Assembly (NCBI GenBank): GCA_963804645.1
Contig: CAWDRG010000005.1
Span: forward strand, 288,001 to 352,000
Direction: 5' to 3'
Source of the DNA: an uncultured Bacillota bacterium
Lineage (GTDB): Bacteria; Sysuimicrobiota; Sysuimicrobiia; Sysuimicrobiales; Segetimicrobiaceae
DNA: 64,000 nt
Part shown: piece by piece, positions 1 through 64,000 of the stretch
Layout of the letters: each line of letters starts with the position of its first letter
How positions within the stretch are numbered: the first letter of the stretch is position 1
Position numbers and translations under genes: made by a program
Notes under the pieces: model-generated
Databases searched by the model: none
What the model was told of the DNA's origin: nothing
Seen by the model: the letters and a program-made list of their open reading frames with translations, nothing else

Positions 1-200
1 TTTCGCGAGGCGTTGAACTTGTTCACGAACGCCGACAGCACGGTATCGCCAAGATTTCCGCCCATCGCGTGCCAGAATGTGATCCGCACCGGTGTCTGCG
101 CCGACACGAACGGCACTCCAAACCCTCCGGCCGCCGCGGTCCCCACAGCGACCGCCCCGGCCGTCTTGAGCAGCTTCCTGCGTGTCATCCCTGTTCCCAT
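1..200 (-). CDS. ugpB: Sugar/glycerol-3-phosphate ABC transporter substrate-binding protein, N-terminus (runs off the window)
   Basis: Manual translation from ATG at 200: MGTGMTRRKLLKTAGAVAVG...AQTPVRITFWHAMGG. Twin-arginine signal, the ITFWHAMGG motif of UgpB-like proteins, GGAGG RBS, downstream of two ABC permeases. Confidence 0.8.
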   Translation of the reverse strand, partial: MGTGMTRRKLLKTAGAVAVGTAAAGGFGVPFVSAQTPVRITFWHAMGGNLGDTVLSAFVNKFNASR

Positions 201-374
201 CCGCCACCTCCCTATGCGACTCCCACCCAGCCGTACGTACACACTCGTGCGACCGTTCCCGGCGCACGCCGTGTCCGTCCCCCGACCCACCTCTCCCTTT
301 GTTACAGCATGCCCCGCGCGAAACCGCCATCGGGCGCGCGTCCGATTTCGTCGCCGTGTCGCCGGACGGTCCGA

Positions 375-1262
375 CTACCCCTTCACCGCCCCGGCGGTCA
401 ACCCCCGAACCACGTGCCGGTATCCCAGCAGCAGCAACAGCACGGTCGGCAGCACGATCAGGACCACGCCCGCCATCACGAGGCTCCACGCCACGATCTC
501 CTGGGACTGGAGGTACGCCAGCCCGATCTGTGCCGTCCGCATGTCCGTGGAGTTGATGACCAGGAGCGGCCACAGGTATTGGTTCCACGACGAGAGGAAC
601 GCGTAGATGCCGAGCGTCGCGAGCGCCGGGCGCGACAGTGGCAGCACGATCGCCCACAGGAACCGACGCCGCGACGCGCCGTCGATGCGCGCCGCGTCCT
701 GCAGCTCCCGAGGGATCGTCATGAAGAACTGCCGGAGCAGGAACGTCCCGAACGCGGTCGCAAGATACGGGGAGACCAGCGCCGCGTACGTATTGATCCA
801 CCCGAGCGACCGGATCGTCAGATAGTTCGGAATCAACGTGACCTCGCCGGGGATCATCAGCGTGGCGAGGAACACGAAAAACAGAGTCTGGCGACCGGGA
901 AACTCTATGAAACTGAACGCGAACGCCGCGAGCGAGGCGGTGGCGAGCTGCGCGAGCGTGATAGTGCCGGACTGCACGAACGAGTTCAGCAGGAAGCGCC
1001 CGAGCGGGAACTGCTCTAAGGCGGACACATAATTGCTGAGGGTAAGCGTGTGCGGCCAGAGGGTGGGCGGATACTGGTCAACCTCGGCGGATCCCTTGAG
1101 GCTCGTGAGGATCGCGAACAGCAGGGGAAACAGGACGACGACCCCAACCGCCACCATCAGCACGTCCGTGCCCACGCGTCCGATCATGCGGCGCGGCGAC
1201 CGCACGGCGCCGCGCCGGGCCAGACCGGGCCGATCCGCCGCCGTCGCGACCGCCGGGCTCAC
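375..1262 (-). CDS. ugpE: Carbohydrate ABC transporter permease (UgpE/MalG type)
   Basis: EAA loop ELQDAARIDGAS and multiple TM segments. GTG start overlaps the upstream stop (GTGA). Confidence 0.88.
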   Translation of the reverse strand: MSPAVATAADRPGLARRGAVRSPRRMIGRVGTDVLMVAVGVVVLFPLLFAILTSLKGSAEVDQYPPTLWPHTLTLSNYVSALEQFPLGRFLLNSFVQSGTITLAQLATASLAAFAFSFIEFPGRQTLFFVFLATLMIPGEVTLIPNYLTIRSLGWINTYAALVSPYLATAFGTFLLRQFFMTIPRELQDAARIDGASRRRFLWAIVLPLSRPALATLGIYAFLSSWNQYLWPLLVINSTDMRTAQIGLAYLQSQEIVAWSLVMAGVVLIVLPTVLLLLLGYRHVVRGLTAGAVKG

Positions 1263-2182
1263 TGGTACGTCACCCGATGCTCGAACACGAGGAACTGAAT
1301 GGCCGTGAGGATGAGCATCATCACGAAGAGCAGCATCGCCTGCGCCGCCGCGTAGCCGAACCGGAAATTGATGAAGGCGTTCCGGTAGATCGAAAACACG
1401 ATCACGTTGGTCGCGCCGACCGGTCCGCCTTGGGTCAAAATGTTCACCTGCCCAAACGACTGCAGCACGCCGAGGGTCGCAACCACCCCGACAAAGAAGA
1501 GCGCCGGGGAGATCGCCGGGATCACGACGTGCCGGAACACCGCCCACTGCCCCGCGCCGTCGATCCGCGCCGCTTCCACGAGCTCATCGGGCACGCCCTG
1601 CAGCGCGGCGAGGAGGACGACGACGTTGAACCCGAGGTCCTTCCACACCGTCGTCCCGGCCACGGCCAGCAACGCCCAGTGAGGATCGGTGAGCCATCCG
1701 ATCCGGGGGCCGTGCACGAGCGACAGCAGGTAGTTGAGGATGCCCACATTCGGGTCGAACAGCCACTCGAAGATCAACGCCGCGGCGGCAATGCTGACCG
1801 CGATCGTCAACGAGTAAGCGGTGCGGTACAGTCCGATCCCGCGCATCCGCCGGTTGGCGAGCATGGCGAGCGGGAGGCCGAACACGATGCCGGCGGGCAC
1901 CGTGTACACGGCGAACAGGAACGTGACCCGCAGGCTGTTGAGGAAATCCGGGGAGGTCAGCAGCTGCGCGTAGTTCTGCGCGCCGACGAACACCGCGAGC
2001 CCGCCGAACGGGTTCGTCTCATAGAGGCTGAGCTGGACGTTCCGGACGAGCGGATAGAACACAAACACCAGAAACACGACGAGCGACGGCACCAGGTAGG
2101 CGAGCGCGTGCGCCAGGTCGCGCCGGGAGCGCGCGCGATGCGCCCGGTCGGCCCCCGCGGCGGCCGGCACCCCGGCGCTCAT
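1259..2182 (-). CDS. ugpA: Carbohydrate ABC transporter permease (UgpA/MalF type)
   Basis: ELVEAARIDGA EAA loop and TQGGPVGATNVIVFSIY motif. Confidence 0.88.
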   Translation of the reverse strand: MSAGVPAAAGADRAHRARSRRDLAHALAYLVPSLVVFLVFVFYPLVRNVQLSLYETNPFGGLAVFVGAQNYAQLLTSPDFLNSLRVTFLFAVYTVPAGIVFGLPLAMLANRRMRGIGLYRTAYSLTIAVSIAAAALIFEWLFDPNVGILNYLLSLVHGPRIGWLTDPHWALLAVAGTTVWKDLGFNVVVLLAALQGVPDELVEAARIDGAGQWAVFRHVVIPAISPALFFVGVVATLGVLQSFGQVNILTQGGPVGATNVIVFSIYRNAFINFRFGYAAAQAMLLFVMMLILTAIQFLVFEHRVTYQ

Positions 2183-2246
2183 CGGCAGGCACTCCGCGTG
2201 GCCCCTCGGGGGGGTCGCATGCGTTTGGCGAAGGCGTCCGTGCGCG

Positions 2247-3026
2247 TCATCGCGGGCCGAGCATCCGCAACAGCAACCGGCTGTCGTTCGACGTGACCCC
2301 GTCGACGCCAAGCGCGAGGCAGCGGCGGACGGTGTCCTCGTCGTCTACCGTCCACACGAGCACGCGCAGCCCGGCCGCGTGGGCGCCCGCGACCACCCCC
2401 TCGGTTACGTACGCCCAGTGCACGCACAGCGCATCCGCGTCGGCGGCGCGCGCGGCCGCGGGCGCGTCGACGAGACGCGCCGCGTAGATGATCCCGGTCG
2501 GGCTGTGCGGCGACTGCGCGCGGACGGCGCGCACGCTCTCGTGATCGAAGGACATCAGCAGCACGTGCTCGTCCATGCCGCGGTGCCGGATCGCCTCCAC
2601 CGCCTGCTGCTCGATCCCCTCATAAAACGTGGGCGCGTTCTTGACCTCGACTTTGAGCAGCGCCCGCCCGCGCACCAGGTCGAGCACCTCGTCGAGGAGC
2701 GGGATCCGCGTCCCCGCAAACTCCGGGGCAAACCACCGCCCGGCATCCAGCCGCCGCAGCTCCTCGAACGTGAGCGCGGCGACGGCACCGCGCCCGTCGG
2801 TCGTGCGGTCCACCGTCTGGTCGTGGATCACCACGACGCGTCCGTCGCGCGTGCGCTGAATGTCGCACTCGACCGCCGGCACACCCTCGTCCAGGGCCAG
2901 CTGAAACGCCGGCAGGGTATTTTCGGGCGCGTACCGCGATGCGCCCCGGTGGGCGACGGTGAGCACGCGGCCGTCCCCCCAGAACCGCCGGCCCCGCACG
3001 TCGCCCGCGCTCACCCTCGCCTCCAC
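2247..3026 (-). CDS. ugpQ: Glycerophosphodiester phosphodiesterase (GDPD)
   Basis: AHRGASRYAPENT, VECDIQRTRDG, VIHD, VWTVDD and GVDGVTSN motifs. Confidence 0.92.
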   Translation of the reverse strand: MEARVSAGDVRGRRFWGDGRVLTVAHRGASRYAPENTLPAFQLALDEGVPAVECDIQRTRDGRVVVIHDQTVDRTTDGRGAVAALTFEELRRLDAGRWFAPEFAGTRIPLLDEVLDLVRGRALLKVEVKNAPTFYEGIEQQAVEAIRHRGMDEHVLLMSFDHESVRAVRAQSPHSPTGIIYAARLVDAPAAARAADADALCVHWAYVTEGVVAGAHAAGLRVLVWTVDDEDTVRRCLALGVDGVTSNDSRLLLRMLGPR

Positions 3027-3045
3027 GATTCGGCGCCCATCGGGA

Positions 3046-3876
3046 TCACGCGCGGGGCAGCAGCCCGCGCAGGTCCTCCAAGACGAATTCCGGCCGGACG
3101 GAGGACGCGGCGAGGTGCTCCCGCCGGGTCGCGCCCGTCAGCACGAGCGCGGTGTGCATCCCGGCCCGCACCCCCATCGCCACATCGGTGTCCAGGCGGT
3201 CGCCGACGACGATCGCCTCGGCGGGCCGGACGCCGAGGCGCGACAGCGCGGCCCGGGCCATCGTCTCGGAGGGCTTGCCGACCACCGCGTCCGCGCGCAC
3301 GCCCGTCGCCGCTTCGATCGCGGCGGTGATCGCCCCGCAGTCGGGCAGCCCCCCGCCGGGGACCGGGCAGTACGGATCGGGATTCGTCGCGACCAACCGG
3401 GCACCGCCCCGAATCGCGTCAAACGCGATCTGCAGCTTGCGGTAGTCAAACGTCCGGTCGAAGGCCGCCACGACCACGTCGGTCTCCCCGGGGTCCTCGG
3501 TCAGGCGACACCCACCCCGACGCAGCTCGTCCTGGAACGGCGCCTCGCCGATCACAAACAGCCGGGCGCCCGGATGACACCGCTGGAGATACTCCACCAT
3601 GACGCCCGAGGAGTTGACGATCGCCTCGGGACGTGTCGGCACCCCGAGACGCGTGAGCAGCTCGGCGTAGTGTTCCCGGGTGTTGAGGGGCTTGTTGGAG
3701 AGGTACACGATGCGCCGGTCCAGAGCACGCAGCGCCGCGATCGTCGCCGCCGCACCGGGCAGCAGCTCGACGCCCAAATACATCGTCCCATCGAGGTCGA
3801 TCGCATATCCCTCGTACAGACTCGGGTCGACGGCAACCTCCTGCAACGCGGACACTGCCTCGCTTCCCCCCCGCAT
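3046..3876 (-). CDS. HAD-IIA family hydrolase (NagD-like phosphatase)
   Basis: DLDGT motif I, LSN, GKPS and VGDRLDTD motifs. Start codon approximate. Confidence 0.9.
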   Translation of the reverse strand: MRGGSEAVSALQEVAVDPSLYEGYAIDLDGTMYLGVELLPGAAATIAALRALDRRIVYLSNKPLNTREHYAELLTRLGVPTRPEAIVNSSGVMVEYLQRCHPGARLFVIGEAPFQDELRRGGCRLTEDPGETDVVVAAFDRTFDYRKLQIAFDAIRGGARLVATNPDPYCPVPGGGLPDCGAITAAIEAATGVRADAVVGKPSETMARAALSRLGVRPAEAIVVGDRLDTDVAMGVRAGMHTALVLTGATRREHLAASSVRPEFVLEDLRGLLPRA

Positions 3877-4151
3877 CTCGCCACGCGCGGCCGGGCGCGC
3901 TCGGCACCGGCCAAGCCGCCACTGCACCCACTCTTGGGCTGCGGCTCCGGTATCTGTTCGATGGCCCGCACGGCCAATACCTCCGTTCGACCGTGACGGT
4001 TCGATTAAGGAGCGGGCCACTCCCGAAGAACAGGCGGCGAGCCGGCGCGCGGCCGAGCCGCCGAAAGGGACCGAGCGGGCGCCCCACGAACATATCAAGA
4101 TACACCCTATTCGACGCGCACGGCGCCGACGCTTCGTGAAAGGAGCCCTCA

Positions 4152-5336
4152 ATGTCAGGACGACACTTTCTCCAGATTCCCGGGCCCACGAACGTGCCAG
4201 ATCGGATCCTTCGGGCGATGGACCGGCCGGTGATCGATCACCGAGGTCCGGATCTCCCGGCCGTGGTCGAGGAGGCGGTCGCCGGGCTCAAGCAGGTCTT
4301 TGCCACGACACGCGGGGAGATCGTCATCTACCCGAGCTCCGGCACGGGAGCCACCGAAGCGTCCCTCGTGAACACCCTCAACCCGGGCGACCGCGTCCTG
4401 GCGTTCAACATCGGGCACTTCAGCCATCTCTACAATGAGTGCGCCCGGAAGATCGGGGCGGCCGTCGACGAGCTCGACCTCCCCTGGGACGGCGGCGTGC
4501 CCGCCGACGTCGTCCAGGAACGGCTGTCCAAGGATACCGCGCACCAGTACCGCGCGGTCATGCTGGTCCACAACGAGACGTCCAACGGGGCCACGACCGA
4601 TCTCGCCGCGATCCGCCAGGCGATCGACGCCGCGCGGCACCCCGCGCTGCTCCTGGTGGATATGGTGAGCTCGGCCGCCAGCATCGAGGTCCAGTTTGAC
4701 GCCTGGGGCATCGACGTCGGGGTGACGGGCGCGCAGAAAGGCCTGATGCTGCCCCCGGGGCTGGGGATTTTGTGCGTCAGCCCTCGCGCGCTCGAGGCCG
4801 CGGCCAAGGTCACCACGCCCCGCTACTACTTCGACTGGCGGCCGGTGCTCGAGGAGATGCGCCGCGGGTATTTCCCCTACACGCCCGCGACGCTGTCGCT
4901 GTACGGACTCCGGGAGTCCATGCGCATGCTGCACGAAGAAGGCCTCCAGAACGTCTACGCGCGCCACCGCCGGCTCGCCGAGGGTGTCCGGCGCGCGGTG
5001 ACGGCGATGGGGCTCGCGATTCACTGCCGGCGTCCCGCCGAGTATTCGAACACCCTCACCGTGATCCGGGTGCCCGAGGGCGCCGACGCGAACGCGGTCG
5101 TGCGCATCGCGGCCGAACGCCTTCACCTGTCGCTCGGCCTCGGGCTGGGGCGCCTGCGGGGCAAGGTGTTCCGCATCGGCCACCTCGGGGCCCTCAACGA
5201 ACTCGAGGTCCTGGCCACGATCGCCGGGGTGGAAATGGCGTGCACGCTCGCCGGGATCCGGGTGCCGGTGGGCGCGGGCGTGGCGGCGTGTCAGGAGTAC
5301 TTCTTGGAGCAGTACGCCGCCGCGGTGCCCGGGTAG
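4152..5336 (+). CDS. Class V aminotransferase (serine/alanine-glyoxylate aminotransferase family)
   Basis: GRHFLQIPGPTNVP, VHNETSNG, TGAQKGLMLPPG (PLP lysine) and FRIGHLG motifs; AAGGAG RBS. Confidence 0.92.
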   Translation: MSGRHFLQIPGPTNVPDRILRAMDRPVIDHRGPDLPAVVEEAVAGLKQVFATTRGEIVIYPSSGTGATEASLVNTLNPGDRVLAFNIGHFSHLYNECARKIGAAVDELDLPWDGGVPADVVQERLSKDTAHQYRAVMLVHNETSNGATTDLAAIRQAIDAARHPALLLVDMVSSAASIEVQFDAWGIDVGVTGAQKGLMLPPGLGILCVSPRALEAAAKVTTPRYYFDWRPVLEEMRRGYFPYTPATLSLYGLRESMRMLHEEGLQNVYARHRRLAEGVRRAVTAMGLAIHCRRPAEYSNTLTVIRVPEGADANAVVRIAAERLHLSLGLGLGRLRGKVFRIGHLGALNELEVLATIAGVEMACTLAGIRVPVGAGVAACQEYFLEQYAAAVPG

Positions 5337-5368
5337 CGCCGCCGGACACACCGCCGGCGGCGGGCCGG

Positions 5369-5872
5369 CTAGAGCGGCCCGATCCGGAAGAACAGATTCA
5401 GCATAATAAAGACGCCGAGAATCACGATGGCCGCCGCGGTGGTCACCGCCAGGTCCACCGGCCCCCGTCGTCCGTCGCGGCTCTTGGGGAGTCCCCGCAC
5501 AAAGGTCCAGTGCTGAATGAGCGCGGCGGCGAGCGCGAGCGTCGCGAGAATCACCAGGAAGTACCCTACCCGCAGCGGAGCGTCCGCGCGGATACCCGCA
5601 AGCTTGTCCTTGCCGAGCACGCCCTGCTGCAGCACGTACTCCACGGTCTTCGCCAGCGTAAACCCGAAGGTCATCATGGAGATCGAGGTGCGAATCCACC
5701 CCATCAGCGTGCGCTCGGAGGCCATCCGGGTGCGGTGCGCCGAGAGGACGTCTGCGACCTTCAACTCCTGATCGAATGAGTCCTGGATCCCGGGGACTTT
5801 GATGTGCGTTGTAACCACACGTGTCGGCGTCATGCCGACAGGTGTCGACGTCGTGACCTCGGGGTCGGCCAT
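5369..5872 (-). CDS. DUF202/YidH-type membrane protein
   Basis: RTRMASERTLMGWIRTSISMMTFGF signature, three TM segments, GGAGGAG RBS. Confidence 0.8.
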   Translation of the reverse strand: MADPEVTTSTPVGMTPTRVVTTHIKVPGIQDSFDQELKVADVLSAHRTRMASERTLMGWIRTSISMMTFGFTLAKTVEYVLQQGVLGKDKLAGIRADAPLRVGYFLVILATLALAAALIQHWTFVRGLPKSRDGRRGPVDLAVTTAAAIVILGVFIMLNLFFRIGPL

Positions 5873-6153
5873 GTCGGTCTCCTCCGCGCGGCGCACGAGT
5901 CTCCCACCAGATCCGGGTCCCGGCGTCGTGTGTCGTTCGGAGCATGTTTCGCGACCGCGGCGCGTTCGGCCTTCACCTGTGGCCCGGTCCGGCGACGGCG
6001 GCCGCCACTGGACCGAGGCCACAGGAGTCTCAGCACGAACACGGAACTTCCCAGCGGGGACACGTCGGGGGCATCCACGCGGCCTCGTGACGCTCCGGAC
6101 CGCCGCGTGATGCGAGTCTCCCCGGGCTCGACGACATGTGCGAGGTGGGACAG

Positions 6154-6783
6154 ATGGCAGCGCAGCCGTCCGAATTTCCAGCAACGCTCGACGTCGAGTA
6201 TCCCGACCGGGAACTGAACAGGGTCACGACCGCGTTTCGATTGTTCGCCGCGATCCCAATCCTCATCATCCTGGTGCTGGTCGGCGGGGGCGGCGGCGAC
6301 ACGCGGTCGCACGGGGTCCAGTGGATCCACTCGGGCGGGCTCGTCGTGCTGCCGACGATCCTTATGCTGGTCGTCCGCCAGAAGTACCCGCGGTGGTGGT
6401 TTGACTGGAATCTCGCGCTCACGAAGTTCAATACCCGGGTCTTCGCGTACATGGCGCTGCTGCGCGACGAGTACCCGTCGACCGACGAGGAGCAGTACGT
6501 GCAGATTGCGATCCCATACCCGGATGCGGTGCACGACCTCAACCGATGGCTGCCGCTGGTCAAGTGGTTCTTGGCGATTCCGCACTACGTGGTCTTGCTC
6601 TTCCTCTTCGCGGCCGCGGTGTGCTGCGTGATCTTCGCCTGGTTCGCGATTGTGTTCACGGGACGCTATCCGCGCTCGCTGTTCGACTTCCTGGTCGGCG
6701 TCCTGCGCTGGGCGCTCCGGGTGACCGCCTACGCGTTCCTGCTGACAACCGACCGCTATCCGCCGTTTCAGCTGTCCGCCTGA
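6154..6783 (+). CDS. DUF4389-type membrane protein
   Basis: Internally duplicated motif (LNR...FRLFAAIP / LNRWLPLVKWFLAIPHY; KYPRWWFD / RYPRSLFD; DEYP / DRYPPF). Confidence 0.8.
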   Translation: MAAQPSEFPATLDVEYPDRELNRVTTAFRLFAAIPILIILVLVGGGGGDTRSHGVQWIHSGGLVVLPTILMLVVRQKYPRWWFDWNLALTKFNTRVFAYMALLRDEYPSTDEEQYVQIAIPYPDAVHDLNRWLPLVKWFLAIPHYVVLLFLFAAAVCCVIFAWFAIVFTGRYPRSLFDFLVGVLRWALRVTAYAFLLTTDRYPPFQLSA

Positions 6784-6849
6784 GGGCCCGACGCGCGCGG
6801 AGGAGGGACGCGCGATGGACCCGCCTTCGTCGCTCCGCGCGCTCCGCCG

Positions 6850-8793
6850 CTACGGAAGGTTTTCGATCGGCACCGGTTCCACCGGATCGGCCAGGGCAAT
6901 GCCGAACACGCGCGACAGGAAGTAGAGTTCGCCCTCCAGCGTCCGCTTGATGTTCTCGGCCCGGCGAAATCCGTGCTGCTCCCCAGGATACTCGATGAGC
7001 GCGACCGGCAGCCCCTTGGCGCGTACCGCCTCGAACATCAGCTCCGCCTGGTTCGGCGGCACGATCTTGTCCTCCAGCCCCTGAAACAGAATGAGGGGCC
7101 GCGCCATGCGCTCGAGAAAATGGATCGGCGAGCGCGCGTAGTACAGGTCGCGCCGCGCGGGATACGGCCCGACCAGTTGCTGGTCGTAGCGCGACTCGAA
7201 TTTGTGCGTGTCCTTGCGAAACACCTCGAGGTCGGCGATCCCGAAATGGCTCGCGCCGGCGGCGAACGCGTCGCGGAACACGATCGCGCACAGCGTCGTG
7301 TACCCGCCGGCGCTGCCGCCGCGGATGACGAGGCGGCGGCCGTCCGCCCGCCCCTGCGCCACGACGTACCGCGCGGCGTTGATGCAGTCGTCGACATCGA
7401 CGACCCCCCACTGACCGTAGAGGCGCTCGCGGTACTCCCGCCCGTACCCCGTGCTGCCGCCGTAGTTCACGTCGAGATACGCGAACCCGCGGCTCGTCCA
7501 GTACTGGGTGGTCAGGTCCAGGGTGGTCGACGTCGACCCGGTGGGGCCGCCGTGGCTGCGGACCAGAAGCGGCGGGCGCTCGTTGGCCGGCCCCGCCGCG
7601 TCGGGGTTCGTCGGCGCGTAGAAGAACGCGTGCGCGGTGAGGCCGCCCTCGGTCGGGAACTCGATCGCCTCAGGCCGCGCCAGATAGCGCGGATCGATCG
7701 CGAGTGCCGACGACCGGCGCACCGCCTCGGTCCCTCCGGTCGCGAGATCGAGGCGGACGACCGCGGGAAACGCCGTTGGGCTGGCGCCGACAAACCACGC
7801 GGCGCCGCCGCGGCACCGCACGCTGCCGATGCTGGTATACGCCAGGTCCAACGGGCGGATCTCTCGGGCGCCGGGCTCGAGGACACCCATCCGGCCGCCG
7901 GCGCGGGTCCGGTACGCACACACGAGCCGTCCGCTCGACTCGATCGCATACAGCGACATCGCGAACTGCCACTGGGGTCCCGCGAACTCCGCGTCCATCG
8001 GACACACCGGCTCGTCGCCCCCAGCGCGCCACCGGTACAGATTCCACCAGCCGGTGCGGTCCGAGACGAAGTACAGGGTGCCGTCCGGCGCCCACTCCGG
8101 CTGCGCGATCGACTCCCGCAGGCCGCCGGCGACGCAGGCGCCGCGCGCGACGGACCCGTCGGCGTTGAGGTCGGCGACCCACAGCTCCGTGCCGTCCCAC
8201 GGCATGTTCGGGTGATTCCATGTCAGGTACGCGAGGCGCGAGCCGTCGGGGCTGAGGCGCGGCGAGGAGTAAAAGTCGTTGCCGCCGGCGAGGATCTGCC
8301 CGCCGCGATCATCGCCGTCCCATCGCACCGCGACGATCGTGTTCACCGCCTCCGGCGCACCGGTCGTATGATCCTCGCGAACGCACACGAGCCGCGCCCG
8401 CCGGGGATCCGGCACCGCGTCCGCGTAGCGCAGATCCACTCCCGGCGTGAGCGGCCGCGGGGCCGCACCCGGATCCTGCCGGTACAGCCGCTGGTCGGCG
8501 AAGTTCGAGAAGAAGACACGGCCCTCACAGACGGTATAGGCGCCGCCGCCGTACTCGTGGACGCGCGAGCGGGCGCTCATCCCCTGCGGCGTCACGTCCT
8601 CGATGCGACCGTCCGCCCCCCGGCGCACGATGACGTGCCGTCCGCCCTCCGCGGGGCGTCCCTCGATCCAGTACACGGCCTCGCCGTCGAGCGCGATCGC
8701 GTCCAGTCCGACCGTCCCGGACACGATCAGGTCCGCGGTGATCGGAGAAGTCCACGAGCCGTACGGTGCGGTCTGCGCGGGCGCCATCGCCAT
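6850..8793 (-). CDS. S9 family peptidase (prolyl oligopeptidase/acylaminoacyl peptidase)
   Basis: APYGSWTSPI start, HGGPT, GGSAGG nucleophile, QGLEDKIVP and EQHGFR motifs. Confidence 0.93.
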   Translation of the reverse strand: MAMAPAQTAPYGSWTSPITADLIVSGTVGLDAIALDGEAVYWIEGRPAEGGRHVIVRRGADGRIEDVTPQGMSARSRVHEYGGGAYTVCEGRVFFSNFADQRLYRQDPGAAPRPLTPGVDLRYADAVPDPRRARLVCVREDHTTGAPEAVNTIVAVRWDGDDRGGQILAGGNDFYSSPRLSPDGSRLAYLTWNHPNMPWDGTELWVADLNADGSVARGACVAGGLRESIAQPEWAPDGTLYFVSDRTGWWNLYRWRAGGDEPVCPMDAEFAGPQWQFAMSLYAIESSGRLVCAYRTRAGGRMGVLEPGAREIRPLDLAYTSIGSVRCRGGAAWFVGASPTAFPAVVRLDLATGGTEAVRRSSALAIDPRYLARPEAIEFPTEGGLTAHAFFYAPTNPDAAGPANERPPLLVRSHGGPTGSTSTTLDLTTQYWTSRGFAYLDVNYGGSTGYGREYRERLYGQWGVVDVDDCINAARYVVAQGRADGRRLVIRGGSAGGYTTLCAIVFRDAFAAGASHFGIADLEVFRKDTHKFESRYDQQLVGPYPARRDLYYARSPIHFLERMARPLILFQGLEDKIVPPNQAELMFEAVRAKGLPVALIEYPGEQHGFRRAENIKRTLEGELYFLSRVFGIALADPVEPVPIENLP

Positions 8794-8819
8794 CCTCCTG
8801 TGGATCGACTGAACCGCCG

Positions 8820-10981
8820 CTACGGCGTCGCGGGGGCGGGGTGGCCGTCGCGGTACAGCCAGCGGTACACCGCGGCGGACTGCAGCACCGTCTTGACGTA
8901 GTCGCGGGTCTCGAGATACGGAATCTCTTCGACAAACAACGCCGGGTCGACGCCGGGACGCTGCGCCATCCACCGGTTGACTGCGCCCGGCCCTGCGTTG
9001 TAGGCCGCGACGGCCAGATCGACGCGCCCGAACTGCTTGAGCAGCTCCGACAGGACGACCGTCCCCAGCAGGGCGTTCGTCTGGGGGTCGGCGAGCGCGC
9101 GGCTGTCGGGCGGCGCCACGCCGGCGTTGCGGGCGGCGCCCTGCGCCGTGCCCGGCATGAGCTGCATCAGGCCGAACGCCCCGGCCGACGACAGCGCGAC
9201 CGGATCAAACCGGCTCTCCTCGCGGATCACGCCGGCGACGAGATACGGATCGACGCCCGTGCGGCCGGCGGCCTGCGCGATCGGCGCCCACTGTCCCTGT
9301 GGATACAGCGCGTTCCACAGCGCGAGCGGCAGCGCGTGTCCCGCGGCGCCCGGCGTGAGCGCGCGCGCGTCTTCGGCGACGCGAATGCCCGCCGCGGACC
9401 TGCCCCTGCCGCTCGAGCGCCTCGCTCAACAGCAGCGTGACGGCCGGGCGGTCGCCGGCCGAGGCGCCGTCCGCGGCGGCCTGCAGTTCCCGCTGTCGCG
9501 TCGTCCGTCTGCGCCAGCGCGTCGAGCTCCCGGTACCGGTCGAGCGTCGGAATCGTCCCCGTGGGGATGTCCGGAAGCGGCGCGGCCACCGGCACGCGCA
9601 TCGGCGCGCCCACCTGCGATGCCGCAAGCTGCCCGTAGTATGTCGCGGGGTACCGGGCCGCGGTCGCGCGGGCGTCGGCCGCGGCGTGCGCGCCGTCCCC
9701 GGCCGCGCCCGCCGCGCGGGCCGCCCAATACAGGCCGGCCGACGCCATCTCGTCGTCTCCGGCGGTGTCGACGAGCCCCAGCCACGCGAGCCGCGCGGGG
9801 CCCCACGCGTGCAGGCGGTACTCGATCCACCCGGCCTCCCAGCGCGCGCGGTCGCCCCAGTGGGTCCCGGGGAACCGGTCGCCGGCTTCGCGGAACAGCG
9901 CGACCGCCGGACCGAGCGCGGCCTGGTCCTCGCGGGCGGCCGCGATCATGTACAGGCCGCGCGGCGCGAGCGAGGATCGAGGGTAGTCGTGCGCGAGCGT
10001 CCGCGCGGTCCGAAGCGCGCCGGCCGCGTCGCCGCGGGCGAGCGCGATGCGCACGAGGTAGAACAGCGAGTCGTCCGCGTGCAGCTGCCTGAGGTTCACG
10101 TCCTGCTCGAAGTGCGAGGCCGCCTCATCGAAGGCGTGCCCGTCGAAGGCGAGCACCCCGAGGTAGTACAAGGCACCGTCCGCGACGATCCACCCTCGGG
10201 GCATGCGGAGGGCATGCCGGAGCTCGACGCGGGCATCCGCAATGCGCCCCGCGGCGATGTCGTCGACCGCGCGCTGGAACACCGCTTCCGGCGGCGTCGC
10301 GTCCGGCGGCAGCGCGTGCACGGCGGCGAGCGCCTTGACGCGCAGCGCCGAGGGCGCCGCGTACGGGCTCTCCGGAAACACCCAGAGCACGCGCCGGTAG
10401 GCTTGCACCGCGTCCGCCCACCGGGCGGCGGTCTCGAGCGCGAGGCCCATCTCGTACCATGCCTGGGCCGCGTGCTGACCGCCGCCGAAGGCCGCGAGAT
10501 ACTCGTGGTACGCGTCGGGCGCCGCGGGCGACCCCGAGCTCCGCATCGCCTCGGCGCGCCGGAACAGCGCGAGGCCCCGCAGCGTGGTGTCGGGGTACCG
10601 CGTCAGCAGATCCTGGAAGGCCGCGATCGCCGGGTCGAAGCGGCCCGCGTCCGCCGCGGCGACGCCCTGGTAGTACTCGGCGTAGTCCGCGAGCACCGGC
10701 AGCGCCTGCACCGTCTCGGCAAACGCCGCGCCCGCGTCGTCGTATCTGCCCTGCGTTAGGTTGATGATCCCGAGCAGGTACCGGCCCCGGCTTCCCTCCG
10801 GACCCGCGTCTTGGCTGAGCGGGGTGAGCATCGCCCGGGCGCCCGCCAGATCCCCGTGCGCGTACGCGGCGACCGCCGCGGCGAGCTGCGTGCCCGGCTG
10901 GGAAAAACTCGGCATTTGGGACGCCGCCAGCGCCACGGCGACGACCCCAACGCTGACGAAGATCCGGCGCAGAACGGTCAT
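8820..10981 (-). CDS. TPR-containing lytic transglycosylase (Slt70-like), read through frameshifts near 9390-9490
   Basis: Signal peptide and TPR helices, then SLT motifs IREESRFDP, GLMQLMP, AYNAG and ETRDYV in another frame. Confidence 0.82.
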
Positions 10982-11037
10982 AGGAGGTGTCGCACCGTTC
11001 GACGCCCTCACAAACCCATCCTTTGAGACCGCGGGCG

Positions 11038-13278
11038 CTACTTGGCCTGGCCGCCGGGATAGATCGCGCGCATCGAGCTCAGGTACAGGACGCCGTGCGG
11101 AGTCTTGGTCGGATCCGTCACCACGACATAAAACGACGACCAGCTGATCGGGAACGCCAGCCCGGGAGGAAACGCCGCGGTGACCGAGCGCCACCCCGTC
11201 CAGTCGACGCGCTGGGCCAGCGTCACCGTCCCCTTCTCGCCGTTCTCCTGGTCGAACACGCCGCGCAGCCACGCGCCGCTGCCGTCCCCGTAGACCCACA
11301 CGCTGACGCCCGATGGCTCCCCGACGAGCGGAATCTGCGTCTGCACGTACGCCGCGCGCGTCCCGGTGCCGTCGAGGCGGTAGGTCAGCGCGACCGACGG
11401 GTGGCCGTCGTGGCTCGGATCGGAGACGCGCGCGACGTCGCCGGTGACGGAGTCGGGATAGCCGCGGAAGGTCCACGCCCCGACGTCGAACTGGTCCAGG
11501 TACCGAGCCGTGCTGCCGATCGCGACGCGTGCCTGTCCGAACGTGCCTCCCAGGGTCGCGGTGACCGTGCCGTTGCCGGCCGCGTCGCCGGGCACAAACG
11601 ACCCCGACGGCGAGATGGTGCCGAGCGTCGGCGGCGCGACGGTCCACTGCGCGATGCCGCTCGGCACGATCACCGGCCGCCCGGTGCGGTCCACCGCGCG
11701 GACCGTGAACTGCGCCGGCTCCCCAGGCGCCACGGTCAGGGTCGCGGGGCTGACCACCAGCTTGGCCAGCTGGGTCACGACCGAGACCGGCGCGGTGCCC
11801 GACGCGGCGCCGCTCTGGACCGTCATCGCGCCGGATCCCGCGGACGTCGATGCGGTCACCGTACCGTCCGGTCCGACCGTGACCAGCCCGGGCGGGGACG
11901 TCACCGCCTGCAGCGGATCCGTCAGGGTCGTCGGGTTGCCCTGCGCGTCGACGCCGATCACCGAGAGCGCCGTGGATGCGCCCGCGAACAGCTCGAAGGG
12001 CTGCCCGGCGTTCACCAGGAGGCGCGCGGGCGGCCCCGGCACCGCGGAGCTGTACACCAGCACCGCGTCGCCGACCGGGCGCTCCTTGCCGTCCGACGGT
12101 GAGTTGACGACCGACGGCGCGGCGGCGCCCGGCAGGCGCACAACCATCGTCGCCGAGCCTCCGCTGTCGAACGCCATCGCCTCGGACGCGCCCAGCCGCT
12201 GCATGTAGGCCGCCAGCTGAGGGCGGGTCAGCCCGATGCTCAGGGCGGGCTGGCGGCCGTCGACCTCGACAAACGTCAGGGTGCGCCCGTCCGGCGCGAT
12301 GCCGACGGCGATCACCGGATAGCGGTGGCTGCTCTCTGACGGCGACGGCGGGTCGGAGTCCGTCGCGATCTGTCCGTTCGCCACCAGCAGCGGCCCGCCG
12401 CCGACCGCGAGCTGCGCATCGTGCCAGTCCGGATCGGTCGTCAGCGCCAGCTGGACCGGCATCCCGGTCGTGAGCCGGTTGAGCCAGTCCGCCCCCGCGC
12501 CCCGTCCGACGAGGATCACATCGTCGTTGGGAAACGGCACGTAGAACGGCTGCTGCGGCCACAGCTGCTTCACGAAGGCGTGCCCCTGATCATCGGGCGG
12601 CGTGAGCTCCGCGACGACCTGGCGGGTCGCCGCATCGGGCTGCGGCGCCCCGTACCCGCGGATGTTGGAGAGCAGGACGATCCCGTTCGGCGACAGGCCG
12701 CTGTTGTACCCGTCGAGCGGCCGCGTCTCCCCGGTCGCGGTCAGCGTCACCGTGCCGGTCCACCGGTACCGGATGATGCGCGCGGCGCCGTCCCGACCGA
12801 TGACGAGCGCGATCCAGCGCCACGGGCTGCGGAGCAGCTGCCCGTTCTGGATCACCAGATTCAGCGGAATCCCCGATTCGTGGATGTCGAAGTAGTCGGC
12901 GTTGATCCCCGCGATCGCCCCGGTGCGGAGCGCCATCGAGGAGACCGTCTCGTCGTCGCTCATCAGGCGGTCGCGCGCGATCCCGACGCCGAGGTGGATC
13001 GTCGGATTGCTGAGGTCGACCTGCATCTGATGCAGGTCGAGGGGGCCGTCGGCGGTGGCCAGGGTCAGATGGCGGTACTGAATGCCGGACGCGACCGGAA
13101 GATCGACCACAGCGGTCGCGAGGATGGAGGGCCAGCCGCCCGGGGGGCCCTGGGCGAACACGCCCGGGCTGAGCAGCGACAGCACGAGGAACAACGCCAC
13201 GCCGAACACGAACCTGCGACAATGGTACTTCCGTAGAGTCATGCGATGCCGTCCGCTGCTGCGTCGTACGAGAGTCAT
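11038..13278 (-). CDS. Secreted phosphodiester glycosidase (NAGPA-like) protein with Ig-like and C-terminal beta-sandwich domains
   Basis: AGINADYFD, VGGGPLLV, VEVDGRQ, AFDSGGSATM and NSPSDGKERPV motifs; GGAGG RBS. Confidence 0.85.
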   Translation of the reverse strand: MTLVRRSSGRHRMTLRKYHCRRFVFGVALFLVLSLLSPGVFAQGPPGGWPSILATAVVDLPVASGIQYRHLTLATADGPLDLHQMQVDLSNPTIHLGVGIARDRLMSDDETVSSMALRTGAIAGINADYFDIHESGIPLNLVIQNGQLLRSPWRWIALVIGRDGAARIIRYRWTGTVTLTATGETRPLDGYNSGLSPNGIVLLSNIRGYGAPQPDAATRQVVAELTPPDDQGHAFVKQLWPQQPFYVPFPNDDVILVGRGAGADWLNRLTTGMPVQLALTTDPDWHDAQLAVGGGPLLVANGQIATDSDPPSPSESSHRYPVIAVGIAPDGRTLTFVEVDGRQPALSIGLTRPQLAAYMQRLGASEAMAFDSGGSATMVVRLPGAAAPSVVNSPSDGKERPVGDAVLVYSSAVPGPPARLLVNAGQPFELFAGASTALSVIGVDAQGNPTTLTDPLQAVTSPPGLVTVGPDGTVTASTSAGSGAMTVQSGAASGTAPVSVVTQLAKLVVSPATLTVAPGEPAQFTVRAVDRTGRPVIVPSGIAQWTVAPPTLGTISPSGSFVPGDAAGNGTVTATLGGTFGQARVAIGSTARYLDQFDVGAWTFRGYPDSVTGDVARVSDPSHDGHPSVALTYRLDGTGTRAAYVQTQIPLVGEPSGVSVWVYGDGSGAWLRGVFDQENGEKGTVTLAQRVDWTGWRSVTAAFPPGLAFPISWSSFYVVVTDPTKTPHGVLYLSSMRAIYPGGQAK

Positions 13279-13441
13279 TCGCCTCCGGATCGCAACGCCC
13301 TGCCGGCGCGCCGCGCGCCCCCTAGTACTACAAAGTCACGATTCTGGCAGGATTTTGCCCGCATGTGCCGAACAGCGGTAGTCGCGTACGCATACATCGC
13401 ACCTCTTGTCGCAGCAGACGTCGTCGTAGCAGGTGTCGCCG

Positions 13442-14652
13442 ATGGCCAATGCGCCGCCTTTTGCCGATCCCGATCTGCGTCAGCGGTTGATCGAGTACCT
13501 CACGGCCGTCCTGCCGGAGTTGGGCCGCAAAGATCGCCGACCGTGGGCGCAAGCGTATGTGCGCGGCTTGCTGCTGGAAGGCGAGCGGAAATCGATCGAA
13601 CCCATGGCCAAGCGCTTGCCGGACGGCAATGTGCAAGCCATGCAGCATTTCATTGGAAAGAGCCCGTGGCCGTATGAGCCGGTCCGCCGGCGGTTGGCTG
13701 GTGTGTTGTGCGCGGAAATGGGCTCCGGGCTGTGGATCGTCGATGACACCGGGTTTCCCAAGCAGGGCAAGCATTCCGTCGGGGTGGCGCGGCAGTACTC
13801 GGGCACGTTGGGCAAGGTGGCCAACTGCCAAATCGCGGTCAGCCTGCACCATGCCACGACGCTGGCGAGTCTGCCCATCGACTGGGCGTTGTACCTGCCG
13901 GAAGCCTGGGCCGCGGATCGCGCGCGCTGCGCCCGCGCGGGCGTGCGGCGGCGTCCGTGGACTACCGCCCCAAATGGCGGTTGGCGCTCGAGATGATCGA
14001 TCACGCTCGACAGTGGGGCCTGGGGGACCAACGCGTCGTCGCCGATGCTGGCTATGGCACCATCGCCGATTTCCGTGCGGGCTTGCGGGAGCGGCAGTTG
14101 CCCTATGCCGTGGGCGTCGAATCCGGCACGGGCGTGTGGATGCGGTATCCGCGACGTCGGCGGCACCCACCCACCGTGCGCGGCCGGCCGCGTACGCGCT
14201 GGGACTACGGGGGCCAGCGGCCGCCCAGCGTCCTCGAGGTGGCGCGCGCGTTGCCAAAAGCCGCTTTTCATACTGTGACGTGGCGCGAAGGGAGCCAGGG
14301 CCAGCTCCGGTCGCGCTTCGCGCACGTCCGCGTCTGACCGTCCCACGGCTTTCATGAGGGCAAGCCGCCGGAGGCCGAACAATGGCTGCTCATCGAGTGG
14401 CCGGCCGACGCCGCCGAGCCGACCAAATACTGGTTCGTCACCGGCCCGCGGCGGCTGTCGCTGTTGCCACTGGTGCGCTGGGCGAAGGCGCGCTGGCGAA
14501 TCGAGCAAGATTATGAACAGTTGAAGGGCGAACTGGGCCTCGACCACTTCGAAGGACGCCGCTGGCTGGGCTGGCATCATCACGTGACGATGACCACAAT
14601 GGCGTACGGGTTTCTCGTGCGCGAACGGCTTCGTCCCCTCGGGAGTAAAAAA
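13442..14652 (+). pseudogene. IS701-family DDE transposase, main part (frameshift near 13950, in-frame TGA at 14335, interrupted at 14652)
   Basis: IVDDTGFPKQGKHSVGVARQYSGTLGKVANCQ, VADAGYG and RWRIEQDYEQLKGELGLDHFEGRRWLGWHHH motifs. Confidence 0.92.
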
Positions 14653-14655
14653 GGT

Positions 14656-14762
14656 TCATCCGGCATTTTCGGGAATTCCAGGAAACGCGGCCATGATCTT
14701 CAGGAAGAAGTAGCCATCGTCTCGGTAGCCGTACCCCATGCGCTTGAGGACCTTGATCTTGT
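14656..14762 (-). CDS. ISL3 transposase 3' exon
   Basis: (N)KIKVLKRMGYGYRDDGYFFLKIMAAFPG, the canonical ISL3 C-terminus; joins the 5' exon in frame. Confidence 0.9.
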
Positions 14763-16677
14763 GGTGGGTAGAGGACGGCCTCGGATCGACCCTTGCGCCG
14801 TCCTCCCCCCGCAGAACCCGGCGTGCAGGTTTCCCGCACCGGGCTCCCCAGAGCGACATTCACGCCTCGGCCTCGTCAGACCGTCGGATGTAGAGTCTTC
14901 GGGCGTGGCAGTTCAAACCACGAGCGGCTCCTGAGGTAGCTCCAGAACAACCGGTGCCATTGGCCGCGCCGACGCAACGTTCTTAGCCACTGGAGCTGGA
15001 CCTCATGACAGACCCAGTCCAACTTCCGCTCGCAGTGGTGTAGGGCGAAGTACTGGTAAAATCCCCGCAGCATCGTCGTAAGGTGAGCCTGTTGCGCCCG
15101 GCGATTCCAGTGCATATGGCTCCTGAGCCATTCATGGGTGCGATCCAGAAACGTCCTGCAGCTGTCGTGTGCCGGAATGCGCACCACGGCGAACTTGCCC
15201 CGCCGGTCCCTACCGCACACGTGCTTGAAGCCCAGAAATACGAACGTGCCTGGCTTCTCTCCATGTGCGGCGGCCCGCTTTCGGGCCTCTCGCCCAAACA
15301 GCAGTAGGCGCGTCTTCTCTGGTTTTAACTCCAGGCCGAACTTCTGCATCCGCTCCGCCAGTTCGCGGCCGAAGGCGTTCGCTTCCGCCTGATGCTCGAA
15401 ACATACCACGAAGTCGTCCACAAACCGAATCAGGTGAGCGGCCCCTTGACAGCTCCGCTTGAACCGTCGCTCGAACCAGAGGTCGAGGACGTGGTGCAAG
15501 TAGAGATTGGCGAGCACGGGGCTGATCGGATTGCCTTGCGACACGCCCTCCCTGTTTCGGACGACAACTCCGTCGTGCATCACCCCGGCCCTGAGCCACT
15601 TGCCAATGAGCCTCAGGATTACGGGATCGGCGATGCGATGGGCCACCATCTTCCGTAACCAGTCGTGATTGATGCGTGTGAAGTACCCGCAAATATCCGT
15701 CTCGAAGACGTACTGTGCTTTCCCCGCAATCAGATGGCCGCGAAGATCTCGCAATGCCTGGTGCGGGTTACGCCCGGGCCGGTATCCGTATGAGCACTCC
15801 ACGAAGTCCTGCTCGTAGATGGCGCTGAGAATCCGCGCCACTGCGCGCTGCAGTAACCGGTCTTCCACCGTGGGAATGCCGATCGGGCGCATAGCCGACG
15901 TGTCCCCAGGTTTGGGGATGTCTACCCGTCGCACCGGTGGAGCCTGATACCGCCCTGCTTTCAGTCGTTCCCAGAGATCGACGACCCGTATCTCCAGATC
16001 GCGCTCGAACTGCGCGCATGTCTCTCCATCCACTCCGCTGGCACCCCGCCGGTTCATCTGCTGCCAAGTTTCTTTCAGAAACTCTGGCGTCAGAATGTGC
16101 GCCAGCGACGTGAAGCGGCACTTCGGGTCTGCCTTGGCTTTGATCGCTATCCCGGCCAGTCCGGTGGTCACCCTGATCCTCCCTCTGAAGGTGGAGGGGA
16201 TGTTTCCCCGACCAAGGTCGTACGCTCTGCCCCGCCGCTTCCCCATGTACGCGGCTCTCCCGCGCTCCGAGTACTACCAGCGGGTCCGACTTCCACCGCG
16301 GCGTTTGCCTCTCTTCGGTCGAACCATCTCGATCGGCATACTCGATCCACTCGATCAAGACCGCGGTGGATCTCCCAGGTCCCTCGACGCGTCCGTCTCC
16401 GTCCGTGCCGTGCTCTCAGACCCCGCCGGGGTCTCCGGCATCCTCGCCCTAACGGATGCGTACTGTTGCCTTCCACGATAACAACCGTGTCGGCCCCCGG
16501 ATTAGGAAGTCACGAGGCTCAATCGCTTCCTTTGCAGTACGGCCCGGACGTCGCCCTGTCTACGCTTAGCCCATGTCGTTACCTCCATGAGCCCAAGACT
16601 CGGTTCCCGGTGGGTGGCTGGCCCTTGCCGGGGCGGGAATTGCACCCGCTGGACGCGCCAGATTTGTCCTGGCGCGC
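14763..16677 (-). mobile_element. Group II intron 1 (1915 nt) in the ISL3 transposase
   Basis: 5' end GCGCGCCAGG. Domain V GAGCCCGGTGCGGGAAACCTGCACGCCGGGTTC at 14846-14814. Domain VI hairpin with bulged A at -7 (14769). Removal restores EGIN-NKIK. Confidence 0.92.
14876..16171 (-). CDS. ltrA: Group II intron reverse transcriptase/maturase, no endonuclease domain
   Basis: GASGVDG, RPIGIPTVEDR, SYGYRPGR, VSQGNPISPVLANLYLH and RFVDDF motifs. GTG start chosen for the GGAGG RBS (open frame extends to 16246). Confidence 0.92.
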   Translation of the reverse strand: MTTGLAGIAIKAKADPKCRFTSLAHILTPEFLKETWQQMNRRGASGVDGETCAQFERDLEIRVVDLWERLKAGRYQAPPVRRVDIPKPGDTSAMRPIGIPTVEDRLLQRAVARILSAIYEQDFVECSYGYRPGRNPHQALRDLRGHLIAGKAQYVFETDICGYFTRINHDWLRKMVAHRIADPVILRLIGKWLRAGVMHDGVVVRNREGVSQGNPISPVLANLYLHHVLDLWFERRFKRSCQGAAHLIRFVDDFVVCFEHQAEANAFGRELAERMQKFGLELKPEKTRLLLFGREARKRAAAHGEKPGTFVFLGFKHVCGRDRRGKFAVVRIPAHDSCRTFLDRTHEWLRSHMHWNRRAQQAHLTTMLRGFYQYFALHHCERKLDWVCHEVQLQWLRTLRRRGQWHRLFWSYLRSRSWFELPRPKTLHPTV

Positions 16678-17809
16678 TGTTGATGCCCTCGAGGAGGCTG
16701 GTGTGTAACGGATAGCGACAGTGCGCGATGATCCCGGGGAGCCGCATCTTGAGATGGCGGGCAAACGTCTTGAGGGGTTCAATGCGACTGCGGATGGCAC
16801 GGTGGTACCAGTCGGTGAAGAAGCGGGTGGCGGCGCCAGGATAGGTATAGTCCCACATCTGCTTGAGATCATCCTTCAGCACGTAGACGGCCGCAAGCCG
16901 CCGGTTGGCTGCCAAGAGGTCCTGGAGTCGTACGCGATCCTCCGGTTTGACGTTCTCACGATTGCGCAAGAGGAGCCACCGCGCGCCTTTGATCACCTTG
17001 CGGGCTTCTTTGTCGCGCCGCACGCGATTGGCTTCGTCCACGCGCACCCGGTCAATGACTTCGCGCCCGTACTTGGCGACCACGTGGAAGAGGTCATAGA
17101 CAAGGACCGCGTGCGGACAATGGGCGCGCACTTCTTCTTCGTAGGCCGTGTTCATATCCATCACCACCGCCTGCAGACGCTTGCAGCCCTCGCCACCTAA
17201 CAGCGCGAAGAAAGGACGGACGTCGTCGCGACTCCGGCCTTCGCCGACCCAGAGCACGCGTTTGCGCCGGGGTTCGACCACCACCGTGGCGTAGCGGTGG
17301 CCCTTTCGCAGGGCGAATTCATCCATCGCAATCGTTGTCACGTTGGACAGGTCCACCGGGAGCAACTGCTCTGCCAACGCGGCCACGTCCAGGTTTTTCA
17401 CGGTGTCCCAGTCGAGGCCGTAGAACTCTGCCACGTGCTTCACCGGCAGGATGCGGCAGAGCCGGACCACGCTCTCCGCCAGGCGCTTGGTCACCCGGTC
17501 CCAGGCCGACAGCCAGGACAGGGCCTCGATTTTGGGGCCGCACGTGGGACAGGCAACGCGGTAGCGCGGCACCCATACGTGAGTCTCGGCGTCGAGCAGC
17601 GGCAGATCCCGGATGCAGCGGACCACCATCTCATGCGCCTTCGCCGTCTCTTGGCCGCACCCGGAGCACCGGAAGGTCCGCTTCTCGCGGGCCAGCGTGA
17701 TCTCCACCCGCGGTTTGCCGGCTCCCGTCGTTGGTTCGATGCGCTCCACCAGCTTCACCCGATAGCATTCCCACCCGACCAGCACATTGGTAGACTGATC
17801 ATGAGGCAA
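16678..17809 (-). CDS. ISL3 transposase 5' exon
   Basis: CSGC...CPTC zinc finger, IAMDEFALRKGHRYATVV, VVMDM, YDLFHVV and LLEGIN motifs. Confidence 0.93.
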
Positions 17810-18105
17810 GGTGCTCCCCCTTCCCTGAAGCGCCGTGTTCGCAGCACGTGCTCAAGGATAGGGGTGTGGTACCTTGCCTTCAACCTATACGGCTATCCCG
17901 GTTTTGCCTGAAGAACCGTAAAAAAACCATAATGGCAAAAGTAGCATCGGCGGCATGTGCGACCACTGATGTCGAGGATTCATCCTTAGGCATTCTGAAG
18001 ATCAACGACGGCGAAGTGACGCGTCAGGCACTCGAGCACAGCAGTGATCATTGTACGCAAATCAGTTCGAGTCGTGAACGCGATAGAGAGACGCGTCGTG
18101 GAAGA

Positions 18106-18334
18106 CTATAGGGGCTTGCTCGGGGCGGAGGTTTGCCAGAGCTGTTCCAGTCGGGTGAGGAATGCCTCAGGCGCTCTTCGGTATCGCGCTCTCTGACGTC
18201 GAGGTTCCTGACTCGCGGCCCAACGTTGCATCTCCGTCCGGTATTGGTCGGTGGGAACGTGAGCAAACCATTCGATCAGGACGTCTGGAGGCAGATCGAC
18301 TGCATATACCGCCAATGCTCCGTACCGCATAATG
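18106..18334 (-). pseudogene. C-terminal part of the unclassified IS transposase
   Basis: (Y)IMRYGALAVY...RARYRRAPEAFLTRLEQLW. Joins GRKSWDG in frame once 18335-20879 is removed. Confidence 0.8.
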
Positions 18335-18342
18335 TAGCCCTC

Positions 18343-18375
18343 GGTAATGGTAGCGTATGAAACGCTACCACTACC
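18343..18375. repeat. 33-bp hairpin, left cassette end
   Basis: GGTAATGGTAGCGT-ATGAA-ACGCTACCACTACC (14-bp arms, one mismatch). Confidence 0.9.
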
Positions 18376-19146
18376 GAGGTCTGGGTGGTGGGAGCGGCAG
18401 CGGTGGTGGCACCACGCCCGGCGGAGGCAGTCCCGGGGGTGGGAGTCCCACTCCGGGTGCGAACTCCGGTCCTGGAAGCAGCGGTGGGAACGGGGGAAAC
18501 GAGCTCCGTGGCCCCCACTTCTCCGGCCAACACTGTCATTACTATATGGCCCGTAACTCCGGCGCCCGCGCCGACGACGCCGGCGGTCCCGGCAGTGCCT
18601 GCTGCACCGACACCGGTTGCGGCGACACCGGCAGTGGGCCGACACCCGCGAGGCCTCCAGTGGCGCCGGCGGCCGCTCCTGCGCCAGCGGCTCCGCAGCG
18701 TGCTGGGTTCGGCCCCCCCGTGCTCGGAGGTAGCGGGCCGACTGTGGTACTCGGCGCCCCGCGTCAGCACGGCGCCGGAACATGCCGCTCTCAGGGCGGT
18801 TCAAGGACAGCCGACCAAGTTACCATTTGGGGGCATGTCGGAAACAAAGCGCTCCCTAAATCACGCTCGGACGCTGGATTGGAACGCTCATGGCTTCAAT
18901 GGGGGCGATTTTGTTCGGGTGGAAGGTCGAGTAGTTGGAGAGCGCCTGGCACTTTCAGTTCGCGGTGCGGCCGGAGAATCGGGATACCGCTGCTCATCTG
19001 GGGCGCCGGTACGGGTGGTGCGCCTGTCTTGCAAAAAGCGGATTCCAGCGTCGATTCTGAGGTTACGAGCCGAACGACGGCACGGTGCCGGACATCCCGG
19101 CAGCGAGACGTGCGTCACGCGGTGGGACGGCCCGCTGAGCCCGTGA
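18376..19146 (+). pseudogene. Probable 3' fragment of a Gly/Pro/Ala/Thr-rich exported protein gene, captured without its start
   Basis: Low-complexity GGGSGSGGGTTPGGG and PAPAPTTPAVPAVP linkers start right at the hairpin and switch frames. No clear RBS/start; followed by a terminator-like hairpin. Confidence 0.4.
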
Positions 19147-19154
19147 CAACGCAT

Positions 19155-19184
19155 CGGGGAGCGAGTGCGAACCCTCGCTCCCCG
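19155..19184. terminator. Hairpin between convergent ORFs (probable terminator)
   Basis: CGGGGAGCGAG...CTCGCTCCCCG, 11-bp stem. Confidence 0.6.
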
Positions 19185-19234
19185 TCAATTTGAAGAGACT
19201 TGGTCGCGTTCCTTAACGCTTTACCGGTCTCCGA

Positions 19235-19879
19235 TTAGCGCCTCACCTTGCGGCGAAGCAGACCGGCGGCGCCGACCAGTCCGAAGGCGAACATCGAGAG
19301 CGAACTCGGTTCCGGTACGGGATTAGGGGCGATCTGGCCGGCTGAGATCTGTCCCTCCAGATCAAACCATGCGGTGCCAGTGTTCGCCAAACCGCTGCTG
19401 CCTCCCACGAGAACGGTGCCGCTGTCCAGGCTCGGGCTGATGTTAGCAAAAGTGGCGCTCGCGCTCTCGTAGTCATTTGGGTCGGTAGATGTGAAGGAGC
19501 CGCCGCACTGAGCGGCCGTTGGGCTGGGAGAATAAGTGCCGATGCATGCACCGTCGCCGTCAAAGCCAAATACTCCGCTACCCACGCCGCCGGTGATCGC
19601 AACGCTCTTCAGTGTGCCACCCGACGAATTCAGAACGCCGATCAAGGTGTCTTCGATGCCGTCGAAGGGCCCCTGATCAGGCGATGCCGTGGTGACATTA
19701 AACCCCGTGGCTACGTCTGAACTGTTGACCGATGTAACCGTAAGCAGCAGTTCGCATCCATTAGTGTCATTACCGACAGGCGGGCACTCGGTAAAGGAGG
19801 CGGCATACACTGCGGGGGTGACTGCCCAGAGAAGCACCGCTACCGCAGTCAGCGCAATACCCCATCTTATCGTCCTCAT
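19235..19879 (-). CDS. PEP-CTERM sorting-domain protein
   Basis: Signal peptide, Ser/Thr/Gly-rich body with four Cys, C-terminal PVPEPSSLSMFAFGLVGAAGLLRRKVRR, AAGGAGGT RBS. Confidence 0.9.
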   Translation of the reverse strand: MRTIRWGIALTAVAVLLWAVTPAVYAASFTECPPVGNDTNGCELLLTVTSVNSSDVATGFNVTTASPDQGPFDGIEDTLIGVLNSSGGTLKSVAITGGVGSGVFGFDGDGACIGTYSPSPTAAQCGGSFTSTDPNDYESASATFANISPSLDSGTVLVGGSSGLANTGTAWFDLEGQISAGQIAPNPVPEPSSLSMFAFGLVGAAGLLRRKVRR

Positions 19880-20335
19880 GCACTTACCTCCTTGATCGCT
19901 GTGGTCGCTGTGGCATTGCTGGGTGGGCTACGGCATCCCCCCTCTCGTTCCGGGGCGACGAGGATCGCGTCTGCGGAGCGCTGACGCCCTCGGCGCGGAG
20001 TCTGACCTCGGAATGGGGCTCGCTGTCCGAACCCATCCTCCATCGAACTCGAATGTGCTTTCCCGTCCCACGGGGGAAATCTTTGTATCACTTGAATGAA
20101 ACAGGCCACAAAAACGAACGACCGCTGGTCGGTGCGGGTTACGAACGTGGCTGCCGAGGCGATTCTGATTACTTCCTTTGAAGGAGGCTTTGGAAGGAGG
20201 CTTTCTGGACCGGGGCGGCAGCAGTCCGGCGCGCACGTCATCCCGCGAGATGCACAGCTTCGCCCCGCGGCGTCGGTTCACTCGATTCGGTCCGCGCGGA
20301 TGGCCGAGCCCAGCGCCGGGCCTGGTCGAGGCTCT

Positions 20336-20844
20336 CTAAACGGGCGGTCCGAAGCGGGTGCGCGAGCGTCGCAGCGCGGCACGCAGCCCCGGGCGGGCCA
20401 ACTGAAGCGGCGCGCGACCCACCGCGTATCGTACCGTGAGCGGCGGCCGGCGGTGTTTGGTTGCGATCAGGCTTGCCACCTCGGCCCAGATCGCGCTCAG
20501 CAATCCGTTCACGGCGTGTCGGCGGGGCGCCGTGCGCCGATGCGCCAACGCGTGACGGAGCGCGCCGCGGAGCGCTTCGGTGCTCGTGGTGGGAGCGTCG
20601 GACGCGACCGCCACTCGGCGCGCCGCCCAGGCCAAGGCATCTCGCACCGTGTCCTGCCGCACGATGTGCGGGCATCGGGCGGCCGCGCCGATCATCTGGT
20701 CGGGAGCGAAAGCCTCGTCGGAGGCGTGCGCGAGCTGCGTGACGGTGAGCGCCTCGACGAGGGCACGAGCGTCCTCTCTCAGCGGACCGGTGGCAGCGGT
20801 CTGGGGGAGCTGCGTCAGGGCCTTGTCAATGATTAGCCGAACGG
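20336..20844 (-). pseudogene. Possible 3' fragment of a helical protein gene truncated by the cassette end
   Basis: Open frame with plausible helical composition begins at the right hairpin with no independent start. Confidence 0.35.
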
Positions 20845-20879
20845 GGTAGTGGTAGCGTTCCCCAAACGCTACCACTACC
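20845..20879. repeat. 35-bp perfect hairpin, right cassette end
   Basis: GGTAGTGGTAGCGTT-CCCCA-AACGCTACCACTACC (15-bp perfect arms). Confidence 0.92.
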
Positions 20880-21848
20880 TAGCCATCCCATGACTTGCGC
20901 CCCGTGGTTCGGCGGTGTGCGCTCTTGGCGTGGCGCAAGAACCGCTCCAGATCGTTGTTCGTCCGCGGGATCTCGGGGTGCAGAAAACAGGTGAACAGCG
21001 TGTCGCCGAATCCCTGGGTGTACTTTTGGAAGGATTCCGCGAACAGTTCGTGCGCTGGCTGAGTCACCGCGGCCTGTGCGACCGCGGCCATGAGCGTGCG
21101 CACTCCCATCTTCGCCTGCGCCGCAGCATCATGGGGAAGCACGCCAGGGTATTTCTCTGGATCGATGACCCGAGCGAGACCCAGTAACCACGTGTGTTGC
21201 TGCTTGAGCGTGGCGTAGTCAGCGCCGTAGATCTGGTGGCGAGTTGCGATGTGGGTCAGGGTCCGCATCATGGGTACGGGCCGGACCGCAAAGCACCGCT
21301 GCAGGGAGGCGTAGATACGCTCCAGATTCTCATAGGCGCGGATGCCCCCGGGTGCAAGTGGCGGCAGTCCGTTGGATCCCGTCGAGGGAGAGCACCAGCC
21401 CGCCGTTCTGCTCGATTTGGCGGCGCACCGCCTCGACTTGCTGGCCGGCCGTGCACCCGAGAAGTGCGAAGTACGCTTCGTAGAGGCCCTGGACGTGGCG
21501 CGCACTGATGATGACCCCGCGCTGGCCGAGCTCGGCATGGATCTCAGCCCGCGTGCAGTGGTCCACCGTCCGGAGGCGCCCCACCGTGACCAGCACGTCC
21601 ATGCCGTACGTCGAGCCCTTGAGGCTCAAGCCTTCGGCGACGGCGGAGCGGTACACGCGGCGGTCGCAAGCGGCAGTCCAGCATCGATACCCGAGGCTCC
21701 CGGCCCAGAGCACTTCGGACAGGCCGATGATATGTTTGCGCCAGACGGGGTGACTGTACACCAGAGGCGCCCCGCACACCAGACAGGTCCGGCATTCGGG
21801 GCGGAAGTAGACGCGCCGGGGAGCCGCAAACACACGCGCGCACCTCAC
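20880..21848 (-). pseudogene. Unclassified IS transposase, N-terminal and central parts, with frame break/internal deletion near 21373
   Basis: CLVC..C zinc-finger start, YGMDVLVTVGRLR..HTH, GGLVLSLDGIQ, then in another frame IPRTNNDLERFLR...RRTTGRK. GTG overlaps the upstream stop. Confidence 0.75.
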
Positions 21849-22234
21849 GGGCGCTTGCGGATCACCTCCGCAGGATCGAGTTGGGCGGCTTGCCGAAGGC
21901 GCTCCAAGAGACCTTGGAGCTCGACGTCGAGCGCGCGCAGGTGTCGAGCATGCGCCCGCCATCGCCGATACGCGCGGGCCGCTGTGCTGGCCGGACCCGC
22001 CTTGGTCGGCGCCACGGGGAACACGTGCGGCGTGCCCGCACGAAACACTGAGAGGCACCAATAGGGGCCGTGTTTCTTCCCCCGCATGCAGCGGCACCCC
22101 GGCTTCCCGCACACCCGGTAGCGCTTGAACAAAGAGCCGGTCAGAGTCGGCCCGATCGCTAACGCCTCCTCCAAGACAGCGGTTCTCAGGCGGTTCACCG
22201 CTTGCACCTTGGTGCGCAGGGCCTTGGGACCCAT
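21845..22234 (-). CDS. DUF6788-like small IS-associated protein
   Basis: GSL...YRVCGKPGCRC...HGPYW motif, GGAGG RBS, translationally coupled to the transposase. Confidence 0.8.
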   Translation of the reverse strand: MGPKALRTKVQAVNRLRTAVLEEALAIGPTLTGSLFKRYRVCGKPGCRCMRGKKHGPYWCLSVFRAGTPHVFPVAPTKAGPASTAARAYRRWRAHARHLRALDVELQGLLERLRQAAQLDPAEVIRKRP

Positions 22235-22393
22235 CCGCCACCTCCGTCTTCTCTATCTGCCACTAGTATTCCTTTTCATAATGCCAGATCTCAAACCAAA
22301 AAGAAAGGAGCATGCGAAGGAGCGCCGCCGAGCACTCCAGTCACCTGCTCCAGTGCCTGTCTATGGCCGTGATGCTACTTTTGCCATTATGGA

Positions 22394-22525
22394 AAAAAAA
22401 CGGCGCGCGTCCCCACCGTGCCGCAGGTGCGGGCCCAGCTCCAGTACGTCCTGAAAACCTGGACCGGTCGCTGCAGCGTCTGCGGTCACCTCGTGCGCCG
22501 TCCGACCAAGAATGACCCATCTTAG
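22394..22525 (+). pseudogene. IS701 transposase C-terminal tail
   Basis: KKTARVPTVPQVRAQLQYVLKTWTGRCSVCGH...stop continues LRPLGS from the 14652 junction. Confidence 0.8.
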
Positions 22526-22536
22526 ATGTGACTTTG

Positions 22537-24394
22537 GTCGAGTAGGACCAGCGATCGCTCGCTGGGACCCCTCTGCCGAACGGCTCGTACGGATCTCCCG
22601 TAAGCCGCTCTACCCCATGCCGACTCGTGAGTCATCAGGAATATATCCGAAGAGAGTGGAGCCCCAGACGGCGGTAGAAGAATGTTTCAGAGTATCGCCG
22701 CCAGTTCGCCGTGCGCCAGCGTTTGGCCATGAAGGCCCGCAGCCTCCGAAGGATCCAGCGGTCCAGCGGCCTCCCGATCCGTCGCAAGTCGCCAATCCGG
22801 AAGAATCGTCCCCAACCGCGGAGCACTGGATTTAGCAGCGCCACGATCTCGTCCGCCCGACGCGGTTGGTTACGCCGCGTAAGATGACGGACCTTGTCCC
22901 GGAGCCGCTGTATTGCTCGCGCCCGTGGCTGTAGGTGCAGTCCCTCCTCATCGCGCCAGAAGCGGAATCCAAGGAACTCAAATCCTTCCGTAATGTGAAC
23001 GACCCGCGTCTTCGCAGGATGCAGTCGCAGTCCCAACTGCCCCTCCAGAATCTGGTGGACCTGCTCCAAGGCCGCCTCGGCGTCCTCGCGCGTTCGGCAC
23101 ACGATGACACTGTCATCAGCATACCGGACCGCGCGATGTCCTGCCGCGAGCATCTGATGATCGAAGGTGTTCAGAAACGCATTACTGAGCAGCGGCGAAA
23201 CTACACCCCCTTGCGGGGTGCCCGCTACCAGGGTACGCTTCTTGCCCTCCTCCATCACCCCGGCCTGGAGAAACGCCTGCACGAGCCGGAGAATCCGCCC
23301 ATCCGCCACCACCTCGGCGACTGCGGCCAGCAGCCGCGCATGGGACGCGGTGTCGAAAAACTGTTCAATATCGATTTCGACAATCCACTCGCCCCCGTGA
23401 TGCAGGCTCGCCATCACATCGCCAATGGCCTGATGCGCTGACCGTCCTGGACGAAACCCGTAACTGGTCTCCGCAAACCGCGGCTCAAAGTGCGGTTCCA
23501 GCCGCAGACGCATCGCCTGCGCCACGACGCGATCTCGTACAGCAGGGATCGCGAGGCCGCGACGACGTCCATCGGGTTTGGGAATGTAGACGCGACGCCC
23601 GGGCTGGGGCACATAGGCATCGTCCTTGAGGGCCGCCTGGAGTCCTTGCAACTCCTCATCCAAGTGTGCCTCAAATGCCTCAAGGCTCTGACCATCCACG
23701 CCCCACGTCCCGTGGTTCGCCTTGACCAGCGTCCAGGCCCGCCGCAGATTCGGCAGGTACCAGACCTTGTCGATGAGCGAGCCGACCTTGATCGGATGCA
23801 CGTCCTCCGCCACTCCTCCTCCTTCCTGACCAGAGTCCTGTTGGTCGGGGTCTGCACCGGTCGCGGCTCGGGAGCTGCTCATGACAGAGATCCCTTACCC
23901 CGCGCTCGTCAAGCCGATCCCGCCTTCAGGCCACCAAGCATGGAGCGGGTCCCTTCGCTCTGCCAGGTTTCCCTGACCTCATCGCTACGTCTGGACCCGT
24001 CCGACTCCTGAACGTGCATCGGGTTGGCTTTTCCCCTTCCGGGTTATACCGTCCCTACCTGTCCGCGCAGGACCGAACCCTACTCGCGACAGGACACGCT
24101 CAGGCCTCCCCGGGTCATGCTGCTCTCTGTCCCACCATGCTGCCCGCACCCACGACTGATCCCCCCTGGTCTTCTCTGGATGCCCCTTCCTCCAGTACTA
24201 GCAGAGTCGGGCCTCCAGGGGTTCGCGCCGACCGGTTCGCCTGGCTTCGACAGCCTCGGCTGCGGCCTGGTGGTTTGCCTCAGGTCCTTCAGATTCCGCC
24301 TCGCGACGGACACCCTACCCTTTTCGGCTACGGTCCGCATCCAGCTGGACCGGCAGGTCTTTCACCTGCGAGAGAACAGCACTGCCGGGCACAC
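22537..24394 (-). mobile_element. Group II intron 2 (1858 nt) inserted in the IS701 right TIR
   Basis: 5' GTGTGCCCGG and 3' CCTACTCGAC. Domain V GAGCGGCTTACGGGAGATCCGTACGAGCCGTTC at 22610-22578. Bulged A at -7. Removal restores the TIR. Confidence 0.93.
22635..23813 (-). CDS. ltrA: Group II intron reverse transcriptase/maturase, no endonuclease domain
   Basis: SLIDKV, GVDG, LAIPAVRDR, SYGFRPGRS, GTPQGGVVSPLLSN, RYADD and LNPVLRGW motifs. GTG start after GGAGGAGG (open frame extends to 23882). Confidence 0.93.
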   Translation of the reverse strand: MAEDVHPIKVGSLIDKVWYLPNLRRAWTLVKANHGTWGVDGQSLEAFEAHLDEELQGLQAALKDDAYVPQPGRRVYIPKPDGRRRGLAIPAVRDRVVAQAMRLRLEPHFEPRFAETSYGFRPGRSAHQAIGDVMASLHHGGEWIVEIDIEQFFDTASHARLLAAVAEVVADGRILRLVQAFLQAGVMEEGKKRTLVAGTPQGGVVSPLLSNAFLNTFDHQMLAAGHRAVRYADDSVIVCRTREDAEAALEQVHQILEGQLGLRLHPAKTRVVHITEGFEFLGFRFWRDEEGLHLQPRARAIQRLRDKVRHLTRRNQPRRADEIVALLNPVLRGWGRFFRIGDLRRIGRPLDRWILRRLRAFMAKRWRTANWRRYSETFFYRRLGLHSLRIYS

Positions 24395-24399
24395 TAGTA

Positions 24400-25788
24400 C
24401 TAGGGTTTGGCGGGCGCGGACGGCGTGACGGTCGACGGCGCGTGGCTCGGCGTGATCGTCGAGCCGGGGCGTGTGGCCGGCGCCGCGCTGCCGGCGGGCG
24501 GCTGCAGGCCGAGAAAATCCTTAATCGGCTGCGGGAAGCTATCCAGCACCCCGGCCGCGAGCGTGTACTGGAGTCCGAGCGCGCGGTTCACCGCGACCCA
24601 CCCGTTGTACTGTTTGTAAAACTGCACCGTGAATCTCGCGTCGGCGCCGCCGTCGGTCTGCACCTCGAACGCCGGGGCGGCCGCGAACGAGGACGTCAGC
24701 GCCTGCACGCGGTCCGCGTCCATCAGGTTCACCGACGAAAACATGTCGGAGACGTTCTGATCGCTCAGGTCGCTCCCGGTAAACCCCGGGCCCTGACGGC
24801 GGACCTCGAGGGTCTTCCCGTTCCGGCGCCACGTGAACACGGTCAAGTCTTGAGGATTGTACGGCAGCACGTGGGTGCTGACGAGCGAGATCGGCGCGGG
24901 GGTCATCCGCCCGTCGAGGTCCGCGTCGAGCTCCATCACCGTGCGGCCGCCGGCGACCATCGCGTACGTCACCTTCGGCCCCTTCGCGAACAGCATCCGC
25001 AGGGGCTCCGGACGCCCCTTCATCGTGAGATCGAGCGTGACGTCCGGATGATCCAGCCCGTAGGGGGCCAGGTCGGTCACGCCGTCATGGAACACCTTGC
25101 CGTCGGAGGTGGTGAGCGGGAAGAACAGATCCGTGACCTTGAAATCGTCGGCCGGCCACGGCCGGCTCCCCTCGATGCGCCAGCGGTCGGGGCCGGTGCG
25201 GTCCACGACCAGCGATTCCGTCGGCGACGTGATGCGCACCTGCTGGACGTCGGCGTTCGCGAAGTCCGCGAGGGTCTTCTGGCGGAGGTCCGCGGCGGTC
25301 TTCGTCAGCCCATCCTTCGCGGTGCTGTCGACGACGTACAGCGAGGTGCCGGGGTCGAGCTTGGCGTAGAGCGCGTTGCCGACCGGCGACGGCTTCCCGA
25401 GCTCCACGGTCACCGATCGCCCGCCGGAAGTGCGCAGCGTCACGCGCACGGTCGGCCGGTCGAGGCCGTACGCCGCGAGATCGGTCGCGCCGCTGAGCGT
25501 CCGCTGGGGCACGATCCCGGTGACCGCGTCGAGGAAGTCCGAGACCGACAAGGAGGCCGCTGGGGTCTGAATCGGACGCGTGATCTGCCAGTGCGTGGGG
25601 TCGGTGCGTGACAGTTCGACCGTCTGGTTTGCGGTCGTGATCGTGATTCCGGTGATGTCGGCCTTCTTGAGCTGCACCAGATGGCTCGCCAGTTCCGCCC
25701 GCTGCGCCTGCGGCCGGTCCACCGCGAAGATGTACGCGGCGATCACCACCACGAGGCCGGCGAGGATGAGCGTCGCGCGGGGGGTCAC
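24400..25788 (-). CDS. DUF4340-type membrane-anchored protein
   Basis: N-terminal TM and repeated LAAYGLDRP/LAPYGLDHP motifs; last gene of a Gld-type operon. Confidence 0.82.
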   Translation of the reverse strand: MTPRATLILAGLVVVIAAYIFAVDRPQAQRAELASHLVQLKKADITGITITTANQTVELSRTDPTHWQITRPIQTPAASLSVSDFLDAVTGIVPQRTLSGATDLAAYGLDRPTVRVTLRTSGGRSVTVELGKPSPVGNALYAKLDPGTSLYVVDSTAKDGLTKTAADLRQKTLADFANADVQQVRITSPTESLVVDRTGPDRWRIEGSRPWPADDFKVTDLFFPLTTSDGKVFHDGVTDLAPYGLDHPDVTLDLTMKGRPEPLRMLFAKGPKVTYAMVAGGRTVMELDADLDGRMTPAPISLVSTHVLPYNPQDLTVFTWRRNGKTLEVRRQGPGFTGSDLSDQNVSDMFSSVNLMDADRVQALTSSFAAAPAFEVQTDGGADARFTVQFYKQYNGWVAVNRALGLQYTLAAGVLDSFPQPIKDFLGLQPPAGSAAPATRPGSTITPSHAPSTVTPSAPAKP

Positions 25789-27173
25789 AGGGCGCGCCTC
25801 TGGAAGTAGATCGTTCCGCCCGCGAACAGCAGGACGAGCGGCAGCACGATCACGCTCCCGATGAACAGATACCGTCCCTGCGGGCCGGAGATGATGAACG
25901 GGTCGAACGGCGACGTCCGCGGCGCGATGCTGACCAGATCGCCCGATTGGGTCAGCCAGGCGACCGCACTGACGAACAGATCGCGGTTCCCCACGAGGCC
26001 GATCGCCGTGTTCTTGATGAAGCTGCTGTTGCCGAACAGCACCGCGGAGCCCTTCGGAATCGGGGCCGACGCCGGCTTCGGGGCCGGCGGCTTCCCGGGA
26101 GCCGGTGTGGGGGCTGGCGGAGGCGTGCCCGGCGTCACCTCGACCGCGAGCACCGCCGGGCCCTTCACGTCACCCGGCTGGAACCCGGGATCCTTGGATT
26201 CGAGGTTCACCTTCACGTAGCTCTGGTCGGAGCTCTTCACCACCGGCGTCAGGGTCACGGTCGCCGCCTTCGGGTCGGGCACAAGCGGCGTCGCGACCGG
26301 GAACGCCGTGGCGAGGTTGAAGTTCGCCGTAATGTCGTTCGGCGGGTACTGGGCCGCGATCGGCACCGCGAGGTCGCCGCCGAGCAGGCGGGACACCGGG
26401 TCCAGCACGATCCCGCCGGGGGCACTCACGTGGAACGCCGTCGCGAGCCACGCCCGCGTCGCCGCCGGCGTCTGCGGGTCGACCATGATCAGCAGCTTCC
26501 CGCCGCCCCGGTAGTACGCGTCGAGCGCGGCCTCTTCTTGCGGGAGAAGATCCTTCGAAGGCGACGGGAGGATCACCGCGGACGCGTTCGCCGGAATCCG
26601 GCCGGTCTGGACCAGCACCAGCCCCTGCACGTCGTAGCCTTTGTCCGTCAGCGCCTGCTTGGCGGTCCCCATGCCGGTCCGCGTGAAGTCGTCGAGCGCG
26701 ACCTCGCCCTCGCCCTGGATGACGTAGACGGTCTTCTTGGCGGTCTGCAGCACATGGAGCAGGCCGTTCGTCAGGTTCGTCTCACTGTCGTCATCGGCCG
26801 TGTACGAGGCCGACCCGTGCTGGAACACGACCTGCCCGTACGTGGCGATGTGGTACTGCTGCGCCTGGGCGGGGCTGCGGTCGGGATCCACGATGCGGTA
26901 CTGGAAGTCCTTGTTGTAGTACTGGTAGGTCTGCAGCATCTGGATGTACGATGGCGCCGAGTCCGCGCTCGGGAACGCGATCACCTGGACCGGGCCGGGG
27001 AGCGTCTGGAGGACCTTGATCGTCTGGGGTGCGAGCGAGTGCGACCGCGTCGCGGTCAGATCCCAGCGCACGTGGTGCTCCGCCGCCAGATAATTGAGCC
27101 CGACGAGCAGCGCGGCGACCAGCACCGCCGAGACCAGTGCGTTGGTCGTCAACAGGGCGTTGCGGCGCTTCAT
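25785..27173 (-). CDS. GldG-family ABC transporter auxiliary protein
   Basis: RWDLTATRSHSLAPQT, VYVIQGEGE, GGKLLIMVDP and GNRDLF motifs. Confidence 0.85.
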   Translation of the reverse strand: MKRRNALLTTNALVSAVLVAALLVGLNYLAAEHHVRWDLTATRSHSLAPQTIKVLQTLPGPVQVIAFPSADSAPSYIQMLQTYQYYNKDFQYRIVDPDRSPAQAQQYHIATYGQVVFQHGSASYTADDDSETNLTNGLLHVLQTAKKTVYVIQGEGEVALDDFTRTGMGTAKQALTDKGYDVQGLVLVQTGRIPANASAVILPSPSKDLLPQEEAALDAYYRGGGKLLIMVDPQTPAATRAWLATAFHVSAPGGIVLDPVSRLLGGDLAVPIAAQYPPNDITANFNLATAFPVATPLVPDPKAATVTLTPVVKSSDQSYVKVNLESKDPGFQPGDVKGPAVLAVEVTPGTPPPAPTPAPGKPPAPKPASAPIPKGSAVLFGNSSFIKNTAIGLVGNRDLFVSAVAWLTQSGDLVSIAPRTSPFDPFIISGPQGRYLFIGSVIVLPLVLLFAGGTIYFQRRAL

Positions 27174-27177
27174 CCCG

Positions 27178-27939
27178 CTACCTCCACTTTCGCGACTCGA
27201 GCGCGAGCACGCCGAGGAACACGAAGAACGCGGCGATACTCAGGAAGAAGACGATGTCCTGGGTGTCCACGACCCCGCTCGCCAGATTGCTGAAGTGGGT
27301 CGAGAACGACAGCGACGACAGCAGCTGCTGCGCGCCCGACCCCGACGCCTGCTGGGCGAACCCCAGCACCCAGAACAGCAGCAGCAGCGCGAACCCGATC
27401 GCCGCCGAGACGATCTGGTTCTCGTTGAGGGTGGAGGCGAACAGCCCGATCGCGATGAACGCGCAGCCGAGCAGCAGCAGGCCGATGTACGTCGCGGCCA
27501 GCAGCCCCCAGTCGAGCCGCCCCATCGTCGCGAGCGCCAGCGGCATGTAGGTGCTGATCGCCAGCAGCACGATGAACAGCACCAGCCCCGCGAGGTACTT
27601 ACCCAAGATGATCGCGGTGCTGGTCACGGGGGACGTCAGGAGGAGCTCCATCGTGTGCGCCCGGTCCTCCTCGGACACGAGGCGCATCGTAAAGATCGGC
27701 ACGAGCAGGATCAGCACAAAGCTCGCATCCTGGAACAAGGGCGAGAAGATGATCCGCGTCGGGTCAAAGTCCGCCGGCGGCGGCCCCTGCAGCTGCAGCA
27801 CCTGCCCGGTGTAAACGCCGATCAGGGCATAGAACAAGAACCCGACGACCAAGAAGAACATCGCGAGCGCCACGTAGGCGATCGGCGACGTAAACAGCTG
27901 CTTCAGCTCCTTGCGGGCGATCACCAACGTGCCGCTCAT
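27178..27939 (-). CDS. GldF-like ABC-2 permease
   Basis: IARKELKQLFTSPIAY, MRLVSEEDR...ELLLTSPV and ILGKY motifs. Confidence 0.88.
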   Translation of the reverse strand: MSGTLVIARKELKQLFTSPIAYVALAMFFLVVGFLFYALIGVYTGQVLQLQGPPPADFDPTRIIFSPLFQDASFVLILLVPIFTMRLVSEEDRAHTMELLLTSPVTSTAIILGKYLAGLVLFIVLLAISTYMPLALATMGRLDWGLLAATYIGLLLLGCAFIAIGLFASTLNENQIVSAAIGFALLLLFWVLGFAQQASGSGAQQLLSSLSFSTHFSNLASGVVDTQDIVFFLSIAAFFVFLGVLALESRKWR

Positions 27940-28907
27940 GCCGGTGCCTCCGCATCCGCCGCCTGCGCGTCGGCCGGCTCCTCGTGCGTCACCAGCTTCA
28001 GGAAGACGTCCTCGAGGCTCATCGCGAGGGGGCGCAGTTCCAAGAGGCCGACGCCGACGTCGACCACGACGCGCCCGATCTCCTCGCGCACGTCCTTCCC
28101 GAGCTCGGCCTCCACGATCAGCTCCCCTTCGCCCGCGGCGGAGACGCGCAGCACCCCGGGGATCTGCGCGAGGCGTGCGGCGAGGTCTCCGCTCGCGCGC
28201 TCCGTCCGGACGAGCGTGCGCTCCGAACTCCGGAGGCGGCCCGCGAGCTCCGCGTACGTGTCGACCGCCACGATCACGCCTTCATTAATAATCACCACGC
28301 GGTCGCAGACCGCGGTGGCCTCGGGCAGAATGTGGGTGCTCAAAATGATGGTGTGGTTGCCCTTGAGGTTCCGAATCACGTTGCGGATCTCCACGATCTG
28401 ACGGGGATCCATCGCCGACGTCGGCTCGTCGAGAATCAGCACCGCGGGATCGTGCACGATCGCCTGCGCCAGCCCCACCCGCTGCCGGTAGCCGCGGGAC
28501 AGGTTGCGAATCAGCCGGTCGGCGACGTCGTCGACCGCGCAGAGCTGTGTGGCCCGGTCCACCGCGTCCCCGACTTTCCGGCGCTCGACCCCTTTCAGCC
28601 GGGCGACAAATCCCAAATACTCCCGGACCGTGAAATCATCGTACAGCGGAGCGGTCTCGGGCAGGTAGCCGAGGTGGCGCTTCGCCTCGAGCGGCTTCTC
28701 GACCATGTCGAACCCCGCCACGGTCGCCCGCCCCGACGTCGGCGCGAGGAACCCCGTGAGGATGCGCATCGTGGTCGTCTTCCCCGCCCCGTTCGGTCCG
28801 AGAAATCCCAGAATTTCGCCTTCGCGCGCCTCGAACGAGACGTCGCGAATGGCCCAGCGCTCTCCGTAGTTGCGGGAGAGCGAATCGGCCTGAATCACCC
28901 ACACCAC
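27936..28907 (-). CDS. GldA-like ABC transporter ATP-binding protein
   Basis: GPNGAGKTT Walker A, LSRGYRQR signature, LILDEPT Walker B. Confidence 0.92.
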   Translation of the reverse strand: MVWVIQADSLSRNYGERWAIRDVSFEAREGEILGFLGPNGAGKTTTMRILTGFLAPTSGRATVAGFDMVEKPLEAKRHLGYLPETAPLYDDFTVREYLGFVARLKGVERRKVGDAVDRATQLCAVDDVADRLIRNLSRGYRQRVGLAQAIVHDPAVLILDEPTSAMDPRQIVEIRNVIRNLKGNHTIILSTHILPEATAVCDRVVIINEGVIVAVDTYAELAGRLRSSERTLVRTERASGDLAARLAQIPGVLRVSAAGEGELIVEAELGKDVREEIGRVVVDVGVGLLELRPLAMSLEDVFLKLVTHEEPADAQAADAEAPA

Positions 28908-28997
28908 TCCCTTCCACGCAGACAGCCTCTATCGTACTTGGGTGCGCGATCGGATGCAAGCGCAGGGAGGCCGTTCGCCTGCCCCGAACGTGTTGCC

Positions 28998-30599
28998 ATG
29001 CACACTCGGCTCACCGGACTGATCGCCGCGTCGCTCCTCCTCGCCCTGGTCCTGCCCGCGTCCGCCGTCGTCCCAACGCGTCACGGTCCGCCGCATCTCG
29101 CCCTCTGGATGGAGCCCGGAGCCAACCTGCTGCAGTTGAGCACCCCCGACGGCGTCGCCGCCGCGCTCGACCGCGCGCGCGCCGCGGGGGTCGACGTCGT
29201 CATGCCCGAGGCGAAAAACGCGTGGGGATACGTCACGTACCGCAGCGGGTTCGCCCCGACGATCGCCGACTCGCCGCTCCCGCACGAGGGCCCCGGCGCC
29301 ACCTACCCGCCCCCGACGGGCTGGTATCCGCGCACCTACGACATGCTCGCGACGATCATTGCGGACGCCCACGCCCGCGGCATGCGCGTCGATGCCGCCG
29401 TCAACAGCTTCGGCGAGGGCTACTCGCCCCTGCGCGCCGGCCCCGCGTTCACCCATCCCGATTGGCAGGCGATCGCGTATCTCGCCACCCGGCGCGTGCT
29501 CGCCCCCAACGGACGATCCTACGCGCTGTCGGGCGTGAATGTTCCCCGCGATGACAACGCGCTCGTCCTGTACACGTCGCCGGCGGGCGGGCCGACGCCC
29601 GCGTCCCGCTGGGGCGTCGACGTCGCGGTCGAGCACGACGCGGTGACCGCGGTGCGCGATCGCGCCGCGGGACCGGCCGACCCGGGGCCCCTCACGATTC
29701 CCGCCGACGGCTACGTGCTCTCGGGGCACGGGAACGCCGCCGAATGGCTGCGGGAGGCGCTCTCGCCCGGCGCCGCGGTCTCACTCGGCCCGGTCGAGAC
29801 GTACATGGCCCCCTCGTCCTCCCACAGCATCTTCGCGTTTGTCAGCCCGGCGAACCCCCTCGTCTGGAACTACGAGCTCGGCGTGATCTACGAATTGATC
29901 ACGCGCTACGACGTGGACGGCATCATCTTGGATCGGACGCGGTACGAGGACGTGACCCAGGACTTCTCCCCGCTCAGCCGGGTCGGGTTCGAACAGTTCA
30001 TCGGCCATCCCGTCGCCCATTGGCCGGAGGACATCTACACGTACGCGCCGGACGGGTATTGGGTGTCCCGCCGGCCGGGCCCCCTGTACCGGGAGTGGCT
30101 GGGATACCGGGCGCACACGATCATGACGTACACGCGGGCGGTCACCCGGCTCGTCCGCACGATCCGCCCGAACATCGACGTCGCGATGTACGTCGGCGCC
30201 TGGTACTCGGTCTACTATGATGAAGGATCCAACTGGGGCAGCCCGGGGGTGCGGGCCCCGTACGCCTGGATCGGAGACGACTGGGTGCGGGCGGGCCTGG
30301 CCCCGCTCCTTGACTATCTCATGATCGGACTCTACTACCGCCCCGTGACCATCAGCGAGGCGCGCCGGCAGCACGACCACGCCGACGTCAGCGTCGAGGG
30401 TGCCGCCCGGCTGGGACTGTCCGTGGTCAACGGAGCCACGCCCGTCGTCGGATCGCTGCTGACGAGTCTCTACGCGAACGATCCGCAGCGGCTCACCGCC
30501 GCGATCCGCATGTCCGATCGTTTGACGAGCGGGACGATGCTCTTCGATCTCGTCTACATGAACGCCGATCAGTTCTGGGGCGACGTGCCCGCGCGGTGA
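28998..30599 (+). CDS. Secreted glycosyl hydrolase-like 10 (DUF187/GHL10) protein with an inserted domain
   Basis: Signal peptide; YDMLATIIADAHARGMRVDA, VSPANP, YDVDGIILDRTRY and LDYLMIGLY motifs; insert containing IPADGYVLSGHG. Confidence 0.75.
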   Translation: MHTRLTGLIAASLLLALVLPASAVVPTRHGPPHLALWMEPGANLLQLSTPDGVAAALDRARAAGVDVVMPEAKNAWGYVTYRSGFAPTIADSPLPHEGPGATYPPPTGWYPRTYDMLATIIADAHARGMRVDAAVNSFGEGYSPLRAGPAFTHPDWQAIAYLATRRVLAPNGRSYALSGVNVPRDDNALVLYTSPAGGPTPASRWGVDVAVEHDAVTAVRDRAAGPADPGPLTIPADGYVLSGHGNAAEWLREALSPGAAVSLGPVETYMAPSSSHSIFAFVSPANPLVWNYELGVIYELITRYDVDGIILDRTRYEDVTQDFSPLSRVGFEQFIGHPVAHWPEDIYTYAPDGYWVSRRPGPLYREWLGYRAHTIMTYTRAVTRLVRTIRPNIDVAMYVGAWYSVYYDEGSNWGSPGVRAPYAWIGDDWVRAGLAPLLDYLMIGLYYRPVTISEARRQHDHADVSVEGAARLGLSVVNGATPVVGSLLTSLYANDPQRLTAAIRMSDRLTSGTMLFDLVYMNADQFWGDVPAR

Positions 30600-30672
30600 C
30601 TCCCCGGCCGCTGCCGGGCGGGACCCCGCGCGACGCCGGGTCCGCCCACGACGCGCACCCTCGCGAAATACG

Positions 30673-30709
30673 GTGGGGACCCCGCCCGAACTGAGGCGAG
30701 GTCCCCACG
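30673..30709 (-). terminator. Intrinsic terminator-like hairpin
   Basis: Minus strand GTGGGGACCTCGCCT...GGGCGGGGTCCCCAC followed by CGTATTT; lies between convergent units. Confidence 0.65.
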
Positions 30710-30849
30710 TTGCCCGATCTCTATCCCTACGTAACACGCGGCGCGTCTGGGACCTGCGAGCGCAAGACCGCGCCGTGAACGAAATCCTCCCGCCGCACCG
30801 TCGTCGGCCAGCTACGCCACGATCGACGGGGACCGGAACTGCGGAAGAC

Positions 30850-30927
30850 CTATCCGGCCATCACCTCGAATCGCGGATACTGGCGGCAGGTCGGACGATA
30901 CGGCGTAGAGCGTCTACTATCTTCCAT
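30850..30927 (-). CDS. Putative 25-aa small protein MEDSRRSTPYRPTCRQYPRFEVMAG
   Basis: Near-perfect SD AAAGGAGGTGA just upstream of ATG, directly after a consensus-like promoter. Confidence 0.5.
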   Translation of the reverse strand: MEDSRRSTPYRPTCRQYPRFEVMAG

Positions 30928-30956
30928 CCGCATCACCTCCTTTCGTTACTATGCAC

Positions 30957-30985
30957 ATCATGGCGTGCGTGCGCGCACGTGTCAA
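30957..30985 (-). promoter_or_regulatory. Sigma70-type promoter
   Basis: TTGACA (30985-30980) - 17 nt - CATGAT (30962-30957). Confidence 0.6.
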
Positions 30986-31083
30986 GATCAAACCCGGGGA
31001 CCCGCGGCCGGCGCGGTCCCGCGCCGCGACACAAACGCCGGGACCGCACGGCCCCGGCGCACCCTCCCGAACGACGCTGCGCG

Positions 31084-31497
31084 CTATTTTTTGCCGTTCG
31101 ACCGCCGCTTCGAATGCGTCCGCAGCCACACCGCGATGGTCTCGCGCGTCATGGCGCCCTTCGCGACGCTGACGATGAATTCGACCACGTCCTCGGACGG
31201 CTGAAGGGCGAGCCGAAACCCCGCGTTCTCCAAGAACAGCCGCGTCGTCTCGAGCGCCGTGCGCTTGTTGCCGTCGTGGAACAATTGATCGCGTACCAAA
31301 CGATCTAGATAGAACGATGCCATATCCCAAACCGTGGGCTGGGGCCTGAGCGCGATGCGGGTCTGGACGAAGCTTACCAGCGACTCGAGGCTCGGAGGGT
31401 ACACGACGTTCTGCTCGCCCGCGAGGTACAATCCGCCGGTGGTGCGGATCATCCGCTGGTTGACAGTCTTGAGCTGCTCCGCTGTGAGGTACTTCAC
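31084..31497 (-). CDS. doc: Fic/Doc family (death-on-curing type) protein
   Basis: MKYLTAEQL start and DQLFHDGNKRTA motif; GTG overlaps the stop of the upstream small gene. Confidence 0.82.
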   Translation of the reverse strand: MKYLTAEQLKTVNQRMIRTTGGLYLAGEQNVVYPPSLESLVSFVQTRIALRPQPTVWDMASFYLDRLVRDQLFHDGNKRTALETTRLFLENAGFRLALQPSEDVVEFIVSVAKGAMTRETIAVWLRTHSKRRSNGKK

Positions 31498-31781
31498 CGT
31501 TTCGCCAACGCCTCCCACAGCGTGCGGTAATCGCGGAGACTGCGCTCGAGGCTCGAAAGGAACACGCGTTCGCTCACCACATCGGCCGGCGGCAGGGGCC
31601 TGGCCGGCCGCCGCGCCCGCGTGGCGCGGGACCCGACGACCCGTACGCGCCCGCGCGCGGCCGGACGCTTCGGTGCTTTCGATCGGCTGGTGGACGAGGA
31701 TTTCGAGGTCGCGGCCCGTGGTTTGGCCTTTTTCTTGGTTGTGACCCGCCGTATACCCGCTCTCGCGGATCCACGCCCCAT
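31494..31781 (-). CDS. Putative antitoxin for the Doc protein
   Basis: GGAGG RBS, coupled to doc. C-terminal helix RDYRTLWEALAKR resembles Doc-neutralising tails; basic disordered N-terminus. Confidence 0.55.
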   Translation of the reverse strand: MGRGSARAGIRRVTTKKKAKPRAATSKSSSTSRSKAPKRPAARGRVRVVGSRATRARRPARPLPPADVVSERVFLSSLERSLRDYRTLWEALAKR

Positions 31782-32061
31782 ATCTCGCCTCCCGTCGATT
31801 TAATCTATCATGGCCCTAGAGGAGACGCAACCCTGGAAGGCGCCGTGACGTGCATTCAGCGAGGAAAATCCCACATTATATGCTCAAATGAATGATCGCT
31901 CATCAATAAATCCATGGAGCACTCGATAGCGTGGCTCAAGAGACGGGTGGATCAGGCGAAGAGCCGGGGACCGAACATCGTACCCGAAATTGTAAGGGCG
32001 CCAAGCAGCACCAACCTGGCGCCCCAGTTGAGATTTTGAGTGTGCAGTAGTGGGGTTGTCT

Positions 32062-32265
32062 CTAGCCAACCACCCTCACGTTCTGGGCCTGGGGGCCCTT
32101 CTGACCTTGGGTAATCTCGAACTCCACGGTCTGCCCCTCTTCCAGGTTCCGAAAGCCCTCACCGGCGATCCCGGTGTAATGCACAAACACGTCCTTGCCC
32201 TCCTCCGGGGTAATGAACCCATAACCCTTCTCCCGGTTAAACCACTTGACCGTTCCCTTCGGCAT
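32062..32265 (-). CDS. cspA: Cold-shock protein (CspA family)
   Basis: [22 protein letters not shown] and [10 protein letters not shown] motifs. Confidence 0.95.
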
Positions 32266-32320
32266 GACCTTTCCTTCCTCCCCTGGGGCCAGTTGCCCCC
32301 ACGTAAAGTACCCCCATATA

Positions 32321-33430
32321 CTATGGACCCTTTTGCGAATCCTTCATGGCGCCGGGGGTGACGGCCGGCCTGACGCGCTCTGCGGCCCATGAGGAGACCG
32401 CGTCAGGCAGACGGCCTTCGACGACCGCGGCCGAGACCGCATGCGCCAGAATCGGTGCGAGCGACACGCCGGGGGCGTGCGGCACGGCGACGTAGATGCC
32501 GTCTTCGATCTCCCCGACCAGGGGCCGGGCGGGCGAGACCATGCCCCGCCAGGACCACGTGCGCGTGACGCGGGCAGCGGTCAGCGCGGGCGCAAGGTGC
32601 GCGGCCGCGGCGATCTCGCGCATCACGCCGACGGCCGACGTGCGTCCGGCATCGTCATACCCCACGTGGTCGAAGACGACCTCACCGCCGGCCTCCTGCC
32701 GCGCGCTGGAGACGCGATGGCGAAGCAGCGGCGGCAGCTTCTCGGTCACCGCGGCGCGGTGCCGCACGGACCGCGTCGGCACGGACAGACCGAGCTGCGT
32801 CCCGATCTCGGCCGCCCACCGGCCAGACGTGACCACCAGCTTCCGCACGTCGAGGGACCCTTGGGCACTGTGAAGGAGAAACCGCCCGCCGGCGTCTTCG
32901 ACGGTGACCGCGCCCGTGTGGAACAGAAAGGTGGCTCCGAGCGCGCCCGCGGCGGCGATCAACCGCTGCGCCAGCAGGTTGACGTTGAGGACGCCTTCGC
33001 GCGGCGAGTAGGTGGCTCCGCGAACCGCCCCATCGAGCGCCGGCTCACGCTGCAGCACCTCATCACGCGGCAGCCACTGCACCGGCAGGGCCGCCTCCGC
33101 CTGCGCCACCGCGAACGCCTCTTTGGCCGACGCGTCCGCATCGGTCCACGCCGGAGCGAGCCCGCCGGTCATCAGGTACCCGAACGGGCCGATCTGCTCT
33201 TCCAGCTGCTGGAACCGTCCGACGCTCTCCAAGCCGACCCGCGCGATCTCCGCGGCCTCGGTATGGTCCCAAACCGTGGCGGAGTACACGCCGGCGAGCC
33301 CGCTCCGGGGCCCGCCCTGCTGAATCACGATCGGCGCGAGCTTCCGGCGGGCAAGCGCGCGTGCCACGAGGCACCCGAGCACTCCGGCTCCGAGCACGGC
33401 CACCTCGCCGCTGCGCGGCCGTTCGCTCAT
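32321..33430 (-). CDS. FAD-dependent oxidoreductase, DAO/sarcosine oxidase beta-like
   Basis: [24 protein letters not shown] and GVSLAP motifs. Confidence 0.8.
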
Positions 33431-34692
33431 CCGCCGTCGAGATGCGGCAGCGCGGCCAGCGCGGCGATCGGCACCGGCCGCGCCGGTGGGTACATCGGCG
33501 GCAGCGCGAACCGTCCGATCGGACGCTCCAGCGCACCGGCGAGCCAGCGGAGCATCGCTCCCTCGCACCGCCGGGCCCCGCACTCCCCAGCCCCGCAGCG
33601 GGTCATGCGCCGCAGGTCCTCGGGCGTTTGGGCGCCTTCGCCGACCGCGTCGCGCAGTGCGTCCACGGTCACGCCCTCGCAGGGACAGACGACGGTCCCG
33701 GGCCGGGCGTCCCAGCCGTCCACCACCTCGTCGGGAAACACGCCCGTCATGAGGGACTCGCGCGCCCGCGCGTGCAGCGGGATCGACGCGGCCCGCAGCC
33801 GCTCGCGCGCCTCCGCGATCTTCGCGTCCGCGTCCGGCAGCACGCCGAGTGCCGCGAGCGCCGCCCGAGCCGCGAGGCGGCCGGACTCGGCCGCGGCGCG
33901 CGGCGAATCCACGCCGGAGGCATCCCCGGCGACAAAGATCTTGGACGCCGGCCCGTGCAGCATCAGGAACGGGTCGTAGCGGGGCACCCATCCGCCGAGC
34001 ATCGGGTGGTAGACGCACGGACAGGCCGCGAGGCGGGCGAGCTCCGTCGCGGGCGACCTGGGAGACTCGACGGAGAGCAGCGCGCACGGATGCCGGCTGC
34101 CGTCCGAAAGTTCGATCTCCGCGACGGCGTCGCCGCCGTGCGCGGCCGCCAGCGCTCCGGCCACGTACGGCACGGCATCGGCGAGCCCCGGCGGACGCGC
34201 GGGGGCAACCGCGATGACCGCGACGCCCCGCTCGTGCAGTCGATTGGCCAGCGCGGCAGCCCCCGCGGCGCCGACCACGACCGCGGGGCCGGCGTCCGGC
34301 GTCACGCGTCCCGCGCGCACGGCCTCCCACCCCGCGTCGACGGTCGTCACGCCCGCGAGGGTCCAGCCGGGGAAGGGCAGCATCGCCTCTCGGGCGCCGG
34401 GAGCCAGGATGACGGCCTGCGCGGCGACCGCGTCGGCCCGCTCGCCGCGTACGACGTACAGGGTGCGTCCGCACACGCCCCACACCGAGCTGTTCCGCCA
34501 GACCTCGGCGGGACCGAGATCGCGCATCAGCCCTTCGGTCAGGCCGCGGGCGCCCGGGACGACCATCGCCCGCCCGCCGAGGGCCGGCCGCTCTTCGATC
34601 AGCAGCACGTGCGCGCCCAAGGCGCGGGCGTCGCCGGCAGCGGCGAGACCCGCCGGACCCGCGCCCACGACCGCGAGCTGGACCGACGTCAC
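33427..34692 (-). CDS. FAD/NAD oxidoreductase with C-terminal BFD-like [2Fe-2S] domain (HcnB/opine oxidase-like)
   Basis: VVGAGPAGL, PFPGWTLAGV, VAGDASG and VCPCEGVT...TRCGAGECGARRC motifs. Confidence 0.82.
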   Translation of the reverse strand: MTSVQLAVVGAGPAGLAAAGDARALGAHVLLIEERPALGGRAMVVPGARGLTEGLMRDLGPAEVWRNSSVWGVCGRTLYVVRGERADAVAAQAVILAPGAREAMLPFPGWTLAGVTTVDAGWEAVRAGRVTPDAGPAVVVGAAGAAALANRLHERGVAVIAVAPARPPGLADAVPYVAGALAAAHGGDAVAEIELSDGSRHPCALLSVESPRSPATELARLAACPCVYHPMLGGWVPRYDPFLMLHGPASKIFVAGDASGVDSPRAAAESGRLAARAALAALGVLPDADAKIAEARERLRAASIPLHARARESLMTGVFPDEVVDGWDARPGTVVCPCEGVTVDALRDAVGEGAQTPEDLRRMTRCGAGECGARRCEGAMLRWLAGALERPIGRFALPPMYPPARPVPIAALAALPHLDGG

Positions 34693-36955
34693 CGTCGCGC
34701 GGAGACCCGCAGAGCCGCGCTCACGACCTCGGCGGTCATCGGCAGCTGCTCGACCCGCGCGCCCGTGGCGCTCGCGATTGCGTTGCCGATCGCCGCGGCC
34801 ACCGGCACGACCGGGGGCTCGCCCACGCCCTTCGCGCCAAACGGCCCGTGCTCGGAGGGCACTTCCACGAGATGCGCGCGCATCATCGGGACGTCGCCGG
34901 CGCGCGGGACGGCGTAGTCGACGAAGCTGCCGGTCGACAGTGTCCCGGCGTCGTCGTAGCTCATGCGCTCGAACAAAGCCCACCCGATGCCCTGCGCGAC
35001 GCCGCCGTGGATCTGTCCGAGCACCGCGGCGGGATTGATCGCGCGGCCGACGTCCTGCGCGACCGCGTACTCGAGCACCCGCACGCGGCCGGCCTCCGGA
35101 TCGACGTGCACGCGCACGGCGTGCGCGCCGAAGCCGGGCGCCCGGTGCGTGATCGCCTGCGACCCCACCCCGAACACCGGCGGGTGCTGCGCCCCGAACC
35201 CCGAGGTGAGCTTGGCAAGGTCCGCGACGGCGATCGCGCGCGACGGCGTCCCCCGGACGTGGGCGCGTCCCTCGACGATCTCCACGTCCGCCTCGGCGGC
35301 CTCGAGGCGGGACGCCGCGAGCCGGATCAGCTGGCGGCGCGCGTCCTCGGCCGCGGCCTGCACCGCCGCGCCGACGGTGTAGGTGATCTTGCTCCCGCCG
35401 GCCATGCCGGCCGACGGCGCGTCGTCGGTGTCGCCGTCGACGACGCGCACCGATTCCACGGGCACGCCCAGCGCCTGCGCGGTGATCTGCGCGATGGTGG
35501 TCGTCGTCCCGCTGATGTCGACCGAGCCGACGAGCACCTGCACCCCGCCGTCGGCGTTCATCCGCACGCAGGCGCTCGCCGGCTCGAGCCCGCCGAGCCA
35601 TCCGCCGATCGCGATCCCGACCCCGTCGTGGTTGGTGCGGCCGCGCACCATCGGATCCGCCGCGAGCGCCTCCAGCGACTCCCGCAGCCCGATGCGAGGC
35701 CACGCCTCGCCGGTCGGCATCGGATCGCCCATCTCCGACGCGTTGCGCATGCGGAACTCCAGCGGATCCTGCCCGAGCGCGCGCGCGACCTCGTCGACCA
35801 GGGACTCGATCGCGAACGTCGCCTGCGGCGCGCCGGGCGCGCGGTAGGCGCCGACCGGCGCCTTGTGGGTGAGCACCTCGTGGCCGGTGATGTCCAGCGC
35901 CGGCGTCCGGTAGTACCCCCCAGCAGGAGCGCGGCGATGTTGACCGGCGCCCCCGGATAGGCGCCCGCGTCGAACAGCAGGCGCGCCTGCAGCGCCGAGA
36001 TCGTCCCGTCCTGCCGCGCGCCCAGTTTCACGTCCAGGATCGACTGGGGCGCCGGCGTGCCGGTGCGAAACTCGTCGGCGCGGGTCAGGAGCAGCCGGAT
36101 CGGACGGCCGAGGGCCACCGCGATCGCCGCGGCCAGCGGCTCCAGCAGCAGGACTTTGGCTCCAAAGCCGCCCCCGACGGCCATCGGCACGACGCGCACC
36201 GACGACTCGGGAAGCCCCAGCACCGCCGCGACGTTCTCGCGCGCGTAGAACAGCCCCTGCGTCGCCGTCCAGATCGTCACGCGCCGCGCGAACGGATCGT
36301 AGTCGGCCACCGTGGCATGCGGCTCGAGATACGCCTGGTGCACGACCGAGGTGCGGAACCGCCGGCCCACGACGACCGCGGCGTCGCGGAAGCCCCGCTC
36401 CACGTCTCCACGCGAGAACCGCACGCGGCTCGCGATGTTGCTCGGTGGCCCCGACGCCGCCTCCTCTTCCACCTTAATCGCGGCGTGCAGCAGCGATTCC
36501 GAGCTCTTTCCGGCCAGGTCGGGCTGGACGAGCGGCGCGTCCGGCGCGCCGGCCGCGACCGGATCGACGAGGGCCGGCAGCGGCTCGTACTCCACCGCCG
36601 CGCTCAGCCGCTCGAGGCCGTCTTCGGCGGCCGCCTCCGTGTCGGCGAGGACGACCGCCACGGGCTCGCCCTCGTACCGGACCTCGCCCCGCGCCAGCAG
36701 GAACCTCGCCCGCGAGGACGGCGCGGGATCGCCGGACGGGAGGTCGTCGACCGTCACCACCGCGACGACCCCCGGGGCTCGGAGCGCGGCGTCCTTCGGA
36801 ATGCGGCGGATCTTGGCGTGCGCATACGGACTCAGCAGGAGGCGCCCGTGGAGCACGCCCCGCACCCACATATCCGCGGTGAACCGCTCGCGTCCGGTGA
36901 CTTTCTGCTCGCCGTCGACCCGGCGCAGCGACTTGCCAACGACCGAGAACGCCAT
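34689..36955 (-). CDS. Xanthine dehydrogenase-family molybdopterin-binding subunit (frameshift near 35915)
   Basis: RVDGEQKVTG, HQAYLEPH, VGGGFGAK, GAYRAPG, QIHGGVAQGIG and GAKGVGE motifs. Confidence 0.9.
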
Positions 36956-37135
36956 CCCGAACACCTCGTGGTCGTGCATCGTATCTACTCAGGGGACGAT
37001 CAAGGGTTCCAGCCGCGCGCGGGCCGCTCCTGCACCGAGGAGACCCGGGCGCGTGGCGCGAATCCTACACGAACCTGGTTGCGGCCGCGCACCTCGCCCG
37101 CCCGGACGTTCCGCGAGACAGGAGTCGCTGGCATC

Positions 37136-38050
37136 ATGCGCGCATGGACAGTCGCCCGCCGCGTCGTCGGCATCGGCGTGATCATCGGGTTCTTCCTCGG
37201 GCTCGTCGGCATGCAGCTTCCGGTGCAGCCGCCGGAAACCGCGCGGGAGACGGCCCCCGCGATCGTTGCGGCGCCGATCCCGCGTGGAGACGCGCGGTTT
37301 CTCGTCGTCGGACTCACGCAGGATCGGCAGCGCACCGATACCGTCGAAGTCGTGCAGTGGGACGACGCCCACCATCGCGTCCGGATCCTCGGCGTCCCGC
37401 GCGACATCAACATCTCCCTGCCCGGGTTTCACACCACCAAGCTCGATCACGCCTTCGCGACCGGGGGCATCGGCAGGAGCCGCGCCGCGGTCGTCCGGCT
37501 GCTCAACGTGCCGATCGCGCACTACGTCGTGTTTACGCTGCCCGCGATGCGGCAGATCGTCGATCTGATCGGCGGCGTGCCGATCACCGTGGAGAAGCGG
37601 ATGGTGTACACCGACCGCGAGCAGGGCCTGTACATCAACCTCCAGCCGGGCCCGCAGATGCTCGACGGTGCGCACGCCGAGCAGTACCTCCGGTTTCGCA
37701 ACGATCCCGAGGGCGACATCGGACGGATCCGCCGCCAGCAGCACTTCCTCCGGGCCGCGCTCGCCCAGATCCACACCCCCGGCGTGCTGGTGCGCCTGCC
37801 GCAAATTATGGAAGCGGCCCACAACGACATCCAAACCGACCTGACCTCGTCCGAGATGTTGGGCTGGCTTCGCCGCGTGCAGCCGCTGACGCCGGAGGAA
37901 GTCACCGCGGAGTCGATCAACGGGCGGCCCGTCGTGCTCTACGACGACCTCGCCCGCATGCGGCTGGACTTCTGGGAGCCGGACCCGACCGATCTGCGCG
38001 CCAAGGTGCGCTGGCTGGCCACGGGCGTGCCGCCCGTGACCAAGCCGTGA
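37136..38050 (+). CDS. LCP (LytR-CpsA-Psr) family protein
   Basis: N-terminal TM; RTDT, VPRD and YLRFRNDPEGDIGRIRRQQ motifs. Confidence 0.9.
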   Translation: MRAWTVARRVVGIGVIIGFFLGLVGMQLPVQPPETARETAPAIVAAPIPRGDARFLVVGLTQDRQRTDTVEVVQWDDAHHRVRILGVPRDINISLPGFHTTKLDHAFATGGIGRSRAAVVRLLNVPIAHYVVFTLPAMRQIVDLIGGVPITVEKRMVYTDREQGLYINLQPGPQMLDGAHAEQYLRFRNDPEGDIGRIRRQQHFLRAALAQIHTPGVLVRLPQIMEAAHNDIQTDLTSSEMLGWLRRVQPLTPEEVTAESINGRPVVLYDDLARMRLDFWEPDPTDLRAKVRWLATGVPPVTKP

Positions 38051-38152
38051 CCGCTCCGTGCCGACCCCGCCCGACCTCATCCGGCGGCCGTCGTTCTGGC
38101 TGATCGTCGTGCTCGTCATCGTCATCCCGACCGTGGCCTTCTTCTCGTCGCA

Positions 38153-38527
38153 ATGGCTGCTGCGCGCGCTGACCCCCCCGAAGCACTCGCTCGGATCGCC
38201 CGCCGTGATCGCGCAGGCCCCCCGGTGACGGCCGCGGACGAGGGCGGCGTCCGGCGGGAAGGCATTCTGCTCGAATCCCTGGACGACCCGGCGTTTCGCC
38301 TGACGCAGCCGATGCGGCTCATCGCCGAGTACGAACCCGGCGCCGTGATCGTCATGTGGGATGAGACGCGCGACTTCGGCGTGGGCGCCACGCTCGAGGC
38401 GGCCGTGAACGACTTTCGCCACTCCATCACCGAGATGTACCGCCGCGTCGAGGACGTCCCCGGCAAGAGCGGCCCGCGCGTCGCGGCGGTGTGGCACGTG
38501 CTGGCGCGCTACATCGAACGGAGCTGA
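38153..38527 (+). CDS. Hypothetical protein (start uncertain)
   Basis: GC3-biased frame between LCP and the dehydrogenase; GVGATLEAAVNDF segment. Confidence 0.45.
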   Translation: MAAARADPPEALARIARRDRAGPPVTAADEGGVRREGILLESLDDPAFRLTQPMRLIAEYEPGAVIVMWDETRDFGVGATLEAAVNDFRHSITEMYRRVEDVPGKSGPRVAAVWHVLARYIERS

Positions 38528-38575
38528 CCGCAAGGCGCGGGGGAACCCCGGCCGCCGGCCGAGAATCGTCTGCGT

Positions 38576-39594
38576 ATGAAGGCGGTACTGCTGTACGGCG
38601 AGCGCGATCTGCGGGTCGGCACGCTGCCCGATCCCGTCCCGGGCCCCGGCGAACTGCTGCTGCGCGTGCGCGAGGTCGGGGTGTGCGGCAGCGACCTGCA
38701 TTTCTACCGTCAGGACGGGATCGCCCCGATCGACCCCAGTGATCCGCTCGTGCTCGGCCACGAGTTTTCCGCCGAGATCGCGGACGATCGCGGCACGGCG
38801 ATCGGGCTCCCGCCCGGCCGCCTGGTCGCCGTCGATCCGGCGCGGCCGTGCGAACGCTGCGAGTGGTGCCATCGCGGCGACGTCAACCTCTGTCCCCACC
38901 AGCGGTTCGCGGGCACCCCGGGCATGCACGGCGGGCTCGCCGAGTACCACACCGCGCCCCCGGACGCGATCGTGCCGCTGCCCGAGGAGTTTGACGCGAC
39001 GACCGCCGCGCTGTTGGAGCCGCTCGGGGTCGCCGTGCAGGCGCTCGACCTCGCCCACCTGCGCCCGCTGGACACCGTGGCGGTGCTCGGGGCCGGCCCG
39101 ATCGGCCTCCTGGTCGCCCAGGTCGCGCGGGCGTCCGGGGCGGGACGGGTGTACGTCGTCGATCCGCTCCGCTACCGGCAGGACGCAGCGCGCCGGCTGG
39201 AGGTCGACGGCGTGGCCGAGCATGCGGACGCGGTGCTCGGATGGACACAGGGGCGCGGGGTCGATGTCGTGCTCGAGGCGACCAACGCCCCCTCCGGCGC
39301 GGCGGACGCCGCGGAGATCGCACGGATCGGGGGACGCATCGTGCTCGTCGGCATCCCCGAAGGCGACGCGCTGACCTTCAAGGCGTCGCTCGTCAGGCGC
39401 AAGGGGCTGACCGTCAAGTTCCAGCGGCGGATGGGCCGCGTGTATCCGCGCGCGATCGAGATGGTGCGCAGCGCGCGCGTCCGCCTGGCCCCGGTCGCCA
39501 CCCACCGGGCGCCGCTCGACCGGACACCGAAGCCTTTGCGCTGCAGGAGAACTACCGGGACGGTGTGATCAAGACGATGATCGTGGTCCGCTAG
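38576..39594 (+). CDS. Zinc-dependent medium-chain dehydrogenase (sorbitol/threonine dehydrogenase-like), frameshift near 39530
   Basis: GVCGSDLH, GHEF, CERCEWC...C and GAGPIG motifs. Confidence 0.9.
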
Positions 39595-39775
39595 GCACGC
39601 GCCGGGTCCGGCCCGCGCGCGGATCGGGGCGCTCCCGCATCCACCGCGGGCCGAGCGGCGTGATCACCGGGACGTCGGGGACGAGATTAGCCGCGCCGGC
39701 GAAACGCCCTGCGGTATGGCACTAGCCGAGCAACACGAAGCTGGACGGGTCAGACGCGTCCCGCGTCGTTCGACC

Positions 39776-40882
39776 TCAATCCCACGAGTCGTCTTCCCGG
39801 TCCAAGGATGCGCCCGCGGCAGCCAACGTCCGCGAGCGAGAGGCGTCCAGCACCCGTGCCGCCGAGCGCCACGTCCGCACCGGCCCGTCGGGGCCGATCA
39901 TGTGGCGCCACCTCGCGATCCCTGTCGGCGCGAGCAGCACCAGGATGGGCAGCGCCGCGGCGCCGGGGCCCCAGAGCACCAAGGCGAGCGCGCTGGCCCC
40001 CGTGAGCGCGCACAGGCGGTACACGTGCGCGACCGCCTGCGTCGACGACAGGCCGGTGTCCAGCAAGCGGTGCGGCAAATGGTCCCGCCCGGTCGACGTA
40101 ATGACGCGCAGCGGGTGCCGCATGTCCCGCCGGTAGCGTCGCAGGTGTACGAGCACGAAATCAACCACCGGCACGCTGAGCACGAGGAGCGGAGCAATCC
40201 ATGACCCGGTGACCTCGGGCGCGGCCAAGGCCGCGCTGAGCCCGCCCAACAGAAACCCGAGCATCAGGCTCCCGGTATCGCCGAGGAAGATGCGCGCCGG
40301 CGGGAAGTTGTACCGGAGAAATCCGAGGGCCGCCCCGACCACGCTGAACGCGGCCACCGCCACCCCGAGCCGCCCCATCGCGATCGCCACCGCGGCGAGG
40401 GCGAGCCCGGCGACCACGACGACGCCCGACGCCATGCCGTCGGTGCAGTCGAGGCAGTTCATCGCGTTGGCCACGCCCACGATCCACAGCACCGCAAGGA
40501 TCTGCCCCGCCCACGGCCACGGCAGGCTCACCTGAAACCCGCCGATCCACACGATGAGCGAGACGACAATCGCCTCGACGACCAACTTCCAGGCGCCGGC
40601 TTCCCAGATGTCGTCGATGATCCCGATCGCGCCGAACACCGCGGCGCCGGCGAGCAGCAGGACCATTTGGATCGGCACCACGGGACGCAGCCACAGGATC
40701 GTCGCCGCGGCGAACGCCAGATAGACCGCGACGCCGCCGAGCAGCGGAGTGGGCTCGGCGTGCAGCTTGCGGCCCCCGGGCACGTCCACCACGCCCCACC
40801 GCGCGGCCAGCACACGGCACACGGGCGTGAGGAGCAGCGCTCCCGCGCACGCGGTCAGGCAGGCAAGAACGAGGTTACTCGT
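39776..40882 (-). CDS. WecA/TagO-like undecaprenyl-phosphate GlcNAc-1-phosphate transferase
   Basis: PTPLLGG, GIIDD, NAMNCLDCTDG, NFPPARIFLGDTGS and DHLPHRL motifs; apparent start is ACG after AAGGAGG. Confidence 0.88.
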   Translation of the reverse strand, partial: TSNLVLACLTACAGALLLTPVCRVLAARWGVVDVPGGRKLHAEPTPLLGGVAVYLAFAAATILWLRPVVPIQMVLLLAGAAVFGAIGIIDDIWEAGAWKLVVEAIVVSLIVWIGGFQVSLPWPWAGQILAVLWIVGVANAMNCLDCTDGMASGVVVVAGLALAAVAIAMGRLGVAVAAFSVVGAALGFLRYNFPPARIFLGDTGSLMLGFLLGGLSAALAAPEVTGSWIAPLLVLSVPVVDFVLVHLRRYRRDMRHPLRVITSTGRDHLPHRLLDTGLSSTQAVAHVYRLCALTGASALALVLWGPGAAALPILVLLAPTGIARWRHMIGPDGPVRTWRSAARVLDASRSRTLAAAGASLDREDDSWD

Positions 40883-41952
40883 AGCGGAGCCTCCTTTCGA
40901 CGCGAGCGGCCAGCCGAGGCGCACTCGTACGCGAGCGCGTCCACCACCGTCTCGACGTCGGCGTCGGCCAGCGACGGATAGATCGGCAGCGAGAGCGCGG
41001 TGCGCATCGCCTCGTCCGCGTGGGGAAAGCCGTCCTCCCCCACGTACCGGTGGAGCGGGCTGAACACCGGCCGCTTGGCCTCGATCCCGCGCCGCTCGAG
41101 GCCGCCGGCGAGCCGCGCCGCATCGTCCACGCGCACCACGTACCGGTAGAAAATGTGTCCGCACTCGGGCGGCACCGCGGGGCGCGCCACGCCGGCGGCG
41201 GCAAGCCGCTCGCCGTAGCACGCCGCGAGGGCCCGGCGGCGCGCCAGGAACCCGGGCAGGCGCTTGAGCTGACTCAGTCCGAGTGCCGCCTGAAACTCCG
41301 TCATCTTGTAGTTGAAGCGGGGCACGAGGGTCGGCCGTCCATCGTAATCGCGGGCGTCCCGGGCCCGGTCCAGGAGGCGCGGGTCATCGGCGACCAGCAT
41401 CCCGCCCTCTCCGGTCGTCAGCACCTTCGTCGCGTAGAAGGAATAGATCCCAACCGTCCCCAACCCGCCCACCGGGCGGCCGCGGTGCGTCGCGCCGATC
41501 GCCTGGGCGCAGTCTTCGATGATCGGGATCCCCAGCGCCGCGAGGGCGGGCACATCTGCGGGGAGCCCGAACATGTGGGGCACGATGATCGCGCGGGTGG
41601 CCGGCGTGAGCGCGCGGCGCGCCTCCGCGGCGGTCAGGTTGTACGTCTGCGGATCGACGTCCGCCAAACGCGGGGTCGCCCCGACCAGGCGCACGGCGTG
41701 GAGCAGGGCGACGCACGTATAGGACGGCACGAGCACCTCGTCGCCGGGACCGATGCCGAGCCCGAGCAGCGCCAAGTGCAGCGCGCTCGTCCCGGAGTTG
41801 GTCGCGACCGCGTCGCGCCGGCCGCACGCGGCGGCGATCCGCTCCTCGAAGCGGCGGACCCCCGCCCCTTGGGCCAGCTGGCCCGAGGCGAGACTCTCGG
41901 CCACGGCCGACAGATCCTCCGGGCCGATCGTCGGCTTCGAGTGCGCGATCAT
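40855..41952 (-). CDS. DegT/DnrJ/EryC1/StrS sugar aminotransferase
   Basis: NSGTSALHLAL, IEDCAQAIG, SFYATKVLTTGEGG and LSLPIYP motifs. Confidence 0.93.
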   Translation of the reverse strand: MIAHSKPTIGPEDLSAVAESLASGQLAQGAGVRRFEERIAAACGRRDAVATNSGTSALHLALLGLGIGPGDEVLVPSYTCVALLHAVRLVGATPRLADVDPQTYNLTAAEARRALTPATRAIIVPHMFGLPADVPALAALGIPIIEDCAQAIGATHRGRPVGGLGTVGIYSFYATKVLTTGEGGMLVADDPRLLDRARDARDYDGRPTLVPRFNYKMTEFQAALGLSQLKRLPGFLARRRALAACYGERLAAAGVARPAVPPECGHIFYRYVVRVDDAARLAGGLERRGIEAKRPVFSPLHRYVGEDGFPHADEAMRTALSLPIYPSLADADVETVVDALAYECASAGRSRRKEAPLRVTSFLPA

Positions 41953-42656
41953 ACCACGATCCGCCGGCACTCAAATGCCTCCGCCGCGTCAACGCCGACC
42001 TCGGCGCCGCGCAGCCGGCTCAGGTGCTCGAGGTTCTCGAGGCTGCCGCTGTCGGGAAACGGACGCAGCTGCGACGCGTGGCACGCGAGCGCATCCAGTT
42101 TCGCCCCGAGCCACTCGGAGATGTCGACGTAGAAATCCGGCCGGAACGGGGTATCACGCCAGCCGAGCTGGGGCGCGTCGCACGTCAGCACCAGATCGAT
42201 GAACGGCTTGTGCCGCCGCAGGTGCGGCCGGCACGCGGCGAACCCGGCGGTGAAGACGGCGACGTGATCCTGGTTGAACGACGGCTCGGGAAGAATGAGC
42301 GCGGTCGGACGCACCGCGTCGATCGCGTACGTCGACTCCCGCTCGATCTTGGCGATCAGGTCGCGCTGCGGAACGGCGTCGAGCCGGAGATGGGATTCCG
42401 AGTCGGTGTACAGCACCTCGTGCCCGTCCACCCCGAGCCGGCGCATCGACGCCGCGAGCTCGGTCGTCCGGGTCTCTGCGGACACCACCGGGCGGCCCTC
42501 AGCGTAATGCTGGAGCCCGCCGATGGAGGCGACGATCACGTACACCTCGCCTCCGGCGGCCTTGGTCCTGGCGATCGTGCCGGCGCACCCGTACGCCTCG
42601 TCATCCGCGTGCGGCATGACCACTAACAACCGCTGGGTCGACCAAAAGTCGCTCAT
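41949..42656 (-). CDS. PIG-L family deacetylase
   Basis: PHADDE, NQDH, YVDIS...KLDALACHASQ and AEAF motifs. Confidence 0.9.
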   Translation of the reverse strand: MSDFWSTQRLLVVMPHADDEAYGCAGTIARTKAAGGEVYVIVASIGGLQHYAEGRPVVSAETRTTELAASMRRLGVDGHEVLYTDSESHLRLDAVPQRDLIAKIERESTYAIDAVRPTALILPEPSFNQDHVAVFTAGFAACRPHLRRHKPFIDLVLTCDAPQLGWRDTPFRPDFYVDISEWLGAKLDALACHASQLRPFPDSGSLENLEHLSRLRGAEVGVDAAEAFECRRIVV

Positions 42657-43525
42657 GGGGTCTCCGAACAGTGCGCAGCTTCACAATCAGTATAGAAGCC
42701 GCCCTCCGAGGCCGCGGCCCGGCAAAGGGACGAATCGTCCGTCTCGTCCGAACGACCCCTTCCAAACGCGGGGTCCAGCGGCAGGGACGCCCCGGATGGC
42801 ACCGGTCCGGGGGCAGCTGGCTCGTCCGGGCGCGCCGACGGCCGCTCCATCAACACCGCCAGGCTGCGGTCGCCTTCATTAAAGAGCAGGTCTAGAATCG
42901 ACAGTTCCGGCAGAAATCCGCACTGCGGGTACTGCTGCCGGTACGTCGGGCACTGCCACGTCTGCCGCCGCACCTCGATCCCATATGGCGCGAACGCCGC
43001 GGGGTCGAAATGATGGCCCACCGCGAAATCGCCGGTCAGATACACCGTCGCGTCGACCGCCCGGCACAGCTCGATCAACCGCTCGGTCCCCTTCCCGGGG
43101 ATCCCCAGGTCGGAGCTCCGCACCAGCCGGGTGCGGATGCCCAGCGCCGGCAGGAGCAGCCCGAGGGCGTACTCGATGCAGTCGAACAGCGACGTCCAGG
43201 GTCGGTCGTAGATCGAATCGATAAGGTCGCGATACCGGGCGTAGTACGGCGCCTTGGCGTAGTTGTTCGCGAGCGCCGTCCGATGCTTCGCCCGCCAGCG
43301 CGTGCCCGCGTTGATGTCCACGTCGCGGATCGCCTTCCCGACGGGATCCAGGACGGGCACGGTCAGGAGCATCGACCCCTGCGCGTGCTTGATCTTGACC
43401 CGGTTCTGATAGCCGTTCTTGGTGAACTGGACGTCGTCGAGCAGGATAAACACGTCGCAGCGGGCCAGCTTGTCGAACCACCGGATCCACGGCAGGTAGT
43501 GGGGCTGATGCGCGCCGACGATCAT
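42653..43525 (-). CDS. WbqC family protein
   Basis: HQPHYLPW, DDVQF...QNR and LSILDLLFNEG motifs. Confidence 0.9.
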   Translation of the reverse strand: MIVGAHQPHYLPWIRWFDKLARCDVFILLDDVQFTKNGYQNRVKIKHAQGSMLLTVPVLDPVGKAIRDVDINAGTRWRAKHRTALANNYAKAPYYARYRDLIDSIYDRPWTSLFDCIEYALGLLLPALGIRTRLVRSSDLGIPGKGTERLIELCRAVDATVYLTGDFAVGHHFDPAAFAPYGIEVRRQTWQCPTYRQQYPQCGFLPELSILDLLFNEGDRSLAVLMERPSARPDEPAAPGPVPSGASLPLDPAFGRGRSDETDDSSLCRAAASEGGFYTDCEAAHCSETP

Positions 43526-44535
43526 CGCTCAACGCCCCCCGCGGGCACCGTGTCCCGCGCGCCGTCCACGAACCGGTGCTCCCGGCACCACTGAATCGTG
43601 CGCAAGAGACCGTCCTCGAGCCGCACCTGGGGCGCGTAGTCGAGCACGCGCGCCGCCTTGCGGAGGTCGGGCACCCGGCGCGGCGTGTCCTCGAAGTACT
43701 GCCCGTAGAAATCGCGGTACGGGACCAGTTGAATCGCCGACTCCGAGTCGGTCAGGCGCTTCGCCAGGCACGCGAGGTCGTACATGGTGATCTCGGCGTC
43801 GTTCCCGATGTTGAACACGTGTCCCTCGGCCTCGGGCACCGCGGACGCGAGCAGCACGCCGCGCACGGTGTCGTCGACGTAGGAGAAGCAGCGTGTCTGC
43901 CGTCCGTCGCCGTGCACCGTCAGCGGGCGGCCGTTGAGCGCTTGGTGAATGAAGCGGGCCACCACCGTGCCGTAGCCGTTCTCGTGGATGCGCGGCCCGT
44001 ACACGTTGAAAAAGCGCAGTATGACCGCGGGCAGTCCGCGCGCGGCGTACGCGTAGGCGAAGTGCTCGTCGATCGCCTTCGACGAGGAATACGACCACCG
44101 CGCGACCGTCGTCGGCCCGAGGACGCGGTCGTCGTCCTCGCTCAGCGGCACCTTCGCCGACTTGCCGTACACTTCCGACGACGACGCGATCACGACCTTG
44201 CGCCAGAAGCGGAACGCGGCGCGCAGGACGTTCTCAGTGCCCTCCACGTTCGCGCTGATCGCGCTGAGGGGATCGTCGACGATGTACCGGACGCCGACCG
44301 CGGCCGCGAGGTGGAACACCAGATCCGCCCCCTCGACGAGACGGTTGACCACATCCGCGTTGAGGATCGTGTCGTTCACGAGCGTGAAGCCCGGGCGCCC
44401 GAGGTGATGGCGTATGTTTTCGATCCGTCCGGTCGACAGGTGATCGAGCACACAGACGGTGTCGCCCCGCGCGATCAGCTGATCCACCAAGTGCGAGCCG
44501 ATAAACCCGGCTCCCCCCGTGACAAGTACCCGCAT
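43522..44535 (-). CDS. NAD-dependent nucleotide-sugar epimerase/dehydratase
   Basis: TGGAGFIG, ASSSEVYG, YSSSK and RFFNVYGP motifs. Confidence 0.92.
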   Translation of the reverse strand: MRVLVTGGAGFIGSHLVDQLIARGDTVCVLDHLSTGRIENIRHHLGRPGFTLVNDTILNADVVNRLVEGADLVFHLAAAVGVRYIVDDPLSAISANVEGTENVLRAAFRFWRKVVIASSSEVYGKSAKVPLSEDDDRVLGPTTVARWSYSSSKAIDEHFAYAYAARGLPAVILRFFNVYGPRIHENGYGTVVARFIHQALNGRPLTVHGDGRQTRCFSYVDDTVRGVLLASAVPEAEGHVFNIGNDAEITMYDLACLAKRLTDSESAIQLVPYRDFYGQYFEDTPRRVPDLRKAARVLDYAPQVRLEDGLLRTIQWCREHRFVDGARDTVPAGGVER

Positions 44536-44580
44536 CGTTGTCTCCTCCGTCTCTGCGAGTCGGCCGCGTGCGCTGCTGCG

Positions 44581-45752
44581 CTACGTGACCGCCGCCACCG
44601 TGTGCGTGTAGAGCTCGTCGAGCTGGTCGAGCATCGCCGCGATCCCGTACGGCTCGGCCGACGCCCGGGCATGCGCGGCCATCCGCTCCCGGAGCGGGCG
44701 CTCCGTCAGGCATCGGACGATCGCCCGGCCGAGGGCTGGGACGTCGCCGGGGGGGACCAAGAGCCCGGTCTCGCCGTCCCGCACCACATCCTGCAGCCCG
44801 CTGATCCGCGACCCGACGACCGGCCGGCCCGCCGCCAGCGCCTCGACCGCGGCGCGCCCCATCCCCTCATTGCGCGAGGGCAGCACGACGAGGTCGAACA
44901 TCGGCAGGAGCTCGGCGACGTCGTCGCGCACGCCGAGAAAGACGACGGCATCGCGGAGTCCCCGCGCGGCCGCCGCGGCTTCGAGGCTGGACCGCAGCGG
45001 GCCGTCGCCGACGAACACGACCGTCGCCCCCGGCACCGCAGCCCGCACGGCCGGCCAGGCGTCCAGCAAACAGTCCACGCCCTTGACGGGAACCAGGCGC
45101 GCGACACAGCCGACGAGGGGGCCCGCCCCATCGAGACCGAGCGATCGCCGCGTCGCCTCGGGGGGATCCGGGGCGTGCTAAAGCGCTCGAGATCCACACC
45201 GCTGTGGATCACCTCGAACTTCCGGGGCGGGCCGATCCGATAGCGAAGGTGATCATCCCGTTCCGCGTCGGTCAGACACACGATGCGGTGCGTCCAGCGC
45301 GCCATCACCCGCTCGACGCGAATGAGCGCGCCCGATCCGGCGCGGGACAGATAGTCGTGGAACGCATGCCCATGCGGCGTGTGGATCACGACCGGGACGC
45401 GCGCCCACCGCGCGGCGATGCGGCCCAAGAGGCCCGCTTTGGTCGTGTGCGTGTGCACGATCTGATACCGCCCGCGCCGCATGAGCGCGTACAGACGCGC
45501 GACCGCGACCGCATCGTTCGCGGGATGGGGATCGCGGAGCAGCTCCGGCACGCGGACGAACGAAGCGTCGGCCGCGATCCGCGCCTCCAGGCTGCCCTCC
45601 TGCCCGAGCGTCGGCCCGCTCGCGAGGGTCACGTCGTAGCGCGTGCGATCGAGCCCGGCGACCGTGAGCAGCGTATTCTCCTGCGCCCCGCCGACGATCA
45701 GCCGGGTAATCACGTGCAGCACTCGAATCCGCCCGGAGGCCGCGGTCCTCAT
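44581..45752 (-). CDS. GT4 glycosyltransferase (frameshifts near 45120-45170)
   Basis: RVLHVITRLIVGGAQEN, HTHTTKAG and PSRNEGMGRAAVEALAAG motifs. Confidence 0.88.
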
Positions 45753-46894
45753 GCCTGCGGCTCCGCCGCCCAGGCATCGCGCAGCGTCGTCCGCCACGCC
45801 GCCTGCAGCTGCTCGGCCCGCCGCCGCCCCGCCTGCCCGAGGCGCTCGGCCTCCGCGTGGTCGAGGAGCAGCCGGGTGAGGGCCTCGGCCACCTCGTCGA
45901 CGCTCAGGGGATCCACGAGCACGCCGGTCTCACCGTCGAGCACGGCGTCTTCGACCCCGCCGCTCCGCCCTCCCACGACCGCCCGCCCGCAGGCCCCGGC
46001 TTCAAGAAACACGATCCCGAACCCCTCGATCCCATCCCGCTGCGCGAGCGCGCGGCTCGGCATCGCAAACACGTCGCACGCGGCGTAGTAGGCGGGCAGC
46101 TCCTCCTCGGACACGCGCCCCGCGAATACGACGTCCGCGTCGCAGCCGAGTTCGCGGGCGAGTGCGGCCAGCCTCGGCTGCTCCGGCCCGCTGCCGACGA
46201 TCAGATAGCGCACCGGCCCCACCGCGGCCCGCACGCGGGGGAGCGCTCGCAGCACGACGTCGTGGCCCTTGCGTTCGATCAGCCGGCCCACGGTCAGGAT
46301 CACGCGCGCGCCGTCCAGCCCGTGCCGGGTCCGCACCGCGCGCGTATCCAGGCTTGGGCGGAACCGGTCGGTATCCGCGCCGATCGTGAGCACGTCCGTG
46401 TGCGGATGCTGGGCGCCGAGCGCCGCGTAGTACTGGTTCGTGAACGCGCTGTTCACGACGACGCGGTGGGCACGCGCGATGATGGTCCGCACGGCATCGC
46501 GCACGGCCCGCCACCGCAGGAACGGCGCCATCTCGCCGCCGTGAAGGTAGAGGACGTACGGCGTCCGACACAGCCGGCGGAGCGCTAAGCCGACCGGTCC
46601 GAGGTACAGGTGGGCGACGTGGACGACGCCGATGCGCTCCCGCCGGACGATCCAGGCCGCCTGCACGCTGAACAGCGCGATCTGAAGGAACCGGGCGAAC
46701 GGGTACGGCCGGTCCGGCGCCCATCGGCGGATCACGCGGTAGGGCAGCGCCGCGTCGACGGCGCGGTCACCCGGCATCCGGGGCGCGAGCACGAAGACCG
46801 CCTCGGGCGGCAGCTCCGCGCAGATGGCGGCGTACCAGGTAGATTCGCCGCCCGGCAGCGGGGGGAAGTCGTGGGTCACCAGGAGCGCCCTCAT
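45749..46894 (-). CDS. GT4 glycosyltransferase
   Basis: LLVTHDFPP, VGRLIERKG and EGFGIVFLEAGACG motifs. Confidence 0.92.
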   Translation of the reverse strand: MRALLVTHDFPPLPGGESTWYAAICAELPPEAVFVLAPRMPGDRAVDAALPYRVIRRWAPDRPYPFARFLQIALFSVQAAWIVRRERIGVVHVAHLYLGPVGLALRRLCRTPYVLYLHGGEMAPFLRWRAVRDAVRTIIARAHRVVVNSAFTNQYYAALGAQHPHTDVLTIGADTDRFRPSLDTRAVRTRHGLDGARVILTVGRLIERKGHDVVLRALPRVRAAVGPVRYLIVGSGPEQPRLAALARELGCDADVVFAGRVSEEELPAYYAACDVFAMPSRALAQRDGIEGFGIVFLEAGACGRAVVGGRSGGVEDAVLDGETGVLVDPLSVDEVAEALTRLLLDHAEAERLGQAGRRRAEQLQAAWRTTLRDAWAAEPQA

Positions 46895-48210
46895 CCCGCG
46901 AGCCCCACGAAGTACGGCAGCTTCCCGGACGGCAGGCGCATCAACTGGTCCACCGCCTCGACGCGCACGCGCCACGCTGGTCCGAACGCCTCGATGCCCG
47001 CCTCCGACGCTCGCGCGAGATCCTGCGGGGCCGCCTCCGTCCGGTCGACGCGCAACACCACGGCATCGGGTGCGGGCTGCGTCACCTGCACCGCGCCCGC
47101 GAGATGCGCCGGCAACAGGCGCATGAAGCGGTCCACCCGCGGGCGGGCCAGCTCGCCTCCGCCGTCGCCGATCAGGCGGTCGCGTTCGCGCCCGACCACC
47201 CGAAGGACCGGGAGGCCGCGGCCGCACCGGCAGCCGTCTGGAAGCAGGAGCCCCACGTCCCCGGTCTCGTAGCGGATGAGGGGGCAGCGGCGGTTTCGGA
47301 GATGAGTCGCGAGCAGTCGGCCCACCCCCGTGCCATCCTCCGATGGAGGGGTCTCCACAAACACCGTCTCTGCACTAACGTGCAGTGCGCCGTGGGGGCA
47401 CTCGAACGCGACGGAGCCGAGCTCGCCGCTGCCGTACTCTTCCGCAACGGGACACTGAAACGCCTCGACGATCTGGTCCCGCTGTACCCCGTAGACCGGC
47501 TCCCCGGTCAGGACGATCATCCGCAGTCGCAACCGCGCCTGGCCCGCTCCCGCCGCGCGGGCGAGCCGGTGTACCGCCGACGGATAGCCGTACAGCACCG
47601 CGGGCGCAAAGCGCGCGATCGTCCGCAGCGCCTGCGGGGCCTCGCCGTCGAACCGATCGTCCACGGGGACGCGCCGCCAATTCAGCATCCAGTCCTTCGC
47701 CCTCGACACCAGCGCGTGGCGGCGCGAGCCCGACGACTGTCCGAGGAGCAGGCAGATCGGGTCCGACGGATCGATCCCCCACCACCGGAACCCGCGCCAC
47801 GTCCCGGCGATATACCAGGCGTACGTCTCGCGATCGACCGGGATCGTGACCGGCGCGCTCCCGCTCCCGCCGGAGGTTCGGTGCAGTCCACGGCGGCCCG
47901 CGGTCACGATCTCCTGCGTGTGGCGCACGAGCTCGTCGCGCCGCAGCGGGGGCAGCCGGTCGACCCCGTCGCGCCGCAGCGGCGACCATCCGGCCTCGCG
48001 CAGGCGTCGCCGATAGAACGGACTCGATGCATCGGCCGCCGTCAAGGTGGCCTGCAGCCAGTCGGCCTGCCGTTCCCGCAGCAGCTCGGGACTCCACCAC
48101 TCCGCCTCGTCGTACAGCGCGGACGCCTTGTCGAGCAGCCCGTGGACCACGACGCGGCACCCCGCGCGGCGCAGGCGCTCGAGCGGGCGCGGGACCGTGC
48201 GCACTGCCAT
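46891..48210 (-). CDS. CapK-like/phenylacetate-CoA ligase family protein
   Basis: TSGGSG, LYGYPS, EYGSGE, PLIRYETGD, CRCGRG and LPSGK motifs. Confidence 0.88.
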   Translation of the reverse strand: MAVRTVPRPLERLRRAGCRVVVHGLLDKASALYDEAEWWSPELLRERQADWLQATLTAADASSPFYRRRLREAGWSPLRRDGVDRLPPLRRDELVRHTQEIVTAGRRGLHRTSGGSGSAPVTIPVDRETYAWYIAGTWRGFRWWGIDPSDPICLLLGQSSGSRRHALVSRAKDWMLNWRRVPVDDRFDGEAPQALRTIARFAPAVLYGYPSAVHRLARAAGAGQARLRLRMIVLTGEPVYGVQRDQIVEAFQCPVAEEYGSGELGSVAFECPHGALHVSAETVFVETPPSEDGTGVGRLLATHLRNRRCPLIRYETGDVGLLLPDGCRCGRGLPVLRVVGRERDRLIGDGGGELARPRVDRFMRLLPAHLAGAVQVTQPAPDAVVLRVDRTEAAPQDLARASEAGIEAFGPAWRVRVEAVDQLMRLPSGKLPYFVGLAG

Positions 48211-49199
48211 CACAGGGAGTCCTTCTGCAAGGTGCGCATGCCCCACGCGTAGCCGGCGCCGTAGGCCGCGAGCGTCGCTAGGTAGATCCACCGGAGCGTG
48301 GCGAGCGCGCCGACCAGCCGGCCCACGTACCGGCCCGCCCGCCGCGGGGCGTCGGTCGTCGGCACAGGACGGCCGTGCTCCAACGCCTGATCGATGACGA
48401 ACTCCGGGTAGAACTTGGCGACGTAGGCCGCGCCGGCGCCATTTCGGAAATACTGCGCCAGGATGCCTCGGAGCGTGCCGGGCAGCAGATGGTGAATCCA
48501 CGCGTGCGGCAGAACGACCACGCGGTAGCCTGACGCGCGCACTTCCGCCCTGAGGTAGGGATCGAGCCCCCGCGGGATCCACTCGTGCTCGCCGCCGACC
48601 TGGCAAAATACGTCGCGCCGCACCGCGAGGCACGGATGCTCGACCATGTCGCTGTCGGTGACCACCGCGACCGTGCGCGACGTGCGGCGCGGGAGCTCTC
48701 GCATCGCGCGGCGGACGATCCACGGCACGTCCGCGGGGACAAGATTCGACACCCCCGCCATCCCGATCGACGCGTCCGCATCGAACGCGTCGACGATGCG
48801 CCGAAGCAGATCGTCGTGGCCGATGCGGGTGTCGTCGTCCATCGTGACGAGGATGTCCCCGCGGGCCAGCGCCGCGCCGGTGTTGATCGCCCGTCCCTGG
48901 CGCCGATCCCCGGCGACGACGATCACCTCGATGCGCTGGTAGGTCTGGCGCGTCAGCTGCGCGAGCAGCCGGTCGAGATTACCGCCCCGCCGTCCATCCG
49001 CGGTGGGGATGATCACGGTGATGCGCAGGCCCGCGCCGGCGTCCCGTCCCGATATGCGTCGGACGCGGGGCGGCGGCCCGTCGAGGCGGTAGCGAACGAA
49101 TGCGCTCCGCCCGGCGACCCCTTCGGCCGCCAGCGCGGCTGCGTCCCCGTTGACCAACACCGCCATCAGCGCCTCCCCGTGATCAGCACCGGCCGCCAC
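48210..49199 (-). CDS. GT2 family glycosyltransferase
   Basis: ITVIIPT, AINTGAALARGDILVTMDDD motifs. Confidence 0.82.
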   Translation of the reverse strand: MAAGADHGEALMAVLVNGDAAALAAEGVAGRSAFVRYRLDGPPPRVRRISGRDAGAGLRITVIIPTADGRRGGNLDRLLAQLTRQTYQRIEVIVVAGDRRQGRAINTGAALARGDILVTMDDDTRIGHDDLLRRIVDAFDADASIGMAGVSNLVPADVPWIVRRAMRELPRRTSRTVAVVTDSDMVEHPCLAVRRDVFCQVGGEHEWIPRGLDPYLRAEVRASGYRVVVLPHAWIHHLLPGTLRGILAQYFRNGAGAAYVAKFYPEFVIDQALEHGRPVPTTDAPRRAGRYVGRLVGALATLRWIYLATLAAYGAGYAWGMRTLQKDSL

Positions 49200-50180
49200 C
49201 TACGAGGACGCGCCGAGGGCCAGCGCGGGATCCGGCGAGGCCTGCTCCGCCCGGAACCACGCGACGAAGCGGTCGATCCCCTCCTCGAGCCCGATCCGCG
49301 GCCGATATCCGAGGTCCCGAGAGGCCCGGTCGATGTTGGCGAAGGTGATCGGTACATCACCCGGCTGATCGGGCTGTTCGTCGAGAATCGCCCGTCTGCC
49401 GAGGGCCCGCTCGATCGTTCCGATGAGATCCGCGAGGCTCGCCGTCACGGATGTGCCGAGGTTGTAGATTTGAAAGCCGCGCGGCTGCGCGATCGCCTGC
49501 ACCACACCGTCGATCACGTCATCGACGTGGGTGTAGTCACGCTCCGACCGGCCGTCCCCAAACACGGTGATCGGGCGTCGCTGGGCGATGCGGGTCACGA
49601 ACTGGTAGATCGCCATGTCCGGGCGTTGGTGCGGCCCATAGACCGTAAAGAACCGCAGGCACGTCACCGGGACGCCATGCAAACGATGGAAGACTTGGCA
49701 AAACTGCTCTGCGGCCAGCTTGCTGGCACCGTAGGGCGACGCCGGCACCAGCCGGCTCGTGTCCTCGCAGAACGGGACATCGGGGCTCACCCCGTAGACC
49801 GCCGACGACGACGCGACGACGACGCGATCGACGCCCGCGCGACGGCTGGCCTCGAGCATGTTGATCGTGCCGGTCACATTGACCTCGGCGTAGCGCTCCG
49901 GCTCCTCGACCGACCGGCGCACTCCTGGCCGAGCGGCCAGATGCACGACCACGTCCTGCTCGCGCGACAACGTTTCCATGAGGTCTCGATCGCCCACGTC
50001 GCCCCACACCCAATGAAATCTGACCGATCGGAGGGCCCGCAGCAGGTTGTGGCGCTTCAGCCGGGGCGCGTAGTAGTCGTCGAGGTTGTCGACGCAGGTC
50101 ACGTCGTGGGCGTCCGCGAGCAGGCGGTCGACCAAATGGGACCCGATGAACCCCGCGCCACCTGTGACCAGAACCCGCAT
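49200..50180 (-). CDS. NAD-dependent epimerase (UDP-glucuronate 4-epimerase-like)
   Basis: TGGAGFIG, LAARPGVRRS, PYGASK, RFFTVYGP..RPDMA and QPGDVPITFA motifs. Confidence 0.9.
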   Translation of the reverse strand: MRVLVTGGAGFIGSHLVDRLLADAHDVTCVDNLDDYYAPRLKRHNLLRALRSVRFHWVWGDVGDRDLMETLSREQDVVVHLAARPGVRRSVEEPERYAEVNVTGTINMLEASRRAGVDRVVVASSSAVYGVSPDVPFCEDTSRLVPASPYGASKLAAEQFCQVFHRLHGVPVTCLRFFTVYGPHQRPDMAIYQFVTRIAQRRPITVFGDGRSERDYTHVDDVIDGVVQAIAQPRGFQIYNLGTSVTASLADLIGTIERALGRRAILDEQPDQPGDVPITFANIDRASRDLGYRPRIGLEEGIDRFVAWFRAEQASPDPALALGASS

Positions 50181-50523
50181 CGAGCTGCCTCCGCGCCCCC
50201 CGCGGTCACACCGACTCGCCGCTCGCGCGGCTCGAGCATCTACCCCGCACTGGAAGTGCGACTCTCTTGGAACCGTTGGCCTCCTCTCAGAGGCGCCCCC
50301 ACGTTCTTCTGAACGGTTTGGGCCAGTTTTTAGAAGGGACGGCCTCGTTCGACTCGCCTAATGGATAACGAACGTGTATTCGCTGTATGGTTGTTCGGTT
50401 GAGCCCGATCGAACGATTCGAAACTGTACCCGAACAATGGCAAGGAATCGGGCCACTGACTGCCTATTTGTGCAAGGAGTATGCTGGTATCACGTCACGA
50501 CGTCGTTTTCGGAGCCTCGACGG

Positions 50524-50994
50524 ATGATCGATCAACCGCGCAGAACCGACTCCGCGCCGGTGCCGCGTGGATCGTGGTGGTGGCAGGGCGTACAGATGTA
50601 CTGGTTTACGTCTGCGTTCGGGGCGGGATGGTTCCGGCCGCGATATGACTTCCCGCGGTTCGTCGAGCGCGGGCTTGGTACCCATATCTCGTCGACGCTA
50701 CGGGAGACGGCGCGTATTCTCGATGTCGGGACCGGGTATTCGATCTTGCCCCTCTGGCTCGCACGTCTCCGCAAGTACGAGGTCTATATCGTCGACAGCG
50801 AGGTGTATCTTTCCAACGTCGTCCGATTTCACGAGTCCGAGATCCGGAAGCTGCCTCAAACAGGATCCGGACGAAAAGCCGCGCGGGCTTTCCGCGACGG
50901 AAGGGGGCCGGGGCTTCGATATAGAAATTTCAAGATAGACGGAAATCTCGCGATAGGCGTTACTTCCGATGGGGTCGCCGAGGCGCATGCTTGA
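50524..50994 (+). pseudogene. Truncated class I SAM-dependent methyltransferase
   Basis: RILDVGTGYS motif I and YIVD, then loses fold-like sequence; too short for a full domain. Confidence 0.5.
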
Positions 50995-51676
50995 CACACA
51001 CACGTACTTGGAGCGGCTGCTTCCTCCCTGGTGGTTCGTCCTTCCGCGTCGCTGCAAGATCCCCGGCATGATCAGTCGTGAGGAGGCCCATTACTATCTT
51101 TGGCTGGGGCGCTACTACGAGGGGAAAGGCGAGGCCATAGAGCTTGGCCCGTGGCTCGGCCGATCGACGTTTTTCATCACACAGGGCCTGCTTAAGAGTC
51201 GCGCGTTTCTCAACAAGACGTTGCACGTATTCGACGATTTCATTTGGAAGAGTTGGATGGACCGTTACTACGCCGACCGGGATGACCGACCGGCGGAGGG
51301 CGCATCGTTTTTGCCGCTCTTTGAGCGATACGTGAAACCGTTTGACCGAGTCCTCACGGTGGAGCGGAGACGCATTTCGACGTGGACCGGGAATGCCGAC
51401 GTTCCCGGGATCGATTGGACCGGTCGACCCATTGAACTCATATACGTCGATTGCGGCAGAACGTTCGATGAAAACGAGGCCTGGTGGCGGATCTTTTCTC
51501 CTGCCTTCATACCCCGTCGCACGCTCATCGTCATGCAGGACTGGCAGACGTACAAGGAAACGCCGCCAAAATCCTACAATCAAACGAAAGAATTCACCGA
51601 TAGCAAAGGGAAGATCCTTCGCCTGCTTCACGCCTTGCGCCGTGGAGGAGTGGGGACGTTCGTGTTCGAGGGTTGA
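50987..51676 (+). CDS. Putative class I SAM-dependent methyltransferase-like protein
   Basis: AIELGPWLGRST, LHVFDDF, IELIYVD and IVMQD motifs. Confidence 0.65.
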   Translation: MLDTHTYLERLLPPWWFVLPRRCKIPGMISREEAHYYLWLGRYYEGKGEAIELGPWLGRSTFFITQGLLKSRAFLNKTLHVFDDFIWKSWMDRYYADRDDRPAEGASFLPLFERYVKPFDRVLTVERRRISTWTGNADVPGIDWTGRPIELIYVDCGRTFDENEAWWRIFSPAFIPRRTLIVMQDWQTYKETPPKSYNQTKEFTDSKGKILRLLHALRRGGVGTFVFEG

Positions 51677-51945
51677 TCAGTGGTGTTGCCAACGACGCCC
51701 GAGGATTCATCGACTCACGGCCCCGCCATTAGGGGCGAGGGAGTCACACGTAGAGCGGCAGCGCGGAGCGCGTTATCGCAGGCGTCGGCTGGAGCAGTTC
51801 AGGTCCGTCTGCCTCCGTCGGCAGCTTACGGCTCCGTGCTTTCAGTCTGATACTTTTCCACCGCCTCTCATCAACCCGTGCGTGACGGTCTCCGTCATAC
51901 GGCTTTCCAATATCTTCCGCAGGTCGCATGCTGCTTGTGCAAGGC

Positions 51946-54580
51946 TCAGGTACACTGAAACCCGACGCCGCCGCACAGCGTGGCCATCAGCACCCCCTTG
52001 TCGGTACTGCCGGTTCGGTAGGTCCGGCAGGTGAACCCGCCGGCGCACGTCGGAATGAACGTGGCGGGCGGATTGTCGGGATTCGCGGTCGTGTTCAGGG
52101 CCACGAGGCCGGAGTGGCCGCCGCCGGAAGTATAGTTGGGGGCCATGAGCCACTGCCTGCCGCTACCGTCCGTGTAGACGTCGATCCCCGGGGCGGCGAG
52201 CGGGTTGTTGTATGGGTTCGTGTCTCCGGTCGCGGTGATTTGTCCCGTCCGCCGCATGGTGGAGGGATTGTAGATCCGGATGCCGAGGTCGCCTTGGCTC
52301 ACATAGATCCGCCCGCTCGCCTTGCGGACCTCGCAGATGCCACCCGCGACTGGCATCAAGGATCCCTGCGCGACGTTGGGCGGGTTTCCGAACCACCCGG
52401 CATGCTGAGACACCAGCTTGATAACAGTCGTCGATGCCGGCAGACCGACGGCGCCGGTCACCGGTGACGGGCCGAAGACCTGCGAGCTCCCCGTGTACTG
52501 ATACTGCCCAAACACGCTCAACGTCGCCGCCAGCGGCGGCGCGGGCGGCAGTCCCGACACGATGATTGCATTGGACGGATTCGCCAGCGACAGTGCGTTT
52601 GACAGCGTCGACGTCCCGCAGCACACGCCGAAGGCGTCGAAGTAGGCGATCAGCATCCGGTAGGTGTACGGCGTCTCGACGCTCCCCCCCGTGCCCGCGG
52701 CGATGGTGGGTGCCGACACGAAGGTCATGAGCCGATCCGGAATATCCTCCGTCACGATCGGTGCGATGATGCCGAGGTTGCCGACCCCAAACGCCATGAC
52801 GCCGAGCGCAGAATCCGCGACCCACAGCGTGGAACCCGGCACGCCGCTGGCGCCGTCCAGGAACATCCCCGTGTGCAACTGCGTCCCAAACGGCCCCGTG
52901 TACGTCGCAACCGGCGTGAGCGCGTACGACGGAGCGGACCCCACCGAGTAGGTCACGATCTTGAGCCACCCATAGGCGTTGACGACGGCGGTCAGATGCT
53001 TCCCGTCCCACGCGGTGTTGACAAGCGTCGCATCCCCATAGCACACGAGCGGCGTCATCGCGCCGTTCTGGCACCGGAACAGATAGTCGTTGCCGTTGTC
53101 TGCCGCACCGGGTGCGATCCACAACGTCGGGTCCGTGCCCCCCGCCGTGGTGCCGAACGGCTGCAGTCGGCTGCCGATCAGGGTGCCCACGGTGCCAGTA
53201 GAGATCAGGTTGTCCCGCTGATCATGCACCTCATACGAGAAGCGGCACGTCGAATACACGTACTCGGCGGAGTCGCCCGCGACCGTCGTGGCCTGTCGCG
53301 TTTCCGCATTCGCGTAGCACGTCTGGAGTACGGCGGCCGCGCCGCCGGCGGCGACCTTCGAGACGTCGTAAATGACCGTGCCGCCTGGTCCCGGTCCCGT
53401 TCCCCCCTCGGACGAGAGCGCGAACTTGGTCCCGTCGGGGCTGACCGCCGTGTCGACGGCCGGACACGATATGGTGCCGCCCGGGCCGGACTGCGTCCAT
53501 CCCGGAATGGTGGTGATCAGGCGCAGCGCATCCGCAGCCCCGATCGCGAGCACGTCTGTTCCCGATTGATTCGCGTCGCCCCACGTCGCGTACAGGAGAT
53601 TGTGCACGCGGTCGAGTTTGAGGTTCCCGTACCCAGTTGCGCGCGCGGGCGCCTGGTAGACTGCGGCGCCGCCGATCAGCGCCGGCGCGGTCGGCGTCGT
53701 GAGGTCGTACGTCCGAATCACGTTCCCGTTCCCAGTGTACAGCCGGTTGCCGTTTGGCACGCCGACGTGCTGACTCGGCATCGTGGCGAGCAGCGCCGGT
53801 GCCGCCCCTCCGGCGAGGGGGGCCAGATTGAATAGGTACAGGTTCCCCGTTCCGTTGTCGCAGCACACGAGCCGTTGATTCGTCCGATCGATCTCCATGC
53901 CGTAGACGCCGTTCCACTGCGCTGCCGACTGGAACGTGTACGTCGCGCCGGTCTGGATGCTCGTCGCGGTCAGCGTGCCCGGCTGTCCGTTGTGCGCAAG
54001 GTAGACGTACCCGCTGTCGATCTGTACCGACTTGGCTGACGCCGTTGAAGGGCTTTGGCCAATTCGCGTTTGCCATCGCCATCGTCGAGCCGTTGAGCAC
54101 GTGTGCCTGCGGGACGATCGTGTTGTTGACCGCCACGTACCCCTTGAACTGCGCGCTTTTCCGCGGGTTGTTGTATACGGTGTTGTTGCAGGCGTAAGAG
54201 AACACGGTACTCTGCCCGCTCTGCGTGTCAATCCGGATGACCCCGCTGTCTCCCTCCTGGGTCGGTACGTACACGTACCGGCTGTCGTCACTGAAGGACG
54301 GGCCGCCCGCGAATCCCTGGAAGCTCGCTTTGGTCACGGGTCCCATGATCGCCGGTCCGGCATAGTTGCCATACACCGTCATGTCGCGAAGCTTCTGCCA
54401 GGTCCCCGTTGTGGTGGTCACCGATCCAGACCTGACGATCGGGGGCGCGGCGGGGTTCTGACTGGGCGCGGCGGACGCAACCCCGCCCATCGCCTCGCCC
54501 AACCCAATGGCGACCGCCAAACGTGCGCCGTGTCGGAGCAACGTCCTACGGCTATAGGTAGACCGGCGAGTGTGTGTCAT
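51946..54580 (-). CDS. Tat-exported beta-propeller (LVIVD-like) protein, copy 1 (frameshift near 54035)
   Basis: SRRTLL Tat motif; blades such as RTYDLTTPTAPALIG, IYVSQGDLGIRIYN and LVALNTTANPDNP. Confidence 0.72.
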
Positions 54581-54988
54581 CTGATCGATGCCTCCCCGGG
54601 CGCCGTCATACGACGGCGCCCTGTCGACGATGAGTGCGCCAAAAACCCGCCCATGCGGAAACCGGACCGGTCACGAAGTCACCGCGTTTCGTTGGCCTCC
54701 CCGACCGCACGACGAAGCGTCAAGGCAGCCATCCCGTCTCGTCATTGTACTGTGCACCCCGAAGCGTTATGCCCGTCAGAACTTCCGTTCCGGACGCCGA
54801 CGGAAAAAAATGTTCGATCGAGGGTGCGCCGCGGGTCCGTGCGCGTGCGGACGTGCGTGGCGCACACGATGGCGTGACTCCTAGGCGTCTCGCGCAGCGA
54901 GCCCAGCGCGAGACGGCGTCTAGAGGATGCCCACGAGCGGTATAACCAGGAGGACGACGCACGGAACGAGTGCGGTGGCATGACTACG

Positions 54989-55363
54989 GCATCGTTTTTG
55001 CCGCTCTTTGAGCGATACGGGAAACGGTGTGACCGAGACCTCACGGTGGAGCGGGGACGCATTTCGACGTGGGCCGGGAATGCTGACGTTCCAGAGATCG
55101 ATTGAACCGGTCGACCATTGAACTCATATACGTCGATTGCGGCAGAACGTTCGATGAAAACGACGCCTGGTGGCGGATCTTTTCTCCTGCCTTCATACCC
55201 CGTCGCACGCTGATCGTCAAGCAGGACTGGCAAGCGTACAAGGAAACGCCGCCAAAACCCTACAATCAAACGAAAGAATTCACCGATAGCAAAGGAAAGA
55301 TCCTGCGCCTGCTTCACGCCTTGCGCCGAGGAGGAGTGGGGACGTTAGTGTAGAAGGGTTGAT
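54989..55363 (+). pseudogene. Decaying 3' half of the duplicated methyltransferase-like gene
   Basis: Copy of 51302-51676 without a start, with new stops (TGG to TGA near 55103; TAG at 55351). Confidence 0.85.
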
Positions 55364-55580
55364 CAGTGGTGTTGCCAACGACGCCCGAGGATTCATCGAC
55401 TCACGGCCGCGCCATTAGGGGCGAGGGAGTCACAAGTAGAGCGGCAGCGCGGAGCGCGTTATCGCAGGCGCCGGCTGGAGCAGTTCAGGTCGGTCTGCCT
55501 CCGTCGGCAGCTTACGGCTCCGTGCTTTCAGTCTGATACTTTTCGACCGCCTCTCATCAACCCGTGCGTGACGGTCTCCG

Positions 55581-58265
55581 TCATACGGCTTTCCAATGTC
55601 TTCCGCAGGTCGCATGCTGCTTGTGCAAGACTGAGGTACACTGAAACCCGACGCCGCCGCACAGCGTGGCCATGAGCACGCCCTTGTCGGTACTGCCGGT
55701 TCGGTAGGTCCGGCAGGTGAACCCGCCGGCGCACGTCGGAATGAACGTGGCGGGGGGATTATCGGGATTCGCGGTCGTGTTCAGGGCCACGAGGCCGAGT
55801 GGCCGCCGCCGGAAGTATAGTTGGGGGCCATGAGCCACTGCCTGCCGCTCCCGTCCGTGTAGACGTCGATCCCCGGGGCGGCGAGCGGGTTGTTGTCTGG
55901 GTTCGTGTCTCCGGTCGCGGTGATTTGTCCCGTCCGCCGCATGGTGGATGGATTGTAGACCCGGATGCCGAGGTCGCCTTGGCTCACATAGATCCGCCCG
56001 CTCGCCTTGCGGACCTCGCAGATGCCACCCGCGACGGGCATCAAGGATCCCTGCGCGACGTTGGGCGGGTTTCCGAACCACCCGGCATGCTGAGACACCA
56101 GCTTGATAGCGTCGTCGACGCCGGCAGCCCGACGGCGCCGGTCACCGGCGACGGGCCGAAGATCTGCGGGCTCCCCGTGTACTGATACTGCCCAAACACG
56201 CTCAACGTCGCCGCCAGCGGCGGCGCGGGCGGCAGCCCCGACACGATGATTGCATTGGACGGATTCGCCAGCGACAGCGCGTTGGAGAGCGTCGACGTCC
56301 CGCAGCACACGCCGAAGGCGTCGAAGTAGGCGATCAGCATCCGGTAGGTGTACGGCGTCTCGACGCTTCCCCCGGTGCCCGCGGCGATGGTGGGTGCCGA
56401 CACGAAGGTCATGAGCCGATCCGGGATATCCTCCGTCACGATCGGTGCGATGATGCCGAGGTGGCCGACCCCAAACGCCATGACGCCCAGCGCAGAATCC
56501 GCGACCCACAGCGTGGAACCCGGCACGCCGCTGGCGCCGTCCAGGAACATCCCCGTGTGCAACTGCGTCCCAAACGGCCCCGTGTACGTCGCAACCGGCG
56601 TGAGCGCGTAGGACGGAGCGGACCCGACCGAGTAGGTCACGATCTTGAACCACCCATAGGCGTTGACGACGGCGGTCAGATGTTTCCCGTCCCACGCGGT
56701 GTTGACGAGCGTCGCATCCCCATAGCACACGAGCGGCGTCATTGCGCCGTTCTGGCACCGGAACAGATAGTCGTTGCCGTTGTCTGCCGCACCGGGTGCG
56801 ATCCGCAACGTCGGGTCCGTGCCCCCCGCCGTGGTGCCGAACGGCTGCAGTCGGCTGCCGATCAGGGTGCCCAGGGTGCCGGTAGAGATGAGGTTGTCCA
56901 GCTGGATCATGCACCTCATACGAGAAGCGGCACGTCGAATACACGTACTCGGCGGAGTCGCCCGCGACCGTCGTGGCCTGTCGCGTTTCCGCATTCGCGT
57001 AGCACCGCTGGAGTACGGCGGCCGCGCCGCCGGCGGCGACCTTCGAGACGTCGTAAATGACCGTGCCGCCTGGTCCCGGTCCCGTTCCCGCCCTCGGACG
57101 AGAGCGCGAACTTGGTCCCGTCGGGGCTGACCGCCGTGTCGACGGCCGGACACGATATGGTGCCGCCCGGGCCGGACTGCGTCCATCCCGGAATGGTGGT
57201 GATCAGGCGCAGCGCATCCGCAGCCCCGATCGCGAGCACGTCTGTTCCCGATTGATTCGCGTCGCCCCACGTCGCGTACAGGAGATTGTGCACGCGGTCG
57301 AGTTTGAGGCTCCCGTACCCGGTTGCGCGCGCGGGCGCCTGGTAGACTGCGGCGCCGCCGATCAGCGCCGGCGCGGTCGGCGTCGTGAGGTCGTACGTCC
57401 GAATCACGTTCCCGTTCCCGGCGTACAGCCGGTTGCCGTTTGGCACGCCGACGTGCTGACTCGGCATCGTGGCGAGCAGCGCCGGTGCCGCCCCTCCGGC
57501 GAGGGGGGCCAGATTGAATAGGTACAGGTTCCCCGTTCCGTTGTCGCAGCACACGAGCAGTTGATTCGTCCGATCGATCTCCATGCCGTAGACGCCGTTC
57601 CAGTGCGCTGCCGACTGGAACGTGTACGTCGCCCCGGTCTGGATGCTCGTCGCGGTCAGCGTGCCCGGCTGTCCGTTGTGCGCAAGGTAGACGTACCTGC
57701 TGTCGATCTGTACCGACTGGCTGACGCCGTTGAAGGGTTTCGGCCAATTCGCGTTTGCCATCGCCATGGTCGAGCCGTTGAGCACGTGTGCCTGCGGGAC
57801 GATCGTGTTGTTGACCGCCACGTACCCCTTGAACTGCGCGCTTTTCCGCGGGTTGCTGTATACGGTGTTGTTGCAGGCGTAAGAGAACACGGTACTCTGC
57901 CCGCTCTGCGTGTCAATCCGGATGACCCCGCTGTCTCCCTCCTGGGTCGGTACGTACACGTACCGGCTGTCGTCGCTGAAGGACGGGCCGCCCGCGAATC
58001 CCTGGAAGCTCGCTTTGGTCACGGGTCCCATGATCGCCGGTCCGGCATAGTTGCCATACACCGTCATGTCGCGAAGCTTCTGCCAGGTCCCCGTTGCGGT
58101 GGTCACCGATCCAGACCTGACGCTCGGGGGCGCGGCGGGGTTCTGACTGGGCGCGGCGGACGCAACCCCGCCCATTGCCTCGCCCAACCCAATGGCGACC
58201 GCCAGACGTGCGCCGTGTCGGAGCAACGTCCTACGGCTATAGGTAGACCGGCGCGTGTGTGTCAT
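55581..58265 (-). CDS. Tat-exported beta-propeller protein, copy 2 (several frameshifts; stop TGA changed to TCA)
   Basis: Near-identical to copy 1; indels near 57090, 56900, 56110 and 55797. Confidence 0.65.
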
Positions 58266-58834
58266 CTGATCGATGCCTCCCCGGGCGCCGTCATACGACG
58301 GCGCCCTGTCGACGATGAGTGCGCCAAAAACCCGCCCATGCGGAAACCGGACCGGTCACGAAGTCACCGCGTTTCGTTGGCCTCCCCGACCGCACGACGA
58401 AGCGTCAAGGCAGCCATCCCGTCTCGTCATTGTACTGTGCACCCCGAAGCGTTATGCCCGTCAGAACTTCCGTTCCGGACGCCGACGGAAAAAAATGTTC
58501 GATCGAGGGTGCGCCGCGGGTCCGTGCGCGTGCGGACGTGCGTGGCGCACACGATCGCGTGACTCCTAGGCGTCTCGCGCAGCGAGCCCTGCGCGAGACG
58601 GCGTCTAGAGGATGCCCACAAGCGGTATAACCAGGAGGACGACGCACGGTACGCGTGCGGTGGCATGACTACGGCATGCGAACCCACCTTCATCCCCGGG
58701 TTCCTCCAGCTCGGGCCCCAGAAGAACCCGTCCTACCCTTCCTGGAAACGGCGCCCACCGGAATGGCCGCACCTGCGGACGAGTTCTCATCCACCTCTTC
58801 ATCCTCGGCTGCCCGGACGGCGTGGCCGCCCGCC

Positions 58835-60980
58835 TTACGGGTAGTTCTCGATGGACAGCCGCTCGATGCCCCAGAGCGGACAGCGCATGATCGTTCCCCC
58901 CAGATAGCGGCTGCGGAAGTTAGGAGAGTTTCGTCCCGGCCATGATGCGAACAGGCCGGGGTTGTCTGGCGTCCGCCGCAGGTCGAACACGTACACACCC
59001 TCGTTGGAGAAGTGCTGGATCCCGTCCCCATAATGCGAGATGACGAGCAGATCGTCACGCACCGTGTCGAGAAAACACACGAAGTAGCCAGGGATCGCGC
59101 CCGTCTGCGACAATCGCGACACGTCGTAGATACGGACGCTGCCGCTTCCGCAGCCCACGTAGACGCGGTTCCTCGCGACCGCGAGGCCGCAGTGCGGCCC
59201 ATTGATCGCATACGAAAACTTGTCCTGGCGAAGCAGCCGGGGCGCCGCCGGAGTGCTGACGTCCACGGCCACGACACCGCAGTTCTCGCCGGTGCCCCAC
59301 AGTGTGGTGCCGCTGAGCGCGACCGCCCGCAGGACCCCGGACGTCCCGCCGGAGAGGTCCGGGATCTGCAGCGCGCCCACGGGCGTCAGCGCGTACCCGT
59401 CGGCGGCTGACCCGACCGTGTAGACCACGACGCCGGTGGTGCCGCCCTGATAGAGGTGCGTCCCGTCGAACGCCAGGGCGAAACTCGTCTCGTTGTCCCA
59501 GTGAAATGACGTCTTGGCGATCGCACCCCGGGCGAGCGACCACCCCGTGATGCCCTGATTGCCGGCAAACCCGCCGGGACACAGCACGAGTCCGTCCTTG
59601 AACGGAATCCACGCCCCTTCGTGATAATCGCCGTCATAGAACGTGCTGACGAGCGCACCCCGCGGATCGTAAGACGCGATTAGATAGTCCCCGAACGAGT
59701 AGGTGTATCCCGCCGCGTCTACGTACACGTCCCGGGATTCCCCGGCCGTCGGCAACGCCCCAACCGGCGTGATGACGTCGCGGCCGACGGAATGGAACCG
59801 CACGCCATAATTATAATACGTGACGGCCGCCACCCCGCCCGACGAAACGGTGAGCCCGAGCGGGACGGCGCTCGTCCGGTCGGTCAGTCGCCACTCGTTC
59901 GTGGTCAGGAGCGCGGGGGCATTCCCACTGACATCGAAGATTGCAAGTCCGGCCGATTTGCCAGGATCCGCTGCGTGCGTCCCGATATTGGCTGTCGAAT
60001 ACAGCGCGTACACCCGGGTGCCCTCGGCGTTCGCCTGGAGCTGCCCGTAGGCGGTGACCACGTTGCCGCCGGCCGGGGAGTCGTAGACAGGGCTGTTCGC
60101 GTATCGGCCCAGTAAGCGCGGCGCCGTCGCGCTCGAGATGTCCCAGCACTGCAGCTCTCCGCTCGGATCGGTCCACAACCGTGTCCCGGCGGTCGCGAGA
60201 TTGCCGGTCGGACATTTGAACGAGCCCCGTAGCACCGGCGCATCGGGGCGCGAGACGTCGAACAGGAACACCGTGTCCGGGCCGAACACCGAGACGGCCA
60301 GCACGATTGACGTGTTCGTTGAGCGCGATCCCGTAGATGGTCTGCGCGCGGCCTCCGTTGGACCAGTCCATGCCCGGGACGGTGACGCCGGCGCGTTCCG
60401 CGCCGTGAGCGTCCAGCACCACGACACGGCCGGGATTCGACTCCAGGGGCACATATACGTACGCGCCGTTCGTCGCGATCGCGTGCCCGGGGGCCGGCAT
60501 CCGCTTCGCCCACAGGACCGCCCACGAGGACGGATCGACCCGGCTGACCGTGGTGTTGCCGAGCGACGTGGAGAACGCAAGCAGCCCACCGCGCTGTGCA
60601 ACCGCCCACGCCTCGTAGGTCGGTCCGCCGATGTAGGCCGTGAGTCGCGGGCGGGACGGCGCGCTCGCGTCGATGCGAAGGGCCGCCATAAAGTCCGATC
60701 CCCATTGGCCAAATACAGCGTCGTGCCGTCGTCGCTCCAGGCTGCCCCGTCGGCGTTGCCCTGGCCGGTCACGCTCGTGTGCTGCAGACGCAGACCTCTC
60801 GGCGGGCGAGATGGCACCCTGCGCCATCGGCACCGCCACGTTCCGGACCGCCTGGACGAGTTTGTCGATCCGGTGCCCGAAAATCGGCGTGCACGCCTGC
60901 ACGCCACCGCCGAGGACGGTCGCAAGCGTCGCCGCCAACCGGACGAACGACCTGCGGGACAGCGCCAGCCGGCGTGTCAT
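58835..60980 (-). CDS. Third Tat-exported LVIVD-like beta-propeller protein, possible lipoprotein (frameshifts near 60715 and 60310)
   Basis: SRRSFV Tat motif, VQAC lipobox-like; FLFDVSRPDAP, WDISSATAP and VAVDVSTPAAP repeats. Confidence 0.72.
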
Positions 60981-62645
60981 GAGCGCGCGTACGCTGGAAC
61001 GGCCCATTCTGCATCCCGGGCCGTGTGCGCCACAATCGAGAATGACCGCGAGAGGTTACGCACCCGGACCCGCTCGTCGACCCGCGCCTTGTCCCTGATC
61101 CTCCCGTCCGCCCAGCACCACGTCCGTTGCAGCGATTCCACCAGGGACACGAGCGCCCGAGCCAGCACCCGCGGCATCTTGGGAACCGGCCTGTTGCGGG
61201 CGACGGCCACCAACGCGGGCCAAGCCGGATTGGGGGCGATCGCGCCGATCGCGAACCCGCCGCAGTCGACGAAATTCGAGGTCCCGAGACGGGCGTGATG
61301 GTCGACGCTGTGGCTGTGGTACGATTCCACTACGGGCACACCCCCAATCAGGGTGGCGTCCAGCGACTCATCCTTCAGTCCGACATACTCGAAGCGTGCT
61401 CGCACATCTCGCGGTGGCGCGCAGTGCCGCGACCCCACAGCGGCTCGGCCGGGGCGCGCGCGACTGTGGATCAACTTGCACACGGCGGACCCCCGCTCTC
61501 GATGCGTCGGGTGCCGCTGGAGCCGCGCCGGACGCCGCGGAGTACGGCGGGATCAGGAAGTCGCGGAAATGGTCGGGATCACCGTCCATGCCCGCCTCGG
61601 CCGCTTTTGCGATGTTGTATGCCTCGCGCGCCGTCACGTAGTGCAGCCGGTACGCCCGACCATCATTGTACACGCGTTCGAAGCCGGAGAAGAACTCATG
61701 CATGCCGTCTCCAAGCAGCAGGTCGAGGGTCTCCGCATCCTGACACCCGTGAGTGTGCACCTTGACAAAAATCCAATCCGGGCGCCCGGGAACGTGCACG
61801 GCCGAGCGCACCCACTGGGCCGCCCGCGCCAGTGAGGGAGGATTGTTGGCGCTGATATCGCTCCCACCGAGCGCCGGGCCCTGAAAGATGACGAGGGCGT
61901 CTTCGCCCGACCGTCCCACGCGCAGATCGCGGCCGGTATTGTGGGACTTCGGCCGGCGCGGATCGTCAGGGGCATAGTAGATGCTGTTGATCTTGGCCGG
62001 CTGCATGGCCCCCCAGGCGGGAAACGTGAAATCCGCGTAGCAGCCCGTGTCGAGCAGTACCTCGAGCTCGTTGTTGACGCCGCACCAGCCGTAATCGCCG
62101 CGCATTCGACGGCTGTTGTCGAGCGCCCATGCGCCGTGAATGACGGCATACCGCGCCTCGACCCCACGCGTCGGTCCGCACCCCGGCCCGCTCGAAATCG
62201 AGCAGCGCGGCGCCGATCAACTCCCGCAGCTGCGGACCGGACTCCACCTCGTCGAACACATTGTGGCGCGCCCGGCCTGCGGCGTACCCGCGGCCATGGT
62301 GAAGGTGCAGTTCGATTTCCCCGCAGCCTTGTTCGCATGCCTCCCGGAGGGTGTGTAGCAGCGGCACATTGTCGGTTTCGTCCGAGTACAGGTAAAACCA
62401 CGTGTGTTGCGGCGGGTGCCCGCCGCTGTCGGCGTGCCGCAGCGCCACCCGGGGGTACTCCTCCACCCACCGCTGCACCTCGGATCGGGTGAGCGTGAGC
62501 GCACGTCCCTCGAAGTGGTCACAGAACAGAAACATGACGTGGATCGGCCTGGGGCGCGGCCGTAGGCCGCGCAGTCGCCGAGCCCCCCGAGGAACTTCAG
62601 GGCCTCCCACACATGGCGCGGTGTGCTGTAGCGGTTGATAAGCAT
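60977..62645 (-). CDS. Conserved hypothetical His-rich, polysaccharide deacetylase-like protein (frameshifted; 3' end uncertain)
   Basis: CDHFE, PPQHTWFY, EIELHLHH, IHGAWALDNS, WCGVNNEL, CYADFTFP, FVKVHTHG and LHYVTARE motifs spread over several frames. Confidence 0.62.
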
Positions 62646-63890
62646 CACGCGTCCCTTGAAGGTTCCGACGCCGGGCGTTTGGACGCTCGCGGTGTCGCGT
62701 GCTGGGCCCTGAGCGCCGCGCGCAGACGCGGGGCGAGGTGCGTCCCACGACAAGCTCTCCGCCGACGCTGCGGCAGCGCGCGCGCACCTCGGCCTCGCGC
62801 GCTAGCGCCACCACTGCATCCAGCGCGCCCGGCCAGGTCGCCGGGTCGTCGGGCTCCATCACGACGCCGACGCGGCGCGCGTCACGAGCCGCGAGTAATC
62901 GCCCACGTAGGTGACGTAATCACGGGTACCCCGCACGCGAGGTACTCCGCGAACTTGACCGGGGCCGACACTTCATTGATGACGGTCCCTTTTCGAAGGA
63001 GAAACGCCGCGTCGGCAACCGCCAGCTGCTGCCCGACGTCGGTATGCGGCACGGTCTTGACCCGGTACGCGTTCGGGTCGAGGTCGACGAGCGCCTGGCG
63101 CCACACCTCACGTCTGGTGAGAGCACCAGCAGGAACGCCTCGGGCAGCCGTGCCCGCGCCATCCGATAGAAGGCGACCGTCTCGTCGATGCATTGCCACG
63201 GGGCTGCCCCGCCACTGTACACGAAGACGAACCGATCCGATACCCCGGCGGCCCGGCGCAGCTCCGCACGTTCGCGCGGCATAATCCGGAAACCGTGATA
63301 GGTGGACGCCGCAGGGTACCACGACGGTGTGCCGCACCCCGTATTCACGGCGGCAGTACTCCGCCATGCGCTCGGAGACCACCACCACCGCGTCGAAGTG
63401 CCGCAGGAACCGGCGCTCCAGGTGCTTATTCAGGGCGAACTTCCAGCGGTCGACCTTCGCGGCCGGTGAGCAGGAACTCCTCGGCGATCCCATGATGGAC
63501 GTAGAGACACCGGGAGTACTTGCCGCGGAGGAACGGGCCGAGCGGCAGCAGCCCGGCCCGACGATGACGCAGGCAGTGCTCCGGCCGGCTTCGCTGCGCG
63601 CCATGCGCCAGCCGAGAAGTTGGCCCACACTAGCTCAAAGAACCGCCACAGTACCGCCGGCAGCGCGCCGGCCCAACGGCCCAGCGGCGGCGCGGCAATC
63701 TCGAACGAGGGCGCCTCGTCAGCGGCGGCGGCGGATTCGGTCACGCGCTGTTGGAGAAACACCGCCCGCACCGTATCGCCCTCACGCCGCAACGCGTCGA
63801 CGAGCGCGCTCGAGTAGACGCGGGCGCCGCGCGACCCCTGAATGTCGCCGAACCCGAAACACAAAAGACGCCCGGGAGCCGGTCGGTCAT
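62645..63890 (-). CDS. GT4 glycosyltransferase (multiple frameshifts)
   Basis: VVVSERM, VPCGV, FVYSGGAAPWQ and APVKFAEYLACGVPVI motifs. Confidence 0.75.
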
Positions 63891-64000
63891 GCGACCGCGA
63901 CGGGCGCCGGGCTGTACAGCGCGTCCAGGCGATCGACGATAGAGGACCACGCGTACCGTTCCAGCACCGTCGCCCGCGCCTCGTTCGCCGAGGTGCGCTC
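63887..64000 (-). CDS. C-terminus of a probable GT4 glycosyltransferase (partial)
   Basis: ARATVLERYAWSSIVDRLDALY, a typical GT-B terminal helix; stop overlaps the next ATG. Confidence 0.65.
   Translation of the reverse strand, partial: ERTSANEARATVLERYAWSSIVDRLDALYSPAPVAVA

Follow-up and report, generated by a model that had tools for sequence, protein, structure and literature searches.

The host organism is an uncultured peat bacterium. In the window, that is, the whole stretch of 64,000 nucleotides that was analysed, positions 13322-24403 lie between two ordinary genes and constitute one IS701-family element with five inserts (Table 1); all six elements and their junctions are present in the sequence. 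The IS701 itself extends over 13326-24399 with CTAG on both sides (13322-13325 and 24400-24403), and its landing spot was a spacer of roughly 47 bp that separates a DUF4340 gene from a NAGPA-family gene. Between the two CTAG copies lie 11,078 bp, and within the right copy is the TAG that ends the upstream DUF4340 gene. The flanking genes have a third-position GC of 0.92 and the inserts one of 0.64-0.82, and this lower value may speak for a foreign origin of the inserts.

Table 1. Features of the IS701 nest, in window coordinates
Feature	Position	Strand	Basis or remark
Left CTAG, 4-bp IS701 target duplication	13322..13325	.	Single CTAG in empty-allele contigs; CTAC in G004
IS701 left part, ends in A-run	13326..14652	+	NF033540; alignments with C11, C2 and L016
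ISL3-family element	14653..17917	-	Own DNA 14653-14762 + 16678-17917 = 1350 bp; intact copy on C9
Group II intron 1, 1915 nt, in 3' end of ISL3 transposase gene	14763..16677	-	Boundaries from intact ISL3
ISx, ISNCY-type insertion sequence	17927..22392	-	Perfect 22-bp terminal inverted repeats 17927-48 / 22371-92
Hairpin-ended cargo, 2540 bp	18340..20879	.	Between TAGCC 18335-39 and TAGCC 20880-84
IS701 right part, A-run to inner 9 bp of right inverted repeat	22393..22536	+	Contiguity in relatives
Group II intron 2, 1858 nt, 5 bp from IS701 right tip	22537..24394	-	Antisense to IS701 transposase
IS701 right inverted repeat, last 5 bp (24395-99), and right CTAG (24400-03)	24395..24403	.	

The two pieces of the IS701 transposase match NCBIfam NF033540 with 206.7 and 82.5 bits. 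In the relatives on contigs C2 and C11 the right part of the element continues the left part without a break, an intron-less fragment on C17 has it joined to the terminal 5 bp, and when intron 2 is taken out the ends (left inverted repeat, 13326-13339) form a perfect 14-bp terminal inverted repeat. According to the part of De Palmenaer et al. 2008 drawn on here (PMC2266710), IS701 family members measure 1400-1550 bp and make a 4-bp target duplication; the present copy agrees in its length of about 1470 bp after stripping of the inserts, its duplication of exactly 4 bp and its NF033540 match, but differs from the family as described there in being dead, in having its right inverted repeat split by an intron and in having 9.6 kb of passengers aboard. 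In alignments with C11, C2 and L016 (a metagenome contig) its transposase gene proves to be a pseudogene that has a TGA at 14335-37 and, at 13947-48, a +2 insertion, both overlooked in the sequence-only reading. The +2 frameshift may be an assembly error. An intact relative of 442 codons with near-identical ends, only about 80% identical, is found on C11, and the other IS701 copies checked are alike in their ends and CTAG duplication.

The ISL3-family element has 1350 bp of its own, imperfect terminal inverted repeats and an AT-rich 8-bp duplication, GTAAAAAA (14645-52 and 17918-25), as is typical of its family. Its transposase has HTH and Zn-ribbon domains in addition to the Pfam domain DDE_Tnp_ISL3 (1.3e-57), and the match to NF033550 scores 295.7 bits. 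An intact 1350-bp copy, 99.6-100% identical, lies in the same genome at C9:1381380-1382729 and is flanked by GATAATAA instead. Unlike the family, the nest copy carries a sense-strand group II intron about 25 codons before the transposase stop. Comparison with the intact ISL3 makes the edges of this intron 1 unambiguous; its RT/maturase ORF is 14876-16246, and it scores 163.4 bits with RF02005, 48.6 bits with RF00029 and 331 bits with TIGR04416. Since the intron lies on the same strand as the transposase gene, splicing could restore the reading frame; against an ability to splice count the non-canonical ends of intron 1 (GCGCG at the 5' end, ..CCACC at the 3' end) and the finding of no EBS1 match of at least 6 nt to the end of the 5' exon.

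ISx is placed within the A-run of IS701. Like ISNCY-type DDE transposases, which are related to the Mutator/IS256, IS66 and ISL3 groups, it has a small DUF6788 ORF (about 21848-22234, 65.2 bits) beside the transposase gene, which is in three pieces (about 21373-21850, 20885-21372 and 18109-18334). The relatives with which the transposase was compared (P0006-P0020) have about 520 aa, an N-terminal Zn-ribbon and the DDE motifs ..DG.QP.., ..SD.Q.. and ..TNNDLE.., and those on plasmids are annotated “ISNCY family transposase” or “transposase”; the ISx transposase scores under all curated NCBIfam and Pfam cut-offs for IS256, IS66, ISL3 and ISH6. At 21372/21373 there is an internal deletion junction, missed earlier, where about 133 codons of the catalytic core (about 0.4 kb) are absent: residues 148-280 of P0006 have no counterpart, while the undeleted core is found in L016. 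What had been called an unclassified IS is therefore a deletion derivative and not the whole element; unlike its relatives, it lacks the region of the second catalytic D, and the cargo interrupts it.

Five of the six elements have empty or intermediate forms. The whole nest is absent from the congeneric genome G004, which has flanks 88% identical and joins them across CTAC, and contigs from three of four metagenome runs (X1, X2 and X3; two studies; peat metagenomes) join 13320 to 24400 with a single CTAG. This empty allele skips 11,079 bp and not 11,078, since one of its C-runs is shorter by a single C. In contig L016, where IS701 and ISx are present, 14652 is joined straight to 17918 with the same 8-mer, and this ISL3-free joint also occurs in three of the four runs (X2, X3 and X7). 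ISL3 copies on C9 and C15 are without intron 1 (joint 14762 to 16678 in two of four runs), the IS701 relatives on C2 and C11 run unbroken through seven A where ISx sits, and in the C17 fragment the inner 9 bp run directly into the terminal 5 bp where intron 2 sits (joint 22536 to 24395 in two of four runs). As for the cargo, its excision rejoins the ISx transposase with the frame restored and no gap against relatives, and the transposases of P0006, P0007 and P0009 continue through the insertion point with an equal residue count; no cargo-free DNA copy of ISx was found, so that this empty site is deduced from proteins. The metagenome contigs may stem from different loci or organisms, and the intermediates need not be ancestors at this locus.

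These results uphold the architecture given in the sequence-only reading, IS701[ ISL3[intron 1] + unclassified IS[hairpin cassette] + intron 2 ]: each insert shows at its borders either an exact duplication of its own or a restored frame, the stripped sizes of about 1.47 kb for IS701 and 1350 bp for ISL3 are borne out, and both the empty allele with a single CTAG and an intermediate form without ISL3 exist. With a probability of roughly 90%, the nest grew through insertions that took place one after another and independently within a single IS701-family element. IS701 inserted first, at CTAG, and then ISx into the A-run close to the 3' end of that element's transposase gene, either already with the 2.54-kb cargo or receiving it later in its own transposase gene. 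Later, ISL3 entered the same A-run 9 bp further left and made an 8-bp duplication, and ISx then lost about 0.4 kb of its catalytic core. L016 contains ISx and cargo, an undeleted core, no ISL3 and no +2 frameshift, while the TGA is common to both. The earlier claim that the nest constrains the order of events thus stands for IS701, then ISx with cargo, ahead of ISL3, the ISx deletion and the +2 frameshift, but not for the two introns.

The nest is a clean, well-documented specimen of a known phenomenon, and the hairpin-ended cargo is the sole unexplained piece. Its terminal palindromes (18340-18378 and 20845-20879) are near-identical, occur only these two times in the 5.3-Mb genome and fold at -18.8 and -17.8 kcal/mol (z-scores -6.9 and -6.6). 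A PEP-CTERM protein gene lies within (19235-19879, minus strand), and a search of 33 frames gave no transposase or recombinase match in the cargo. No further copy of ISx, the cargo or the cargo hairpins was found in the genome or in 93 other genomes of the phylum. Compared with three other sources, the nest cargo is shorter by 1 nt and by 13 nt, which the sequence-only reading did not register. Most likely an enzyme encoded outside this genome would have moved the cargo in trans by acting on its terminal 14-bp inverted repeats, each half of a palindrome.

Several routes may be considered for this movement and for the nest as a whole. With somewhat less than even odds, the cargo is a non-autonomous DDE transposon, a mobile insertion cassette with 14-bp terminal inverted repeats (13/14) and an 8-bp duplication, TAGCCCTC / TAGCCATC, and each end is a tiny “two-end” remnant of a parent IS, as in a composite transposon. 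The outermost 14-mers (18343-56 and 20866-79) are inverted copies of each other and flush with an 8-mer matching at 7/8 positions, which gives alternative limits of 18343-20879 for the cargo; four copies of the 14-mer make up the two palindromes, the cargo encodes no transposase, and duplications of 8 bp are usual for the IS66, ISL3 and IS256 relatives in the nest. Against this, the duplication is imperfect, a parent element with these ends was not found in the own genome, GTDB genomes, viral contigs or plasmids, and metagenome searches gave only copies of the same cargo. Mobile insertion cassettes are transposase-less passenger genes between IS ends, a term used in the part of PMC2266710 drawn on here. 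The cargo resembles them in its PEP-CTERM passenger gene between short inverted ends, its lack of a transposase and its direct repeat flanks, and differs in that each end is a full palindrome, the parent IS is not found and the duplication may be read as either 5 or 8 bp long.

It is unlikely that the nest, or at a minimum IS701[ISx[cargo]], was assembled at another site and then brought into this CTAG as one long composite by an intact IS701 transposase that worked in trans on the outer inverted repeats. The IS701 transposase is already dead in the L016 intermediate, as the common TGA tells, and the intact relative on C11 might have served as helper; in run X1 a loose end at 13321 shows this IS701 type beside different flanking DNA, and a helper for ISx and the cargo is missing here, given that they have no other copies. 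Yet the C11 relative is, as stated, only about 80% identical, L016 ends inside IS701 so that its flank is not visible, and intron 2 interrupts the right inverted repeat, so that it can only have come in later than such a move.

It is also unlikely that the cargo moves as single-stranded DNA via its hairpins, in the manner of IS200/IS605 or REP/RAYT, inserting 3' of TAGCC and having TAGCC as its own 3' end. The left flank and the right end each have an exact 5-nt TAGCC, with the left hairpin 3' of the one and the right hairpin 5' of the other; there is a third TAGCC at 20834-38, 6 nt upstream of the right hairpin, the hairpins are equal in polarity and both have GTAG motifs, and an inverted-repeat transposase was not found in the cargo. 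On the other hand, no Y1/HUH or TnpB gene was found there either, the palindromes are perfect and polarity is therefore unreadable from them, the hairpins of IS608 sit less close to its cleavage sites than the cargo hairpins to the putative ones, and comparable single hairpins in L015 and L017 are merely 3' of ordinary genes.

An artefact, in which metagenome repeats were wrongly stitched, can hardly be credited even though the sequence stems from a metagenome-assembled genome with several near-identical copies of ISL3 and of intron 2, and C11 breaks inside intron 2, because mis-joins would not give an exact duplication or restored frame at each insert, and because independent contigs repeat the IS701/ISx junction, both hairpin junctions, the right ISx/IS701 junction, both intron 2 junctions and the right host flank. 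Among the bridging contigs listed, none covers the ISL3-IS701, intron 1 (both) or ISx deletion junctions, whose support comes from this assembly and their own duplications.

Given successive insertions into one IS701, the choice of targets may be considered. The dead IS as a safe landing site, as proposed earlier, is part of the story, since inserts into an already dead IS701 would not be harmful, but for three or more of the five inserts a preference for certain targets, namely an AT-rich run and a homing site for an intron that the IS701 tip provides, is an equally good or better explanation. Octamers with at least seven A/T constitute 0.18% of positions in this genome of 69% GC, and such rarity may be why both ISL3 and ISx are found in the A-run.

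Intron 2 has an RT/maturase ORF (22635-23882) with RVT_1 and GIIM domains and a TIGR04416 score of 391.5 bits; its 5' end is GUGUG, and at its 3' end D5 and D6 fold, the bulged A lying at -7. In Rfam it gave a sub-threshold D1-D4 match (28.8 bits versus a cut-off of 49) and no RF00029. Copies 99.9% identical occupy the same position in C2 and C11/C22, where the host IS701 is only about 80% identical, and four of four 5' junctions (three in G000, one in G002) read CTAG + TA(C/T)TA with unrelated DNA beyond. Intron nucleotides 195-201, the EBS1 candidate at 24194-24200, can pair at every position with the final 7 nt of the 5' exon (EBS1-IBS1 pairing 7/7). By this 7-nt pairing the intron would retrohome to the IS701 tip plus the CTAG duplication, so its homing site would exist only where an IS701 has inserted. 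Since both introns are without an endonuclease domain, they probably prime from nascent strands at replication forks, as RmInt1-type introns do. In Sinorhizobium meliloti, according to the part of the source drawn on here (PMC5894124), RmInt1 resides in ISRm2011-2, and ISRm17 has RmInt2 within its inverted repeats. Intron 2 is like both in having no endonuclease domain, a natural homing site in an insertion sequence and an insertion that blocks the spread of that sequence, and like RmInt2 in that the site is in terminal inverted repeats. It is unlike them, as far as they are described in that part, in that the host is of the IS701 family, that IBS1 consists of the last 5 bp of the IS and part of the CTAG duplication, and that it is found at the right end in three of three cases in the genome, though the left end offers the same 18-nt sequence.

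The nested arrangement at positions 13322-24403 of the window, in which an IS701-family element contains an ISL3-family element holding one intron (intron 1), a further insertion sequence (ISx) holding a hairpin-ended cargo element, and a second intron (intron 2), is real, was accurately described by the sequence-only reading and is largely reconstructable on the basis of duplications, restored frames and empty or intermediate alleles. The phenomenon is a known one, of which this is a fine example, and one component is unexplained. The source organism is an uncultured bacterium of soil or peat, and its genome (contig C5 plus 21 others, a 22-contig assembly of 5.3 Mb) has a G + C content of 68.6%. 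Within 13.3-24.4 kb the G + C fraction is 0.60-0.67 versus 0.70-0.75 outside, and third-position G + C is 0.64-0.82 in the open reading frames (ORFs) of the nest and 0.92 in the flanking genes. The nest separates a DUF4340 gene from a NAGPA-family gene, both on the same strand; the TAG stop of the DUF4340 gene falls within the right CTAG copy, and read-through transcription between the two genes is probably cut by the nest. Related strains have a spacer of about 47 bp where the nest holds 11 kb, and a gene-based pipeline would output scattered transposase and reverse-transcriptase fragments, overlooking 11 kb inside one spacer.

Mobile elements of the nest, in window coordinates
Element	Position	Strand	Ends and remarks
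IS701	13326-24399		CTAG on both sides
ISL3	14653-17917		imperfect terminal inverted repeats; duplication GTAAAAAA
Intron 1	14763-16677		boundaries unambiguous against the intact ISL3 of contig C9
ISx	17927-22392	- (coding)	perfect 22-bp terminal inverted repeats
Cargo element	18340-20879		TAGCC on both sides; 2.54 kb
Intron 2	22537-24394	-	5 bp from the right tip of IS701

Alleles without the nest, or without parts of it, occur naturally. In the congeneric genome G004, whose flanks are 88% identical, both flanking genes are joined across CTAC. The empty allele foreseen by the earlier reading, the joint 13320 to 24400, was found among the peat contigs listed for three of the four sequencing runs compared (X1, X2 and X3, from two studies); its C-run ahead of CTAG is shorter by one C, and the few left-flank differences of these contigs indicate other strains. 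The intermediate allele likewise expected, without ISL3 (joint 14644 to 17918), is present in three of the four runs (X2, X3 and X7) and in the metagenome contig L016, which has IS701, ISx and the cargo. Among the contigs listed, those of two of the four runs have ISL3 without intron 1 (14762 to 16678) and those of two have the IS701 end without intron 2 (22536 to 24395). The listed contigs also bridge the IS701/ISx junction, both hairpin junctions, the right ISx/IS701 junction, both intron 2 junctions and the right host flank. Such community-derived contigs may come from other loci. For the ISL3/IS701, intron 1 and ISx deletion junctions the support is this assembly and the exact duplications at the junctions themselves.

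The IS701 transposase matches the model NF033540 in two pieces, 206.7 bits over profile positions 2-156 and 82.5 bits over 311-363, and its middle lies in another frame because of a +2 insertion. Stripped of its inserts the element measures about 1470 bp and has a perfect 14-bp terminal inverted repeat; the family account in PMC2266710 gives a length of 1400-1550 bp and a target duplication of exactly 4 bp, a range into which this length and the CTAG duplication fall. Model match, length and duplication thus all place the element in the IS701 family. CTAG also flanks the copies on contigs C2, C11/C22 and C17. The relatives on C2 and C11/C22, about 80% identical to the window element, share its ends and its CTAG duplication, as the reconstruction of the ends had implied. 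Both read unbroken through the run of seven A residues, and therefore 13326-14652 and 22393-22536 were formerly contiguous. In a solo 143-bp fragment of the IS701 right end elsewhere in the genome (C17:733878-734020), intron-less and with unrelated upstream DNA, the inner 9 bp of the right inverted repeat run directly into its terminal 5 bp, which shows that these were once contiguous too. This fragment begins exactly at the A-run that ISL3 and ISx hit in the window, a second break there. The window IS701 is dead. At 14335-37 a TGA replaces TGG, as it also does in L016, and this is not an assembly error; neither the C2 and C11 copies nor L016 nor the X1 and X3 contigs have the +2 insertion, a GG at 13947-48, which could be an assembly error. 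A small IS701 remnant at C5:32171-32350 joins window position 13838 to 22487 with two extra letters, and the same joint is found again in one contig of run X1.

ISL3 encodes a DDE_Tnp_ISL3 domain together with helix-turn-helix and Zn-ribbon domains and has terminal inverted repeats and an 8-bp duplication, as expected of its family. An intact copy of 1350 bp on C9, flanked by the duplication GATAATAA, is 99.6-100% identical. Intron 1, a single copy in the genome, lies on the strand of the ISL3 transposase, 34 codons ahead of the stop codon, so that splicing is predicted to restore the frame. It is assigned to the group II introns by its ribozyme domains, which match RF02005 at 163.4 bits and RF00029 at 48.6 bits, both above the cut-offs, and by a reverse transcriptase (RT)/maturase (TIGR04416, 331 bits). 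Its ends, set by the empty site, are GCGCG at the 5' side and ..ACC at the 3' side, and the canonical GUGYG and AY are absent; a search for an IBS1 pairing of at least 6 nt in intron 1 found none. The RF02005-type introns at C10:190146-190409, C15:191044-191307 and window 16618-16677 have a strong hairpin at the 5' start, and those on C10 and C15 have no evident GUGYG where their flanks diverge.

Intron 2 is antisense to the IS701 transposase and has the orientation of the host genes on either side. Its RT/maturase matches TIGR04416 at 391.5 bits and has a GIIM domain, its 5' end reads GUGUG, and a D5-like hairpin bulged by 2 nt precedes a D6 in which the A at -7 is unpaired; by this protein, the GUGYG end and D5 plus D6 with a bulged A it is also a group II intron. 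Against Rfam it matched RF02003 only, at 28.8 bits (cut-off 49), with no RF00029 match at E<=1. No endonuclease domain was seen in either intron protein. The copies of intron 2 are 99.9% identical and lie at the same position in two IS701 relatives of about 80% identity; G002, a congeneric genome, has a truncated copy whose 5' exon is the same. At all four 5' junctions the exon is CTAG followed by TA(C/T)TA, with unrelated DNA further out. Nucleotides 195-201 of the intron are complementary to the final seven nucleotides of the 5' exon, one of the pairs being G-U in the copies on C2 and C11; a search for EBS2 gave no site at a convincing position. The target of intron 2 is therefore the IS701 tip plus CTAG, which exists only where IS701 has inserted, and the situation is that of RmInt1 in ISRm2011-2 and RmInt2 in ISRm17 as PMC5894124 presents them. 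An intron targeting this joint tracks every new IS701 copy and probably disables each. The left end of IS701 offers on the plus strand the same 18-nt target as the right end on the minus strand (13326-13343 versus 24382-24399 plus 22528-22536); all three intron 2 copies in this genome are at the right end. The genome also holds some ten other group II intron reverse transcriptases.

ISx sits in the same A-run as ISL3, a single base to the right of the duplication made by ISL3. Its two products are a DUF6788 protein (65.2 bits) and a DDE transposase, and the latter does not reach any of the curated cut-offs for IS256, IS66, ISL3 and ISH6: the window copy scores best with IS66 (17.8 bits, cut-off 180), and full-length relatives, of about 520 amino acids, reach at most 47.7 bits for IS256 (cut-off 150). 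Since, in addition, relatives on plasmids are annotated "ISNCY family transposase" or plain "transposase", it was fair to call the element unclassified. At 50% identity its family comprises 1196 clusters with E<=0.001; the number falls to 506 when E<=1e-10 is required and to 53 with E<=1e-30. Large and without a curated model, the family is a lead in itself. An internal deletion escaped the earlier reading: L016 continues for 380 nt of transposase core past 21372, and residues 148-280 of the relative P0006, including the region of the second catalytic aspartate, have no counterpart in the window. The transposase family was not found in the other 93 genomes of the phylum (E<=1e-20), a related-locus search with P0006 found none, no DNA match to ISx was obtained among plasmids, and a literature search on DUF6788 found no paper. 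Small DUF6788-like ORFs with the motif CGKP.C.C...HGPYW occur in at least 15 other places of the genome (contigs C1, C6, C9, C10, C11, C13, C15, C17 and C19).

Thanks to the empty and intermediate alleles, the order of events is in part a matter of record and not of guesswork. The two copies of the A-run total 15 A residues, which is compatible with ISL3 first or with ISx first, so the A-run duplications alone cannot order the two. L016 does so, showing a stage at which IS701 already had the TGA and held ISx with its cargo, while the arrival of ISL3, the ISx deletion and the +2 frameshift were still to come. The claim that the nest constrains the order thus holds for IS701, ISx with cargo and ISL3, and does not extend to introns 1 and 2, which are not placed. 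The accompanying suggestion that a dead IS served as a safe landing site is reasonable, but it is not the sole force at work: octamers with at least seven A/T make up 0.18% of genome positions and are where the two full ISL3 copies lie, a third IS701 fragment is broken at this same A-run, and intron 2 is target-specific.

The cargo element splits the ISx transposase between ..GRKSWDG and YIMRYG.., which are continuous, with an equal residue count, in relatives; with an alternative start at 18343 the flanking 8-mer matches at seven of eight positions. It contains a PEP-CTERM protein gene preceded on its own strand by two orphan ORFs, and about 0.85 kb of uncertain, glycine-rich coding sequence. 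Two gaps in the window copy, of 1 nt after 19936 and of 13 nt after 20179, set it apart from L016, the metagenome contig L012 and contigs of three runs. The 179-aa ORF gave only near-identical matches, and the PEP-CTERM protein was not found in 93 other genomes of the phylum (E<=1e-8). None of 33 stop-to-stop frames (>=45 aa) matches a transposase or recombinase, and no parent element with these ends, the known insertion sequence that would supply transposase to a mobile insertion cassette, was found in species genomes, metagenome contigs, the own genome, viral contigs or plasmids; the cargo element is a lead as a hairpin-ended element whose mover was not found. An inverted-repeat cassette mobilised in trans is the explanation that survives best, at somewhat less than even odds. 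Each end is a palindrome made from one 14-mer, folding at -18.8 and -17.8 kcal/mol (z-scores -6.9 and -6.6), and movement by a single-strand hairpin mechanism is unlikely: the 33 frames give no family match for IS200/IS605 or REP/RAYT, whose marks are a Y1/HUH transposase, TnpB or many genomic hairpin copies, and there are only two such hairpins in the genome. With one mismatch allowed, the genome contains no 14-mer of this kind besides these four; with two allowed, only scattered single matches are added. Site-specific recombination on a TAGCC core is somewhat less probable still. A third TAGCC at 20834-20838, 6 nt upstream of the right hairpin, leaves that hairpin bracketed by TAGCC on both sides. 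A decayed mini-element of a large serine recombinase was dropped: no remnant of a recombinase is present, and the insertion point comes 21 codons past the catalytic E.

A strict hairpin pattern had no match in 185,579 species genomes. A looser one found 11 loci in metagenome contigs, of which L012 and L016 contain this same cargo element and the remaining nine are single palindromes differing outside the core, the two examined adjoining ordinary genes; six matches in viral contigs are unrelated to it. Aligned with window 19374-21305, L012 has four private differences in about 1.5 kb of cargo (about 99.7% identical), and in its ISx flank 131 identical base pairs are followed by 27 differences in 262 bp (about 10% divergent; 13 synonymous and 10 non-synonymous codons), so that the cassette lies there in a mosaic or different ISx variant. 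The comparison suggests that the cassette may have spread between ISx variants by homing-like conversion or repeated site-specific insertion. That it is an undescribed transposase-less carrier, moving via its terminal palindromes and settling specifically in ISx-type transposase genes, is given a probability of roughly 12%, and the L012 contig hints at such a carrier.

Follow-up and report, generated by a model that had tools for sequence, protein, structure and literature searches.

A hairpin-capped, transposase-free cassette in a decayed insertion sequence of an uncultured peat-soil bacterium: apparently one old transposon-type insertion

Mobile insertion cassettes (MICs), of which the IS231-derived MIC231 is an example, carry passenger genes between the inverted repeats of an insertion sequence (IS), have no transposase of their own and possess ends that match a known co-resident IS. 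Tn3-type and qnrS2 cassettes are reportedly further examples. In eukaryotes, Pack-MULEs have terminal inverted repeats (TIRs) of 100 bp and more, produce 9-11-bp duplications and occur in many copies; those of plants contain gene fragments and rely on a Mutator-type enzyme in trans. The palindromes of the REP/REPIN type are mobilized by RAYT (Y1) transposases; a genome contains tens to hundreds of REPs, and Y1 transposition leaves no duplication. Elements of the IS200/IS605 type have neither a target duplication nor TIRs, and their hairpins are imperfect and subterminal. Examples of mobilization by MITEs are E622, which moves bla, MITE-flanked integrons, and IR148, which together with the TnAs1 transposase moves the mcr-5 cassette; according to the same source, mobilization in trans extends to genomic stretches between homologous MITEs and to cassettes with inverted repeats only, and one MITE family is given as 39-400 bp (PMC10969869). 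A parent IS with matching ends and an equal duplication length serves as a criterion in another study (PMC6382973).

In this study, a cassette with a span of 2,537 bp between its flanking sites was analyzed in a window of 64,000 nt (the whole stretch of DNA considered) from the 5.3-Mb genome of an uncultured peat-soil bacterium. The locus consists of the following features.

17927-22392, minus strand: decayed host insertion sequence with 22-bp perfect TIRs and A-runs on both flanks.
18106-18342, minus strand: C-terminal piece of the host transposase, (E)GYIMRYGALAVYAVDLPP..., corresponding to residues 452-528 of the intact homologue P0001 with 91% identity.
18335-18342, no strand: left copy of the target duplication, TAGCCCTC, with one mismatch.
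18343-18375, no strand: left hairpin, GGTAATGGTAGCGT-ATGAA-ACGCTACCACTACC, with a 14-bp stem, one A/C mismatch and the loop ATGAA.
18376-19234, no strand: left cargo, with a putative ORF whose only match is itself.
19235-19879, minus strand: intact gene of a PEP-CTERM sorting-domain protein (214 aa), foreign to the genome.
19880-20335, no strand: intergenic part of the cargo, in which the 13-bp unit GAAGGAGGCTTTG is repeated in tandem.
20336-20844, minus strand: 5'-truncated gene for the C-terminal domain of a GT2-type glycosyltransferase, beginning at the right hairpin.
20845-20879, no strand: right hairpin, GGTAGTGGTAGCGTT-CCCCA-AACGCTACCACTACC, with a 15-bp perfect stem and the loop CCCCA.
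20880-20887, no strand: right copy of the target duplication, TAGCCATC, with the ancestral reading D-G-Y.
20882-21372, minus strand: middle and C-proximal piece of the host transposase, ending ...GRKSWDG and then TAG.
21373-21833, minus strand: N-terminal piece of the host transposase, residues 1-154 of P0001, stopping at an internal deletion.
21845-22234, minus strand: ORF1 of the host IS, a DUF6788 protein of 129 aa (PF20586, E = 5.9e-18).

The cassette resembles MITE-flanked composites in its transposase-free cargo, its two short repeats with inverted outer ends, its target duplication and its mobilization in trans, which is presumed here. However, the bracketing units comprise only 33-35 bp (a pair of arms around a 5-nt loop), and the structure is one event, with neither a parent IS nor another copy. 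No autonomous element, parent IS or transposase with matching ends was found in the genome, in 94 genomes of the phylum or in five genomes with closer relatives of the host transposase, and in place of several copies at different sites there is one locus in three assemblies. As in MICs, passenger genes lie between IS-type inverted repeats in the absence of a transposase, whereas no IS matching the ends is known for the cassette, and both ends are complete palindromes, one of them adjoined by a truncated gene. Gene fragments between inverted repeats are shared with plant Pack-MULEs, and the Mutator-type enzyme that these use in trans has a parallel in a host gene that is distantly MULE/IS256-like; however, here the arms measure 14-15 bp and the repeat 8 (or 5) bp, in a bacterial host and as a single copy, and only one fragment is verified. 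The term Pack-MULE-like, which the first-pass annotation of this DNA had offered, survives as a functional analogy and not as membership. The hairpins are small extragenic palindromes with GTAG in the arm and with solo look-alikes just downstream of genes, as for REP/REPIN sequences, but the genome contains just the two cassette copies. Among its 152 perfect hairpins with a stem of at least 12 bp, one is the right hairpin of the cassette and the other 151 are without the arm sequence, and the palindromes adjoining its single PF01797 (Y1) transposase gene (C1:60157-60507) are unrelated to those of the cassette. In contrast to IS200/IS605-type elements, the cassette has a duplication, TIRs and hairpins that are terminal and, apart from the A/C mismatch of the left stem, perfect.

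Both ends are capped by near-identical hairpins built from one shared arm, as had been described from the letters of the sequence. The 14-mer arm occurs four times in the window when up to two mismatches are allowed (0.23 expected; 0 of 100 shuffles reached four). Folding as DNA gave -18.8 kcal/mol for the left hairpin (z -9.5) and -17.8 kcal/mol for the right one (z -6.9), and for each none of 200 shuffles was as stable. On both measures the arms stand well above chance expectation. The outer arms, GGTAATGGTAGCGT and GGTAGTGGTAGCGT on the other strand, are identical at 13 of 14 positions and constitute TIRs, and among the arm pairs conservation is highest in the inner one, at 15 of 15. The arms are kept between the two hairpins and the loops differ (ATGAA versus CCCCA), as would be expected if only the arms matter. 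The flanking 8-mers TAGCCCTC and TAGCCATC form a direct repeat with seven of eight positions identical. Pairing in the left palindrome reaches 4 bp outward into this repeat (CCTCGG...CCGAGG, also present in the fold), so that the single mismatched repeat base is also a stem base. The proposed 8-bp repeat with one mismatch is thus observed as such, but its length is ambiguous, since the duplication could be a perfect 5 bp (TAGCC) with three element-derived bases. With the same ambiguity, the observed 8 bp is a length typical of IS256, IS66, ISL3 and Mutator-like transposases, in line with the earlier remark on IS256 and Mutator-like enzymes.

The interrupted host gene encodes a DDE transposase of ~529 aa. 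All seven intact homologues (509-534 aa) read without interruption through ...TTGR(K/A)SWDGYIMRYG..., whereas in the window one piece stops at ...SWDG and the other resumes at (E)GYIMRYG; the insertion falls precisely between two adjacent codons, and the annotation had noted that deletion of the cassette plus one repeat restores the host frame. The TIRs of the host IS, CCATAATGGCAAAAGTAGCATC, are located at 17927-17948 and 22371-22392 (22 of 22 positions complementary), and its relatives have ends of a like type, targets in A/T runs and an 8-bp duplication. The family of this DDE transposase is uncurated, and its matches to IS66, IS256, ISH6 and MULE stay below threshold. Tested on P0001, the curated IS66, IS256, ISH6 and ISL3 models yielded no score at a family cut-off, the best being 30.9 bits for IS66 (cut-off 180) and 26.3 bits for IS256 (cut-off 150), and Pfam Transposase_mut gave 19.5 bits (cut-off 21).

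The cargo contains no recognizable transposase, as had been stated: 20 ORFs were compared with Pfam and five of these, together with four ORFs of the host element, with NCBIfam, the sole match being PEP-CTERM. One intact gene and two cut fragments had been claimed, of which the intact PEP-CTERM gene and the right-hand GT2 fragment hold; the left-hand fragment is unproven, and its ORF matches nothing except itself among 5.8 billion proteins. The PEP-CTERM protein is foreign to the genome, in which its best paralogue is 38% identical, whereas the best of 208 homologues of similar length are 62-67% identical; its two named relatives are from Candidatus Acidiferrales. In addition, the G+C content of the cargo lies below that of the window, with most 180-nt windows over 18800-20240, which include this gene, at 56-62% versus 68%. 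The GT2 fragment aligns with residues ~230-396 of proteins of 397-418 aa (E values of 1e-8 to 1e-4) and represents the C-terminal third of ~400-aa proteins, some 230 residues being absent at the N terminus and the catalytic domain with them; its high third-position G+C indicates a real coding sequence. Its closest relative is 33-37% identical, and the full-length donors that had been anticipated for the fragments were not found on record. Comparison of the cassette DNA with 22 other genomes of the family returned just 27-100-nt matches (E about 1e-4). An Rfam search over 14000-24600 detected group II introns only, and no promoter-like site was found within 18200-21000. A MAFFT alignment of the hairpin-encoded YHYP with the GT2 motif (A)YHFP was taken as coincidence, with a roughly estimated chance of 1 in 5.

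A family of such hairpins had been predicted in this genome and its relatives, with solo copies bearing their own 8-bp duplications, pairs enclosing different cargo and an autonomous IS with the arm as its TIR. Outside the cassette, the arm is absent from the 5.3-Mb genome, and none of the other 93 genomes of the phylum yielded it in hairpin form. The one extra match in the 94 genomes (G059) is a single arm, and reversed-pattern controls match at a similar rate. With up to three mismatches, the genome contains just three other inverted arm pairs within 10 kb, against 39 for the control pattern; of these three, the two whose ORFs were scanned contain ordinary genes. An arm with at most one mismatch is absent from four of the five genomes that carry five of the closer relatives of the host transposase (42-46% identity), and the single one-mismatch match in the fifth is at the control level. 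The strict hairpin pattern had no match in 185,579 species genomes, the core pattern none in viral contigs, and a looser core matched one of 401 Acidobacteriota genomes versus nine for the control pattern; exact cores were required in these collection scans, so diverged copies would escape them. A blastn search of plasmids with the cassette gave no match, and a literature search with the arm sequence led to a single paper, unrelated, in which the match is probably a primer. A second hairpin pair was found in none of the genome, viral or metagenome collections searched. The annotation had named the lack of further arm copies and of a transposase with matching TIRs as an outcome that would speak against its proposal, and this outcome was largely observed.

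A metagenome pattern search returned 11 loci, which outside the cassette locus include just two solo look-alikes. One (L020) shares 27 of 29 bases with the left hairpin, loop included; the arms of the other (L022, identical to L023 in their shared part) differ by one inserted base. Both are intergenic, in unrelated contexts and just downstream of genes, and neither has a recognizable target duplication. Six further loci (L016, L018, L019, L024, L025 and L026), in which the likeness is limited to the 20 bases required by the pattern, were set aside as chance.

The cassette structure is also present in two other metagenome assemblies, L021 (99.4% across 3,469 nt) and L017 (97.6% across 1,946 nt), and Logan contigs of run X1, possibly the source sample of the window, cross both junctions with 0 differences (record 3, 17918-18510; record 5, 20374-21043). 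An assembly chimera, which a 22-contig bin with 4.2% contamination might suggest, and to which the mosaic divergence pattern of L017, itself possibly a chimeric contig, might also point, is therefore scarcely credible. One site in one host element in all three assemblies represents a single event. The host transposase has an internal deletion of ~145 codons (tblastn pieces 1-154 and 300-468), and the middle part missing from the window is present in L021; because L021 has the cassette but neither this deletion nor the ISL3 block at 14653-17917, the insertion is older than both events. The empty allele that had been anticipated was not seen, no contig in four runs joining across the cassette. 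In run X8, from soil in another study, the host-IS flanks are covered at about 97.6% identity, one contig stopping at 18337 and another beginning at 20884, with 18496-20739 uncovered; as nothing in this run spans the gap, it provides no evidence of an empty site.

The reading that we favor, with a confidence somewhat short of even, is that of a single old insertion mobilized in trans, of the MITE-flanked composite or MIC type, which is now a fossil. In the original interpretation, the precise insertion, the inverted ends and the truncated gene stood, whereas a family and a cognate transposase did not emerge. Approximately 2.5 kb of chromosomal DNA from another soil bacterium, probably from an exopolysaccharide/PEP-CTERM-type neighborhood, would have been bracketed by two tiny palindromic repeats, each with a 14-15-bp arm, a 5-nt loop and an inverted arm. 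A DDE transposase acting in trans with an 8-bp staggered target cut would have taken the two outermost arms as ends, and the unit would have been inserted as a whole into one copy of an IS to which it is unrelated; the element would be immobile today and merely inherited. In this scheme we infer the transposase as the agent, the donor and the former separateness of the hairpins. Since the GT2 fragment begins at the hairpin, an element end arose within a gene, in keeping with the earlier insertion of a small unit into that gene in the donor.

A rather unlikely alternative is one non-autonomous transposon, a MIC or a deletion derivative, with two inverted transposase-binding sites per end, whose hairpins never existed as units of their own. 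Some transposons carry several binding sites per end, and such an element would leave the same insertion signature as the favored reading; its second binding sites would be the inner arms, the best conserved pair, and neither a pair nor a solo copy with a duplication of its own came from the collections searched. However, a truncated gene at the right end would be unexpected for the internal deletion of an IS, whole-hairpin solo look-alikes exist elsewhere and the parent transposon was not found. Sites such as lox, FRT, dif and hix consist of inverted 13-15-bp half-sites around a short spacer, and dif-flanked modules move between plasmids. The geometry of the palindromes (14-5-14 and 15-5-15) and their position on both sides of a transposase-free module would accordingly suit core sites of a dimeric tyrosine or serine recombinase, moving in a dif-module-like manner. 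This is distinctly improbable, because the target in intact homologues has no such site, the spacers ATGAA and CCCCA differ and could not recombine mutually, the 7-of-8 flanking direct repeat is a signature of transposition, and neither the cargo nor 17 neighboring ORFs scanned contained a recombinase domain.

Capture of foreign DNA when a break in the transposase gene underwent illegitimate or replication-based repair, with the repeat and the palindromes as by-products, would account for a single event with no family, and a left palindrome that reaches into the flank is a possible product of templated repair. Nevertheless, a common sequence of 14-15 nt at both ends that is absent from the target, loops that are not self-complementary and would not be made by simple fold-back synthesis, and look-alike hairpins in unrelated DNA render this explanation very unlikely.

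Within the favored reading of a trans-mobilized insertion, the notion that each hairpin is a minimal mobile element would be drawn from a single event, and a unit of 33-35 bp is too short to bend itself into a synaptic complex, which makes its independent mobility doubtful. We give a rather low probability to the proposition that a 33-35-bp hairpin is a minimal end-pair, two of which may capture and move kilobases, gene fragments included, with the MULE/IS256/IS66-like, DUF6788-associated family of the host as the possible mobilizer. That family makes 8-bp duplications, and ends of a subfamily share TA(A/G)TGG and TAGC with the arm; the ends of the host IS family, CTAGGnyGGCAAA... (CCATAATGGCAAAAGTAGCATC in the window copy), share just TAATGG and TAGC. 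Identification of the arm as a host-IS end was rejected, as 11 of 14 matches require a 6-nt gap and are too weak to name the mobilizer.

If the hairpins are true transposon ends, a repeat would need only a 5-nt loop and two inverted binding sites to recruit a transposase and shuttle arbitrary host DNA. The known lower size limit for such elements would be reduced, the hairpin then being the smallest unit of its type described, and bacteria would have a route for moving gene fragments that is a counterpart of Pack-MULEs. No active family of such hairpin-ended elements was found, and the cassette looks like one old transposon-type insertion; at present it is a well documented fossil, the main use of which is as a defined substrate for mobilization tests. 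It also points to a widespread, uncurated family of DUF6788-associated transposases with a striking preference for A/T runs.

Two minor observations concern the hairpin and the tandem array. In the transposase frame, the right hairpin reads AFGERYHY, and FGSxRYHERR occurs in the wider transposase family ~12 residues ahead of the insertion point; the right hairpin and the stretch encoding this motif have the 9-mer CGCTACCAC in common. A link between the two was considered, but blastn-short gave no longer likeness and the match was taken as coincidence. The GAAGGAGGCTTTG tandem array is one unit shorter in the window than in L017, in L021 and in one contig each of runs X1 and X2.

The ~2.5-kb cassette interrupts the transposase gene of a decayed insertion sequence (the host IS), and each of its ends is a hairpin whose halves are copies of a 14-15-nt arm.

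Features of the host IS, its cassette and the adjoining element (window coordinates)
14653-17917: ISL3 element with transposase domains; ends GGTTCATCCGGC... and ...GCCTGAAGAACC, duplication GTAAAAAA; directly adjoins the host IS end
14763-14848 and 16411-16642 (Rfam matches), 14876-16246 (RT ORF): group II intron inside the ISL3 element
17927-22392: host IS with 22-bp perfect terminal repeats, containing the interrupted transposase gene
Upstream of the transposase gene in the host IS: DUF6788 ORF
18343-18375: left hairpin, arms GGTAATGGTAGCGT and ACGCTACCACTACC, loop ATGAA
19235-19879, minus strand: complete PEP-CTERM protein gene (PF07589)
20336-20844, minus strand: GT2 ORF, with third-position G+C as in real coding sequence
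20845-20879: right hairpin, arms GGTAGTGGTAGCGTT and AACGCTACCACTACC, loop CCCCA

The minus-strand ORFs flanking the cassette are pieces of one transposase gene. A search with the piece at 20882-21538 yielded eight longer relatives, seven of them 509-534 aa long and 38-90% identical, and in all seven of these aligned homologues the stretch ...PRTNNDLERF.R..K...RR.TGR.SW..(Y/A/F)I.R.G... is unbroken. In the window the transposase ends with ...GRKSWDG followed by TAG and restarts at (E)GYIMRYGALAVYAVDLPP beyond the 2.5 kb; because the homologues are unbroken where these pieces stop and restart, the insertion was precise to the codon. The gene carries a second lesion, an internal deletion of ~145 codons at 21372/21373 (residues 155-299 of the intact homologue P0001), as tblastn matched 21833-21372 to residues 1-154 of P0001 and 21343-20834 to residues 300-468.

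When metagenome contigs were scanned with the hairpin core, 11 loci emerged, of which L021 (5,111 nt, 99.4% identity) and L017 (1,945 nt, 97.6%) represent the same locus as the window. L021 contains both hairpins and the identical left junction and keeps the middle of the transposase, the internal deletion being absent, and contigs from the public runs X1 and X8 diverge from the window at 21372/21373. The block 14653-17917 is also missing from the otherwise near-identical L021. Since L021 bears the cassette with neither the transposase deletion nor the ISL3 block, the cassette was inserted before both events. Part of the stretch is present in 17 public runs from six studies, and five peat-metagenome runs from two studies contain half or more of it. 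X1, which may be the source sample of the window, yielded one contig over 17918-18510 and another over 20374-21043, each with zero differences. The structure described in the first-pass annotation, a hairpin-bounded cassette interrupting a transposase, is thus confirmed by L021, L017 and the X1 contigs; an assembly artefact is very unlikely, and is the least credible of the readings considered here. In X8, a soil metagenome from another study, compared over 17000-22600, the host-IS flanks were covered at ~97.6% identity and the cassette was uncovered, with contigs stopping at 18337 and beginning at 20884; as the gap is unbridged, this only hints at a cassette-free allele. A second group II intron adjoins the host IS (RT/maturase ORF 22635-23882; weak domain D1-D4 match at 24255-24371) and is probably multi-copy, since depth in the public runs climbs sharply at 22423-22600.

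The window contains four copies of the arm at two or fewer mismatches, against 0.23 expected; none of 100 shuffles reached four. When folded as single-stranded DNA, the left hairpin gave -18.8 kcal/mol (z -9.5) and the right hairpin -17.8 kcal/mol (z -6.9), and none of 200 shuffles folded as stably as either. The outer flanks of the cassette, TAGCCCTC and TAGCCATC, match at seven of eight positions. The left palindrome extends four pairs outward into its flank (CCTCGG...CCGAGG), and therefore the lone mismatched base of the flanking repeat also completes the stem; the target duplication could be either 8 bp long, one base having changed since, or 5 bp long (TAGCC) with three element bases. On the minus strand, the right hairpin (20845-20875) translates as AFGERYHY in the transposase frame, and the wider transposase family (L037-L113) has a conserved FGSxRYHERR ~12 residues ahead of the insertion point, with the 9-mer CGCTACCAC common to both. 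This likeness is probably a coincidence, because no longer likeness was found.

None of 20 cargo ORFs compared with Pfam, five of which were also compared with NCBIfam together with four host-element ORFs, yielded a match to a transposase or recombinase domain. The PEP-CTERM protein has 208 homologues of similar length, with top identities of 62-67%; two have named sources, both Candidatus Acidiferrales, and within its own genome the closest paralogue reaches only 38% identity. G+C is 56-62% in most 180-nt windows over 18800-20240, including the PEP-CTERM gene, against 68% for the whole window. The GT2 ORF aligns to residues ~230-396 of proteins of 397-418 aa (E 1e-8 to 1e-4), the GT2 glycosyltransferase domain of which occupies the first 220 residues; as the ORF covers the C-terminal part alone, it is a 5'-truncated gene beginning at the right hairpin. 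P0011 and P0014, which are shorter matches, have no initial methionine and appear to be truncated gene calls. The first-pass annotation had placed another gene fragment at the left side, for which we found no support: the left 860 bp of the cargo have no clear coding phase, and the longest plausible ORF there matched nothing except itself.

The same annotation had predicted a family of such hairpin elements, and here the evidence is largely negative. Within the genome that carries the cassette (22 contigs totalling 5.3 Mb, 96.8% complete), the arm at one mismatch or fewer was present at the four cassette positions and at one single-mismatch match elsewhere, against nine matches for the reversed control. 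Inverted arm pairs within 10 kb at three or fewer mismatches numbered three besides the cassette and 39 for the control; the two of these three in which ORFs were scanned enclose genes for polysaccharide export and for an ABC transporter. The genome holds 152 perfect hairpins with a stem of 12 bp or more, one being the right hairpin of the cassette, and the arm sequence is absent from the other 151. No second copy of the cassette, of the host IS or of the flanks is present in the genome. Among 94 genomes of the phylum the arm does not occur elsewhere as a hairpin, with a single non-hairpin arm in one genome (G059). A strict hairpin pattern had no matches in 185,579 species genomes, nor did the core pattern in viral contigs, both searches requiring an exact core, so that diverged copies could be missed. 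A looser core, again in an exact-core scan, matched one of 401 Acidobacteriota genomes against nine for the control, and five genomes with closer host transposase relatives (42-46% identical) showed no arm excess.

Two solo look-alikes of the hairpins were recovered by the metagenome scan. In L020 the look-alike GGTAGTGGTAGCGTTTGAAACGCTACCAC lies directly past the stop codon that ends a gene named as GGDEF-type from its translation. It shares 27 of 29 bases with the left hairpin, loop included, and eight of the nine positions outside the requirement of the search pattern. In L022, which is 100% identical to L023 over their shared 3,477 nt, GGATAGTGGTAGCGTT-GGA-AACGCTACCACTATCC lies just downstream of the 3' end of a gene. 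No target duplication was recognisable at either look-alike. Six other loci of the 11 were discarded, having no likeness past the required 20 bases.

The family of the host transposase (~510-535 aa) is large: of 607 candidate stretches from species genomes, 503 encode a relative, giving at least 503 loci. P0001 remained below the cut-off of every curated family that it matched, namely IS66 (30.9 bits, cut-off 180), IS256 (26.3, cut-off 150) and, weakly, ISH6 in NCBIfam, and Transposase_mut (19.5, cut-off 21), MULE and IS66 in Pfam. Among the best 80 of the 503 loci (L034-L113), ten copies belong to one Planctomycetota MAG. Element ends were located in five multi-copy sets and read in four, where they are CTAGGnyGGCAAA...GCTG; closer relatives of the host IS have the end type CCAGTGrCGGCAGAA. 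The targets are strongly biased to A or T runs of seven or eight nucleotides (15 of the 16 copies with flanks read), the exception, L053, having a clean 8-bp duplication, GATCTTCT, outside such runs. An 8-bp duplication is shared by this family and the cassette insertion, and the host IS end in the window resembles the arm in its TAATGG and TAGC blocks (11 matches in 14 positions, provided that a 6-nt gap is permitted). However, the terminal bases differ, and the cassette target, TAGCCATC, contrasts with the A/T runs of the family. A parent IS is usually recognised by matching ends together with equal duplication length (PMC6382973), and every element examined failed this test.

Inverted identical ends, none of which occurs in the target, together with the 7/8 repeat, codon precision and an enzyme-free cargo, point, on the simplest account, to a single cut-and-paste or copy-paste event, in which a DDE transposase supplied in trans would have acted on the two outer arms. 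Each hairpin may be a separate small repeat, two of which would have bracketed a stretch of donor chromosome, a reading favoured by the presence of a truncated GT2 gene at one end, by the unlike loops and by the solo look-alikes. MITE-flanked cargo moves in this way (PMC10969869). Such a composite, trans-mobilised insertion is possible, and we prefer it tentatively. One transposon with doubled end sites would account for two arms at each end, but the same truncated gene, loops and look-alikes favour separate repeats, and we consider it unlikely. A recombinase-site module would fit paired hairpins; with the combined signs of a DDE event and no recombinase domain among the cargo ORFs, it appears improbable. 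Repair-based capture is less plausible again in view of the identical inverted ends, and a share of the probability is assigned to none of these readings. The composite interpretation originally offered is plausible in kind, although unproven and with its predicted family missing; the cassette is a variant of a known element type, with a single occurrence.

The strains differ unevenly along the locus. Against the window (19374-21305), L017 has five substitutions over the 1,506 nt of cassette covered; the first 134 nt of the transposase flank are free of substitutions, and 27 then fall within 262 nt from 21014, sixteen of which are synonymous third-position changes. Either a cassette-bearing copy recombined with a sister IS of ~10% divergence, or the L017 contig is chimeric. 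The PEP-CTERM gene of L017 also has a 1-nt deletion, equivalent to window 19670, that would shift the frame, and this cargo gene may therefore not be uniformly maintained, or under selection, in all strains, unless the contig is in error. L021 differs by seven substitutions over the 3,455 nt of IS and cassette (17918-21372; 0.2%), whereas its chromosomal flank (13382-14652; 1,271 nt) has 19 substitutions plus a 2-nt gap (~1.6%). This suggests that strains recently exchanged the IS region, or that the assembly mixes strains. A 13-bp tandem unit, GAAGGAGGCTTTG (window 20179), has one copy fewer in the window than in L017, L021 and a single contig from each of runs X1 and X2.

Follow-up and report, generated by a model that had tools for sequence, protein, structure and literature searches.

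An endonuclease-less group II intron within the terminal inverted repeat of an IS701-family element, and its probable homing site

In the window, i.e. the whole stretch of 64,000 nucleotides that was analysed, the right terminal inverted repeat of an IS701-family insertion sequence (IS) is split by a group II intron. The features of the locus are the following, with their coordinates and strand:

13322..13339 (+): left CTAG duplication (13322-13325), followed by the empty left inverted repeat TACTACAAAGTCAC (13326-13339)
13326..14652 (+): IS701-family 5' segment with a frameshifted transposase (profile NF033540, 206.7 bits at 13433-13996 and 79.4 bits at 14464-14934)
14653..17917 (-): nested ISL3-family element with an 8-bp duplication, GTAAAAAA, carrying a second group II intron (~14763-16642)
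17927..22392 (no strand assigned): nested 4.47-kb element with 22-bp inverted repeats, CCATAATGGCAAAAGTAGCATC, in which no transposase was recognised
22393..22536 (+): IS701-family 3' segment, with the codons for the C-terminus of the transposase and the inner part of the right repeat
22528..22536 (-): CAAAGTCAC, the inner 9 nt of the split right repeat, with which the 3' exon starts; the C at +1 is the presumed IBS3
22537..24394 (-): group II intron, 1858 nt, 5' GUGUG, 3' ...CGAC
22540..22573 (-): domain VI, predicted fold, in which the A at 22543 is bulged and lies at a distance of 7 nt from the 3' splice site
22578..22610 (-): domain V, a 9-bp basal helix with AGC, a 2-nt AC bulge and a 4-bp distal helix, from the fold of the last 98 nt
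22635..23882 (-): intron-encoded protein (IEP), 415 aa, with reverse transcriptase (RT) and maturase but no endonuclease domain, from domain matches
24190..24206 (-): domain I hairpin CUCU-GCUAGUACU-GGAG with EBS1, UAGUACU, at 24200-24194, from the fold and from covariation in homologue L023
24395..24399 (-): TACTA, the outermost 5 nt of the right inverted repeat, with which the 5' exon ends
24400..24403 (-): right CTAG target duplication, 4 bp, at -9 to -6 in the 5' exon; a single CTAG in the IS-less contigs of runs X1 and X2

The preliminary description had given the intron as 22528-24403; the intron does lie there, but this range also takes in the split repeat and the CTAG, and the intron proper is 24394..22537. 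The split itself had been read correctly: the minus strand runs AAACC CTAG TACTA / GTGTGCCCGG ... CTACTCGAC / CAAAGTCAC ATCTAAG, and when the intron is excised in silico, the left and right repeats match at 14/14 positions (18/18 with CTAG, 20/20 with two more C). The left end is empty, as had been described, and reads CC CTAG TACTACAAAGTCAC at 13320-13339; the 14-mer TACTACAAAGTCAC has a single occurrence in the window, for an expectation of 0.03. The distance between the two repeats is 11,074 bp rather than about 1.5 kb, with the body of the IS broken by the ISL3 copy and the 4.47-kb element, and the 11-kb host with its two further nested elements is dead. The second group II intron, inside the ISL3 copy, is unrelated to the intron in the IS701 end.

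The assignment of the host to the IS701 family is based on its transposase and its ends: the IS copy on contig C2 (1474 bp without its intron), when read through, scores 276.5 bits with the IS701-type DDE transposase profile NF033540 (cut-off 150), and the 14-bp terminal repeats with CTAG at both sides agree with the short repeats and 4-bp duplication of this family, whose target duplication is given as 4 or 5 bp (Siguier 2015, in the excerpt quoted in PMC8024623). A one-frame transposase is absent from every IS701 copy of this genome, all of them being frameshifted, and the proposal that the intron immobilises the IS copy that it enters is therefore currently moot. The left and right ends belong to one insertion, because NAGPA and DUF4340, the genes that flank it, are direct neighbours in the same-genus genomes (5/5) and because, in contigs of runs X1 and X2, the left flank continues straight into position 24400 and only one CTAG is present. 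In run X1, presumably of DNA, one contig joins position 22536 to position 24395, leaving out precisely the 1858 nt of the intron; it extends for 30 nt or more to either side of the joint and has a depth of 4.3, against 16.1 for the contig of the occupied junction. The DUF4340 gene (24400..25788) terminates with the TAG at 24402-24400, within the target duplication.

By its sequence features, 24394..22537 on the minus strand is confirmed as an intact, probably mobile group II intron of 1858 nt. The 5' end GUGUG (24394-24390) and the 3' end ...CGAC (ending at 22537) agree with the GUGYG...AY consensus, and the boundaries are the same in all copies; the helices of domains V and VI are both kept in the copy from genome G011 through compensatory changes, as seen by comparison of the folds. 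The IEP matches RVT_1 (139.7 bits), GIIM (62.6 bits) and TIGR04416 (391.5 bits, cut-off 300), and it is identical and open in the three copies of its own genome. None of the Rfam models is matched by the intron at the gathering score, the best being D1D4-4 (28.8 bits against a cut-off of 49), a weak match that comes from the 5' part of domain I; RF00029 (domains V and VI) gives no match up to E = 1, and the control genomes gave no match to RF02003. The second group II intron of the window matches Rfam models with 163 and 48.6 bits. In contigs of RNA runs X15 and X16 there are intron pieces only, with no ligated-exon joint found, and these runs are silent on expression.

In domain I, a loop carrying UAGUACU had been described in the hairpin CTCT-GCTAGTACT-GGAG (24206-24190); the hairpin is present, and on folding the motif forms its terminal loop. 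UAGUACU pairs with positions -7 to -1 of the exon (AGUAYUA), at 7/7 positions in the window and with a G-U wobble at -3 where the IS tip is TATTA; of the paired exon bases, the target duplication contributes two and the IS five. The identification of this loop as EBS1 is supported because the loop changes together with the exon in L023, the one diverged homologue at another site: the exon there ends in UUCAUGG and the loop is GCCCAUGAAGG (CCAUGAA), where the window has GCUAGUACUGG (UAGUACU), again with a 7/7 complement. The L023 intron is about 75-80% identical to the window intron (74.9% over 2132 aligned positions, unrelated flanks included), and its host is an ISNCY-family element. A search for EBS2 in domain I gave no signal, the best pairing (26/36, from six of the eight IS-tip sites) being below those of all 200 flank shuffles, and no conservation of IBS2 was found: positions -10 to -25 of the exon are without preference at the eight sites, and nothing is kept upstream of -9.

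The homing site has been examined through the flanks of further copies and homologues, collected in an unbiased way with an intron-internal 36-nt probe (two loci in genome contigs and seven in metagenome contigs) and extended by a search of relatives. The genome of the window holds three copies of the intron (C5, C2 and C11+C22), with 0-2 differences between them, and all three occupy the same position in the right ends of IS701 copies that are 80-98% alike. Across genomes and metagenomes, eight of nine distinct 5' junctions read YTAGTAYTA|, the ninth being L023; both exons are seen at four of the eight, and the 5' exon alone at the other four (G002:C37, G011:C40, G011:C92 and L025). The check on homologue flanks that the preliminary description had called for thus places 3/3 own-genome copies and 8/9 distinct junctions at YTAGTAYTA|. 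The target duplication is CTAG in six of these eight junctions and TTAG in two, and the tip variant TATTA is used in five. No new junctions were found among the 94 genomes searched for the whole class, nor among the 94 for the whole phylum, and the sole extra match of these searches, the unpublished G078, was excluded from the counts; a search of genome contigs with the single IEP gave 113 pattern matches and no relative.

On the 3' side, three different occupied exons begin with CAAAGTCAC, CTATGTCAT and CAACGAGAG, and the C at +1 is the sole base that they share; +1 is always C at occupied sites, while no intron is present at the four YTAGTAYTA sites of the genome that have T at +1. The sole complete 3' exon seen in G011 (contig C16) is a repeat that has no transposase at up to 1.5 kb from it; no transposase was found beside a CAACGAGAG-type repeat in G011, and a look-alike in G002 is likewise without one. 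In the genome of the window there are 118 occurrences of the octamer AGTAYTAC by itself; therefore, more than EBS1 and the +1 position must be read, with the shares of positions -9/-8 and of the 3' exon being inseparable. Recognition spans about 10 nt, made up of the target duplication, the outermost 5 nt of the IS and the C at +1.

The recurrence of the intron at IS701 ends may be accounted for without any targeting, if a single ancestral intron had entered an IS end and the IS had then spread with the intron on board. All verified hosts are indeed right ends of IS701-family elements, and the C2 and C11 copies of the IS are close kin (97.96% identical over 1471 nt, with 24 mismatched positions and 6 gaps). 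The introns, however, differ at 0-2 positions (C2 and C11 at one position in 1746 nt), against 2% between the C2 and C11 hosts and 19% between the window and C2 hosts, the latter pair being 80.6% identical. By this comparison the introns are much more recent than the IS copies in which they reside, and their being so much more alike than their hosts points to independent and recent invasions. The terminal 5 bp are, moreover, severed from the rest of the repeat by the intron, no host copy has a one-frame transposase, the same 5' exon adjoins a third, unrelated 3' exon in G011, and run X1 holds an intron-less form of the window IS end; we thus consider spread by co-transposition very unlikely.

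An even less probable account, to which we give hardly any credence, reverses the order of events: IS701 would insert beside introns that were already in place, or the shared sequence would be the flank of the intron rather than of the IS. The IS copies do insert at YTAG, a short target that could adjoin an intron. Against this, the 5 nt to the left of the intron match the left tip of the same IS (TACTA in the window, TATTA in C2 and C11), uninterrupted tips occur at four left or solo ends in the genome of the window (G000) and at all four ends in G006, and the sequencing runs hold both the IS-less site with a single CTAG and the form that bears the IS but not the intron. In G006, of the same genus, the four IS ends examined have empty, contiguous tips, CTAGTACTACAAAGTCAC, and only a 151-nt fragment of the intron was found.

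The preliminary description had taken the homing site to be the junction formed at both ends of every inserted copy of the IS; the site as such, an IS tip with the adjoining duplicated tetranucleotide, holds at 3/3 own-genome copies and 8/9 junctions, but the extension to both ends of every copy is too broad, the filled sites here being limited by strand. In the genome of the window, the filled sites (3/3) are on the G-rich strand, i.e. the lagging-strand template, and the empty tips (5/5) are on the C-rich strand, with the GC skew of draft contigs serving as a proxy for fork direction and with only three filled sites. The plus strand has a negative GC skew at all three filled loci, where the intron is on the minus strand, and the five empty tips (three left ends, C5:29849 and C17:733869) are on the plus strand of negative-skew contigs; the skew is real, since its sign is reversed in other contigs. 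Both ends of a single IS cannot count as independent, and the arrangement of the paired ends has a chance of about 1 in 8. In G011 there are six empty YTAGTAYTAC sites; contig C120, of 8 kb, has two of them, one on each strand, and hence at least one empty site in the lagging orientation. The endonuclease-less introns are described as using primers from the replication fork, with a bias for the lagging strand (PMC4424553 and PMC4615759, in excerpt); the sorting by strand fits such fork-primed retrohoming and would explain the empty left end.

The comparison of the intron with known classes points in two directions. With class C introns (IIC, e.g. B.h.I1) it shares the lack of EBS2/IBS2 and a short recognised 5' exon, as characterised in the excerpted text of PMC1702495, and among solved structures its IEP scores highest with IIC proteins (7uim_D, 259.6 bits; 6ar1_A, 233.4 bits), with lower scores for 6me0_C (159.7 bits) and LtrA (138.6 bits); the score with the RmInt2 IEP is 178.1 bits, at 34% identity. 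The weak D1D4-4 match of domain I, the only one in Rfam, is a further point of likeness to class C. The best plasmid matches of the IEP are about 44% identical and carry generic names. According to the same excerpts, IIC introns have CGC in domain V, a shorter distal stem of domain V and an EBS1 of 3-4 bp, and insert after terminator or attC stem-loops, while the present intron has AGC, a 7-nt EBS1 and no consistent upstream hairpin across its sites.

The affinity of the IEP, together with the missing IBS2/EBS2 signal, raises the alternative that the protein or the ribozyme reads the DNA of the IS tip as a hairpin or palindrome, as in IIC introns, with the match to EBS1 being secondary. The sequence TAGTACTA is an 8-nt palindrome, and in three of the nine 5' exons a hairpin exceeds shuffled sequences in stability by 1.4-2.6 sd; the other six fold no better than shuffles, the TATTA variant (5/8 sites) is not palindromic, and the AGC of domain V and an EBS1 that covaries with the exon over 7 nt depart from the CGC and the 3-4 bp pairing given for IIC introns in PMC1702495 (excerpt). 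We regard hairpin recognition as unlikely, and retain recognition by pairing with EBS1.

The homing of an intron into IS ends is not new in kind: in the excerpts of PMC4615759, RmInt2 homes into the inverted repeats of ISRm17. RmInt2 resembles the present intron in being endonuclease-less, in the size of the IEP (about 415-419 aa), in the use of IS terminal inverted repeats as sites, in having several copies per genome, and in that the two IS ends show the target on opposite replication strands; the lagging-strand bias of RmInt2 is known from experiment, and that of the present intron from GC skew. The hosts differ, ISRm17 being of the ISNCY family (PMC10194956) and the present host of IS701, and so do the sites: RmInt2 inserts 16 nt inside the tip, with a minimal target of -16 to +7 wholly within the IS (PMC4615759, excerpt), whereas the present intron inserts 5 nt inside the tip and its IBS1 spans the target duplication. 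RmInt2 also uses a 5-nt EBS2/IBS2 and a U-A EBS3/IBS3 pair, against no IBS2 signal and a C at +1 here, and it matches D1D4-2 (107 bits) and RF00029 (58 bits) of Rfam, neither of which the present intron matches. By the scores of the IEP and the lack of EBS2/IBS2, the intron probably falls outside class D (RmInt1/RmInt2-like, IIB3).

Other introns of this habit are RmInt1 in ISRm2011-2, and E.c.I4 of E. coli and others in IS629/IS911 (PMC1802570, PMC3522654 and PMC5894124). Like the present intron, these introns are specialised on multi-copy IS, regarded as a safe and self-renewing supply of sites, and their insertion is thought to curb the IS (PMC3522654 and PMC5894124, in excerpt). As far as the excerpts go, their sites are internal to the IS, those of E.c.I4 being in IS3-like transposase genes, rather than at the junction of tip and flank, and RmInt1 reads a 25-nt target (-20 to +5) through EBS1, EBS2 and EBS3. 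A literature search for group II introns with IS701 returned none on intron homing, as judged by titles and abstract openings, and a search on the IS701 target sequence found no paper.

Taken together, we consider it highly probable that this is a live, or very recently live, endonuclease-less intron, whose natural retrohoming site is 5'-YTAG TAYTA^C-3' at the tips of IS701-family elements and of other repeats with TAYTAC tips. In the mechanism that we propose, the window intron would owe its transcription to read-through from DUF4340, a gene that ends with a stop codon 6 nt upstream; for the C2 and C22 copies, the upstream ORFs give no clear indication on read-through. The spliced lariat with its RT would reverse-splice into the site while this is single-stranded on the lagging-strand template, with the C at +1 presumably pairing with a G at EBS3, and the nascent strand at the replication fork would prime cDNA synthesis, by analogy with RmInt1 and RmInt2. 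The insertion would place 1.86 kb between the terminal 5 bp and the remaining repeat, and may thereby disable the IS end at the DNA level.

A broader reading, which we offer tentatively and hold to be somewhat doubtful, is that the intron represents an unclassified lineage without EBS2, with a protein nearest to class C, AGC in domain V and a long EBS1, that reads a composite site of about 10 nt made by IS insertion; it would be a generalist hyperparasite of any YTAG-duplicating element with TAYTAC ends, filling every lagging-oriented tip, permanently crippling the ends that it strikes, and switching between IS families by EBS1 alone. A family switch by EBS1 alone is suggested by the sister copy in the ISNCY element.

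The intron is a mobile element specialised on a site that is created by the insertion of another mobile element, and the sequence that it recognises is unusually short and fully readable; it also provides a natural set of sites in which the filled and the empty ones are divided by replication strand. For homing into IS inverted repeats there was a single case studied by experiment, RmInt2/ISRm17, to which the present one adds another IS family and an intron from outside class D. With seven EBS1 bases differing between sister copies that reside in IS701 and ISNCY elements, it offers a compact system for asking how long a target is needed without EBS2, whether introns act as natural brakes on IS, and how specificity is switched between IS families.

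The intron is located within the right terminal inverted repeat of an IS701-family element, with CTAG TACTA on its 5' side and CAAAGTCAC on its 3' side, as the preliminary description had placed it; the order on the minus strand is ...GCCAAACC CTAG TACTA, splice site, GTGTGCCCGG...(1858 nt)...CTACTCGAC, splice site, CAAAGTCAC ATCTAAGATGGGTCA. The intron and its host comprise the following features:

24394..22537, minus strand: group II intron proper, 1858 nt
22635..23882: ORF of the intron-encoded protein (IEP), 415 aa, with RVT_1 and GIIM domains
24206-24190, minus strand: hairpin CUCU-GCUAGUACU-GGAG
13320-13339: left IS end, CC CTAG TACTACAAAGTCAC, uninterrupted
14653-17917: ISL3-family element inside the IS701 body, with the 8-bp duplication GTAAAAAA
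14763-16642, minus strand: second group II intron, unrelated to the one studied, inside the ISL3 element
17927-22392: 4.47-kb element within the IS701 body, with perfect 22-bp inverted repeats CCATAATGGCAAAAGTAGCATC, inserted in an A-run

The IEP matches TIGR04416 with 391.5 bits, and no endonuclease domain was found in its 415 residues by domain search. Domain V consists of a 9-bp basal helix with AGC, an AC bulge and a 4-bp distal helix, while domain VI carries a bulged A, located 7 nt from the 3' end. A gathering-level Rfam search did not report this intron, though it reported the nearby second one (D1D4-6, 163 bits; RF00029, 48.6 bits); in a permissive search, D1D4-4 is its sole match (28.8 bits, 5' part of domain I). 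Group II introns are abundant in this genome: apart from the weak matches given by the studied intron, RF02003 (D1D4-4) is matched above its cut-off at 17 places.

The left end of the host IS is empty, as had been described, and the 14-mer of its repeat is unique within the window (0.03 chance matches expected). NF033540, the model of the IS701 transposase, matches plus-strand ORF pieces after position 13433 (206.7 bits; last piece, 79.4 bits), and a one-frame transposase is absent from every host copy in this genome. Two further insertions in the body put 11,074 bp between the two IS ends; these ends belong to one insertion event, since the flanking NAGPA and DUF4340 genes are adjacent in all five same-genus genomes and since, in contigs of the sequencing runs X1 and X2, the left flank runs straight into position 24400. 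CTAG is single in these IS-less contigs and is, therefore, the 4-bp target duplication of the IS, a length typical of this family (Siguier 2015, cited in PMC8024623). The IS entered exactly at the stop codon, TAG, of DUF4340 (24400-24403), and the CTAG duplication has kept this stop; relatives have CTAC or CTAT at this position.

Within the nested elements, the second intron, with a 456-aa IEP (14876..16246), splits the ISL3 transposase gene in sense orientation, the C-terminal ISL3 codons continuing beyond it; it occurs once in the genome and is missing from the ISL3 copies on contigs C9 and C15. No transposase was recognised in the 4.47-kb element, which is also single-copy; its ORFs include several on the minus strand, and a PEP-CTERM motif is present in one of these.

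Three copies of the studied intron are present in the assembly: in the window, at C2:214438-216295, and at C11:245720-247465, continued in C22:2552-2662. All three are located at one and the same position of IS701 right ends (in C2 and C11, CTAG TATTA, intron, CTATGTCAT), and the last 5 nt before each intron match the tip at the left end of its own host IS. The intron copies differ from one another at 1 or 2 positions (C2 and C11, 1 difference in 1746 nt), with the IEP open and identical in all three, while the window IS is 80.6% identical to the C2 IS, and the latter 97.96% identical to the C11 IS (24 mismatches and 6 gaps in 1471 nt). Near-identical introns in old, diverged hosts therefore show, at the level of sequence comparison, a separate and recent entry into each IS end, and not travel with the IS. 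The third copy is broken at intron nt 111/112 by an element with an IstB-like ATPase motif, assigned by eye as IS21-like; the same break occurs in metagenome contig L026, and loose ends at window position 24285 (runs X1, X2 and X15) are consistent with it. Between the C2 and C11 IS copies, the right flank of the former (C2:216300-216330, AACTTTCGACTCGGGACA) resembles the left flank of the latter (C11:244225-244250, AACTTTTGACTCAGGACA); these two copies may sit within another repeat.

Further copies were collected with a 36-nt probe from the intron interior, so that the selection is blind to the exon; it found two loci in genome_contigs and seven in metagenome_contigs. A DNA search of 61 related genomes gave real matches in G002 and G011 (the latter only 82% identical over the ~100 nt of its 5' end present in the assembly), a fragment in G006, and 61 nt at 86% identity in G054. 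When sequences that share the same flanks are counted once, nine distinct 5' junctions are obtained, eight of which have YTAG TAYTA at the intron's 5' edge (CTAG in six, TTAG in two): the three own-genome copies, G002:C37, G011:C40, G011:C92, and metagenome contigs L020 and L025. Four hosts were verified as IS701 right ends, among them L020, with a 3' exon matching the C2-type IS at 97.8% identity over 361 nt; at the remaining four junctions, either contig or intron ends short of the 3' exon. This enrichment, a check proposed in the preliminary description, shows that the homing site is at the IS701 tip, as it had been read there. The G002:C37 copy (L012) ends at nt 351, followed by unrelated sequence (L012 ~1400-1500), and G002:C56 carries a separate fragment (nt 753-1264, 95% identity); G002 seems to hold only broken copies.

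The exception is metagenome contig L023, whose identity to the window is 74.9% over an alignment that takes in unrelated flanking sequence of L023. The 5' exon of this contig ends in ...GCGUUUUUCAUGG and the loop at the aligned position reads GCCCAUGAAGG, compared with GCUAGUACUGG in the window; CCAUGAA of the loop is the exact complement of UUCAUGG of the exon. Because loop and exon have both changed and the pairing has been kept, this comparison shows that the window hairpin, which is located exactly where it had been described, carries EBS1, the intron segment that pairs with IBS1 of the 5' exon, in agreement with the earlier identification. The L023 5' exon contains the end of a transposase gene of the ISNCY family: 157 C-terminal residues are encoded there, matched by NF033593 with 142.7 bits over model positions 294-442 of 444 (region 2076-2632), and the intron is located 83 nt past the stop codon of this gene, on the same strand; this diverged sister intron is likewise resident in an insertion sequence, of another family. 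ISRm17, in which RmInt2 resides, is an ISNCY element as well.

With regard to the remainder of the target, the occupied 3' exons are of three unrelated kinds, CAAAGTCAC..., CTATGTCAT... and CAACGAGAG... (the last in G011:C16), and that of L023 is CACGGCGCG; all have C at +1. Upstream of -9, no base preference was found among the eight IS-tip sites; a scan of six of these eight found no EBS2-like domain I segment pairing with -8 to -16 (the best forms 26 of 36 pairs, below all 200 flank shuffles), and there is no consistent upstream hairpin, six of nine 5' exons folding no better than shuffles. AGTAYTAC is present 118 times in the genome, so that EBS1 plus +1 is not the whole signal. Of the 12 occurrences of the 9-mer YTAGTAYTA, three are occupied and one is an echo of the window site due to its palindrome; the other eight are empty, four being IS tips with C at +1 and four having TTAGTACTA followed by T at +1 (C1:170194(+), C13:50967(-), C15:173288(-) and C9:1099036(-)). 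Three of the latter four lie within the repeat GACTGAAATGCCTTAGTACTAT..., none of them with the intron; C13:50967 is lagging-oriented by GC skew. The 10-mer YTAGTAYTAC is confined to IS tips in this genome, and site counts cannot separate the share of -9/-8 in recognition from that of the 3' exon. Other repeats, at contig ends of G011 and G002, start with this 10-mer too, namely CAGCCGCA... (5 sites) and CAACGAGA... (2 sites), located in G011 C6, C85, C119 and C120 (L049, L050, L052-L054), G011 C86 (L051) and G002 C99 (L048); all seven, with tips TACTA or TATTA after YTAG, are without the intron, and no transposase was found beside the CAACGAGA-type repeat examined. Judged by these repeats, the tip is common to more than one IS.

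The GC skew of the contigs is steady over hundreds of kb, is of both signs among contigs, and changes sign within C9, and thus reflects replication. The three occupied loci all have a C-rich plus strand, and their introns are on the minus, G-rich strand, which, from the skew, is the lagging-strand template; all five empty tips (three left ends, the solo end C5:29849 on the window's contig, and the TGCTA variant C17:733869) present the target on the C-rich strand. The sample is small, paired ends of the same IS are not independent observations, and the paired comparison would be expected by chance about 1 time in 8. In G011 C120, two empty sites are on opposite strands, so that at least one lagging-oriented site is empty there. 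The same lagging-strand bias has been shown by experiment for the endonuclease-less RmInt1 and RmInt2, with nascent fork strands as primers (PMC4615759, PMC4424553, PMC8914252). By analogy, retrohoming into IS701 tips would be primed by nascent strands at the replication fork; EBS3 pairing is probable as well, and the insertion would silence the IS.

One contig of X1, a run whose assignment as DNA is a guess, joins 22536 to 24395 with at least 30 nt on either side, skipping exactly the intron, at a depth of 4.3; the contig of the occupied 5' junction has a depth of 16.1. As a DNA run, X1 would show a site polymorphic for the intron; as an RNA run, it would show ligated exons at the joint. An active element fits either reading. 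The RNA runs X15 and X16 yielded intron pieces only, all of these data being assembled contigs, not reads.

That group II introns home into insertion sequences is well established (RmInt1 in ISRm2011-2; E.c.I4 in IS629/IS911; PMC3522654, PMC5894124), and for IS inverted repeats there is one studied case, RmInt2 in ISRm17 (PMC4615759); our literature search found no publication on homing into IS701. The hosts differ, IS701 as opposed to ISRm17, which is assigned to ISNCY (PMC10194956). RmInt2 sits 16 nt inside the ISRm17 tip, and its target (-16 to +7) is therefore wholly IS sequence, whereas the window intron is 5 nt from the tip and takes two of its seven IBS1 bases from the target duplication; RmInt2 uses EBS2 (PMC4615759), whereas an IBS2 is lacking here. 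RmInt2 matches Rfam D1D4-2 and RF00029, and its IEP is 34% identical to that of the window intron. Against solved structures, the window IEP scores best with group IIC proteins (259.6 and 233.4 bits, compared with 178.1 against the RmInt2 IEP), but, contrary to the IIC features given in PMC1702495, the intron has AGC in domain V and a 7-nt EBS1. The lineage thus appears to differ from that of RmInt2, with an IEP nearest to IIC proteins by score and a domain V and EBS1 that are not IIC. The interpretation first given to this intron is essentially right; homing into IS inverted repeats was already known, and the IS701 tip site is a variant of it.
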